A stretch of 64,000 bases of DNA, taken from positions 77,252,001-77,316,000 of the forward strand of contig NC_043006.1 in NCBI RefSeq assembly GCF_006345805.1. The letters run 5' to 3'. The DNA is from Octopus sinensis (lineage: Eukaryota). Both the position numbers and the translations under genes were made by a program. Each line of letters starts with the position of its first letter. Position 1 is the stretch's first letter. This document shows positions 1 to 64,000 of this stretch, one piece after another. The notes below the pieces were generated by a model. The model had not been told where the DNA came from, made no database searches, and saw only the letters and a program-made list of their open reading frames with translations.

Positions 1-355
1 ATCATTTATAAGATTTGCCAGTTTTTCCGAATAGTCAGACTTGTTAATCACCACTGTAGCATTTCCCTTGTCTGCTGGAAGTATTATGATGGAATTGTCA
101 CTCTGTTGCCTCCTGATAGTGAACTTTCTTCCTTAGGGATGTTTGGTTTGGGAAGTTTCGGTTTTTCTAGTACCTGTCTCACTTTCCACCTTACTTAATC
201 TCACTGAGCTTTTCGTATCTTATGGCTATCTCTTCATTGGGGGCTATTATGTCCAAGTGTGGAATGCGCTTGATGGTTATCACAAAGTTGAGACCTTTGT
301 TTAGTACTGCTTCTTCAGAGCTTTCCAGATGTCGGCTGCTTACATTATTTACTGC
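1..355 (-). mobile_element. Penelope-like element (PLE), degenerate N-terminal region of the RT ORF; runs off the window start
   Basis: Manual minus-strand translation gives AVNNVSSRHLESSEEAVLNKGLNFVITIKRIPHLDIIAP (~355-240) and IIILPADKGNATVVINKSDYSEKLANLIND (90-1). The 'VL.KGLNF' and 'PADKGN.TVV' motifs are typical of PLE RT N-termini. The frame is disrupted between the two blocks. Confidence 0.85.
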
Positions 356-494
356 TTTCAAGGTGGGTAACGGACTTCAGTTTTCATTCATTTGAAATAG
401 TGATTAAGAAGTTTATGAAATAGGTCAGAGATATATATATTTAACAAAATTACATAAAAATAGCTTGAAATACTAACGAGTAGATATATTAAAT

Positions 495-985
495 AAAATC
501 GTCATTGGCTTCAGCCATAATACCCAGAAGACTTCGGAATCTCCTGCAACTCTCCTGGACGGTCTTCTTGTTTAAGCTGGTGAATGCTACCATAATCCTT
601 GCCTTCAGGTCATCTTTGGTTTCACAAGGAATTTTGTTGATATGTCGCTCAACTGCGCACCACACATAAGTGGGTAGCAGTCTGAGGAGTTTGGTAGCCA
701 GTTGTTAGGCGGATGTGATCGCAGAAATTGTCTGATAGTTATGACTCGATTCTCTTGCCTGTGTGGTATGATCCAGAGTCATTTCGAGAGATACAGGGTC
801 CTCCAGCAGCCACCCTCTTGAACTAGGGAGGCATTACCTCCTCCATGCACTTAATGTAGGCCTCCGTATTGTGTCTAACACCGTGCGGGAAGGTGAATGG
901 AGGCATAACGTCGCCATCACTAGTGATCAGTCCGAATACTATGTTGTTGACTTATTATTTGATTTTTATCACTCTCGGTACACAT
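495..985 (-). mobile_element. Tc1/mariner-superfamily (maT/DD37D-like) transposase relic
   Basis: Minus translation with stops and frameshifts: IVFGLITSDGDVMPPFTFPHGVRHNTEAYIKCMEEV...DSGSYHTGKRIES*LSDNFCDHI..NWLPNSSDCYP..YVWCAVERHINKIPCETKDDLKARIMVAFTSLNKKTVQESCRRFR. This matches the 'D..PCHT...WPPNSPDCNPLDY.VW' catalytic C-terminal half. Confidence 0.8.
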
Positions 986-1163
986 TTTAGAGACACGGTA
1001 AGCCAAACAGTACAGCTTGTCGTTTCGAAAGTTCTGGCGTTGTTTTTCTCACAGACGATGCCCAACTGTCACTTCAATACAGGGAAGTAATCAAAATTCA
1101 AAACACGCAATGTGCCTGCGCGAAACTAAAACTCTAATACGTGGACAATTCACCAATCGCATC

Positions 1164-1172
<9 letters not shown>

Positions 1173-1195
<23 letters not shown>

Positions 1196-1241
1196 CGTGT
1201 GTGTGTGTGTGTGTGTATGTGCATGTGTGTATGTGTGTATG

Positions 1242-1277
<36 letters not shown>

Positions 1278-1278
1278 T

Positions 1279-1334
<56 letters not shown>

Positions 1335-1350
1335 GTATGTAGATAGGTAG
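1173..1350. repeat. Compound (GT)n + (ATAG)n microsatellite
   Basis: Read directly from the sequence. Confidence 0.95.
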
Positions 1351-1352
1351 GT

Positions 1353-1469
1353 CCAGTTCTATATTTAAGAGATGAGGAATTATGTACATTATTTACAGAG
1401 GACAAATATCCGTCAAATGTAAATTATTTAAAGAGGACAAATATCCGTCAAATGTAAATAATGTAAATG
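1353..1469. repeat. Short repeat fragment with a 28-bp tandem duplication and an inversion junction
   Basis: AGAGGACAAATATCCGTCAAATGTAAAT at 1397-1424 and 1432-1459. TGTACATTATTTACA (1383-1397) is the near reverse complement of 1453-1467. Confidence 0.7.
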
Positions 1470-1489
1470 AGTTAGGTTGGTAGGTAGGT

Positions 1490-1732
1490 AAATAGACGGA
1501 CGGACGGACGGGCAGACAGACAGTCGGGCAGACAAACAGACGGCCAGACAGACAGACGGCCAGACAGACAGACGGCCAGACAGACGGGTAGACGGGCAGA
1601 CATACGGGTAGGCAGTCGGGCAGGCAGGCAGGCAGGCACGCGGGCAGGCAGGCAGGCACGCGGGCAGGCAGGCAGGCAGGCTGGCAGGCAGACAGGCAGG
1701 TAGGCAGACAGACAAGCAGGCAGACAGACAGA
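1490..1732. repeat. Degenerate (CAGR/CGGR)n tetranucleotide array
   Basis: Mixed GACA/GGCA/GACG units; this array produces the PACL/SVCL ORFs. Confidence 0.9.
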
Positions 1733-2952
1733 TATTATGAGGAGAGTCAATTTTTTGTTGAACCTTTCGCCTGAATGAATGTATTCTGGACGGTTTTCTG
1801 TAAAAGCCTAATGAAATTGTAAATGGTTAATCGAGTCCCGTGAGATGTTTTCTAAATTCAAATTTTGTACACAAGTGCGCGTGTGTGTATGTGTGTGTGC
1901 ACGCCCGTCTGTGTGTATGTATGTATATATACGTATATATAATGAAATAGAAAGCAATTAATTGATGCATAGCAAAAAGTATTTACAATTAATTCTTTAG
2001 CCTTGAGATACTAATCTGTTGGGAAAATGTCCTTAGATAAAACTAACTGTTCTATTGACAAGCAACATGAGTGCATGTACATCATTGTATTATTGTACAT
2101 CGTTTTTTACAGGCGTCTGATGAAGGAGACACTGTCTTGTGCATAAGCTAATCGTTTCTATCTCCTACAATAATAATCATATCTAAGCTACAAAAATGTA
2201 ATTTGTTTTAACATGTATCACTTGATTAATATTCAGTATTATTTCATAACTATCATGAACGCCTTCTTCTCATCTAAATCGAAGCAGCATTTTTATAGCT
2301 TTACAGTGAAATATTTTATTGTGTACTTTATGGATAAAAATAAGATTATTGGCCCAGTTATACCATCCTAAATTTTAACTGGCATTTTTCGCGCAGTTGA
2401 ATTTTAAAGGAATTTTAAAGAAAAATTGTGTCCCATATTTTGTACTTTAATATCTAATGCCATAATGGATACACGTAAACAGACGCAAGTCAAAATAAAT
2501 TTTAAAATGTGTTTAGACACAAACTCACACGCTGATATGTGAGTGTGATATAATGTCGTATATTTGTATCCATTTCTAATATATTTCTAAGACATAAATA
2601 TAAGCTGTTATGTACTGATAGAATTTTGATTGCTTTTACTTCATTGGTCAAAGCAGCTCACCTTCAGAGACATAACGTCATGCATGCATCACCAAAATCT
2701 ATAATGCTATGCAGTAACTCAGATATGTTTTCGTAAATTTCAACGAAATTTTGCAATGTATTTTTCATTCAACAGCTTCCAGGCAGTCATTGGTTGTCAA
2801 TGTGTTCGGATTTTCAAAGGAAAATATGAAAAGATCTCAACACATGAGCTTAGAAACGTCATAACCTGAAAGCATTCGCATCGGGTTGAAAGGATCCTGT
2901 GTGTACTTATTAAAAATCATTTAAGCATTGACGAAATATGTTTGCTTAACAA

Positions 2953-2995
2953 ATATATATATATATTATATATATATATACACACATATGTGTAT

Positions 2996-3049
<54 letters not shown>

Positions 3050-3345
3050 TATATATATATACATATACATGTATGTATGTGTGTGTGTGTGTGTGTGTAC
3101 GTATACATATACATACATATATGTATATAAAATTACATATATAGGTACACAGATATATACATAGGTGAATAGAGGAATGTATTAATAAGTAGATATTACA
3201 TATATTTGTTGTTTCGAGAGATGTGTACGTACATAGGCACAGATAGAGTTGTGACACAAACATACACATATGCATACGTATATATGTGAGTGTGTATGTG
3301 TGAATGTGTATGTGAATGTGTGTATGTGCGCGTGCGTGCATATAT
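2953..3345. repeat. (TA)n/(TG)n microsatellite region
   Basis: Read directly from the sequence. Confidence 0.9.
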
Positions 3346-3934
3346 GTATGTATGCCTGTACGAATAAATATAAGGATGTAAGTACGTAAGTAAGTATGCG
3401 TGCATTTATTATTTAATGTATGTACGTATGCATTCATATAGTGAAAGATTGAGAGATGTGGATCTATGTTTGCCTGCATATAAGTGATTTGTTCATGCAT
3501 TCAAAACGCAACATGAAAGAGAATAAATCCTCAAAATTAATCGACTTAGTTTTTATAGAATTTTCTATAGGGTTGTGTATTTGGTGATCAAATATGTGTA
3601 GTAAAAGTATGAAGTATATTTGTTCATTCGTTATGGTTTCCCCATCACGAAATGATAAATTAAATTTGGATTGAATACGTACCAACATCTTAAATCCATC
3701 GCCCCTTACAAACATATAGACACGTCAACGTGTGTTTGTCTCTGTGCTTGTATGTGTACATATGTGTATCTTTGGGTGTATCTGTGTGTATGTGATGAAA
3801 CTATTCTTAGAAATATGGTATACAAGATCGCAGTGATTATTCAATTAATCGCAGTGCATTCCAAATATTTTCCGAACATATACGTACATTCAAAGGTACA
3901 TACGTACATATAAACATTAAATGATACACACTCA

Positions 3935-3951
3935 TGCATATATATATATAA

Positions 3952-4004
<53 letters not shown>

Positions 4005-4189
4005 TACATATATATATATATATATATATATACATACATATATATATACATACATACATATGCTGTGTGCATATATGTACATATATATATATATACACAT
4101 ACATGTACGTTTGTATATATATTATATATATTCATATGTGAATATACATATATCTATCCATCTATCTATCTCTCCCTCTCTCTCTCTCC

Positions 4190-4246
<57 letters not shown>

Positions 4247-4276
4247 TACACATAGATACACACACACCTATATATA

Positions 4277-4348
<72 letters not shown>

Positions 4349-4405
4349 CACACATACACACACATATGCACAAACACACACACACACACACACACAAACA
4401 TATAT
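3935..4405. repeat. (TA)n/(CA)n microsatellite region
   Basis: Read directly from the sequence. Confidence 0.9.
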
Positions 4406-4407
4406 AA

Positions 4408-4627
4408 GGCGGTGAGCTGGCAGAAACGTTAGCAAGCCGGGCGAAATGCGTAGCCGTATTTCGTCTGCCGTTACGTTCCGAGTTCAAATTCCGCCGAGGT
4501 CGACTTTGCCTTTCATCCTCTCGGGGTCGATAAATTAAGTAACAGTTACACACTGGGGTCGATATAATCGATTAATCCCTTTGTTTGTCCCCCCTGTGTT
4601 TAGCCCCTTGTGGGTAGTAAAGAAATA
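4408..4627 (+). mobile_element. tRNA-derived SINE, family A (near full length)
   Basis: GGCGGTGAGCTGGCAGAAACGTTAG...GAGTTCAAATTCC (B-box-like)...CCTTTCATCCTCTCGGGGTCGATAAATTAAGT...TTAGCCCCTTGTGGGTAGTAAAGAAATA. Many copies occur in this window. Confidence 0.9.
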
Positions 4628-5259
4628 TATATGTATATAGTTCGGCGCACTGTAGTGAAAGTGACTCACTATCACTCAATATCAATATACAGTTTTATGC
4701 ATGGGATTTATGAAAGTTAATAAGTACCAAACATAGAATTGTCACGCCCTCCCCTCATGAGATACGTTTATAACTTCCTGATGATTACAATAATAAACAA
4801 TATATTCTCATGTATTGAGAGATGTTAAAGTTCTTTGACGATGAAAACATACATACAAGCACACATACGTAAGCATACACACACACTCATACACACTCGC
4901 ACACAGATACACTCACACATGTACGCAAATAAATATATACATACAAATAAATATGTAGGTATGTATCTGAGTGCGTGAGTATGTGTGTGTGCTTTCTATG
5001 TGTTAAATTTATTAAAAACACGACTATGTTCTTGATCGCTTGTTTCAAACTTGTATTTTTTTTTGTTTTTACATAAGAAGACAGTGAGTATATAATGTTT
5101 GTGAATGATTCCCTTTGAGATGGGCTAGAAGGTTCAGCTCACTTGAATATGCGCCAAGCTAATCTAAATTTTCAAATTTGATAATTCTTGAGGTTATTTA
5201 TTTAGAAATTCTAAAAATATTCCCTTTCTATATTAATGATGGCAACAATAAGAATAATT

Positions 5260-5460
5260 CTTTCTGCTATAGGCACAAGGCCTGGATTTTTGTGTGGTAT
5301 TATAGCGACCTCATTGCTTGATTGGTACTTATTTTATCGAGCCCAAAGGGAAGAAGAGTAAATTCGACGTCGACAGCATTTGAACTTAGTACCGAAAGGT
5401 GGACAAAGTGCTGCTAAATAATTTATCCCGCGTACAAACAATTCTCCCAGTTCGCCACCT
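5260..5460 (-). mobile_element. Degenerate SINE family A
   Basis: TGGTACTTATTTTATCGAGCCC...TTTGAACTTAG...CAGTTCGCCACCT is a diverged reverse complement of family A. Confidence 0.65.
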
Positions 5461-5489
5461 TACTACTACTACTACTACTACTACTACAT

Positions 5490-5563
<74 letters not shown>

Positions 5564-5688
5564 GCTACTGCTGCTGCTGCTACTAATAATACTGCTGCCG
5601 CCTTCAGTAATCATAATAATAATAATAATCAGAATTATTATTATTATTATTGTTGTTGTTATTATTATTATTATCACTATTATTATTA
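5461..5688. repeat. (TAC)n and (TAT/AAT)n trinucleotide microsatellites
   Basis: Read directly from the sequence; source of the poly-T/poly-S ORFs. Confidence 0.95.
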
Positions 5689-6094
5689 ATACAAACGAAA
5701 TGACAGCATTTTTGGATAGGCAATAAAATTTATCAATGCAAATGTATTCTAACGACATTAACGTCGTTGAAAAATCGCAAGATAAAACTCGAACACAGAA
5801 ATTAGTAAAAGACCGGAAACATTTTCACTGACTCCAATAGATTTGTTTGTGAAAATAAGAATGTTAGAATTCTTAGAAAACCATGTATTTTGAACGGTGT
5901 TATTTTTCTTTTTCTGTCAATATACCCTAGTGCTAGAGTGATGTTTACGTAATCAACACCAAGAAGCAACGCCGACGTAACATGAATTAGAAATCAGAAC
6001 AGTTAAAGCGAGGCATCTATTCAGGACCTGTTCTCTTTCCAGCACACTGACAATTTCTTTCAGCTCGATTCCTTAGTAACTACAAAACAAACAA

Positions 6095-6604
6095 CACCAA
6101 ATTAATATTAGAAATATTGAATTTCTAAATGTCTCAAAGAGACATGAGTCTTCGCAAATATATCTATTTACAGTGAAATCTATGGGCTATATAGCTGTGG
6201 TGTAATTCCCTCTACGGGACTGTCACGTTATGTTGACATTATACAACCACTCTATCGCTCATATCTCTTTGAGACATTTACAAAATCAATATTTCTAATT
6301 ACGGTTACCAGTGAATAGATTTCACTGTAAATAGATATATTTGCGAAGGCTTGGCAAGTATCACCGCTAGCGGGGACTCGCTATCCTGGACTGATGACGG
6401 GCAAGACCCAGAAGCATGTATGTCTTCAGGTTGCTAGTCCTAGCTGGTTGGGGTGCTTGCGTCCCCTTTGCAAATATAAGGACATAGTAAATGTGTCAAA
6501 GCCCACAGGAAGCGTCGATGCTTCCTAGGGCTATATAGCGGTGGTGTAATTCCTTCTACGGGACTGTCACGTTATGTTGAATTTATACAACCACCAAATT
6601 AATA
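6095..6604 (+). mobile_element. Short hammerhead-containing Penelope-type/retrozyme-like insertion with a 13-bp TSD
   Basis: TSD CACCAAATTAATA at 6095-6107 and 6592-6604. A ~67-bp direct repeat at 6184-6250 and 6528-6594 (period 344). Inverted copies: 6107-6148 vs 6258-6299 and 6147-6183 vs 6315-6351. Hammerhead motif at 6385-6430. Confidence 0.8.
6385..6430 (+). ncRNA. Type I hammerhead ribozyme motif (variant, probably impaired)
   Basis: CCTGGA-CTGATGA-C-GGG-CAAGA-CCC-A-GAA-G-CAT-GT-ATG-TC-TTCAGG. Stem I is CCTGGA/TTCAGG, the CUGAUGA core is intact, stem II is GGG/CCC, stem III is CAT/ATG and the site is GUC. A15.1 is G and the stem II closing pair is C-A. Confidence 0.7.
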
Positions 6605-7290
6605 GTTACAATAAAACTGAAGTTAAAATATGGTCATTGATGTTATTGTAGATCAGGTATTCTGAGACTAATGACTGTAAAACAATTAAACCTGGTACCG
6701 TATACTATTCTCCCTGTCCATTGTTTTCGTTAAGCCATTAATAACAGCATTGAAATGTTCTGTTTTCACTTTACTGTTTCTTCCTGTGACAACTAGTTTA
6801 TATCTGACAGACTGTTCAGTTAAACTATCATCTCTTTTAGGTCATTATACTACACAGTTTTAGTTCTCGCCGAATTTAGGTTTGCTACTATTTATTATTA
6901 TGTGTAGCGGTTGTTGAATACATGCCAATGTTCTTCGCAACTCTCTTCGTAATCGTGTATCGAAATTTACTGCACACTGCCACAAAGCCCAACAGCATGA
7001 ATGTAGAAAGGTGTAATTACAGAAAAATGACACGGAAAAAAAGGCATCGCCATCGGCCATAACCGGTCTTTGAACAACTTTCAAAATTGTTAATGATGTT
7101 TATCACAAATGTCCTTCAGTAGAAGTGTTATAAATTGTCTGGGTTGTATGCCATTACGTATCTTTGTATAAATGCTTAACTTGTCCTAATATATTATTTT
7201 ACATTTTGGCCACGTTTATAAACACACGGCGTATAATCTGCCTGTTGGGTGACAATTTTCGTACTGTATTTGCAGCCAAAAAATAATGGA

Positions 7291-7294
7291 TAAC

Positions 7295-7355
<61 letters not shown>
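7291..7355. repeat. (AAT)n microsatellite
   Basis: Read directly from the sequence. Confidence 0.95.
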
Positions 7356-7361
7356 TTTTCA

Positions 7362-7655
7362 TTTTTTATGCGCTCTTTTCAAGCCTAGCCAGGTTGATAG
7401 GCCCGGTTTCCCGGGTTCTATGACGTATGCCCACCTCCCATTTCCCAGCTGGACGGGACGCCAGTCCATCGCAGCGTTATTCAAGAAACAGGAACAAAAA
7501 AGTGAGAGAATGTTGGGGCGAAAGAGTACAACTGGGGGTCGCCACCACCCCTCGTGGAGCTTTAGGTGTTTTCGCTCAATAAACACACAAAACGCCCAGT
7601 CTGGGATTCGAAACGGCGATACCGCTGCCCTAACCACTGGGCTATTGCCTCTCCA
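7362..7655 (-). mobile_element. tRNA-derived SINE, family C
   Basis: The reverse complement has a tRNA-like head (CCCAGTGGTTAGGGCAGCGG...GTTTCGAATCCC) and a GATGGACTGGCGTCCCGTCCAG block; related to 8565-8862. Confidence 0.75.
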
Positions 7656-7690
7656 AAAATAACAACAACAATAATAATAATAACAATAAC

Positions 7691-7752
<62 letters not shown>

Positions 7753-7767
7753 TAATAATAATAATTA

Positions 7768-7925
7768 ATGTCCCATTGTAGCTGACAATATTGGCAATAT
7801 CTGATCACAAGCAGAAGTAGTGGGATAGCATCATAACCATGTGCTTAGAGGAATTCTTTGGGGTTTGAATAATTTACCTCTGGAAACGCGTGTTTCGTTC
7901 AACATCCTTAAACAACCCTTATTCG
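7768..7925 (+). mobile_element. Internal fragment of the (AAT)n-flanked repeat family seen at 38715-39261
   Basis: GCAGAAGTAGTGGG..AGCATCATA.CCATGTG...GTTTCGTTCAACATC.TTAAACAA.CCTTATTC is shared with ~38890-39045; preceded by (AAT)n at 7659-7766. Confidence 0.75.
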
Positions 7926-7932
7926 CGGAGCT

Positions 7933-8121
7933 TTTGACTGTGGCCATGCTGGAGCACCGGGTTTAGTCGAGTAAATCGACCCCAGGACTTATTCTTTGTA
8001 AGCCTAGTACTTATTATATCGGTTCTTATGCCGAACCGCTAGGTTACGGGGACGTAAACACACCAGCATCTGTTGTCAAGCGATGTTGGGGTGGGGCAAA
8101 CACACACACACACACACACAC

Positions 8122-8168
<47 letters not shown>

Positions 8169-8320
8169 CGGCCGGCTTCTTTCAGTTTCCGTCTACGGAG
8201 TCCACTCACAACGCTTTGGTCGGCGCTAGGCTATAGTAGAAGAAAAGATGCCACGCAGTGGGAATGAACTCGGAAATATGTGGTTGTTAAGCAAGCTACT
8301 TACCACACAGCCACTCCTAC
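7933..8320 (-). mobile_element. CORE-type tRNA SINE, family B, with an internal (CA)n(TA)n tract
   Basis: The reverse complement begins GGAGTGGCTGTGTGGTAAGTAGCTTGC...GAGTTCATTCCCACTGCGTGGCA; same family as 42617-43015 and 47870-48262. Confidence 0.85.
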
Positions 8321-8365
8321 ACTTTATATAGCTTATATTCTTTGTTGTATTTGTACATCTTTGTC

Positions 8366-8497
8366 ATTATCGTCGTCATATTTTAAGCTCCGCCTTCCAT
8401 GCTGGCATGTGTTGGACGGTTTGACAGAAGCTGGTCAGGCAGGAGCCTGCACCAGACTGCTGTGTTCGTTTTAGCGAGTTTTTACGGTTGTATGCCA
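8366..8497 (-). mobile_element. 3' tail fragment of an RTE-type element
   Basis: TTCCATGCTGGCATGTGTTGGACGG is the reverse complement of the CCGTCCAACCCATGCCA.CATGGAA tail at ~56535-56560. Confidence 0.65.
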
Positions 8498-8564
8498 TAT
8501 ATGTATTTATTTTCTGAGAATTGTTGTCGGGCACGGAGTATATATTTTACCTATGTGTATATTT

Positions 8565-8862
8565 TGTTCTTTCTCGAACCATGCCTGGCTCTTAAGGGCC
8601 GGTTTCCCGGTTTCCTTGGCGTATAGGTTCCCCACCTGGACAGGACGCCGGTCCGTCGCTGGTGAGCTGCAAGATGCAGGAGGAAAGAGTGAGAGAAAGT
8701 TGTGGCGAAAGAGTCAGAAGAAGTTCGCCACTACCTTCTGCCGGAACCGCGTTGAGCTTAGGTGTTTCGTTCATAAACACACACATCGCCCGGTCTGAGA
8801 TTCGAAATGGCGATCCCTCGACCGCGAATCCGCTGCTCTAACTACTAGGCCACGTGCCTCCA
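8565..8862 (-). mobile_element. tRNA-derived SINE, family C (near full length)
   Basis: The reverse complement reads GGAGGCACGTGGCCTAGTAGTTAGAGCAGCGG (A-box)...TTCGAATCTCAG (B-box)...GACGGACCGGCGTCCTGTCCAGG. Confidence 0.85.
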
Positions 8863-11800
8863 CACCTAAGTGTATATGCGACCGTGGCGTTAGTATCTTC
8901 CTTGGATATCTTTAGAAGGTCAGCCCAAATTGCATGTCGCTAGCAAGTGTATCAACTACAGTAGTGTTAGCATTAGCAAAGAGGACATTAGTTTTAGTAC
9001 CCTGATCGACAACCACACGAAATAAATTAGTTTGTTGCAGGTGAGAGATTATTGCTATAAGGAAAGAAGCAGTATGTCTATACATCGAACTCGGTCAAGC
9101 AGTCTGCAACACTTATTCTAACAAAAGCTAGTACCGCTACCAGAATCACTTCTGTGTACGCTCATATATACATCAAATGATGAACTTAACATTGCTTACG
9201 TCACCAGTATAATTATTTATCACGATCGCAGCAGTTAGCATTATTATAACTATCAACATCACCATCTCTATTGCTACCATAGCCACCACCACCTCGGCCC
9301 TTAATACTTCCCTGTTTTCGCCACCCTTATTCTCATTTGTCAAACGCCACAGACAAATCAATGCCAACAGCGTCATAACCAACATATTTGCTAAATGATA
9401 GTAATTTACTCAATAAATACAATGAATTGTGCACAATATAACACCTTAATGAATCGCACTCTCGTAGTTATACGATGACTTATTGTCGTCCGTTCCGCAA
9501 TTACCAGTATTCTATTGAATTTCTGACCGTCTGACCAATCTACTTCATCAAACCACGATACATGACTCCTCTTCACAAACACCAGGCTATACATAATATG
9601 AAGCAGACAGAAATCTAATCTTAAAAGCAATTTCCTTCGCTCCACACGCTTTCAAACAACATCAAGAATTTTCACTCTGTACGCGAAAATGCCACACGGA
9701 GTCTGAACGGAAGCATGTGCCATGATTTCACTAACTGCTTTAGTTAACCTTGCATTCGGACCAAATATATATGCCTACTTGAACCTCCCACACATCATTC
9801 AGCTGATTGTTGTCATTGTTCTAACTAAGGTATGGAGCTGAAAGACTCATGTGCACACTGGGCAGTAGAACGGGTTCTGACTATATACTTTGCTCAATGT
9901 ATTCTAATTTCAAATTAATTTTAGGTTGGCATTACTTGGCGTTCATTACATAAACGTCATCACATAATCGTGTTAAACGTTGGTGCATATTAGCAACAAA
10001 ATACGTTCAAAATGCATGGATTCCTACGGATTCTAAGTAACGACAGTTGAGAAAATGAGCGTGTGCCAGCACTCAGATATACATCTTTCGGTTGATTACA
10101 CTGAAGCAACAGGAAATAAGCTGCTTCGCTCAACAATATATTGTTTAACGTGGCTGAGGAGTCGAAGTACGACATAATGATTGTTGGAAAGAGCTTGAGC
10201 ACTGGATGGTGCATCTTCAGAAACACTGCCCTAAACCACACAAAAGCATTATTCCGAAGCTAGTCAATATATAAATCGTTGAATCTTATTCTTTAACTCA
10301 GAAGACATTCACACATCGCATCTCTTTTCGTCTCTAACATTTTCATTCTATGAGGTACGTAAGAGATATTGATTGTTCACTGAAGACTGACAATTGCTTT
10401 CGCTACTGGTTGTCATTTGTGATAAAATCTTTATTCCTTGAGGAAGCTTATATTTCTCAAAGCTCTCATACAAGAGAAGGCCCCGTTTTGTTTTATTAGT
10501 TGCCATCCAAAAAACTTTTCAGTCTTATAGAATTCTCAGAGTAGAGTACTTTGACTATTTACAACGCCTATGAGATTATAAATTGCATCTCAGCATCTCA
10601 CTTCATTAAAGACCATTTTCTCGAACCCCACTGAACTGTTGCATAAGTTCTGATCATCTGGGACCATATAAGCCAAGAAATACAACAGCTCCAATCACAA
10701 CAATTTGTTTTATCCACAAAATTTTATCAGCTGAAAAAAATGTGCAGTCACAATTAACTTTTAATTCCCTGTTTCGGGAGATATGAACCCCTCTATGCAA
10801 ATATTACCCTAGACTTCACATTGAAGCTCAAGGATTAATAATCACTTCTCAATACATCGCAGGAACTATTCTGCCCCGCTCCAAATTGCCTTTGCTCCAC
10901 ACCACGCGCCTCAAAACAGCTCCAAAAATTGTCACACTATATGCAAAAATGTGGCAGGGAGCAATAATGGAATTATGTAGCATGATTTCAGTAACTTATT
11001 CTTTAACCCAGAACACATTCCCACGTTGCATCAGTTAATTTTTCATCTCCAACATTTTTATTCGAAAGCCTAATTTTCTTATAAACAATCTGATGACAGC
11101 GCTTTGCTCAGAATCTTTAGGGCGCTGGACAAAATGGTGGGTTGTATACGTTCCGCCGAGAGGAAATTTAACCCTTACGGAGGTGAATGCAAAAAGAATA
11201 AAAAAATAAAGCCTTGAGATATCTGTCAAACAATATCGACCATTAAGGAAATTGTTTACTGTCGTACAACATTTGCGGCGTGATCAAGGATGCTGACATG
11301 TGTGGGCAATTGTAAGTCTTTAAAGAGAGATGTTTACTCATACTTTGTGCATATAGATGAAGAAACATGACAGACGGAGGCCTAGTATTTCGGACCGTTC
11401 ACTTTTGTATACGGCAAGCATATTAAACTATCATACGGAACAAAGTATCGCTTCACATCCGTCATATCACTCTGCCGAATCATCAATGTAATCGCTAAAC
11501 TTACTAGAAACAACACCAAATTATTCATTACCCTCCAATCTACCACATCCTTACATCTCAAAGAGAGAAAGAGAGAGAGGAAGTACAGATTTCGTGATGT
11601 AGACCAAGATATGATAAATACACATAAAAATTAAGCCGTGCTTTCATCACTGGAACAAAAATAAACAGTGCCTGCATAAGTCTAAAGAGAATGAATGATT
11701 ACTACATCAATAATATGCAGATCATTGCAAAGGCACGCTACATAACTTTAGAATGCGACAGCCAATAAAGTATACGCAGAAACAAAAATGACATATCTAA

Positions 11801-12324
11801 GTCAAACATCATCCTCACATACCCCCACACATCTGTGTCCTTTATATGTGAGTCAAATGCCCATCTAAACAGAGAAGTAAGCAATTATTTCATCATGAGA
11901 TACTTAGCAGAAATCAGCAGACGAGATGACCTTAAAACCGCTATCACCTACTTAATATTAACAAGGTAATAATGATGTGGGCGGTAATGACTGCTGTACG
12001 GAAGGCTGCTGGGTTTTGAGGTAAAAGCAATGGGAAAACAAAAAGAACTTAAAATATTCAAAACTATATTATTCGGTATTTGATCTTATTCATTAGACAG
12101 TGGCCATTCTGGAGTGCTGTCTTCAACTACGTGTTTTAATTCTTCGTTGGATATTAGTCTTAAATTATCGACTTTTGATCTAATACTATGAAAGTATGAG
12201 GTCAAAGTTGGTGCCACATGTATAGATATATAAATTTGATTCGACTACCAGTCAATCATGCCTCAAATCATCTGTGACATACTTTAGTTTCATGGGTTTC
12301 TGTTACATCTTACGGCCCTGCGAC

Positions 12325-12480
12325 TGGATTTGGTAGTAGGAAACTGAAAGAAGCCTGTCGCATTAGTACTAGGCTTTAAAAAAAGTAAGTACTGGAATCC
12401 AATCATTCAACTACAAATTCTTTAAGGCGATTCCCCAGCATAACCGCAGTTTAATGACTGACACACGTAAAAGGAGAAAT
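12325..12480 (+). mobile_element. Partial SINE family B
   Basis: GGATTTGGTAG..GGAAACTGAAAGAAGCC.GTCG and AGTACTAGGCTT...CCCCAGCATAACCGCAG..AATGACTGA. Confidence 0.6.
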
Positions 12481-12522
12481 ATACAATATATATATATATT
12501 ATATATATATATATATTATATA

Positions 12523-12598
<76 letters not shown>

Positions 12599-12600
12599 TA

Positions 12601-12737
12601 ATATGCTTTATTAAAAAGGAGGAAAAATATCACAAAGAACGTTACTCTAAGTTTCCCGTTCCCATTTGTCGGACAGGAACGGGAAACTCCAAGTAACGGT
12701 TTTTGTGATATTTTATGCTGCGTTTTAATAAAGTATT
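12601..12737. repeat. Fold-back (inverted) repeat with ~60-bp arms and a decayed hammerhead-like motif
   Basis: 12601-12662 pairs with 12676-12737. The minus strand of 12638-12676 reads CTGT-CCGACAA-ATG-GGAA-CGG-GAAAC-TTAGA-GTA. Confidence 0.75.
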
Positions 12738-12879
12738 AATGTATTTATATAATGTATGTGTGTGCATACATGTATGATTGTATGTAAGTACATATGTATT
12801 GCAAAATCTGCCCTAATTGTTAGGAAGTATAATCAAACGGAACATATGAATGTGTAGTACAATTCTTACCCACACTGGG

Positions 12880-12967
<88 letters not shown>

Positions 12968-12995
12968 AATCTGTTTATCTATCTGTTTATCTATC

Positions 12996-13046
<51 letters not shown>

Positions 13047-13050
13047 CTCT
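12880..13050. repeat. (ATCT)n and (CT)n microsatellite
   Basis: Read directly from the sequence. Confidence 0.95.
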
Positions 13051-13944
13051 CCATATATGTCTTTTTGTCAGTCTATCTGTATTTGTGTGTGTGTCGCTTT
13101 ATGCGTGACTTGTGTCAGCGTTTAAGTGCTTGTGTGTCTACATTTATTCGCTGCCAAGAAGCATATGCGTATGCATGTACGTATAAGAAACAATTTTTAA
13201 AATACACATGATAAATATAGAGAGCTCATTTTACCAATCATTATATCTTTATGCTTTTATAATTCTAGAAAACAATGTCAGTGAGGGTCAGTATTTGGAA
13301 ATTGTATAATATAATAGTTCTCTTTTAAAGAGATGAATGTGGAACACGAGCAGAGGAGGAAAAAGGAAATATATTCACCCACAAAAATAAAAGAACCAAA
13401 ATGAAATAAATTACATATTGACCTACTTACTGACTGATGTTAGTGGAGAGTTGGGGGAGTCTGGGGTTGTGGCGGCAGATATAAATATATAAGAGAATAT
13501 AAAAGAATACGAAGAACGAAATATAAATATAAATAAATACATGAAATAAAATAAATATTCTTTTGGGATAGAGAAGCGGGAGGAAAAAAAAAGCGGCGCA
13601 GTAGTTTTTGTAGAATTTATATGTTTCAAGGTTATGGTTAATTCTGCCCGGGTTCACGTATCATGCGTTGCTGTTCATGTGAGGAAAGATAACATAGAAA
13701 TAATTCGTCACCATTTTGCCTGAAGGAAAGGTCGCACAAGGCGACAAACTGTGAACGGCATTCATATGTATCATCATCATCATGGAGTAAACAAAAAAAA
13801 AAGACCATGTGGGAATGTATAACGTTAAAAGAAAAATGTACTTTTCGATTTTCCATTTGGTGGGGGGGGGGGTATATAAGAAAGATAATTTTTTCCAGTC
13901 GTAGGCTACCCAGACGGAATGTTACTATAATGCGAGTCGTAATA

Positions 13945-13964
13945 TCATAATCATCATCATCATC

Positions 13965-13996
<32 letters not shown>

Positions 13997-14165
13997 CATT
14001 ATCAGCAGCAGCAGCATCATCATTACCATCAACAACACTATCACATCAGCATCACCATCATCATCACAGTCATCATCATGATCATGACCACGATGATGAT
14101 GATCATTATCCTCATCATCATCATCAACAACAACATCATCAGCAACAACAGCATTAACAACAACG
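13945..14165. repeat. Degenerate (CAT/CAG/CAA)n microsatellite
   Basis: Read directly from the sequence. Confidence 0.9.
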
Positions 14166-14464
14166 ACCCATAGACGATACTATCACGAGTCCTATGACTC
14201 ATAAGGCCGGCTAGCAGGTCTCCATGGCTTACAAGGATCACGACATTCCTGCTAGATTGAGAAGCGGAGCGATGTAGGGTCAGCCATTTTACAGCTGATT
14301 TGCCTGGAGCGGTTTCATCGATTATATCGTTCGCAGTAATTGATTTGTATTCTATTACAATCGAGCCCGGAGAGACGAAATATAACATTAAACCAGGCTG
14401 TAGATTATGAGCTGAGAAATAGTAAGGTCATCAGAAGTACCACCAAGTAATTCGTCGCTGCGCT

Positions 14465-14483
14465 TACTATTACTACTACTACA

Positions 14484-14564
<81 letters not shown>

Positions 14565-14865
14565 GATACTACTACTACTGATACTACTACTAATGCTACT
14601 ACTACTACTAATACTACTACTACTACTGCTGCTACTACTACTACTGCTAACAATACTATTACCACCACACATACTATTACTACAACTAGTACTACTACTG
14701 CTGCCATCACCACTACCACCACCACTAGTACTAATATTACGACCACCACCACCAATAGTATTACTACTACACCCACCACCACCACTAGCAATACTACTAC
14801 TACCTCCATAACCAGCAGCACCACCACCACCACCACCACCAGCACCATTACCACTACTACTACTA
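14465..14865. repeat. (CTA)n/(CCA)n trinucleotide microsatellite
   Basis: Read directly from the sequence; explains the poly-S/G/V ORFs. Confidence 0.95.
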
Positions 14866-14879
14866 GAAAAATATAATAA

Positions 14880-15080
14880 AATAATTTCTGCTATTTGCAA
14901 AAGGTCCGAAACTTGGGAGGAAAGTGTCAGTGCCCAGGAGGTTACACATCTCATTGATTCCTAAAAGATGAAAGACAAAATGGGGTAAGGCGGATTTCGA
15001 ACTCAGAAATGAGTCGGAAGAAATCTGGTTAAGAATTCTGTTCAACATACTCAGGATTGTACAAGGCGGGTTCCGCACTC
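14880..15080 (-). mobile_element. Degenerate SINE family A
   Basis: AAAAGATGAAAGACAAAA...GGCGGATTTCGAACTCAGAA. Confidence 0.55.
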
Positions 15081-15818
15081 AGGCAAAATATCACAGGCTT
15101 TCTTTTTCTTTTTCGTAGGAAGCCTGAAGACATATGATTCAAACTTAGTCGTCTATATTCCTTATCTGCATTTAACAGTAGCACAAATGCCGCAAGAATG
15201 CGGAACATTTATCCCATTAAGCCGACTTCCATTATTTGAGCGGCACTTTACTTTATTTTATTTTACAGTACTGCACTCACAAAAGATATTAATCCTGTTG
15301 AACTATGCAGAGTTTGAATTCAGAATGTTACGTATGGCAATTAGAAATTCACTAGTCATTTTGTATGACGTCTTAACAGCTTTCTCAGTCTATCACCCTT
15401 ATTAAAAGGCGACAATGGGACGATTAAATTCAAAATAGACAAAGGTGAAATTTAAAGCTTGATGAATACAAAAGCAACAAAAAACTAGGAGTGATACACT
15501 TTTAGACTAATGCACCTTGCTTCTACGAACCCAATGACCTTACAAATATATATACATGCACATAAACATATATATGCCTATATATATATATATATATATA
15601 TATACGTACATATTATGAAGTTATATCTTGAGTGACAACAACGCTCATGATATACAACTGACTAGAAATAGAAGTATGTATGTATGTAGGTATGTATTGG
15701 CCCATTTACATTGCATTTATTTTTCCTTCATGCAAGTATTTATGACCTTTCTTTGTTTCAGCACAACAATAAGCAATCATAGGAAGTCTTATTGTTCACT
15801 AATTTACAGGACACAGTT

Positions 15819-15861
<43 letters not shown>

Positions 15862-16799
15862 TGTTGTTGTTGCTGGTGTTAACACACCGAATGATGTTGG
15901 TTAATCGTTGTCAGCGAGGAGAGGAGAGGAAGGTAGCGTGTTGGCGTAATGACGGTGTAGATGGTAATGGCTGCGGCGGAGCGAAGGACTGTTTCAAAGA
16001 GAAAGAGAACATTTGAGGTAGTTTTTAAAATAAATTGTAATTTATCAAATGAGACAACATACAAAACAAGGAAAGATAAAAGACCAAAAAAAAAACAGAA
16101 ACAATATATTATAAAGAATAAAAGCATAGACTAATAGCAACCCATAAGAACCACGACAACAAGTACTCAAATATCCTCGCTATTTCTTGCAGATAGACAA
16201 CTGTGGCTTGTCTGTGTAGTTTCGTTTATTGCTACCAATTAACGCAGTTTGTTCACGTTTGTTTTTTAACCTTTTCTTTTCATTCCTCTCTGAGTGACCC
16301 CCCACCATTCTCTTTATCTTTACATTTCTTTTTTGTTCAATTCTCATACCACAACAAATCTTCACATGTTACTATTTTCCCCCCTCTTTTCAGTACCACT
16401 CTCTCAAACTTCAAAATCTCCACCTTTTTCTCTATCTCTGTAATCTTCTTCATAGCTTCCATGTTGTGTTTCCCTTTTACTTTCTAAACTCAATCGTCAT
16501 TTTCTTTCTTATTTTTCTATCTTTCAATCTTATTTCTTTTCTTTTCCTCGTGTGCACCTCTTTCTAATTCTTCTCTCGCATATCCTAAATTACATTCCTT
16601 GTATTTATCACAAAAACGTCTTCTCTATTTCCCCATCCCCCTCTATTTCTCACGCTGTTACTCACGTTTACACAGAAGCACATTCTTTGCATACCTCCAC
16701 TCTTCTTTTCCTTCTTCACCTACCTCATACCTTTGTAATAATTCACACACTTCCCCGTGCTCATTTGCTTTTCTCTCATGTTCTCTTTGTCCATCATTC

Positions 16800-17400
16800 C
16801 ACACATGCATACACACACACACACACATTCACACGAATGCAAAACCCCATATACTCACGTTAGTGCACACACATACACATACATACACACATACGCATAC
16901 ACACATACACTCATATAATCACACATTTAAACACACACCTACACTCACATGCGTGCATGCACCTTTTCACACTATTGTAAACACTTATATACTCACATTA
17001 GCATAAACACATGCATATACACGCACACATACACATGCACACACATGTAAACACACATTAACATAGGCATTTACACTGATATACACACACATACAAACTC
17101 AAACACACACATACACACATACATACACACATACATACACACACGTTCATCTATACGCATACACACATAAACACACATTTAAACACGCACACTCACATAC
17201 ACCCACATGCGTCCATGCACATATTCACACTGTTGTAAACACTTATATAATCACATTAGCACACACACACACATGCATATACACGAACACATACACATAC
17301 ATATAAACACACATTAACATAGGCACTCATACCAATACACACTCAAACATACATACATGCACATACTTGCATACACACATATGCACACACTTTCATACAC
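16800..17400. repeat. CA-rich low-complexity tract with an internal diverged duplication
   Basis: 16921-17070 and 17173-17327 share non-trivial words such as TTGTAAACACTTATATA.TCACATTAGCA and AAACACACATTAACATAGGCA. Confidence 0.8.
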
Positions 17401-17899
17401 AGGCACATGTATAAAAATATCCGCACTACTCGTCGCCTCTCCGCCTTCTCCTTTCACCGCCATTTTCTTCCTTCCGCCATACTTCACAATTTCTCCAATC
17501 CAAATTATCTCCCTCTTCAAGTTCATATTATTCCAACACCATCACCCCTGTATTAACTACCACTTCGTATGCTTACTTTTCCAGGTTTCTATGAACGCAT
17601 ATGAAACCAGTTATCTATTTCCATAAATGATAGCTATATAATTTTTACAGTTCTCTGGTCAATAATATTCAAGGTGAAAGCATTTTGTTTTAATTTAATT
17701 TATCATTATTTGAAGTAGTTCCATAATATGGTGGTAAGCTGGCTGTAAATTGAGCCTAGGCCTATACATTTGATATATGTCCTGTGGGACGTTTTGCTTC
17801 ACGTAAATAATTCTTTCTACAATAGGTAAACATCTTAAAATTTAGGGAATAGGGCTAGCCAATATCGTGGCCGTCAGAGCCAGATAATGCTTTCAAGGT

Positions 17900-18120
17900 T
17901 TGGGAAAAATCCAGTAATTTCGGCGGGGGTAGAGGGAGGGGTTGCGTCGATTACATCGGACCCAGCCCACATCTGCTACTCACTTTATTGAGCCCTAAAA
18001 GAAAGAAAAACAAAGTTAACCTAGGCGGGTTGGATTTGAACTCAGAACGTAAAGACGGGAAAAAAATGCCGCTAAACTTTTCGCCTGACACGGTAACGAT
18101 TTTGCTAGTCTGCCATTTTA
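17900..18120 (-). mobile_element. Degenerate SINE family A
   Basis: GTCGATTACATCGGACCCAG...GATTTGAACTCAGAACGTAAAGACGG. Confidence 0.65.
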
Positions 18121-18158
18121 ACATAAATAATGCAAAGATCAATTTCTTTCTGGCTAAG

Positions 18159-18996
18159 GATATTTACATCTATTGTTATATTTCGGAATGGTCATATTGC
18201 CAGTTTAACCAATAAAAACACACGCACTATATATTCGGTGTTATTTTGCTTCAGTGATATTTATTTTTTACATTAATCTTAATCTTATTTCGGCCAGAGT
18301 TCTTTCGTCACACTCCTGTGACCGCATCAGTGGTCGTTTGTTTTCTTCTTTCATATTTGTGTCTCTCCTTACTAACCGTCAGCCATTTTGTATTTCTATT
18401 GTATGTCTTCATTTGCGCATGCTTATATCTCTATGTGCGTCTATGTTTATTTAGTATGTGTGTGGGGGGATGCCTGTAATATTTGTATCTTCTGTTTATA
18501 TACATTCATGTAATTTGTATTTTGTTTTTGTTGTTGTTGCTTTTGTTCATCTATACGCATACACACATACACACATTTAAACACGCACACACATGAATGT
18601 ATATAAACATAAGATACAAATATTACAGGCATCCCCCCACACACACACTAAATAAACATAGACGCTCATAGAGATATAAGCATGCGCAAATGAAGACATA
18701 CAATAGAAATACAAAATGGCTGACGGTTAGTAAGGAGAGATACAAATACGAAAGAAGAAAACAAAGGACCACTGATGCGGTCACAGGAGTGTGACGAAAG
18801 AACTCTGGCCGAAATAAGATTAAGATTAATGTAAAAAATAAATATCACTGAAGCAAAATAACACCGAATATATAGTGCGTGTGTTTTTATTGGTTAAACT
18901 GGCAATATGACCATTCCGAAATATAACAATATCTGTTTCAACACGCGACTTCACATAAAAATCTTGCACAACAAATATTTAAACGATATTTACATC
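18159..18996. mobile_element. Penelope-type insertion: 341-bp inverted repeat with a hammerhead-like motif and a 12-bp TSD
   Basis: Arms 18171-18511 and 18591-18931 are near-perfect reverse complements (ORFs 18254+ and 18666- translate almost identically). GATATTTACATC occurs at 18159-18170 and 18985-18996. Confidence 0.8.
18767..18810 (+). ncRNA. Minimal type I hammerhead-like motif (A9->C variant); mirror copy on the minus strand at ~18292-18335
   Basis: GACCA-CTGATGC-G-GTCACA-GGAG-TGTGAC-GAAA-G-AA-C-TC-TGGCC: 6-bp stem II, GAAA, 2-bp stem III and CCA/TGG stem I. Confidence 0.55.
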
Positions 18997-19091
18997 GTTT
19001 TTGAAATGGTCCCACGTCATTGAGACTAATTGATCTCCTGAGTTTTGTTGTAGGTGTTTAGATCTTATTCGCATGTGCTCGCGCCCCTCTC

Positions 19092-19146
<55 letters not shown>

Positions 19147-19546
19147 GGAGAGAGAGTGATATATCTTTTCGTCAGTTATTAAGGCCAGAGCTGCCTTTAA
19201 CAACCCGTTAACGATAGTGCATTGTTTTATCAGAGCAGCAAGCTACAATCACATGCAGTCACCGGAAATATCTCTGAATAAAGTAAATTCGCGTAAAATT
19301 CATATTCAATATGTTCGGCTACATTCGGATTATTGTATAAGAACAAATCGCACATACGGTGGAAGGCACATTTTGTGTTTGTAACACCTGATCCAAAAGA
19401 AGGTATTAACACATGCTTCCTGAACTCGAAGGACGTCATTCACAGCCCAAACTGTTTTCACACGCCCACTGGGAGAATAATTTTCTCTTGGAATTATTTT
19501 CGTAGCGAATGGTGCCCACACGCCTGAAAGTATACATACGTTCATT

Positions 19547-19611
<65 letters not shown>

Positions 19612-21067
19612 GTGTGTGTGTGTGTGTATATGTGTGTGTATGTATCTGTGTGTGTGTATCTGCGCGCCCGCTCGCGTGAGTCTGTGTGTATCTATCAGTG
19701 TGCTTGTATGAATGTGTGTATGGGTTTATTATACGTGTACGTAAGCATATGCAGGCATAATCCGTTTCACTTTTTTTTATTCCTCTGACATAAATTTGAA
19801 TTAATACAACTCTCATACTAATTTCATTATTGACACTTGAATAGATTGTCACCAACACTACCATTTCCGTTTCTGTCAGAGGGCTTCCCTAGGTGTGACA
19901 GTGCTTTTTATGATGAGTTTATTCGACCAGCATGAAATATACATTAAACATAATGTATCATAATAAATTCTGGGTTGCTGGAATTTTTGTAAGGCTGTAA
20001 TTCATAACATGATAAATATCGTTGTCTTAAATTAGTGTTGACAAACTGGGAACCCATAAGAAATATCATAATTTATAAAGTAATGATGCAATCTCTAGTG
20101 ACTGTATTAGAATGCAAGGGAAATTATGAGCCGTATAAAAAATATACTATCAAGAAACGAAATAACAACCTCAGAATTCAAATAACAGATTCTAGATGCG
20201 GCTTTTAAACAATATTTGGTTACAAAACAAACCCAAGGTGACAAACAAAATCACTTCTTAGGACCAGGTCTATCCAAATGCGCTAGACCGATCAAGAAAT
20301 TATCTAAAGCCGTGAACATACAGTTTGTTGGTGTTGACATTGTACATCCAGGATCTCATTACTTTTCCACTCCTGTCTCATTCTCGGTGGGGGGGGGGAG
20401 TTGTGATTTAAAGTACTTTGATGGCCATATCTAAAAGACCTAACGATAGCTTATAAGTTATTCAGTTTGATTTTAATTAAACAAGAATTTAAGTGATTGA
20501 CGTTTAGCTATGCAGAGTAATTTTACTGGATACGTTCGCCTTTTAGAAAAGAAGTGTACGCAACATAAATTTAGTACTGCATAATAATAATTTATGGATG
20601 TTTGTTAAGATTTTATTGTCCTCAAAGAATGGAAAATGCAACATAAAAAAGCCTTCTGTGACAACATTTAAGCAGCAAACACAGAAAGATTTGGAAAACT
20701 TCGTTACTGACTGACTTCACATCCTATGCCTAACAGATTAATGTTTAAGCTGCTGATGAAAAATATCTCGTAAAATATGTTAAGTAAATATCGGATGGCA
20801 AAGGTTACTTTAATTAAGAACGACAAAATATATTTTGAAAAGGTTAAAATGAAATATAATATTTCTTGCATTACAGTGAGGCCATTTTTGGTGATTGGCT
20901 TCAAGAGTTTTAGCCAATCACGCTGACATATTCCAGTTTGGTACTTCTTTCAGTGATTCTGTTGCCAAACTGCTTGTTTAAATGATATAAAAAGGCACGA
21001 TGCATACAACACAGGAGATTTAAATCATCGTAACACCAAAACAGCAGAGACGCATCTTTATGTACAT

Positions 21068-21082
21068 ATCTATCTATCTATC

Positions 21083-21154
<72 letters not shown>

Positions 21155-21165
21155 GTCTACTTATC
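21068..21165. repeat. (ATCT)n microsatellite
   Basis: Read directly from the sequence. Confidence 0.95.
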
Positions 21166-21184
21166 TGTGTGTGTGTATCTTAAC

Positions 21185-21535
21185 TACGTCGATTACGAAT
21201 GACCATGGGTGAACATGAGAGGTTCCCCTCCAGTATACATGTCTGGACGGAAACTTGCCGCACCGGCGAACGCACAACCTATCGTTGTTTTTTCTTCTTT
21301 TTTGAAGACCAGCAGTCGTTCGCGCATGCATACCAACTTCCCCTCTCCACGCCACCTAATGCTATCCAAGAGAAAGGCAAAGGCCGAAACAGCTTGCGAC
21401 CAGCGGCGTGGTAACACATTTCTACAGCTGAAATAAAGTGTCTTGCTCAAGAACACAACTCAGAACTGAGTCCGAGAATCTAACTCACAACATCACAATC
21501 GTAAACTCAGCGCTTTAAAATCTGAGCAATGTACG
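21185..21535 (-). mobile_element. CORE-type SINE (family E), degenerate
   Basis: GAAATAAAGTGTCTTGCTCAAGAACACAAC block shared with 54834-55151, plus a distinct CCCCTCTCCACGCCACC..TG.T.TCCAAG.GAAAGGCAA 3' body. Confidence 0.65.
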
Positions 21536-21539
21536 TTCA

Positions 21540-21767
21540 CACACACGCACACACACACATACATATATGTATGTATATATAATATATATATATATATGTG
21601 TATATATATATATATATAATACACATATATATACACCATACATATATATATATATATATATATATACATTTATACATATATATATACATACATATATATA
21701 TATATACACATATATATATACATATATATATACATATATATATATACATATACATATATATATATAC

Positions 21768-21798
<31 letters not shown>

Positions 21799-21800
21799 CA

Positions 21801-21844
<44 letters not shown>

Positions 21845-21979
21845 TATACATATATATATATACATATACATATACATATATATATACATATACATATACA
21901 TTACATATATATATACATATATATATTATATGTATATGTATATATATATATAATATATATATATATATAATATATATAT

Positions 21980-22016
<37 letters not shown>

Positions 22017-22106
22017 TCCTCTATTTACATTATATTGAGGTCCCTTTCTTTCTTTTGTTATCTTACTGTTTTTACGAATACACGCACACACACACACACA
22101 CATACA

Positions 22107-22155
<49 letters not shown>
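21540..22155. repeat. Long (TA)n/(TACA)n microsatellite region
   Basis: Read directly from the sequence. Confidence 0.95.
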
Positions 22156-22160
<5 letters not shown>

Positions 22161-22830
22161 GTATGGCATATTGCCTGTCAATGTTCGCTAGTGGCCCAGA
22201 AAGAATATAAGATACGCCATGACAAGTATTGTTTATTGGACACTTTGCAACAAGTATGGACTTGACAGAGAAAAAAAGGGGCACGAGAAAAGTCGATAGA
22301 TACGACAGGTTAGCGTGTGAACTTAAGCAGTTGTGGTGCATTAAAAAGTAGTAGTACCAATAATTGTCAGACCCATGGGAACAGTGAGTAGAATTCTTGA
22401 GTATATGGAGCAAATAGGGTTTACAATAATGGTAGAGCACAGAAAACAGTACTGCAGAAAACAGTAATGCAGAAAACAGTAATGCAGACAACAGTAATGC
22501 AGACAACAGTAATGCAGAAAACAGTAATGCAGAAAACAGTAATGAAGAAAACAGTAATGCAGAAAACAGTACTGCAGAAAACAGTAATGCAGAAAACAGT
22601 AATGCAGAAAACAGTAATGCAGAAAACAGTAATGCAGAAAACAGTAATGCAGAAAACAGTAATGCAGACAACAGTAATGCAGAAAACAGTAATGCAGAAA
22701 ACAGTACTGCTTCGAACCGCTCGAATACTTGGGAAGGTGCTCGAAAAATAAGGGGTGTTGCCTTAGTTCACTGGTAATGAACAACTGGCACCGTAGTACA
22801 TTTCAAGCGTTAGAAGTTGTGCAAAAAGAA
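22156..22830 (+). mobile_element. 3' fragment of an R4/Dong-like (restriction-like endonuclease) non-LTR retrotransposon, internally deleted
   Basis: Translation with frameshifts: [34 protein letters not shown]...KVDRYDRLACELKQLW...VVVPIIV..MGTVS...QKTVLLRTARILGKVLEK*. This has the zinc-knuckle/RHD and K..KY..LA motifs; the PD..D block is missing. An (AAT)n tail follows at 22831-22932. Confidence 0.8.
22441..22710 (+). repeat. 15-bp minisatellite (AGAAAACAGTAATGC) x18
   Basis: 18 contiguous units counted, with few variants (ACTGC, GACA, ATGA). Confidence 0.97.
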
Positions 22831-22888
22831 ATGATAATAATAATAACAATAATAATAATGATAATACTACTACTACTACTACTACTAC

Positions 22889-22932
<44 letters not shown>

Positions 22933-22947
22933 TAACCATCATAATAA

Positions 22948-23370
22948 TTTCTAATATAGGCACAAATTTGGTGGGAGGGCTTAAGTTGATTACATCGAAC
23001 CCAGTACTTATTTCATCGAGCCCGAAAGATGAAAGGTAAAGTCAACCTCGGCAGAATTTGAACTGAGAACCTAGAGACGGATGAAATACGCTAAGCATTT
23101 CGTCCAGCGCGTTAACAATTGTGCCAGTTCGCCAATAATAATAATAATGATGATGATGATGATTTCTAATTTTTGCCACAAGGGCAGCTTGGGGGAAGGG
23201 ATTAAGGTGATTACATCGAACTCAGTATTTCAGTGGTACTTAGTTTATCTACCTCGAAAGGATGAAAGGCAAAGTCAACCTCGTCGGAATTTGGACTCAG
23301 AGTGCAGCGACGGGCGAAATACCGATAAGCGTATCGCCCAGGGCGCTAACGATTCTACCAGCTCGCCGCA
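22948..23370 (-). mobile_element. Two tandem degenerate SINE family A copies separated by (AAT/GAT)n
   Basis: GATGAAAGG.AAAGTCAACCTCG.C.GAATTTG.ACT.AG occurs twice (~23030 and ~23265). Confidence 0.8.
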
Positions 23371-23404
23371 TGGAATAATAATAATGTTAAACAACAGCAA
23401 CGAC

Positions 23405-23665
23405 GATGATGACGACGATGAAGGTCGCTCCCGTCGAAGACACCTCTTGCCGAGCGACCTGCACAAGTGATTTGTTTATAGTGATCAATTGTATGTGCTG
23501 CACATTAGCTCGCTCCTTTCATCAAATAGGCATTGCCTGTACAGGCGCACGATGTCATCGCAAAAGAACGTGAGATGAAGTTTTTGCCCCAGAACACAAC
23601 TCCCCAATCGGTAGGAACTGAAACTGCGATCTTGCAATCGTGAGAGCAACATAGTACCCACTAGA
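23405..23665 (-). mobile_element. Degenerate CORE-type SINE
   Basis: AACGTGAGATGAAGTTTTTGCCCCAGAACACAAC...GAAACTGCGATCTTGCAATCGTGAG resembles the family D head and core. Confidence 0.5.
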
Positions 23666-23780
23666 TTAACTGTAACTAAAAGAAGCAGAAGGCCAGAAAT
23701 TAGGGAGAGAGAGGGCTTAGTCGACGAAACCCACTTTAGAATCAAACCTGCACTAGAGTCGTCTTAATTCACTTACAAAC

Positions 23781-24012
23781 ATATATTTCTGTACTACCCA
23801 CAAGGGGCTAAACACAGAGGGGACAAACAAGGACAAACGGATTAAGTCGATTATATCGACCCCAGTGCGTAACTGGTACTTATTTAATCGACCACGAAAG
23901 GATGATAGGCAAAGTCGACCTCGGCGTAATTTGAACTCAGAACGTAGCGGCAGACGAAATACGGCTAAGCATTTTGCCCGGCGTGCTAACGATTCTGCCA
24001 GTTCGCCGCCTC
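23781..24012 (-). mobile_element. SINE family A, full length, 15-bp TSD
   Basis: AATTCACTTACAAAC at 23766-23780 and 24013-24027. Confidence 0.92.
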
Positions 24013-24683
24013 AATTCACTTACAAACTTATAACCTTGCACTTTCGTTAAAAACAACAAGATAATTATTTAAATCTAGGCACAAGGCCACCAATTCTAAG
24101 GGCAGTGGAAGGTCGATAATATCGTACACCGGACTTGACTGGTGCATTATTTTATAAACAATAGCAAGATGAAAGACAGCATACATCAAAGACAACACGC
24201 AAACAAATTAGCATTACGAGAAACAATACCAGTAAGAGCAAAACAAAACCAAAGTGAATACTTTTCAGCGCCAATAGCTACTTTCTAGAAATAACTTCCA
24301 TCTAACATTTCCCACAGACAATTTATCTTTTTCTGAGCTGTTTATTTAGCTTAAGAATAACTAATAACTAAGAATGAGTTAACTATTACTTTTAATAATA
24401 GTCGATGGTATAGAAAACGGTGCCGACAATGAAATCAGTTGAGAAACAATTACATTCATATATATTTATATATGTATCGTTGGTTTGAGTCAGTAGGCTA
24501 ACAAGGACGTTATTAGGCGTCAATAGCTTACAGGCTAACTCTGCGAATTCGCTAACACGAAAGACAACCTATTCATAAACCAGCAGTGACGGTCTTTTAG
24601 TGGTCGCACGCACAGTACGCTAAAGATAGCACTCTAAATCCGGCTAATCTCACTTTAATATATTCAATACCTATAGGGCCCAA

Positions 24684-25587
24684 CGAGGGGGTATGAAAAT
24701 GTTCCAGGACTTGTTATGTTTTAGAAAGAAATAAAACTTATTCATCTAAGTTTTAATATAATTTCCTTCAAAGGGGACATCTTGCATAGAAATGCACCAG
24801 TCCTTGCGTTCCTTTCACTTTTGAAATCCGGCCTGGAAGTCATTTTCTGCATGTGAATCGAGGATCTGGGATTCATTCTGGATCTCGACAACGGTGTTAA
24901 ATCGGTGACCTTTGAGTTGAACTTTCGTCTTTGGGAAGGGCCGGAAAGCCGTAGGTTCTAAATCTGCCGAATAACGTGCATACGGAAGCGGCACCACGTT
25001 GCTTCGGCGAGAAACTCACGGGTAAGGAGATTTCGATGACAAGGTGTATTGTCCTCGTGAAGTATCCAATTTTTCCCGCTCCACAGATCCGGTCGCTTTC
25101 AAAGAATGTCCCTTCTCGACCGCTTCAAAACGTCGCAGTAGAACTCTCACTTGACGGTCTGGCCCTGGTGGAGGGGGGAATTCTCGATGCACAGTATCAT
25201 ATTTCGGTGAGGTGGTGAGGCTCGTCTTCCAAATCGTTCATTGTTTTGCATTGATATTTTCCCACCTTCGAAACATTCGTACCACTCGAAACACTGCGTG
25301 CTACCCATTGCCTTCACCATTGTAATCTTACCTAAACAAGCTCAGTATCTCCGTAGCAGACGTCCCAAGTTTAACACTTTTTCTTTCTCTCCAAGATAGA
25401 ATTGCAGACTACAGCGTACACGTGATCACAAAATCACCAGTTTCGTAACTTGCAAAGTAAAAACAGCAATGTCATTCCGTACACTGTCTCCTGGGGGCCA
25501 CTGCTAGTTCCCACTACACAGGCAACTATGTGCAGCTATCTGTTGGCGAGCTACAGAACTAGTCCGGAAATTTCTGATACCACCTCG
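24684..25587 (-). mobile_element. Mariner (DD34D-type) DNA transposon, degenerate and probably internally deleted
   Basis: Left TIR CGAGGGGGTATGAAAATGTTCCAGGACT (24684) matches the reverse complement of AGTCCGGAAATTTCTGATACCACCTCG (25561-25587), which is followed by TA. ORF 24815-24997 (YSADLEPTAFRPFPKTKVQLKGHRF) is a decayed YSPDLAP.DF.LFP. Confidence 0.85.
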
Positions 25588-26009
25588 TACGTATAGCGGA
25601 AGAGAGCAGCGAAATTATAGATTTATATGCTGAACAAATACCCGATGGTGAAACAGGAATAATTGTTATCATAGGTCTTTGAGACGCAATGCTACTTATT
25701 AAAAGCAACATCTAAAAATTCCAAATATTAGCGAATGATATAACTGCAAATCTGTCACATTCAATTCAGAACGAATTATAATTGCAATTATTCAGACGAT
25801 TATCACCAAATGATATTAAAGCCAATATATATTTAGAGAGGAAAAACAATACGCTCGTACGAATACTTGGCGTCTGTGAATTTATGATGATTTTCTATAT
25901 GATTGCATCTTTATATTTATAATCCAACTAATTAACGCGTCTATTTCTTTATATAGTTATCAGTCTACATATAAACATTCACATTCGTATACACACACAC
26001 ATACACACG

Positions 26010-26078
26010 CACAAACTCATACACATACATATATACATATATATATATATACGTATGTGTATGAGTTTATATATATTT

Positions 26079-26126
<48 letters not shown>

Positions 26127-26880
26127 ATATATAATATATATATATATATTATATATATATATAGCATTTGTGTGTTGAAATATATCTACACTCATTCATA
26201 TAAGCTCTCTAATACACATGGGCACGCGCACGTACATAGCTTGACGAATGCTACTCTTTTATTTTCTATTCTTTATTTTTTCATCTTTTACATGTATCAA
26301 TCATTAGACTGCGACCATATTGGGGCACCGCAGAAGAATTTTAGTCTAATCAATGAGTACTTACTGCTTTGTTAAACCCGGTACCTACTCTGTCGACCGA
26401 GGGTATAGCAGTTGGGATGCAACCTGCAACTTCTCTCTCTCTCTCTCGCCCTCTGTATATATATGTATATACCATATATATATATATATATATATTTATA
26501 GATATATATATATATAAATAATATGATGTGGTATATATATATATGTGTGGTGTGTGTGTGTATATGTATATGTGTGTGTGTATATGTATATGTGTGTGTG
26601 TATATATATATGTGTGTGTGGGTGTATATATATGTGTGTGTATATATATATGTATGTGTGTGTATATATTATATGTATGCATAAATTGTATGTATATATA
26701 TTACATGTATGCATAAATATATGTATATATTCATGTGTATATATATATATGCATTTATATATATATATATATATATTGCGAATTGAGATGCATACACATG
26801 TATTTATATACAAGTGTCTTATACATATGAGTGTATGTGTGTGTTTGTGTGTATTTTGGCATGGGTGTATACATATTTGA
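26010..26880. repeat. TA/TG microsatellite region containing a degenerate SINE B fragment (~26280-26400)
   Basis: Read directly; TCATTAGACTGCGACCATATTGGGGCACCGC matches family B. Confidence 0.8.
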
Positions 26881-27322
26881 ATACATAAGAATGTGAGCGC
26901 GTCAGGTGCAACTCTTTACTTCCTTATCTGATAACGAACTCACTGCCAGAATGAATGCATCAATTCTCCGCCAGAGAAACAATAAAACCAACGCTATGGT
27001 GGATTTTAGTTCATTAGACATAGGTTGGTGAAAAAAAAAATTGAAATGAATCAACAAAATCAAAATGAATGAACAAAAAAGAAATCAACTATAAAAAAAA
27101 AGCGGACGTGATATTGCCAACCTGAATAACAAAAAATATAAAAAAATCGTTATTACCTAACTGATTTATTTAGTTTTTACATAAAGAAATATTTTCACAA
27201 ATCCTCAAAGATATTATTTGGAGGAGAAAATATTTTTTGATTTAAACTTTATCTGTTAAATTTTAACTTGAAAAGTATTGGTTCACGGATACAATGTTAA
27301 ATAGTAATACACATATATATAT

Positions 27323-27535
27323 ATTCCTGGCGCTATGATAGATCGTTATCTACTGCACACATTTTTTTCTGTCCTTGTTTCTGTCCTTGTCTTTTTCTGG
27401 GTATCTTTCTGTAGAAGAGCGTAGGCTCGAAACGTAAAAGAATTTTTTGTATTCCTGAGCGCTATACTAATACATTTGTTTGTTTGTACACCACCTGCCT
27501 TCGTCTTTTGTTTATTTTCGTAAACTTTCCCTTTA
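27323..27535 (+). mobile_element. Short repeat between (TA)n tracts carrying a minimal hammerhead-like motif (27404-27441)
   Basis: TCTTT-CTGTAGA-A-GAGC-GTAG-GCTC-GAA-ACGT-A-AAAGA: stem I TCTTT/AAAGA, stem II GAGC/GCTC, palindromic ACGT stem III and a GUA site. Core A6 is U. Confidence 0.6.
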
Positions 27536-28049
27536 GATATATATATATATATATATATATAACCACAAGTACTTTTATATGCATCTATGCACGTTTATAT
27601 GTGTGTATGTGTGTGTGTGTATGTATGTATGTATGTATGTATGCAAACATGTATCTTTAAAAGTATATTGAATAACGTATATTTTTCGACATATATGGAC
27701 TTTATATTCCTACTTGTAGAACTTAAGGTTTCAATGTATTTTTGTTTTCTATACTAAAAAGTAAAAGAAAGAGAAACCTTGGCGCTGTTTACTTCTTCAC
27801 AAATCAAAAGTAAATCCATTTAAAACCAAAATAAGAAAAAAAGTGATGTATGTTTAACTATGTAGTAAGGCATTCCAGTGTGTCGACTTAGAAAATGAAA
27901 TCCTAGGACAACATATGCTAATCAGCGGTCTTGCAAAATATAAGACTCCTAAAAGCGACAAGTATGTTTATGAAGTTACTAGTTGAATGAGTTAGTTTTA
28001 TTTATTTAACTGAAGTTATACATCCGTGTATACATATAGTAATACACAC

Positions 28050-28450
<401 letters not shown>

Positions 28451-29124
28451 TTTATAACAGCACTGACCAAGGTGCATAAATGTTTTTAGATTGTACAACA
28501 TAATTTGGGAGAATTTACCTACTGTATCTAACAAGTTTAATACCAGGCGGAGATACTTGTATTACTAATTTTCAAAGGGAAGTTAGTCCTAAGAAACCAT
28601 GAGAAAATAACTTATGGTTTGATACATTTCAGCCATGGTGATCTTGTGTCCTTATTAGTAGGGCCTACAACTATACTTTCTAGTATTCTTCTGTAGTTTG
28701 CAGAAATGTGACGGAAATTTTATTTGTTAAATTTAACTGCTTGAACGCTCACATACATGCTCAAACATTGGCTTCTGAGGTTGCCATTAATACCCACACA
28801 GTACCAAAGACAAAATCCTACGGTCAGTATCGTATGAACTCTAAATCTACTTAAGATTCGTTACAATAATTCTATTACAAATAATAGTTACACCGTCATG
28901 TTTTCTTTCAAAGCAGAACTACTTAGAACCAGTACGTTTTCTTCGTTATCTTAATCTTAATTAAATGAAGCCAATAAACACAGCGTACAAGATCTAGACT
29001 AACATAACGAATTAATGACATACTATTTGAAAGATGTTTGTGTAACGTAGTAAGAAAAAATCTTAATTTATAATTACACACACAATTTTACATATACGTA
29101 TGTACATACATATATGTGTGCGTG

Positions 29125-29166
<42 letters not shown>

Positions 29167-29335
29167 CATAGATTTCTGTCTATTTATATATCTCTATCCC
29201 CCCTCCATTTCTCTCTATCCCCCCTCTCTCTCTCTCTTCTCTTTCTCTCTCTATCTCTCTCTTTTTCAGTTATTAACTTTTGAATGGTTTCTTTTCGAAA
29301 TATATTGCTTTTTTCTTATCATGCTGCAAAGCACA

Positions 29336-29411
<76 letters not shown>

Positions 29412-29659
29412 CACACACGCACACACACACGCACACACATACACACATAAATAAATGTTGCACAACAAGATATCAAATGATATATACATTTTAGGAACAT
29501 ACAGTGCGTTCTAACCCCGAACCAAACGTCGATTCTCTGACGGACTTTGAGAGCAGAGATGCAGTATCGACATAAATACGAATTGCATATAAGCAATACA
29601 TCAGTGGAAATGATGTGGATATTTGGATCAATTGCAAGTTCCCCCTACCCTCTGATACC

Positions 29660-29888
29660 TATTTCTTTATTGCCCACAAGGGGCTAAACATGGAGGGGAC
29701 AAACAAGGACAGACATAGGTATTAAGTCGATTACATCGACCCCAGTGCGAAACTGGTACTTATTTAATCGACCCCGAAAGGATGAAAGGCAAAGTCGACC
29801 TCGACGGAATTTGAACTCAGAACGTAACGGCAGACGAAATAAGGCTACGCATTTCGCCCGGCGTGCTAACGTTTCTGCCAGCTCGCCG
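29660..29888 (-). mobile_element. SINE family A, near full length
   Basis: Reverse complement of the 4408-4627 consensus with few differences. Confidence 0.92.
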
Positions 29889-30160
29889 AGTTTACTAGCC
29901 TGTCTATGTTAAATTATCACAAAGTACTTCTTTTTTATTTCATCCTAGAGACCGCCACGGATCTTGTTAAATTTGTGTCAGCCACTTAAATTTTTCCAAT
30001 CTTACCCCAGATTATTCGATAAAGATAAAGTGCTTATTCATTGTTACCATAATTACTGCTTAGTCAGGTTTTAACCAAACTTTCAAATCAGCCCACCTCC
30101 TGTTGATATTCTCTTCTGTTCACTTCATGAGGTAGTACAGTCAACGGTGGTGCCTCAGCA

Positions 30161-30752
30161 AGCTAGCAGAACCGTTAGCACGCCGGGAGAAATGCGTAGC
30201 CGTATTTCGTCTGCCGTTACACTCCGAGTTCAATTTCACCGAGGCCTACTTTGTCTTTCATCCTTTCAGGGTCGATAAATTAATTACCAGTTTCGCACTG
30301 GGGTCGATGTAATCGACTTAATACCCATGTCTGTCCTTGTTTGTCCCCTCTGTATTTAGCCCCTTGTGGGTAGTAAAGAAATAGGTATTTCCTCTGCTGC
30401 ATTCCAAGTTCAAATTCCACCGAGGTCAACTTTGTCATTCATCATTCAAGGGACGATAAAATAAAGTGACAAACGTCAATGGTTCAATCTCGTCATCGGT
30501 GCATTGGTGGGAAGAGAAGAAAAAAATAAGGCGGCGAGCTAGCAGAACCGTTAGCACGCCGGGCGAAATGCATAGCGGTATTTCGTCTGATGTTACGTTC
30601 TGAGTTCAAATTCCGCCGAGGTCGACTTTACCGTTCATCCTTTTGGTGTCGATTAAATAAGTTTCAATTACGCACTGGGGTCGACGTAATCGACTTAATC
30701 CGTTTGTCTGCCCTTGTTTGTCCCCTCTATGTTTAGCCCCTTGTGGGTAGTA
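30161..30752 (+). mobile_element. Compound SINE A array (5'-truncated copy + partial copy + full copy) bounded by a 30-bp direct repeat
   Basis: Copies at 30161-30390, ~30390-30470 and 30529-30752. GGTAGTACAGTCAACGGTGGTGCCTYAGCA at 30131-30160 and 30746-30775. Confidence 0.85.
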
Positions 30753-30869
30753 CAGTCAACGGTGGTGCCTTAGCATGAACGAAGCTCTAAAGCTAAAGCA
30801 ATTTAAAGATTAAGGATGTAGATCTGATGTCGAAAACTGTATTTATTTTGGCTGCAAACTAATCCATTT

Positions 30870-31060
30870 TACGATAGGCACAAGGCCTAAAATTTTGGAG
30901 GATGGCTTCTCGTTGATCACACCGACACCGGTGCTCAAATGGTTCTTATTTCCTCGGACCCAAAAGAAAGAAAGGTGATATTTGAACTCAGAATGGAAAG
31001 AGAGCCGAAATGCATCCAAGCATTTTGTCCGGCATGCAAACTATTCTAAAAGCTCACCGT
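30870..31060 (-). mobile_element. Degenerate SINE family A
   Basis: ATAGGCACAAGGCCT.AAATTTT...TTTGAACTCAGAA...GCATTTTGTCCGGCATGC. Confidence 0.6.
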
Positions 31061-32044
31061 TTTACTTTGTCTAAAAATTCCCAACCTTCATTGATTCCGT
31101 AAATATTCTATGTTTAATTACTGTTACCACCATTGCTACCTTCTCAGCTTTTAACAGTCTTTCAGATCAGCAACTCTGTTGATATTCCCTTCTGCTCACT
31201 TCATCTGTCGTGAGATGTATTTATATACGTTAAAAATTTGGGTATTTACTCATTCATTCATCATTTTCTTATTTTAAATGTCAATGGATCCCTAAATCAT
31301 TCCGCTTCTAATCTAATATTTCCTTTTTATTGCCCTGTATTTTCACACTTTCATTTTCATCACATAGATTCTTCTTCTTTTTATCGTATTATCTCTCCAC
31401 CATTAACCCCTATGACAGGAAACCTATATATAGAAGTGTAAATTCCCTCATTTTGCAGTCATAGCTTGCTTGAAGATTCTCTGCTCCCACAGACGAAGCT
31501 CAAAATAGTAAGAAATAGATGCGACCCAAATAATATATATGTGCGCACACACATACGCACACATACATACACACACACGTACACATACATGAGTAGGTTG
31601 AAAATGCGTTAAAATGTTAAAATACTTCACATAGACTGGAGTGTAATTGTAAATTTTTTTGCATTAGTATGCAAGCCTCGATGGACAAGAATGTCTGTGT
31701 ACTCGTGGAGAAATATATACATCCATACATGCATGTGTGTATGCCTGATTGAATTCTTACATAAATAGATATATTTAATTGACAGAAATATGAATATATT
31801 GAAAGGCTGAGAAATTTTGTTGCATACTTGATGTCTGTCAGTTATTCATTTATGCAGATTTATAGTTACACGTGTTTTAATGAATCTTCTATTTTTTCCT
31901 AATATTTTGAAATCCGTAGTTATAAAAATATTTTCTGGTATATACACTTATATCTTAGTAGTAATTTGTACGATTGTAATGCATATTATTTCATTATTTC
32001 GTCGTATGTAAATTTTTTCTTAATATTTCTTAATTTGTCTGTCT

Positions 32045-32405
32045 TTACGTTATGAGATCAACTTTGCCTTTCATCGATTCGGGGTCGATAAATTTAGTAC
32101 AAGTGGGTCGTTCTAATCGGCTGGACACCTGTCCCAAAATTTTAGACCTTGTGCCTAGACTAGAAAAGAATATTTCTTAATTCTAAGGCGGCTAGCTAGC
32201 TGTGTCATTTTTACGATAGGCAAAATGCTTAGCTGTATTTCAAATGTCTTTACGTTCCGGGTTCATATTCCGCTGTGGTCAATTTTGCTTGTCATCCTTT
32301 CGAGGTTAATAAAATAAGCACCAGTAGAGCATTTTAGTTGATGTAATCGGCTTACACCCACCCCAGAAATTGCTATCCCTGTGCCAAAGTTTCAAACCAA
32401 TATTT
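32045..32405 (+). mobile_element. Two tandem degenerate SINE family A copies
   Basis: ACTTTGCCTTTCATC..TTCGGGGTCGATAAA (~32060) and TCATCCTTTCGAGGTTAATAAAATAAG (~32295). Confidence 0.7.
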
Positions 32406-33632
32406 CTTAATTTTATCAACACATGTTTTTCAAAAAATTAAACATAATGTTTTAGATAAATAATCAAATCCAAGTATATTACGCACATAGATATATACAT
32501 GCATCTTTATAGGTGTGTTTGTGTATGCGTGTGCTTGCGCCTGTGCGTATGTATATGTAAATTTTTGTATACATATGCGTCATTATGTGTAAATGTAAAT
32601 GCAGTTTTCTGTATGAGACCACATACATGTAGATTGGAATAAACAAAGATATAATCCATTTTACGTCACTTTCATTGATAAGAAAGCAAATAACGTGAAA
32701 CAACATAGAGAATAACATACATCATTGCGATTAGATTGTTTTACGTGTACACGTTAAATCATCATTAAATAGCATTGCATAAACCTATTTAATCCAGCAC
32801 ACTAACACAAGGAATGCAGAGCAGGAAGCTGGATACATAATGACCTTCTGCGTTCCCACAAGTTATTATATTTCTAGCGTAGCGTGATGTACATTTACAT
32901 CAGCCTAAAGACATTTCTCGTTTAAATCACTGTGTTAACAATTGTTTATATCCGCAATTAAAGTCGGTAACCTTATACCAAAATTCCCCTTTATTATAAA
33001 GATTAAAGAGACTTAACTGGACATTACAGTATAGAAAGCTAATGGCATATAACTAGCTGTAAAGCAGTCAGCAATTGTGATTCGAATCATTGAGGATTCT
33101 TATAGATAAATGTTCCGCTATTATTGCATCGGCTATTTCTTCATTAATGGCAGAGATTTTAAAGGATTCTGTGGGTTGTTAAAAGAATGTCTGTACCGTC
33201 ATTATATATTCTGATCGGTGAAGGTTAATTATCTTGTCAAATAACTTGTTATCATCGTACTCTATATAGAAATACATAGAATTAAAATGACAGAGAGAGA
33301 GTAAGATCTTATATTCGAATACATGACGAGGTTTATTTGGTCGTAATTTAGGGGTGGGGACATGTCACGCAAGTGTAATTTTATGAGGCTCACTTCAGAA
33401 TGGTGTTGTGTTTGATCACTGAAATCTCTTGTGAATGATATAACACGTGTGCTATCAAAATGCTGTTTCACTGATCGACAGTAATGGACTCGATCGAAGC
33501 ACTTAAACAGTCTTTATACGTACATCTCTAAACCACACGTGTGCAGCATGCGCATAAATGATATATTTAACGAGATGTTCCAACCACTTGAGGGATTGTA
33601 GTAAATGGAAGTAGTAAATGAAGAAAAAGTAT

Positions 33633-33688
<56 letters not shown>

Positions 33689-33853
33689 TATATATATAAA
33701 TATACACACACTTTTAAACATTAGGCTCCTCGTATTATTATCGAAACGAGATTTTAACTACGATCCCTCCATAGAACTTACATACCATCAACTGCCACCT
33801 GGGGTGCTCTGGATACGAATACTTCTCAAATATACATACATGTATGTATATAT

Positions 33854-33915
<62 letters not shown>

Positions 33916-33925
33916 GTATATATAT

Positions 33926-34115
33926 AGGTGCAGGTGTGGCTGCTTCCCAACCACCTGGTTCCAGGTTCGGTTCCATTACGTGGCACCTGTCCAAGTGTCT
34001 TCCACTATAACTTCGGACCGACCAAACACTTGTGAGTGGATTTGGTAGACGTAAATTACAGGAGTTCCGTCGTATGTGTGTGTGGGTCTGTGTTTGCCCC
34101 CTACATCACTTGACA
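33926..34115 (+). mobile_element. 5' part of SINE family B
   Basis: AGGTGCAGGTGTGGCTG...CAACCAC.TGGTTCCAGGTTC...GTGGCACCTGTCCAAGTGTCTTC. Confidence 0.75.
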
Positions 34116-35049
34116 AAGAAAATACAGAAGGTTCAGTTAAATATGGTTTTATTCAGCATATTCTCACATTGCAGAAGTCCTTCAGATTCTCTAAGCCCTG
34201 TAGTAGAACTCGGAAGGTTTGGCATCCAGCCGGTCTTTCTCGATATTCTTACAGCCAAGAAATTTCCAGCACTTTGCTTATGCATGATTCAAGTGGATGT
34301 TTATTATATAATCATGTAATGTCTTTCCACCATAGAAGGGAGGGAGCTGCTACCTAGATTTATTCCTGATACGTCAGAACCCCCCTTCCACAGCTGTCTT
34401 GCTATCCAGGTTTCGGAATATTTCTCTTCCTCTTTATACCCGCGAGTATTTACGAAGTTGGAATCCTCCATAATCTCTCGAAAGTTCCCGAGTTGTTTTT
34501 CTATGAAACAAATAATGGTTGTTTTTCTTCTCTAAAACAAAAAATACAGGAAATATATTTCGTAAAACTTTCAAAGAGGAAGACGTTTTTAGCAGACAAG
34601 GAAAGGTGTGGCTCCAATATGAGACATGAATACAAAAGGGTACGTTCAAATAACACAGATATATGATACATATCTCTCCCCCCAAAAAATGCCTGTGAAA
34701 TATCTCTGAATAGAAATTTGTATAGCGTCGGGAAAGAGACGTCAGAGCGGTATATGCGTGAAGAAACAACATCCGTAGGTGGCAATATGACAGAAAATAT
34801 TGTAAAACAACTTTCACGGTCTGTGAGACCGTAAAGTTTAAGGCAGCTGTCTGTGATGTGAATATCTTACTTTACAATATAATTCGCAAGTCAAAAATCG
34901 GATTAACGTAATTAATGCTTGATTTATCAAGCCACAAAAAAGCGGGTGTTGCACTTGCGCACTAATATCAGATAACTTTCGGTGAGATGACTAATAAGTG
35001 AACATCAAGAATTTATGAACATACACCTACACATGTTTCTGTATTCTCT

Positions 35050-35100
<51 letters not shown>

Positions 35101-35109
35101 CTATATATC

Positions 35110-35146
<37 letters not shown>

Positions 35147-35428
35147 GGAGAGAGAGAGAGAGAGATTACACCTACATATATGAAGTAAGCTCCATTTGTT
35201 TTATACCTACGCCAAAATAATGAACATCTCCCGAATCGAATCTACAATTTAAATTGGATTTGGTACTTTTGTATCTACATTATCCTACTACCACTATATG
35301 TCTTCAATTTTGTTTACATCAGTAGCCGTTTCTGGCATCGTGTCTCTTGATGTGCCTAGATTCAAAGGAATCCTTATAACTAAATCATCTGTATATATAT
35401 CATATGTGTGTGTGTATGTGTGTGCGTG

Positions 35429-35470
<42 letters not shown>

Positions 35471-35743
35471 GCGGAGTAGACGAAACGGAGGCGGCTGAAG
35501 AAGGGGAATTTTCCTTGTGTTGTATGTCTTCTAAACTGTTTTTTCCTTGTTTAAAAGAATGTCCGTTTCCATGGTTCTGTTTTTATGTCTTCGCTTCTCA
35601 TTGTGTTCGACGTTCGCTTATTTTTGTGTCCTGTAACCATAAATGCATATATATATACATATAGATATAGATACGTACATATATGTATGTATATATGCAT
35701 ATGTTTTATTTATTATTTATGTTATTATATATATATATACACA

Positions 35744-35958
35744 CTGTAATCCCTCGACTATCGCGTGAGTTACTTTCCAAAACTCCACACGATGGGTGAA
35801 AATCCACGAAGTTAAAAAAGTACTATACTGTATATTTTGTTTATTATTTTTATAACTTGTATATAATTATTTTATTGTAAATGCTAAACAACACCATGAA
35901 GGTAAGCTTAAATATTAAACCCCGATCGGAGAATCATGATATGGCTAGAGATTACTAC
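35744..35958. mobile_element. pogo/Tigger-like MITE
   Basis: Left end CTGTAATCCCTCGACTATCGCG and right end CATGATATGGCTAGAGATTACTAC resemble CAGTAATCCCTCG-type TIRs; TA-rich flanks. Confidence 0.6.
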
Positions 35959-35989
35959 ATATATAACAAAGAGGTGCAAGCGTCAATTA

Positions 35990-36289
35990 ATTGCGGCCAT
36001 TTCTAACGACTCCTTTAATTGATTAATGGGAACATTACATCATTGCAAACAAACCGTTTTCGTCAGATGGATTTATGATCTTTAGACATAAAGGTCAGCT
36101 CAACTTATTCATCATTATTAACAAATTCACGGAGTAAATATATATACATTGATCCTGTTACCATTCCGTTCGACAAAATGATGCTTTTTATCTTTGAAGA
36201 TCATGAATTCATTTGCCGAAAACGATTTATTTGCAATGATGTGATGTACTTATTAATGAATTAAATGCGTCATTAGAAACGACCGTAAT
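35990..36289. mobile_element. Fold-back/MITE-like element with ~100-bp diverged TIRs
   Basis: 35990-36092 pairs with 36186-36289, e.g. ACATCATTGCAAACAAACCGTTTTCG vs the reverse complement of CGAAAACGATTTATTTGCAATGATGT. Confidence 0.7.
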
Positions 36290-36484
36290 GAGTTCATGAA
36301 GTTCAATCATAAAAAGGATCAGCTGTGTCCATGTTGTGTCCAGTATATCCATGCACTGCGAGAATATCATGTGGCTGGCACTCATGCACCAAGTGGCTGT
36401 TGCACTTGCGTCATGATTTCAGATAACTTTCTGTGAGATGACTAATAAGTGAAGATCAAGAATTTATGAACATTCACATGCTTC

Positions 36485-36516
<32 letters not shown>

Positions 36517-37679
36517 TATATATAATTATATATATATATGAAGTAAGCGCCATTTATTTACATTTTATACCTACGCCACACTAATGAACAACCCCAGAAT
36601 CGGATCTATAATTTAAATTGGATTTTGGTACATTCGTATCTACATTATCCTGCTAATGCTGGATGTAAATATCTAGTAATGACAGGTAAATATTGTTGAT
36701 TAAGCATGTTACTCCGACTAGACAATGTACCTCAATTTAATGATCTAATTCAACTGAATCTTAATTGTATTTTAATTCGTAAACTGTAATTCTCTCAATA
36801 AATATATATATATATACATATACATATTACGTTGTCTCAGTATTTGGATAGCGATTCTACTACGAAACGAAAAATATTGAAGCGCTTGGGTTTTATAATA
36901 TATTGCTCACGCTGTCCATATTTATTTTACCTTTAGATAGCGGGGCTAATATAGAATAAAAGTGCATTATACCATTTTATTTACTCCAAATGCTATGAAA
37001 TCGAGATGGACCAGTATTTGGTTTATGAGTCTTCGGTGTACTCAATTGAGTGCTTTTGTTTTCCTTTTGCGCTTAAAAGTATTGCATAATCTAAAATAGG
37101 AGTAATAGTGTAACGCTGCAAGTGAAATGATACTAAAGCTGATGTGAAAAGAAACTGGGAATGACTGGCCAAAATAGAATATGGTATTGACATTTTAAAA
37201 TCATAATTACCAAGAAGCAGTTGGTTCTTCAACCTTGAGGTTGTCATTCGGACCTTAAAGAACATCCAGTAGGTTTATTTCTACTAGATCTTACAGATAT
37301 GATCGTAACGCAATCAATCTCTAGAATCATAATTTTAGATGGATTCTTCTAGAAATAAGATATTATCTAAAATGATGCTCATACCAGAGAAATTACATAA
37401 CTATAAAACTAAATATAGATAAAAATAAAATAGAGTAAATGTTCGAATAGGTGATGTGATTTATTGCAGCAGTCTTGCTTTCTGATGTTGGCTACAACCT
37501 ATAACATGCGCAAATGGTCGGCTCAAATGGAATTACTTTGTACATTTAATATCCTATTGGTTCGATGGATCGATATACTTAGAATTCCGCACCCCCTCAT
37601 ACTATGATATGTTGTATATGCAATTACGTTTAAAGATGCATGTGTGTGTCCATGTGTTTGTATATGTCTATAACATACA

Positions 37680-37733
<54 letters not shown>

Positions 37734-37830
37734 ATGTATGTATGTGTATGTATCTTTATCTATATCTAACTGTCTATATATATATATATATAGACAGTAT
37801 ATATATATATATAAATAGACAGTATATATA

Positions 37831-37889
<59 letters not shown>

Positions 37890-38626
37890 ATTTTCTTCGT
37901 ACATGGATGTGTTCATTGCATGTGCATAAGACTACGTGTGTGTATAAAAGTGCGTATATGTGTGTTAGTGTGCATTCCTCTACCTGCATATGTGTATGTG
38001 TGTGTTTGTAAGCTTGTATGTTTGTGCGTACCTATGTGTATGTACCGATGCCAATATAGTTGGCAGCTGATGTAATAGTAAACAGTAATGGATTTTGCTT
38101 TTTTTTTTATTATACTTTCTTCAATATTTGTTTTTTGTTTTTGTATTTCTCTTCTCTTTTTTCATCAGTGCGTGCGTTTATTTTCAAGCGTGTCTGTGAG
38201 CGTGTGTGTATATGTCAGTGCACGATGTGTCCGTCTGTGTTTCAGAGAGCTTTTCCTTGCTCTAAAGGAAGAGTAAGAAATACACTGCCATTATCGACTA
38301 CAGGTAGTTTCTTGCCAAGCAAGATCACTGTGAATTGACAAATAATAACCTTTCTCTTGCTTCCCAGCGCTTTATTCAGAACTATGGAACAACGTGTCAG
38401 CGTAGACTTCTGCCAAGTGAATACTCACATATTCTATCTCTCTTTCTCTTTCTTTCTCTCTCTCTCTCTCTGTCTCTTTCTCATTCACTCTAACACATAT
38501 GCACACACTCGCACACACACATACATGTATATACGCCCAAACGTACTTACACAAGCACACGATCTGGATTACATTTCAAGCAACAGTTTCTCAATCTCCC
38601 GCTCAGTACTTCCTCTTTCGTAGCGC

Positions 38627-38658
<32 letters not shown>

Positions 38659-38714
38659 CACCACCACACACACACCACACCAACAACAACAACAACAACA
38701 TCAACAATAATAAT

Positions 38715-39261
38715 AAATGCCCTGATGCAGTACCAGTCAGTGGCTCTCATGGCTTCTGATCTTAACTGATTGGAAGTGTTATCATGTACATTGTTTTGTT
38801 TGGGTATAAAAGACAGGCTACAGCAAATATTCTGCTCAATACCACAGATTTGCTTGTCAGATGTTTGACCATAAACAGTGAACCGTGTCCCTTAGTGGCT
38901 GTCGATAGGTGCATCTCTGACCACGAGCAGAAGTAGTGGGGGAGCATCATAGCCATGTGTTGAAAGAAATTCTTGAGGGTTTGGTTAATTCACCTTTGAA
39001 AACATCGGTGTTTCGTTCAACATCTTTAAACAATCCTTATTCGAGCGGGATGGGCTACTCGACCAGAAGAAAATTCTAACTGGGCTCCACCTGCAAGGTC
39101 ATGTGCTGTTTATTTTGATATGCGATCACCATGTCGAGCACATATGGTTGTGATGCATGTGGCTGGTGTGCCCTTATCAGATGGGTAGTCATGATGGGTA
39201 TACTGGGCTTCGTTTATTTTACCCCAGTGTCACTTTGATGGCATGCACTGCTCTCTCACTC
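38715..39261 (+). mobile_element. ~550-bp non-coding interspersed repeat inserted within (AAT)n
   Basis: (AAC/AAT)n on the left and long (AAT)n on the right; a second partial copy lies at 7768-7925. Confidence 0.7.
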
Positions 39262-39277
39262 AATAATAATAATGATG

Positions 39278-39346
<69 letters not shown>

Positions 39347-39359
39347 GTAATGATAATAA

Positions 39360-39570
39360 TAGTTACAAATTTAGCCTGAAGAGCAGCATGTTTTTGTGCG
39401 AGGTGATAGCTTGATTACATCGACCCTTGTCTTTAACAGACACATACTTTATCGAACTCGAAGAATAAAAAATGAAGTGGACCTCAGTGGAATATGAATT
39501 CAGAACGTACACACCAGCGAGATAATGCTAAACAATTTTATCGGTGTGCTAAATGTTCTGCCAGCACGTT
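39360..39570 (-). mobile_element. Degenerate SINE family A
   Basis: TTGATTACATCGACCC...TTTATCGAACTCGAAG...GACCTCAGTGGAAT.TGAA.TCAGAACGTA. Confidence 0.55.
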
Positions 39571-39574
39571 GCCA

Positions 39575-40010
39575 TCAACAACAATAATAATAATACTAAT
39601 AATGAGGATAATCATAGTCATAATGACAACAATAGCCATCGTCATCATCCTGATCATGATCGTCAGCAGTCTCCTCCTCCTTCTTCTCCTCACCACCACC
39701 ATCATCGTCGTCGTCGTCATCATCATCTATCTGGTCATCATCATCAAAACCACAAGCACCAGTAACGTCACCATCATTATCTTCATCATCGTGAACATCA
39801 TCATCACCATTATCATTATCGTCATCGTCTTCATCATGGCAATATCCTTACATCACTACAATAACCTGCATCATTTCTATAGCCACCATACCGGTAACAT
39901 CATTGTCATAGTCGTCGTCGTCTTCATCTTCATTAACTCCATCATGCTCTTCCTTATCCTCCTCCTCGTCATTATCAATTTCGTTATCATCCTCACCATA
40001 GCAGCAACGT
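39575..40010. repeat. Degenerate (CAT/CGT/CCT)n trinucleotide tract
   Basis: Read directly; explains the 215-aa Ile-rich ORF. Confidence 0.85.
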
Positions 40011-40214
40011 TAGCAACACTAAAACCATTGCAATCTTTCCGATTCTTTTCCAGATATATATGTATCCTATTTACTTACGTACTTATATTGCACAGCAATA
40101 CGATACTATTGCCCACACTAATATCGTATTGCTTAATGTAAATGTTAATTAGTGTTCTAATTTGAAAGACTATCAATAGTAAAATCTTAATGTGTAATAT
40201 TTTTCCATCTTCAG

Positions 40215-40245
<31 letters not shown>

Positions 40246-40380
40246 TCTTTACCTATCTGTATATCTATCTATCTAGCTAGCTAGCTATCTTTTATATTCT
40301 TGTATTGGATATATAATATAACGACGCAGGTGGAAGGAAGTATATACATGAGGCGCTACTATTACCATTACACAAAAGTC

Positions 40381-40389
40381 ATTTTTCGA

Positions 40390-40431
<42 letters not shown>

Positions 40432-40553
40432 CATTATTATTGCTATTATTATTCAGGCCACTGCCTGGAATCGAACTCGGAATATTGGTGTTAGTAGCCC
40501 GCGCTCTTAACCACGACGCTATATGCCCGTGGAGATATGGCGTAGTGGTTGAG
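40381..40553 (-). mobile_element. tRNA-like head followed by (AAT)n, with an inverted copy of its 5' end
   Basis: Minus strand reads GGGCATATAGCGTCGTGGTTAAGAGCGCGGGCTACTAACACCAATATTCCGAGTTCGATTCCAGGCAGTGGCC (A and B boxes). 40509-40524 pairs with 40535-40550. The acceptor stem is poor, so this is not a functional tRNA. Confidence 0.6.
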
Positions 40554-40633
40554 GATTTATTGGGCGTTTGGGTTAACGAATAAAAAAAAAAGAAAAGAAA
40601 AAATGGAATTCATTATTCTGAAATTTCGCTTGA

Positions 40634-41076
40634 TCTTCTATTTGAAGATAAAGGAGGTGAGAAGTGTTATGGAGATCATCTATTCTGCGCGCACCAAAAT
40701 CAAATTTTGAAACTTTTAACTGAAAAAGATTCTCCAATCTTTTTTCAGTGCTTTGTTGAACAAATATGGTCAAAATCGCAATTGAGTGGAGAGGGGGTTT
40801 GAAAATAAAATTTACAATAATAAAAAAAGAAATTGCTTCAGAAACATTGGTTTTAAGAGCGTAATGCAAGTAATAAGATGAACAAGGGACGGCCCAAAAG
40901 TTGGGAAGGGGACATTAAAAGTTTCCACCATCATTTGCAAGAGTGCGGTTAAAAACAACATTTGAAAAATTCTCGCTAAACGGAGAAAACTCATCTTATG
41001 TGGGTGTGCTATACCGAAAGTCGACCAAAGTATTCTATAGTGACATTTGCCCGGCAACGACGGGATATTCAACTAG
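40634..41076 (+). mobile_element. Non-autonomous Helitron-like element
   Basis: The 3' end has a CCCGGC-AAC-GACGGG hairpin followed by ATATTCAA-CTAG|T (CTAG at 41073-41076). A candidate A|TCTTCTAT 5' end at 40633/40634 is tentative. Confidence 0.55.
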
Positions 41077-41165
41077 TGTGTTTGTGTGCTTGTGCATGTG
41101 TGTGTATGTTTGTGTATTCATGTCTGTGTGTGCATGTCTATGTGTATATACATACAGTATATATG

Positions 41166-41467
41166 TTCTTCACTCCTACTCCAGAGCGTCGGCTGCGGGA
41201 TCACTCCGAAAAGCTCTAACTGCGACGATTTCACCTCAATCGAAGGAGAGGGGCTTTCTCCGTCCGGGTTGCGGATCCGTGGAATAAGCTGCCGGACGAG
41301 ATAGTGAATATGCCGACGACCGCTCGGTTCAAAGACACTCTTGACCAGAAATGGCCTGAACACTTTGCATGAACACCCTCCTTGTACATAACCCCATGTC
41401 CCCCTACATGGCCTTGGTTTTGCTTTTTGAGCCAAAAAGTTAACTTAACATAACTAACTTAACTTAT
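41166..41467 (+). mobile_element. CR1-clade LINE 3' end
   Basis: FFTPTPERRLRDHSEKL*LRRFHLNRRR..FSVRVADPWNKLPDEIVNMPTTARFKDTLDQKWPEHFA* matches the RGH..KL / FS.RV...WN.LP / FK..LD pattern. A short 3' UTR and a (TAACT)n tail follow. Confidence 0.85.
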
Positions 41468-41550
41468 ATGTTTAGATTTGCATCGATAGATAGATTGACA
41501 AACACAGACAGATGGACAGACGGGCAGATAAATTTACGGACAAGTAATTT

Positions 41551-41553
<3 letters not shown>

Positions 41554-41636
<83 letters not shown>
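41554..41636. repeat. (GATA)n microsatellite
   Basis: Read directly from the sequence. Confidence 0.95.
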
Positions 41637-42227
41637 GAAATAGCGCGAGAAAGACAAACAGATAGACAGAGAGATACAGTGTCTAATCTGAGATACAAGG
41701 ATATAAGGAATGCTCAATTCACATTATGTCAGTAGGGTTTGTTGTCTGATATATGTTAATCAGGATTACATATTATCCAAACTACAGTTTCGTTCAGTCA
41801 GCATTTTTGGCTGATTGTAGGCAATAGAGGATTGAGAACAAATCATTTCTTTCAGATTCGCTGATGCATACAGTAAACTAAAAATCGGATTTAACGAAGC
41901 CGTAGTTCAGCTTATTCTTAATCCTAGTTGCTGCTTGGCACAAACACTCACATTTACAAAAACACACGAAGAAACAGTAGATTGCTCGCTTATATACGCA
42001 TTCATACGAAGAAGTGTGTTCGTGTGTGTCTACGCACGTTGTGTACGTTTACACACTTAAATCATGTACGGTCTGTTTCAGTAATATATATCCATTCTCG
42101 TTATGAAAATATAATCCATGTATATCTCAGTAAAAAGTTTTAAAATTTAGAAAATTTCAGAAGGGCATTTTTTCTTTAGATTCAAAAACGGACGATTAAA
42201 CCACTATTCCACTCTAGATGGTAATAG

Positions 42228-42263
<36 letters not shown>

Positions 42264-42434
42264 TGTTGTGTCTGGGGAGAGTCGTTTTCTTTTAGTGCCT
42301 TATAATTTAACACACTCACCGGCAAAATTTCCATTTGTTTCCGATTTTGCAAACCAAATCCAAAAACGAAATATATATATATGATAATAATAATCATAAT
42401 ATTCATTATAATAATTAATAATAATAATAATAAT

Positions 42435-42472
42435 AATCTGATCAATAAGTCCGAATACTTATTGATCAGATT
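42435..42472. repeat. Perfect 16-bp hairpin
   Basis: AATCTGATCAATAAGT-CCGAAT-ACTTATTGATCAGATT. Confidence 0.9.
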
Positions 42473-42616
42473 TACTATGTTAAATGCCCAAATGTTCAGA
42501 ACGCATACATGGAAAATCTCGTAGTGCGTAGTATGTATATCCTGTGGCTGTAGATTGTCTTGAAATATCTACAGGCACCTAGTCAATTCCAAAATTAACC
42601 ACAGCTACACGCAGAA

Positions 42617-43015
42617 TATGGCTATGTGGTAAGTCGCTTGGTTAGCAACCACATGGTTCCGGGTTCAGTCCCACTTCCTGGCACCTTCGGCAAGTGTCTT
42701 CTACTATAGCCTCGGGCAGACTAAAGCTTTGCGAGTGGATTTCGTAGACGGAAAATGAGAGAATCCCGTCGTATATGTGTATAAATATATATGTGTGCAT
42801 ATGTTTGTGTGTCTCTGTTTGCTCCCCCAACATCGCTTGACAACCGATGCTGGTGTGTTTAGGTCCCCGTAACATAGCAGTTCAACAAAAGATACCGATA
42901 GAATAAGTTCTAAGTTTACAAAGAATAAGTCCTGGGGTGGATTTGCTCGATGAGAGGCGGTGCTCCAGCATGGTCGTTGTCAAATGACTGAAACAAGTAA
43001 AAGAATAAAAGAATA
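42617..43015 (+). mobile_element. CORE-type tRNA SINE, family B, near full length
   Basis: TGGCTATGTGGTAAG...GGGTTCAGTCCC...GGCACCTTCGGCAAGTGTC (CORE-like)...GAAACAAGTAAAAGAATAAAAGAATA tail. Confidence 0.88.
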
Positions 43016-43704
43016 TATGTATATAACACCATTATCTCCGCTCTTTCTCGGGCTGTCTTTCTTTCTGTCCTTCTTTCTTTCTCTCTTTCTCTCTCTCTCC
43101 CACTCTCCGACTCTCTCACTCTCTCTTTCTCTCTCTCTCTCTCTCTTTCACGCACTCTCGGTGTGCAGAAATGGTATTTTCGAATTCTATACTAATTTTA
43201 CTGACTACTTATACCAAAAGAAACATATACAAGATGATAGGCGTAAAAAAAAAAAAATGAATCATACTACAGAGACACAAGATAATTGATAGAGTCATGC
43301 GCAGAGATACACTTTAATCTTTATAGACATCTTTTTTAATAAGTGCGCAGGCGTTGTAACCCAACGAAGATGTACATGAACAATATTTGTTATCGCCTGC
43401 AGCAAAATATTGTCTGTGGAAACTAACAGCGTCGAGGTCATCCCCCAAACAGCTAACAGTCAAATACTAAAGATGTCTACACCGCACAATGTAAATTCGA
43501 GGATGTGTTGACCATCTTTTATGTGAAAGATTCAGCAGCAATAAATTATATAGACCACTTTCTTTCTCATATACATACATGCACGAATGTATACATACAT
43601 ACATATATATCCCTATATGTCTCACATCTATTTTTCTTTCCTCCACCTCCCGCTCTAGTTTGTATCCCATCTAAATTAACTATTACTTAATCATCCTCTC
43701 ACAC

Positions 43705-43759
43705 AGTCTTCGATGAAGGGATATAATTAATAAATACCCTGTAAACAGCTGTAAGAACT
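43705..43759 (+). ncRNA. Decayed minimal hammerhead-like motif
   Basis: AGTCT-TCGATGA-AGGGATAT...ATACCCT-GTAA-ACAGCTGT-A-AGAACT: stem II and a palindromic ACAGCTGT stem III are present, but both core strands are mutated. Confidence 0.45.
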
Positions 43760-44019
43760 TCTATCTATAAATGTTCTAATATCTGCACAACTTTTGTTTT
43801 TTATCTCATTACGCAAAAAAAATTCTTATACAAATACATTATATACATATATACTTGCATGCAAACACACATACGCGCGTGCGCTGGTGCTCACACACAC
43901 AGACACACACATGATATACATGTATTTATGTATTATTTTTGTTCAAATTGATTCCATGGAAAGAGTAAGGATTCTACCCTAGTACCTATATCTTTTGAAA
44001 TGCAGTAAGTATCGGTCAT

Positions 44020-44320
44020 TTGCCGGACCTCTAGCTTTCGTGAAGTAAAACACACAAACACCGGTTATGAAGCGGTGGGTGTGGGGCAAGCAAAGACACA
44101 AATACACACACCTACACACATGAGTTTAATATATAATGTCCAGTTAAATACATATATAAAACCAATAATTCAGCTTCCGTCAACAAAATCCACTAAGGCG
44201 TTGGTCGGTCCGGCACTATAGCCGCAGTAATTTTCCCTGGGTTCCACGGAATTGAAACTAAACCCTGAGCCACACTTTCAGAAAAAAAACACTATCTTAC
44301 CACGCCACCACGCCTATACC
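44020..44320 (-). mobile_element. Degenerate SINE family B
   Basis: TTCAGCTTCCGTCAACAAAATCCACT.AGGC.TTGGTCGG.CC. Confidence 0.55.
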
Positions 44321-44369
44321 AATAGCTACCACGAGAAAAAAATAACGCATGTTATTGGCTATATAATAT

Positions 44370-44795
44370 TGACTTCAAATTTTAGCACAAACCACCAATT
44401 ATGGGGAGGAATATAACTCCATCACATCGAACGAGGCACTCAATACGTACTTATTTTATCAACCACGATGAGAGGAAAGGTAAAACTGACTCTGGTGGAA
44501 TTTGGAATCAGAATGTACTGTCGAGGAAAATGCCGCTATACATTTTGTCCAGCGCGGTAATAATTCTGACAGCACGCAGCATTATTAACGATAGAGTATT
44601 GATTTCAAACTGTGACACAAAGCCAGCAATTTCGGGGAAGAGCGTAAGTCGATTAGATCATGCCCAGTATTCCACTGGTGCTATTTTCATTTACACGGAA
44701 TGGATAAAAAGTAAAGTTGACCTCGCCTGAGTTTGAACTCCGAATATAGCAATGGGCGAAATGCCGCTTTGCAGTCCGCACGGTATGCTAACGAC
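44370..44795 (-). mobile_element. Two tandem degenerate SINE family A copies
   Basis: GTACTTATTTTATCAACC...GGAATTTGGAATCAGAA and AAAGTTGACCTCG...TTTGAACTCCGAA. Confidence 0.6.
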
Positions 44796-45724
44796 TATTA
44801 TCGATAGAATAAATTGATGCGTCAAAAACCATCTTGCAATGTCGTCGTTTAATTCTATTTACCGTTTTACATGCTTTGACAAAGTCTGGCATTTCGAATT
44901 ATCTGTAGTTCGTGTTTTTATAATTATCGACAACAAATTTTAAGATGCAAATGAATTCATAATCAAGTGTTTATATATACTAAATTTATAGTCTTTCATG
45001 TTGAACTCTGTGCGTCTGTGTATACATAAGTACAGAACTAAGATCCTAGCATATAAATGAGAGTCGGTAGAATTTCAGCTGCCTTAACAGTTGAAAATAA
45101 AAATAGAAATCTCAATCGACTACTTAATGAATGCATGCTTCAAAATTATCACATGCTGAGTTTGGAGTGAAAGTTTGGAACAATATGAGTTGTATCATTG
45201 TAATTTGACTAGATTTCTTCCTCTCTAAATAAAATTCTGTTTTGCACTCAGAAAAATAAATCAAGTTGTTTTCGCTGTTGAATACTAGTATAACATATTA
45301 GAAAAAAAGCAGAAACCGATGTAGTTTAAGAAAAAGCAAGTATTTAATAGTGTTGATACAGAGATATAGAGATCTTCGAAGAAAGTTGTAATATTAACCT
45401 ATCGAAATATGAAGAAAATACGCATATTACACTGGACGAAATAAAGCTTTGTTATCAAAATATGAACGGACAAGTAAATTCGTACGTACACAATAATGCC
45501 ATCTGTGCATATATGTACACACACACACAAATGCATACAAACATACACACACATAAGCACACACACATCTACACATAAGCACACACATATGATGACCAAA
45601 TGTCCTTCCGGAGACATAGTTCCTTAAGGCAGATTTCCAGGATATATGCTCGTCTCAGGACAGGACTCTCTCCTTAGAATCATTTCTCACCTTTGCAAGT
45701 TGAGTGAACTAGAAATAAAAGAAT

Positions 45725-45763
45725 CAAGTGTATTTGGTAGAAGGAAACCCAAAGAAGCACAAC

Positions 45764-45861
<98 letters not shown>

Positions 45862-46038
45862 TCCCCTCACTATCGCTTGAGAACCAATGTTGCTGTGTTT
45901 ACGTCCCCGTAACTTAGCGGTTCGGAACAAGTACTAGGCTTACAAAGAAGAAGTCTTGGGGTAGATTTGTTCGACTAATGGTGGTGATCCAGCATGGCTG
46001 CAGTCAAGTGACTGAAACTAGTAAAAGAATAAAAGAAT
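45725..46038 (+). mobile_element. 3' part of SINE family B with an expanded internal (TA)n(TG)n
   Basis: TTTACGTCCCCGTAACTTAGCGGTTCGG...CCAGCATGGCTGCAGTC...GACTGAAAC.AGTAAAAGAATAAAAGAATA. Confidence 0.8.
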
Positions 46039-46399
46039 ACATACATATATAAATAGACACATATACATGAGGTATGTACCTATGTGTGTATATATTCTTT
46101 CGTAAACGTACGTATTTTTCATACAAATATTAACATAAATTTAGAAATAGAATTTTAGAGTGTTGAAACCAATTGATAACAAATACTATTAAAAATAAAA
46201 TAAACTTTCAGCTCCGATTTCATACATTTCTGTTTAATTAGTTATAAATTTAACACGGTGATGCAACCAGATTAGATAAAAGAGAAATTTAATTGGAAAG
46301 TTATATGGAACGACTCCAGTTACATGGATACACCAGACTCTACTCTAAAAATATGAGAAATACTGAAACAAAAGAAGGAAGCAAAATAGACTCGCATCA

Positions 46400-46449
46400 T
46401 AATGATGATAGTGATAATGATGATGATTACCATAGTAATAATAATAATG

Positions 46450-46498
<49 letters not shown>

Positions 46499-46650
46499 TA
46501 ATAATAATAATAATAATAATGATAATAATAATTTTTGGAAATTGTTTCAAGCCAGTATAGAGTTACTCAGGCAGAAATATTAGTAAGCTGTTTACTTGAA
46601 CCGTGAAATCATAGTTACAGGTGAAATAAATCTACCAACTTCGTCTTATA

Positions 46651-46707
<57 letters not shown>

Positions 46708-46730
46708 GTTGTTGTTGTTGTTGTTGTTGT
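46400..46730. repeat. (AAT)n and (TAT)n(TGT)n microsatellites
   Basis: Read directly from the sequence. Confidence 0.9.
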
Positions 46731-46975
46731 TTAAGTAATGTTATTGTCATTGCTTTTGTTGTTGTTGTTACTACTATCGTATATAGTAAACAACTTTTGT
46801 TTCCTGTTGATATAAATAGGAGACTGTCCATGAAATGTTTTAACGATTCAGTTCGCAGCATTTCGATTTCGCTTCCAAGTTCAGTACCCGCAATTTTGTG
46901 CATGCAAATTACTGCTGTAAAAATAACCTACCAGCAGAAACTGATTCAAACTGCAAGTTGGAATGTAGCCTTCGT

Positions 46976-47012
<37 letters not shown>

Positions 47013-47532
47013 GACAAACGCAGAAGGAGACACATACATACACACGCACATACACACACATACATACATATATACATACATACATGCATGCATAATACTA
47101 AAATTGTAGGGATGTTTGTGGTTAACTGAAATATCTCAGAAATAGTGTAATTTATCTGAATTGTTTTTACATATTTATTTCTATACCTTCGGCAGTGCAT
47201 TACAAATATTTGTGACATTTGGACCTCTATGTAAACGGTTAAACACAATTTTTGTTTGTTATTTCTTGATGATAAACAGACATGTCTTCCGTGACGGCAA
47301 CACACATACATAATACACACATATAATGAATGTCATGGCGTGTCAGTCAACACAAGCACACGTTCGCTATTTGTGACAGATACACGCACATAGTCTCCGC
47401 ACTTTCTAAGGAAAAAAACCGCGACATTATGACGTACACAATATTTTATTCATTTAGACATATTTTTAACTGAATGTGATTTCATCATCCGGAGTTGTTT
47501 AAGTTCCGTAAAAAGATATTTATTTATTTATT

Positions 47533-48061
47533 TTTGTTTTAAAGTGAAAGAGAGGAGAAAATGAAAGATGTATGTAAGTGTATAATGAAGTGGACGTGTG
47601 TGCGTGAAAGAGAGAGGAATAGAGAGAGAGAGAGAATGAGAGAGAGAAAAAGACGGAGAGAGAGTGAGTGAAGGAGTGTGCTGTTATGTATACGTACATA
47701 CATCAATACATATTCATACATTTTTAGTATCTACGTGTGCGTGGGAGTGAGAGAGAGAGTGAGAGTGAGTGAGTGAACGTGTGTGTTCTCGTATATGAGT
47801 AAGTGGCACTCTTTCTCTCTTCTAACCTTTCTCTCTCTCTCTCTCACACACACGTCCATTTCATATACACTCTCTTTTACTTGTTTCAGTCATTTGACTG
47901 CGGCCATGCTGGAGCACCGCCTTTAGTCGAGCAAATCGACCCTGGGACTTATTCTTTTATAAGCCCAGTACTTATTCTATCGCTAAGTGACGGGGACGTG
48001 AACACACCAGCATCGGTTGTAAAATAATGCTAGGGGGACAAACACAGACACAAAAACACAC

Positions 48062-48099
<38 letters not shown>

Positions 48100-48307
48100 G
48101 ACAGGCTTCTTTCAGTTTCCGTCTACCAAATCCACTCACAAGGCACTGGTCGGCCCAGGGCTATAGTAGAAGACACATGCCCAAGGTGCCACGCAGTGGG
48201 AATGAACCCGGAACCATGTTGTTGGTAAGCAAGCTACTTACCACACAGCCACTCCTGCATCTACACATTCATACATCCTTCACTTTCTCCACTCAGTTTA
48301 AAACAAG
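47533..48307. mobile_element. Fold-back element whose right arm is split by a SINE B insertion
   Basis: The reverse complement of 47533-47610 matches 47840-47870 plus 48262-48307. Confidence 0.6.
47870..48262 (-). mobile_element. CORE-type tRNA SINE, family B, full length
   Basis: Complete from the tail (CTCTTTTACTTGTTTCAGTCA) to the head (TTACCACACAGCCACTCCTGC); contains the CCCAAGGTGCC CORE-like block. Confidence 0.9.
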
Positions 48308-49481
48308 AGTAACAGGTGATTTTCAGGATAAAAAGTGCTAAAAAATAAAGATTCTACTCATGTAAATTAATTACTATTGCTTGGATAGTTCCAATTAAAT
48401 AACTCGAGGCTTTAGGTTAGACATATATACCTTCATAACTACCATGAATTCCCATTCTGTAAAGTGCCAAACAATCCTGGGAATACCTTACCGGGCAACG
48501 GTGGGTAGTATGTGTAGTATATCCATAATTCATACACAGAGAGAAGACCCCCATGTGGAATCCTTACATGCTAGAGAGGGCAGTCACAACCCAATCCACG
48601 AAACAAACACATGCTTACTTATTGCATCATTGCTAACTACCGTTATAAATTATTAGTTAATATTTACACGGTATTTAAAGATATATATATATATATATAT
48701 ATACATATATTGATAGATAGATAGACAGATACATACATATATGTGTGCCTATAGAGATAAACCTAACGCGTCATTTATATATATATATATATATTCCTGT
48801 ATATGCATATATAGGTGTGTGTGTGTGCGCGCGTGTCTGTATGTGTACGTTTACATGTGTACGTGTGTGTATGTCTGTATGTATGTATGTATGTAGGAAT
48901 GTAAGTATACGACGAGTTTCTTCGTGTTTCTGTCTACGTAATGCACTCACTCACACGGATTTGGGCGACCTGAGACTATATTTCAAGATACTTGCCCAAG
49001 TTCATACTCAGTATGACTGAACCCAGGTCAATGTAACTGCCACGTGAATTTCTTATTACACAACCACGCATGCTCCTTAGTATGGGTAGATAATTCAAGT
49101 ACCTGTAATTTAGTCGGGTTTATACAATTGATACTATTTCTAGTTCACTGCATATATGTGTCTTCGTAGAGAAGTCAATATTGATTTATTAAAATTACAC
49201 AGTTTCTAAAGAAATGAAATGATTCGTACATTATATTTTTTTAATGCTTATATTAAGAATATTATGGGTGAAAGTAACAATGAAATTAATTCAACTTCAA
49301 ATATAAATCTATACACTAGAAAATTACATACTAAAAGTATGGCTTTCTTTTTTTCCATATAACATCTATTGGTTCTACGCACTTATAATTTCTTTTAGCT
49401 TATATGTAGACATATGTATATATACATATATATATATGTGTGTGTCTGTGTGCGTGTATATATATATATATAATATATATA

Positions 49482-49514
<33 letters not shown>

Positions 49515-50981
49515 CGACAGGCTTCTTTCAGTTTCCGTCTACCAAATCCACTCACAAGGCACTGGTCGGCCCAGGCTATAGTAGAAGACACATGCCCAAG
49601 GTGCCACGCAGTGGGAATGAACCCGGAACCATGTTGTTGGTAAGCAAGCTACTTACCACACAGCCACTCCTGCATCTACACATTCATACATCCTTCACTT
49701 TCTCCACTCAGTTTAAAACAAGAGTAACAGGTGATTTTCAGGATAAAAAGTGCTAAAAAATAAAGATTCTACTCATGTAAATTAATTACTATTGCTTGGA
49801 TAGTTCCAATTAAATAACTCGAGGCTTTAGGTTAGACATATATACCTTCATAACTACCATGAATTCCCATTCTGTAAAGTGCCAAACAATCCTGGGAATA
49901 CCTTACCGGGCAACGGTGGGTAGTATGTGTAGTATATCCATAATTCATACACAGAGAGAAGACCCCCATGTGGAATCCTTACATGCTAGAGAGGGCAGTC
50001 ACAACCCAATCCACGAAACAAACACATGCTTACTTATTGCATCATTGCTAACTACCGTTATAAATTATTAGTTTAATATTTACACGGTATTTAAAGATAT
50101 ATATATATATATATATACATATATTGATAGATAGATAGACAGATACATACATATATGTGTGCCTATAGAGATAAACCTAACGCGTCATTTATATATATAT
50201 ATATATATTCCTGTATATGCATATATAGGTGTGTGTGTGCGCGCGTGTCTGTATGTGTACGTTTACATGTGTACGTGTGTGTATGTCTGTATGTATGTAT
50301 GTATGTAGGAATGTAAGTATACGACGAGTTTCTTCGTGTTTCTGTCTACGTAATGCACTCACTCACACGGATTTGGGCGACCTGAGACTATATTTCAAGA
50401 TACTTGCCCAAGTTCATACTCAGTATGACTGAACCCAGGTCAATGTAACTGCCACGTGAATTTCTTATTACACAACCACGCATGCTCCTTAGTATGGGTA
50501 GATAATTCAAGTACCTGTAATTTAGTCGGGTTTATACAATTGATACTATTTCTAGTTCACTGCATATATGTGTCTTCGTAGAGAAGTCAATATTGATTTA
50601 TTAAAATTACACAGTTTCTAAAGAAATGAAATGATTCGTACATTATATTTTTTTAATGCTTATATTAAGAATATTATGGGTGAAAGTAACAATGAAATTA
50701 ATTCAACTTCAAATATAAATCTATACACTAGAAAATTACATACTAAAAGTATGGCTTTCTTTTTTTCCATATAACATCTATTGGTTCTACGCACTTATAA
50801 TTTCTTTTAGCTTATATGTAGACATATGTATATATACATTATATATGTATGCACAACTGGTGTAGGAATGGTTGCCAGGTTAGAAAGCTCGCTTTAAAGC
50901 AATCTAATTTTGAGTTTAGCCCCTATGTGTATGTTAGACTCTCCTGTATATACATATATATATATGTGTGTGTCTGTGTGC

Positions 50982-51010
<29 letters not shown>
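48070..51010. repeat. Near-identical ~1.4-kb tandem duplication (48070-49480 vs 49485-51010)
   Basis: Offset is 1415-1416 bp near the start; ORF translations at 48444 and 49859 are identical; breakpoints lie in (TA)n. Confidence 0.95.
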
Positions 51011-51021
<11 letters not shown>

Positions 51022-51112
51022 AATTAAAAGGAGGGTGAAAAATTGTATATTAATTTAGTGGCTAGCGTAAGGGAGTTCACTTTTAGTGGATTCCCTCTCA
51101 TATATATATATA

Positions 51113-51300
51113 TTATTTATTTCAGTCATTTGACTGTTGTCATACTGGAGCACCGCCTTTAGTCTAGCAAATCGACCCCAGGACTTATTCTTTGTAAGCC
51201 TAGTACTTATTCTATCGGCGTCATTTGCCGAACCGATAAGTTGCGGGACGTAAACACACCAGCATCGGTTGTTAAGCGATGCTAGGGACACACACACACA
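51113..51300 (-). mobile_element. 3' half of SINE family B
   Basis: TTTCAGTCATTTGACTG...GGAGCACCGCCTTTAGTC...AAACACACCAGCATCGGTTGT. Confidence 0.8.
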
Positions 51301-51324
51301 TACATATACAAACACCTGCATATA

Positions 51325-51362
<38 letters not shown>

Positions 51363-51745
51363 GTGTGTGTGTGTGTGTGTGTGTAAATATGAAAGTGAAT
51401 ATATATATATGTACACACACACACACAGACGCGCGCACATATGCACACATATATACATAAATAGATATCAATCCGGTTTACAAGTTCAAGTTTATACCTC
51501 TAAATATCGGGGCCTTGGAACATGTAACACACTACCTACATACCAATCTTGAGAAATTAGGCTTCTCAAAACCAGAAAGGAGAAAGCTAATTCGAAAACT
51601 ACAGATCCATCAGTGGAACTGAAATTATCTATAAAACTTACCAGAAGTTTATCATCTAAATACATATGAGCATGTCTAGACATGCAAGTTTATGCATGAG
51701 TATGCATACATAAAGCATACAAATCTGCTCATACATACTTAAGTA

Positions 51746-51802
<57 letters not shown>

Positions 51803-51804
51803 TA

Positions 51805-52138
51805 GCAATTAAGGACAACTACTTAATAAGGAAAACTTAACAAGAAATTGTCAGGTAGATAGCGTAAAAACCTCATAAGAGAAAAAATTTCGAAAATAAT
51901 TATTTCTTATTGAACATATTAATTTATATATAGAGGGCATTATACATACATGCCAGAAGGCTGATGAGTACGTAAGTATGAAATCACTGTGATACAGGTC
52001 TATATTTTTTTAAATGTCTTACTTTGAAAAATTGCATTCGGTGGGATTAGTAATATTTTTGGTAGAAATGACTAATTGTCCCTCTTAGCGTTTGGCATGT
52101 ATGTATAATGCCTTCTGGCATGTATGTATAATGCCCTC

Positions 52139-52149
<11 letters not shown>
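51805..52149 (+). mobile_element. Short Penelope-type repeat with a hammerhead core and an inversion junction, between (TA)n tracts
   Basis: Perfect 40-bp inverted repeat 51922-51961 vs 52110-52149; 20-bp tandem TGGCATGTATGTATAATGCC at 52093 and 52116; hammerhead core at 51961-51994. Confidence 0.7.
51961..52000 (+). ncRNA. Hammerhead ribozyme core lacking the 5' strand of stem I
   Basis: CTGATGA-GTAC-GTAA-GTAT-GAA-ATCAC-T-GTGAT-A-CAGGTC: CUGAUGA and GAAA are intact, stem II has a GNRA loop and stem III is self-complementary. Confidence 0.7.
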
Positions 52150-52178
<29 letters not shown>

Positions 52179-52235
52179 CATGCATACTTACATACAAACA
52201 TGCATACATGTATACATGCACAAATACATACAAAC

Positions 52236-52476
52236 AATACCATGTAGTTGATGTTAAAATTCCAATGAAGGAGCCTTGGATCTAGGTCAGATAATTGTTC
52301 TTTCTCTATTGGCAATAAATCTTGAAATTAACTGAATAACGACATACATACAATGAGAAATACCCTGTTGTTGATGCTGAAATCCCAATGAAGGAGTCTT
52401 GAGTCTAGGTTAGAAACCGGTTCCTTCTTTATTGGCAAGAAATCTTGAAATAAACTCAATAATAACACATACATAC
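52236..52476 (+). repeat. Two diverged ~123-bp tandem units with hairpin potential
   Basis: CCAATGAAGGAG at 52262 and 52385; both units continue TCTAGGT.AGA...ATTGGCAA.AAATCTTGAAAT.AACT.AATAA. Confidence 0.85.
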
Positions 52477-54139
52477 TTACATACGAAATTAGGGAATGCA
52501 GCAGATAAAATCCAGGCTACGTATGCTCCATATCTAGCGAAATCTTGGAGGTAGAAATTATCCAAATACCTGGTAAACCGCACGATAATCTTGGGGCCAA
52601 TGATACTTTGATTACATATTTTGAGGCTAGGAGACTGGGTTAAATGGCAGGGGATTCGATCAAAAGACGTAGAAAGTGCAGTTCGAGAGGAAACATATTT
52701 TTGAAGAAGTAAAAATATAACAAATATATATATATATATATTTTTTCTACGTTCGACATATACTTTGCGATACATCGTTCCAGAATCGACTGAATACATA
52801 TTAACATGTGCCCTGATCGATACAGTATGTAACAGTTACAAACGGGAGTGGATTCATTGATCCTAATCTCACTCAAAATATATTTCTGGAGTCATTGCAT
52901 TATTAGTAAGCAATATTAATTTCCCTCGAAGGATAATTAAAGAAATTGCTTCGTCCATCATCGTAGATATCTAACATTATTACAATTGCTAATTGCTTAT
53001 CTGATAATAGTCATGTGTTACTGTTGATTCTTTTATTCTAATAAATAATTCCTTGTCGTTTGATGACAATACTGGGATAAACATAAACATTAGATGTCTA
53101 TTGAGTTAGTTTGAACTTTGCAACATTCATGCATACATGATTCGTTGTTAAACCAGAATTTGAATCTCTTTTATAGAACGCACAAATAACTCGTTTTGTT
53201 AAACGATCGGAAGAATAAGTTTGGCAAATATAATCACATAAATTACTTTGATATAATGCTTTGGATTTTTAAAATGATTTTTTAAAATTTATTATTTTGT
53301 TTTGTTTCATAACACCCATCTCGCTGTTTCATGTGGATATGAACAGCAATTTTTTACAATTACTTTTAAATTATTTTTCTTAAGCTAAAAATATCAATAG
53401 TTAATATTTGGAATGCAACAGCAGCGATAACAATAACCTCCTGTTATAGTTCATTATGTATATAGTTCAGAATTAAGTGTTAGTTTGACATAACATTTAC
53501 ACACGTAGATATGTAATAGGTACATACTGAGTACTGGTGCATCCCTCTTGTCCTTTTCGCGAAGGGAGAGGAAATGGAGAAAGTGCTTGTACTTGATTGC
53601 GATCCACCTGGTTCCCTGTTAATTACCATATGATTAAAAATGAAGAAAACAGATCACAATCTCAACACATGAGAATTTCAAACATAGCGAAAATACACTA
53701 TGAAATATGAGGCATAACATTTAAATAGGAAGTTATTAACATTTCTTAACATCAGTAACGAATCCCATTACTGATTGGGAAACCAAACTTTTTCAAGACC
53801 TGTCCATACATCTATATGAAAAATACGCCTAAATTTTGATTAATTTCGTATGAATGATATTATCTACGAATGGATTGTTTTGTTTTCCTTCTGCTCAACT
53901 TTGTTTTTCTGTATATACAAACTGGTTAGGGCATACGTATAATTGTCTGTTCTTCTGCTGTTATATGTGGAATAATTCATGAGTTTGTTCGCATATGCTG
54001 CCTTCGTTCTCAGTGTTGGCAAGCGCCTTGGTGATCTCTTTCTTATTCATTTGCATAGATTTTGTATACACTCCTATATTTGGATATGTGTTACATGCAT
54101 ATGTGTATATATATCGCCTCTCTCACTCTCTCTTTCTCC

Positions 54140-54266
<127 letters not shown>

Positions 54267-54290
54267 CATATTTATATATATAAAATATGA

Positions 54291-54512
54291 GGCGGCGAGT
54301 TGTTGGCAGAATCGTTAGCACGCCAGACGAAATTCTTAGGGTTATTTCGTCTGCCGTTACCTCCTGAGCCCAAATTCCGCCGAGGTCGACTTTGCTTTTC
54401 ATCCTTTCGGGGTCGATTAAATAAATGTCTGTTACGCACTGGGGTCGATGTAATCGACCAAATCTCTTTGTTTGTCCCCTCTGTGTTTAGCCCCATGTGG
54501 GCAATAACGAAA
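54291..54512 (+). mobile_element. SINE family A
   Basis: Matches 4408-4627 along its length. Confidence 0.88.
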
Positions 54513-54833
54513 TATATATATATACATACATATAATATGATAATAATATATAATAGTAATGATATATAGGGATAGTGTGACAGAGATAAGTAAATATTTT
54601 CGAATACAAAGTGGTACTCTAATGCGGTATACAATTGATCTAAGTTTTATACAAACGTGATGGACGACGTGTATGATTTTGCGTAATTTTTTCTTTCCTT
54701 ATTTCCTAAGTTATTTATCAGTTTTCGATCCACAAAGTTATTCTCAAAGTTTTGAATGACAATATTCATGAATTTTCATACGCTTCTTTTTCCCCACAAC
54801 AGAAGAACTAAGGCCAAATGTCTTAGACAGTAT

Positions 54834-55151
54834 TCCTTAAAAGACTCCGCCGGTTACGACGACGAGGGTCCCAGCTGATACGATCAACGGAACAGCTTGC
54901 TCGTGAAATTAACGTGCAAATGGCTGAGCATTCCACAGACACGTGTACCCTTAACGTAGTTCTCGGGGATAATCAGCGTGACACAAGGCTGACCCTTTGA
55001 AATACAAGTTCAACTCATTTTTGCCAGCTGAGTGGACTGGAGCAACGTGAAATAAAGTGTCTTGCTCAAGGACACAACGCGTCGCCGGGAATCGAACTCA
55101 CAACCTTACGATCATGAGCCGAATGCCCTAACCACTAAGCCACGCGCCCTC
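54834..55151 (-). mobile_element. CORE-type tRNA SINE, family D, full length, 10-bp TSD
   Basis: TAGACAGTAT at 54824-54833 and 55152-55161. The minus strand reads GGCGCGTGGCTTAGTGGTTAGG...GAGTTCGATTCCC...GTGTCCTTGAGCAAGACACTT. Confidence 0.9.
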
Positions 55152-56145
55152 TAGACAGTATACAATCTTGCCAACCGAAGTAGTGGAGCATTAGCCAATT
55201 GAAGTATTCTCAATTCAGTCCCTATTGGCATGTGATATCTAAATGAGATCTAGGCCGAGACTACCGTTACACTATCTAAGTAATATATAACAGTAATTCA
55301 TCGATTTTTTTTCTTAGCATTATTTGATAGGACAAAAATATTCAACAAATCATCTGTTAAGATATCATACAATTTCTGAACTAAAATATTGGACGCTGTT
55401 CTTTGGCAATTCTCTAAAGTATTATAGTGATGTAATTTACTACCAGTCTTTTGTCGTTGTCTGTAAAATGATGGATTATAACACTAATTTGTTTACCAAG
55501 CCAAAAAGTTTTATCGTTCAAGAAACTCAACTACGATCAATTTTAAAGACGTTACAAGGATTTGTATCACTAAAACTTGGATCATTGCATGTAATCTTAA
55601 ATTTTACTGCGGATGTGGTGTGATGTGATATTTGTTGTCTTTTGGGGCTTACACGAATGTGATTCTTGAACTATATTTCAATCAACCGTAAAATATTCGC
55701 TGTGTGTTCATCTGTGATGGAAAATCGTTAATAAACAAACCGATGAGACAAACTTGTAGGCGATTGTCTGACATGCTAGAAATAGAAAGATATTCATCAT
55801 CAGAATGCATCTATAATCTACCAAAGAATAAAAAGTAAACTACATCTAAGTTCTTAAAAAAACACGAATTTTTTTTAATTAACATAATTGTAGATGTACT
55901 ATACACTACGAAAGAATACTCCACAGAGATTCAACTTCAAGGCGCCTTTAATATGTGTGTCCAACTAGAGAGGGCTCGATTAAAAACAATATAAATTTGT
56001 CAAACGCGTGAATGTTTTCTTTGGTTTCGTTGATATCTCCGGTACTTATATATAACAAAAATTAAAAGGGTCTATTTATCTACAGAAATTCTTTAAATTC
56101 CTTATTATAATTCGTGTATCATGTAAATGGGTATGTATGTCCATT

Positions 56146-56601
56146 GTAGAGGGAGACCCTGCAAGACATGGGATGAGGTGGTGAAGCATGACCTTCGAAC
56201 GTTGGGCCTCACAGAGGCAATGACAAAAGACCGAGACCACTGGAGGTATGCTATGACTGAGAAGACCCGGTAAATAAAGTCAGTCCACAGCTATAACCTA
56301 CACCAGTGTCGCATAAACAACCCCCTTGAATCTTAGGGCGACATGCCGTGCTTGGGGAGACCTATTGAGTCAAGTACATCAACATCAACACTACCAAAAT
56401 CATATCAAATGGAAATTGTAGTTGTTAGCCCCTTGTCGGTAGCACGTAAAAAGGACCCACTAAACCGTCGGACTGGTTGCAGTTAGGAAGGGCATCCAAC
56501 TGTAGAAACACTGCCAGATCACACCCCAGTCGAGCCGTCCAACCCATGCCATCATGGAAAACGGACACTAATCGATGAAGGTGATGATGATGATGATGAT
56601 G

Positions 56602-56603
<2 letters not shown>
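56146..56603 (+). mobile_element. RTE-clade LINE 3' end
   Basis: RGRPCKTWDEVVKHDLRTLGLTEAMTKDRDHWRYAMTEKTR* matches RGRP..TW...V..D....L......DR..W. The 3' UTR has AGGAAGGGCATCCA.CTGTAGAAAC and a (GAT)n tail. Confidence 0.88.
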
Positions 56604-56646
<43 letters not shown>

Positions 56647-56737
56647 ATATTTGAAAAAGCTAAAGAATGACCTTACTGGTCGTTCTAATAATATAATTTT
56701 ACAGCTTGATTTTAGATCTACTTGTAAGTACTTTTAT

Positions 56738-57130
56738 AGAATCAACAGCAGATGATGGGTTCTCTGTTGCACGGAAAATATCGTCGGGCGCGGGCAAGGA
56801 GAACTGATGATCAAATATTCCAACAGCGGAAGGCGAAGACTGGTCTAGGCCTCAATGTCTACGTTCAAATGTTCCAGGTTCACCAGAAAAGGTCTCTAAC
56901 TCTATTGGTATAGATTTTCTCAAGTTCTTTGAAAACCATTGGTTCTTTTTTATCTGTGGAATTCTATCACGTTTTTCGCTGTTTTCTATTATGCTTTTCC
57001 TTAATAGAGACAAAGCCATATTTTCAATTTTGTTCCGCGGAGAACATAAAGTATAGCGCTTGTTCCAGTCTGTGTATTCACAACATTCACTTGATGGTTC
57101 ATCCCATGGCAATTCTCCAGCCAACATTGC
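56738..57130 (-). pseudogene. CHEK1: Checkpoint kinase 1 (Chk1) fragment, probably a processed pseudogene
   Basis: [72 protein letters not shown] aligns by eye, without gaps, to Chk1 as I recall it ([72 protein letters not shown]). It has an in-frame TGA at 56852-56854, a conserved W changed to R (CGG), and no upstream kinase subdomains. Confidence 0.85.
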
Positions 57131-57476
57131 TGGCTATTATTATACGTATCATTATGCATATCCACCCACTTGATTTCCACCCAACCACATAATATCTTTC
57201 CTACACACACATCCCACATACACACATGTAATTTTATTCTTTGATTATCAACATCAGAAATGCTCCGACTTTGGATCCCAACAGTGTTGATAGGACACTA
57301 TTCAGATTGAGCGCTTCTCTGGAAATGCCCCATCTTCTCACCCAACTGACTTTAGCCATATGCTCTGCATACGTGCTTTAGTTTCACCTCATAACTCTAA
57401 TTTGACTATGTGCACTACATAATTTATAATTATTTATAAACTATGTAAATAACATTATCTAATGTTATTATCTAAT

Positions 57477-57675
57477 GGGCTCGGTTTCCCGGCTTCAATG
57501 GTGTATATGTTCCCCAGTTGGACGGGACGCCAGTCCATCGCAGCGTTACTAATTTTTGCCAGCTGAGTGGACTGGAGCAACGTGAAATAAAGTGTTTTGC
57601 TCAAGAACACAACGTGTCGCCCGGTACACGAATCGAAAACACAATCTTACGATCACTAAGCCACGTGCCTCCACC
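57477..57675 (-). mobile_element. SINE with a family D head/core and a family C-like 3' part
   Basis: TTTTTGCCAGCTGAGTGGACTGGAGCAACGTGAAATAAAGTG (as at ~55020) is joined to TGGACGGGACGCCAGTCCATCGCAGCGTTA (as at ~7450). Confidence 0.75.
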
Positions 57676-57819
57676 ATTAACAGTATTACACTAAATAAAT
57701 TTCAAACATTTATATTAGTCTCTTGCACGGTTGTAGCTTTATACAGATTCTAGATGTTTCATATCTTGCGCCTACAGTAGGAAAACTACTTGTGACTTTC
57801 ATACGTCGCGCTGACTGAG

Positions 57820-58170
57820 TCCTAATCACGCCGGCAAGATCCTTAACTGCTTTTCATTCAGCTTTAGGTTTGGATTTCATATGTCTACGGGGTGGGATTC
57901 TTCTTTCATGCTTCCGGGATCGATAAAATAATTACGCGTTGAGCAGTAGGGTCCATGTATATGAGTAGCATCCTCAGCCAGAAAGGAATATTAGTAATTG
58001 TTCGTAAGGCAGCAAGCTTTGCAGCATTCCATCCATCTTCACATCCTGCCTAGGTTCCCTTTGTTTCTCATCTTTCGGGATCCATAAATTAAGTACCAGC
58101 TGAACACTGAGGGCTATTTAACCGATTCAGCCCATACTTAAAACTGCTGCCTTTGTGCAGATATTTAGAA
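57820..58170 (+). mobile_element. Two very degenerate SINE family A copies
   Basis: TTTCATGCTTCCGGGATCGATAAAATAATTAC and CTCATCTTTCGGGATCCATAAATTAAGTACCAG. Confidence 0.5.
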
Positions 58171-58603
58171 CCTAAGTTGGTAATTATATGCATGCTCCAT
58201 ACAACATTTCCTCGCATACGAGTGATGTAACTTTTTCGCTATCGCTAAAATTTCCGGAACTTGTAATGGGTTTTTCCCTCAAACCTAACTACTACGCAGA
58301 CTCACAGCAGAAGGTAATGACAATGAGACATTATATAATGTAGTCTTAGACAGAAATCAACAGATAGAATTTTCACTGTAACGTGTTTGATTCTAAGGCA
58401 CCACGTTCATGGTTGACCTGAGAAAGACATCAGAAAGAATAACAGTAATATCACTTTAATACAAATCATAATAAAGGAGTAAACATTTCATTTCAGAAAT
58501 GTTCGCATCTATTGTGAAGTGGAATACATTTTGTTGATAAAGTCTACTGTGTTTCTGACCTGAAAGTTCCGCAGTTTAATTGCAACTATAACCTTTGAAT
58601 ATA

Positions 58604-58834
58604 TATTTACTTACTACCCACAAGGGGCTAAACATAGAGGGGACAAACAAGGACAGACAAACGGATTAAGTCGATTACATCGACCGCAGTGCGAAACTGG
58701 TACTTAATATATCGACCCCGAAAGGATGAAAGGCAAAGTCGACCTCGGCGGAATTTGAACTCAGAACTTAACGACAGACGAAATACCGCTAAGCATTTCG
58801 CCCGGCGGGATAACGTTTCTGCCAGCTCGCCGCC
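58604..58834 (-). mobile_element. SINE family A, full length, 18-bp TSD
   Basis: CTATAACCTTTGAATATA at 58586-58603 and 58835-58852. Confidence 0.93.
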
Positions 58835-59675
58835 CTATAACCTTTGAATATAACGGCGAATCTACCCAGAAATCAGCACATGAATCACATTGTCCAATAC
58901 ATTGCAAACAATGCTTTGCCACGAACCCATTTGCTTGCTATTTGTTTGAGAGAATATATTAATGATTATACCATATGGTAATAAAAAGAAATTAATGTGA
59001 CTTGATTATATGTAAGAGGTAGAGAAATAGTCAAGAAAAGGTATTTTTATTATTTTTTCTTACTTAAATCGTTGTCCTAAAAACCATTATATAATATATT
59101 CTATAATTAGCAATGGATATGTCTTCACTTATTCGACTTTTCTTCTCACAAACTTACATTTCAAATCCATCACGCCCCACCTAAATAAAATACGGCAAAA
59201 AGCTAAACTCAAAGAAGCGTTTACTTACGATCTATCTCTCCCTCTCTCTCTCTCTCTGACTCTCTCTCTGTCTTTCTCTCCCTCTATCTCTCCCTCGTTG
59301 TTTCTCTCTCTTTGTCTCTCTCTTTCTCTCTTTTCTCTCTCTTTCCCTTTTTTTTACCTATCTGCTCGCTGACTATGGATTGTCGCCTCTGTAACGTAAC
59401 TGAACGATTCAGCTGTTAGAAGGACAATATCTATTTTCTAGAACTCCACATTGTAGATAACGACGCAACAAGCCTTACAGCACATTATTTGCACTCGACA
59501 CAAAACATGTAAATGTTAATCACATTAATACGTTCCAGCTGACCTACTCCGTTGACATCTGAAAATTCAAAAACAAAACAAAAAACGAGGCATCTGCTCA
59601 TTTACATCAGATTTATATGACATTTTATATTATTACAAGTGGAGGTTATGTTTACGAAATCACTTCGTATTTTAC

Positions 59676-59891
59676 CTACGTTAAGCTCTTTGCACTCTGT
59701 CCAAAAGAAGCTGGTTGCCACATTTCTACAAAAATGTGAATGATTATCATCGTAGCAGATGAACAACTCTGTTTTTACTGAAGCGTGATTCAACCAGCCA
59801 GCCATATATTTTGAATCAAAACCCCTAAACTTATCGGTTGACCAGCAGAAGGAAAGCATTACTGGCCAGGTAGTATAAGGGATATTCATGT
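59676..59891 (-). other. Candidate 216-bp phase 1-1 coding exon (unverified)
   Basis: TTCTGCAG acceptor and G|GTAAAA donor. The open frame reads DMNIPYTTWPVMLSFCWSTDKFRGFDSKYMAGWLNHASVKTELFICYDDNHSHFCRNVATSFFWTECKELNV; no family recognised. Confidence 0.2.
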
Positions 59892-60549
59892 CTGCAGAAT
59901 CAATGTCATTAATGTCTCTCAAGAAACACAATGATACGGTAAGCTTATTACGGTTTAACCCTGAGTAAGTAGACTTTTTACCGAAGAGTATTCATCTGAT
60001 AATATATGTTAAAGATTACACTACCTAAGGTATTCAAAGAATTTCCCACTAGTGGGATGTAACTTAAAGAAATTTTGGTTGCTATTTCTAGCTGGTCGAA
60101 CAAATGTTCAGAGACTTAAAGGCGTCTTCGCTGCATTTATTGCCTTAATGATTTGTCATGAAGTGTTCTAATTCATATGAAATGTTTGACGTGTTGCTCA
60201 ACGACCGTCTGCCTACAAGAACCCTGGTACGAATATTCTCACTATAAATCTAATCTTTCGAGCGTTGTTGATGTTGATATTACTGCCATCGTTTCTGCTG
60301 TTGTTGTTGCTGCTGCTGCTACTACTGCTGTTGCTGCTAGTGTTTGAATACAAGACCTCTAGCCAGATTCCTTTTAATATATGATCAAATAACCATTACC
60401 TATCCATTATAAAAGATCTTAAAATCATTTCCATGAGGGTCAATTACAGATTGAGTTAAGGGACGCATTTTACAATGTAAAAGTTCACAACGCTTACGTT
60501 ACATCTTTAAGCATACGTGCAAACGCACATACACACACACACACAGAGA

Positions 60550-60950
60550 ATATTTTACTTCTTTCAAACTTTCCACTGCAGCCATGATGAGGCCCCACGA
60601 TGAAGAGTTTTAGTCAAGCAGATCGGCCCCAGTACTTATTTATTTAAAGTCAGACACTATATTTTACTCAAAGGTATGGGTACATAAGCAAACCAACACC
60701 AGTGGATAAGCATTAGCGGTAGACAAACAAAACACAAAAGCAAACACACGCGTAGATATAGGTATATACACCATATGCGACAAGCTTCTTTCAGTTTCCA
60801 TCTATCAAATCCACTTACAAAACCTTTGGTCGGCTTGTGGTAGTATTAGAGAAGACAACTGGCCAAAATGCCATGCAGTGGGACTGAACACGCTACTAAG
60901 TGGTTAAGGGGTCGGGAAACTGACTTCATGCCACACAGCTACATCTGCTC
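60550..60950 (-). mobile_element. Degenerate SINE family B
   Basis: GCTTCTTTCAGTTTCCATCTATCAAATCCACTTACAA...ATGCCATGCAGTGGGACTGAAC. Confidence 0.7.
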
Positions 60951-61341
60951 CTTTATGTATGTATGTGTGTGTGTGTGTGTGTGTCTGCGTGTGTGTGTGT
61001 CTGTGTACACACACACACACACACACACACACAATCACACAGAACTGTGTGCACGCGCTTCTATCTGACTCAGTTTCATATGACAATATTTCGAAACGTT
61101 ATATGGGCGCATGATAGAGGCTCCTTTCTGTAGATGAATAACCATTTGATCACATGAAGTATCTGATGAAATGAGCAAGTCCTGTGCGCTGGCAAATTTT
61201 TAAAGTCATGTGGACTTGAGTAATATTGCTATTAAAATAATGCAACTGCAACGAAATGCAAATGCTTCTTTCGTTTTCTCATTCGCTTCAATATAAATAT
61301 GTTTGTGTGTGTAATATTTTCATAATATTTCTGCTGGTCAA

Positions 61342-61575
61342 GGCGGCGAGCTGGCAGAAACGTTAGCACGCTGGACGGAATGCTTAGTGGTAATTCGCCC
61401 CTCGCTACGGTCAGAGTTCAATTTCCGCCGAGGTCGATTTTGCCATTTATTCATGCGGGGTCGATAAATAAAGTACCAGTTACGCACTGGGATCAATGTA
61501 ATCGTCTTAATCCATTTGCATGTCTTTGTTTGTCCCCTCTATGTTTAGCCCCTTGTGGGCTAATATATAAGAAAT
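61342..61575 (+). mobile_element. SINE family A
   Basis: GGCGGCGAGCTGGCAGAAACGTTAGCACG...TTAGCCCCTTGTGGG. Confidence 0.88.
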
Positions 61576-62229
61576 ATACAAGAAATATATACTTGATTAT
61601 CCCCTCCCCTGGATTTCAGGCCTTCTGTCTTTAATAGAAAGCATAATAGTTTTGCTCATGAAATTGTGTGTATATCACCATTTGCCACGCAGTCTTATGA
61701 TAGCTGCCCAGCCTTTATTTAGCCTACATCTGATCATATGATCAAACCTAGAGAATAGCGTAATACCCCAATTCTAATGTTATTTTTCAGACGTGGTTTA
61801 CATTAGATAAATACCGCCTGCATTCTGTTTCCTTTCTTCTTCTTTTTTTCCTCTCACGGAAGCATTATGAGTTTCAGTTTCCTTGCAGTATGAGTAATAG
61901 AGCAGAAGCTACCCCGTTAGTTAGTAATGGCTGAACGTAGTGTATAGAGGTAATGAACAAAGAAATGAATCAAACAAATGGTATCTCGATTGATAATGGC
62001 GATAATCGGATTTCACGTTCTTTCAACGTTTGTGAGAGTTCAGCAGAAATAACAAAATTATGGCTAAATAAAGAACTAATTAAACCCTTTGTGTCTGGCA
62101 AATACTTTCGATAATATTAACTGCATTTTTTTTGTTTAATGGTATAAAATTTTATAACTAAAAGAAGTTTTCACACTCATGCACACAGAAACACATACGA
62201 ATTTAGCTCTATGTATGAGTGAATGCATA

Positions 62230-63540
<1,311 letters not shown>

Positions 63541-64000
63541 TAGCATTGTATGTATACGCGATATAGAGCTATACCCGTTCCGACAAAGAAAAAAACTTCT
63601 ATTCCTATCAGTGCCATTTACACACCCTAGACATATTACAATCAATACAATTATCTATGCATAACTCGCTTGCACAAAATGCACAATTAACTTTGTGCGG
63701 ATTTATATCGCTTCGCAAACTGATTCCAAATCTACACATTTTCACATACACACACACACATACATATACACAGATACACATGCACACATACACCCACGTA
63801 CACGGGCATTAGCAACTCTGACAAGCACTCCTATATTCTCAGACGCATTTTATCTTTGTAAATCATTTTTTCGTATTCCGTCTTTTAGTTTGTTTTTTAT
63901 CTCACTTCCTTTTTCTATCTGTCTTTCTCTGTCTCGGCCCTCTCTCTCTCTCTGTTCTCCTAGACGTTCGTTTATCTTGGTTGCTATTAGACTCTTCAAA

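What the first reader, a model, noticed from the sequence alone, without database searches (positions are those of the whole stretch)
6095..6604. Complete 344-nt-unit hammerhead element with TSD, terminal redundancy and two inverted 5' fragments
Seen: a 13-bp TSD (CACCAAATTAATA), about 1.2 copies of a 344-bp unit (67-bp direct repeat), and two inverted internal pieces stitched onto the 5' side. The hammerhead stem I extends further (GGACT/AGTCC), there is an extra hairpin AGGAAGCGTCGATGCTTCCT at 6507-6526, and there is no ORF. Inference: a greater-than-unit-length insert is what reverse transcription around a ~344-nt circular RNA or a tandem transcript would give, with template jumps at the end of synthesis.
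Basis: partly seen in the sequence, partly recalled or inferred. Interest (0 to 1): 0.75.

Follow-up and report, generated by a model that had tools for sequence, protein, structure and literature searches.

The report
Two-armed Penelope-style hammerhead retrozyme copy
This is one damaged copy of a scattered, protein-free 355-base repeat that carries a predicted self-cutting RNA motif; its sister copies end at two fixed sites, one on each of two back-to-back arms, which likely records a Penelope-type retrotransposon enzyme priming both strands of one DNA break on the same, possibly circular, RNA.

Summary
In detail: a 13-bp target duplication, 1.2 head-to-tail units, two inverted pieces, a type I hammerhead fold and no ORF. 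The copy is not complete. The family unit is 355 nt; this copy lacks 11 nt and has A15.1 changed to G (1 of 155 hammerheads). The family is dispersed, with hundreds to about a thousand copies. Ends are not permuted: 80 of 87 and 70 of 74 arms end at unit ~72 or ~127, and 64 of 89 two-armed loci use one site on each arm. That is the known Penelope-like (PLE) pattern of tail plus inverted pLTR. The inverted pieces are therefore the second arm, not late template jumps. Laps within an arm share rare variants (0.37% against 0.07% across loci), which fits a circular template but does not prove one. No arm reaches two units. Intact PLE ORFs exist in the genome; the partner was not found. No RNA evidence was obtained. 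The kind is known (non-LTR retrozyme, PLE-derived). This scan found the same pattern before on other DNA of this genome.

The parts
6095..6107 (+). Left target-site duplication (13 bp, AT-rich)
   Evidence: family TSDs of 8 bp or more in 54 of 213 loci against 2 of 213 in a shifted control, mode 12-13 bp
6107..6148 (-). Inverted arm, outer piece: family positions 127 to 86; its outer end is the long fixed end
   Evidence: identical to the family majority
6147..6183 (-). Inverted arm, inner piece: family positions 179 to 143; joined to the outer piece over a 2-nt overlap (jump or later deletion)
6184..6527 (+). Main arm, first lap: one family unit (355 nt in the family, 344 here; 11-nt loss near 6255-6260 between short direct repeats)
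6336..6478 (+). Long predicted rod hairpin with the hammerhead at its tip (extended stem I)
   Evidence: (sister copy, z -9.9)
6364..6385 (+). Landing site of Tx1-like LINEs in sister copies (family 192-213); empty in this copy
6385..6430 (+). Type I hammerhead motif: stem I 6385-6390 with 6425-6430; core 6391-6397; 3-bp stem II above a C-A mismatch (family trait); G instead of A15.1 at 6414 (this copy only); predicted cut after 6424
6481..6526 (+).
   Evidence: relatives
6528..6594 (+). Main arm, second lap: family 1 to 67, ending at the short fixed end
6592..6604 (+). Right target-site duplication

Best explanation
The locus is a TSD-flanked, ORF-less insertion of a dispersed 355-nt hammerhead repeat, built of two head-to-head arms that end at two different fixed sites, and it was likely made by a Penelope-like RT/GIY-YIG enzyme acting in trans on an RNA that was possibly circular. 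Inferred steps: the enzyme cuts both strands of an AT-rich target about 12-13 nt apart. One DNA end primes inside the RNA at unit ~67-77; here it ran about 420 family bases, 1.2 laps, through the hammerhead cut site. The other end primes at ~127; here it copied 42 nt and, after a jump or later deletion, 37 more. The two cDNAs were joined at their 5' ends. Arms longer than one unit need an RNA in which the lap junction is seamless. A ligated 355-nt circle released from the few loci with two hammerheads is the simplest source (about even odds against uncut read-through RNA). This copy has one hammerhead with a core change and is predicted to be a dead end.
For: Shown: dispersed family (2142 first-look candidates, 40 scored; exact 26-, 22- and 30-mers 58, 123 and 253 times with 0 control hits). 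Fixed 3' ends in 80 of 87 and 70 of 74 arms against about 9 and 7 expected if uniform (six loci occur in both samples). Two-armed loci: 64 of 89 long+short, 9 more long plus a shorter end, 4 short+short, 1 long+long, 11 other. TSDs in 54 of 213 loci against 2 of 213 (two of the 54 are TAA-like). Stems keep pairing across 13 aligned copies and relatives: 83% of cells paired, 11 of 21 pairs with two-sided changes, 0 of 500 shuffles as high. 132 of 155 family hammerheads have an intact core. Laps within an arm agree at polymorphic sites in 176 of 202 cases against 1624 of 2908 across loci, and share rare variants at 13 of 3540 sites against 36 of 54909. Intact RT+GIY-YIG ORFs of 775-883 aa lie in the genome. 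Established: an inverted pLTR, a tail on one end and an 8-10 bp TSD are PLE traits (PMC3846280, PMC8557442; passages). The tail equals the gap between two internal RT start sites, with both strands cut and extended in vitro (PMC11167929, main text).
Against: No PLE with a matching terminal repeat was found in 80 stretches around PLE-type proteins. The gap between the two ends is about 55 nt, longer than the 30-40 nt tail in the papers read. No arm reaches two units (maximum 636 nt), although an RT on a circle could run several laps. Only 4 of 213 loci hold two hammerheads in one arm (L013, L018, L022, L159). This copy's own laps share no rare variant and differ at 1 of 5 polymorphic sites. Lap sharing is also expected from a young homogeneous tandem source. 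Stem II starts with a C-A mismatch in 133 of 155 copies, so cleavage may be slow. The covariation alignment is small, its sequences are related, and one row is misaligned.
Confidence: 0.8

Rival explanations
1. Same PLE-type enzyme, but the template is only linear: uncut read-through RNA from loci longer than one unit. The ribozyme cuts some of the RNAs but no circle is copied.
For: Arms never reach two units. Most arms cross the predicted cut site (69 of 87; 44 of 50 at risk). 5' ends are commoner just after the cut site than just before it (24 of 137 in 253-268 against 3 of 113 in 237-252, p 1e-4, bins chosen after looking, six loci counted twice). In L056 both arms end at the cut site. PAc uses unprocessed RNA in vitro (PMC11167929).
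Against: 5'-truncating copies of linear RNA would shorten the family each generation unless something restores more than one unit. Lap junctions are seamless at a 355 period. Rare-variant sharing between laps (0.37%) is close to that between arms (0.46%). The 5' ends show no sharp peak at 253 (1 arm) and are as dense in 269-308, so RT stalling in the rod explains them as well.
Confidence: 0.4
2. The unit is the solo pseudo-LTR of an autonomous PLE that I did not sample, so copies are simply short 5'-truncated PLE insertions.
For: The insertion anatomy is that of PLEs; pLTRs carry type I hammerheads (PMC4209133, passages); the PLE survey was partial (150 scored of 5029 GIY-YIG candidates).
Against: Upstream of a unit lies another lap of the same unit, an inverted arm, flank or a Tx1-like LINE tail. 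The one shared upstream sequence, followed up in 14 extended stretches, gave no tblastn hit to PLE proteins.
Confidence: 0.1
3. A SINE-like element moved by an ordinary LINE, with the inversion made by L1-type twin priming.
For: TSDs of 12-13 bp and 5' truncation also fit LINE TPRT (recalled); Tx1-like LINEs are physically linked to this family.
Against: There is no poly(A) or shared LINE tail at the 3' ends. Either arm can carry either end. The inverted arm starts at a fixed site and often overlaps the main arm by 100-280 nt, unlike twin priming at variable internal sites (recalled).
Confidence: 0.05

Closest known systems
Metazoan non-LTR retrozymes (coral, mussel, axolotl; PMC7229834, results and discussion read; bioRxiv 10.64898/2026.07.22.740005, abstract to discussion read)
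   Same: ORF-less unit of 150-450 nt (mussel 350-390), type I hammerhead, TSD longer than 4 bp, co-occurrence with PLEs; PLE-driven copying of a circle was proposed there.
   Different: No multimeric arrays here (at most 1.8 units). The fixed double 3' end and the two-arm rule are not described in the parts read. Stem II has a C-A closing mismatch. Circular RNA is not shown here.
EN+ Penelope-like elements (Penelope/Poseidon, Neptune, Naiad; PMC11167929 main text, PMC3846280 and PMC8557442 passages)
   Same: Partial tandem plus inverted 5' copy, tail on one end, AT-rich or microsatellite targets, TSD, hammerhead in the repeat, two internal RT start sites.
   Different: No ORF, the whole element is the repeat, the tail is about 55 nt rather than 30-40, and no matching autonomous pLTR was found.
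Plant LTR retrozymes (described in the two retrozyme papers above)
   Same: Hammerhead-bearing non-autonomous retroelement with a proposed circular intermediate.
   Different: Those have type III hammerheads in LTRs, a PBS and PPT, 4-bp TSDs and a Gypsy partner; this element has a type I motif and a 13-bp TSD.

Membership tests
Non-LTR retrozyme | Type I hammerhead in the unit | tested here: met
   Core, three stems and covariation; C-A mismatch at 10.1-11.1; this copy has G at 15.1; no Rfam hit
Non-LTR retrozyme | Unit of 150-450 nt with no ORF | tested here: met
   355-nt unit; longest stop-free frame 65 codons
Non-LTR retrozyme | TSD longer than 4 bp | tested here: met
   13 bp here; mode 12-13 in 54 of 213 loci
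Non-LTR retrozyme | Tandem array with two or more full hammerhead units | tested here: not met
   This copy has one hammerhead; longest arm 1.8 units; two hammerheads in 4 of 213 loci. Li et al. also count solo monomers.
Non-LTR retrozyme | Self-cleavage and circular RNA in vivo | not testable with these tools
   Needs an in vitro assay and raw RNA reads; only assembled contigs were offered
EN+ Penelope-like element (autonomous) | Single ORF with RT and GIY-YIG | tested here: not met
   No ORF in the insert; no PLE protein hit in the window
EN+ Penelope-like element (insertion signature) | Partial tandem plus inverted copy with a tail at one end | tested here: met
   64 of 89 two-armed loci pair a long with a short end
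EN+ Penelope-like element (non-autonomous derivative) | Sequence shared with the pLTR of an autonomous PLE | tested here: inconclusive
   No match in 80 PLE-flanking stretches, a small part of the PLE content

The most novel reading that the evidence does not exclude
A retrozyme that lives without tandem arrays: a PLE dimer primes both strands of one break at two fixed sites of a single 355-nt RNA circle, so each insertion is two cDNA arms joined back to back. The family also hosts site-specific Tx1-like LINEs and ORF1-only derivatives that ride along in its PLE-type insertions. This would give direct genomic proof of how retrozymes spread and a minimal substrate for PLE biochemistry.
Probability: 0.35. 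Interest if true: 0.7.

Novelty: new variant of a known kind. Interest (0 to 1): 0.42.

Why it matters
Which enzyme spreads animal retrozymes was left open in PMC7229834 and is argued from co-occurrence and pLTR phylogeny in the 2026 preprint. Here the insertion footprints themselves are those of PLEs, and the counts sharpen 'tail at one end' into a rule of one start site per arm. That predicts a simple in vitro result with a 355-nt RNA. The locus itself is an ordinary, decayed copy with no sign of a host function.

Tried and rejected
Rfam: no hammerhead hit at gathering or E up to 10. Permuted ends and multimers: rejected. Partner PLE: not found among stretches around GIY-YIG hits and a second PLE-like clade; the unit-like hits there (L098/L115, L101, L118) lie outside the PLE ends or on the other strand and look like separate relatives. 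Empty site: none among the 15 of 19 joints shown; both junctions are present in runs X16 and X17 and the right junction in X15, labelled as three organisms. Expression: no RNA holder listed; contigs of four runs guessed to be RNA cover the family but cannot show ends, strand or circles. snRNA-type promoter (lead from e1-8807207): no significant local match between the unit and the 110 nt upstream of 12 U2 and 12 U6 genes (best p 0.095); a 4-nt CAGT lies at a similar distance if the start were near 193; inconclusive. Sharp 5' peak at the cut site: not seen. Papers on LINEs targeting hammerhead elements: none in one search listing. Papers stating the one-site-per-arm rule for retrozymes: none seen or the parts read. 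Supplements of the 2026 preprint and of the other papers were not read and may bear on novelty.

Full report
Observation. An exact 13-mer flanks the insert at 6095-6107 and 6592-6604 and occurs nowhere else in the window. A 67-bp repeat recurs at period 344, and two pieces at 6107-6148 and 6147-6183 are inverted copies of internal parts. The hammerhead core, the GUC at 6422-6424, a long rod extending stem I and the 6507-6526 hairpin are present. No frame exceeds 65 codons. Rfam gives no hammerhead hit.

Family. The window lies in a 2.7-Gb genome. Earlier scan notes call it cephalopod; no call of mine names the host. The unit has 2142 first-look candidates, of which 40 were scored. Exact probes hit 58, 123 and 253 times with no control hits; allowing for divergence, my rough estimate is a few hundred copies with the ribozyme and about a thousand with the 3' part. 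The majority unit of 30 aligned copies is 355 nt; this copy lacks 11 nt. Arms differ from the majority by a median 4.3% outside polymorphic sites (182 arms), this copy by 3.7%. Of 155 hammerheads, 132 have an intact core, 133 have a C-A mismatch at the base of stem II, and only this copy has G at 15.1. Changes at 15.1 lower activity at least tenfold (PMC3088659, passages). Stems covary across 13 copies and relatives, with the caveats of a small, related and partly misaligned set.

Ends. I mapped arms in 213 distinct loci (14 duplicate fetches dropped). In two probe-defined samples, 80 of 87 and 70 of 74 arms end at unit 60-78 or 120-135, against about 9 and 7 expected if uniform; six loci occur in both samples. 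Of 89 two-armed loci, 64 pair a long with a short end, 9 pair a long with a still shorter end, 4 are short+short, 1 is long+long and 11 are other. TSDs of 8 bp or more flank 54 of 213 loci against 2 of 213 in a shifted control, and 67 loci touch a microsatellite. This copy fits the rule: main arm ending at 67, inverted arm starting at 127. The inverted pieces are thus one second arm with an internal jump or deletion.

What this matches. A partial tandem, an inverted 5' copy, a tail on one end and an 8-10 bp TSD are described for Penelope-like elements (PMC3846280 and PMC8557442, passages). In vitro, a PLE protein cuts and extends both target strands and starts at two internal RNA sites that define the tail (PMC11167929, main text). 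This genome holds intact RT+GIY-YIG ORFs of 775-883 aa. None of 80 stretches around PLE-type proteins carried a matching terminal repeat, so the enzyme class is inferred from the footprint and the partner is unknown.

Circle or linear RNA. For a circle: lap junctions are seamless; laps agree at 176 of 202 polymorphic sites against 1624 of 2908 across loci and share rare variants at 13 of 3540 sites against 36 of 54909, close to the 36 of 7838 between inverted arms; four loci hold two hammerheads and could release a monomer. Against: no arm reaches two units (maximum 636 nt); this copy's laps share no rare variant; a young homogeneous tandem would give similar sharing. 5' ends are denser just after the predicted cut than just before it (24 of 137 against 3 of 113, bins chosen after looking, six loci counted twice), but they are spread over 253-308 with one arm exactly at 253, so cleavage and RT stalling in the rod cannot be told apart. 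I put the circle at about even odds.

A passenger. A second pile-up of 5' ends at unit 198-216 is largely a LINE landing site. A pattern flagged a LINE-type 3' tail there in 20 of 213 loci; one of these (L180) is doubtful and one more (L271) was missed by the pattern. L219 holds a complete 1.68-kb insert with a zinc-knuckle ORF1 between duplicated target bases, and L226 a LINE whose second ORF has an endonuclease/exonuclease/phosphatase domain. The Tx1-like label is recalled from this anatomy and from earlier scan notes, not from a tree. Composites carry the LINE part on both arms with one long and one short end (L190, L230, L048, L159), so they were re-copied as one RNA. The site is empty in this copy.

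Comparison and novelty. The kind is the metazoan non-LTR retrozyme (PMC7229834, results and discussion read), argued to derive from PLEs (bioRxiv 10.64898/2026.07.22.740005, abstract to discussion read). A circular template for more-than-unit PLE copies was already proposed (PMC4209133, passages). The tandem-array feature was tested and not met, so I file it as a variant that works like a retrozyme with a PLE footprint. PMC13282606 (passages) lists active PLEs in an octopus and does not mention ribozymes in its main text. My reading was noted before I opened the scan's notes; those notes report the same two-armed pattern on other DNA of this genome and gave the LINE and promoter leads. A look-up by this sequence found nothing.

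Verdict. A real, decayed copy of a dispersed hammerhead retroelement. PLE-type mobilisation is likely (0.8); the circular template is open; the class is known. Interest 0.42.

Noticed in passing
L219:7720-9398; L230:6929-8800; L226:5359-8605; L169, L190, L048, L156, L159: Tx1-like LINEs and ORF1-only derivatives insert at unit ~192-213, the 5' strand of the hammerhead's extended stem I; composites were re-mobilised with the two-arm footprint.
   Followed up: partly
L069:2519-3052 and L098:5178-5493: A chimera: this family's unit (145-354) runs directly into a second, different hammerhead family with similar downstream hairpins, which suggests a template switch between two retrozyme RNAs.
   Followed up: partly
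L056:2517-2638: Two inverted arms that both end at the predicted hammerhead cut site (unit 251-252), inside a larger palindrome.
   Followed up: no
L059:1850-2250, L101:5307-5742, L118:914-1367: Diverged relatives (about 60-67% identity for L101 and L059) with the same layout; L059 and L101 keep a similar AT-rich hairpin at the long end.
   Followed up: partly
L093-L097, L098, L116:6620-6675: Near-identical intact 781-aa and one 775-aa PLE ORFs; the L098/L116 family has a minimal hammerhead-like motif near its 3' end.
   Followed up: partly
3' ends of many copies, e.g. L017, L018, L038: The short end often runs into (TC)n then (TA)n, as if the element's last bases seed a microsatellite at insertion.
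   Followed up: no
window:51949-52005: A weak hammerhead-like motif with a 1-bp stem III, unrelated to this family; probably chance.
   Followed up: partly
G000:C1:141926002-141953129: A tandem array of about 20 U6 snRNA genes at 1.1-2.5 kb spacing.
   Followed up: no
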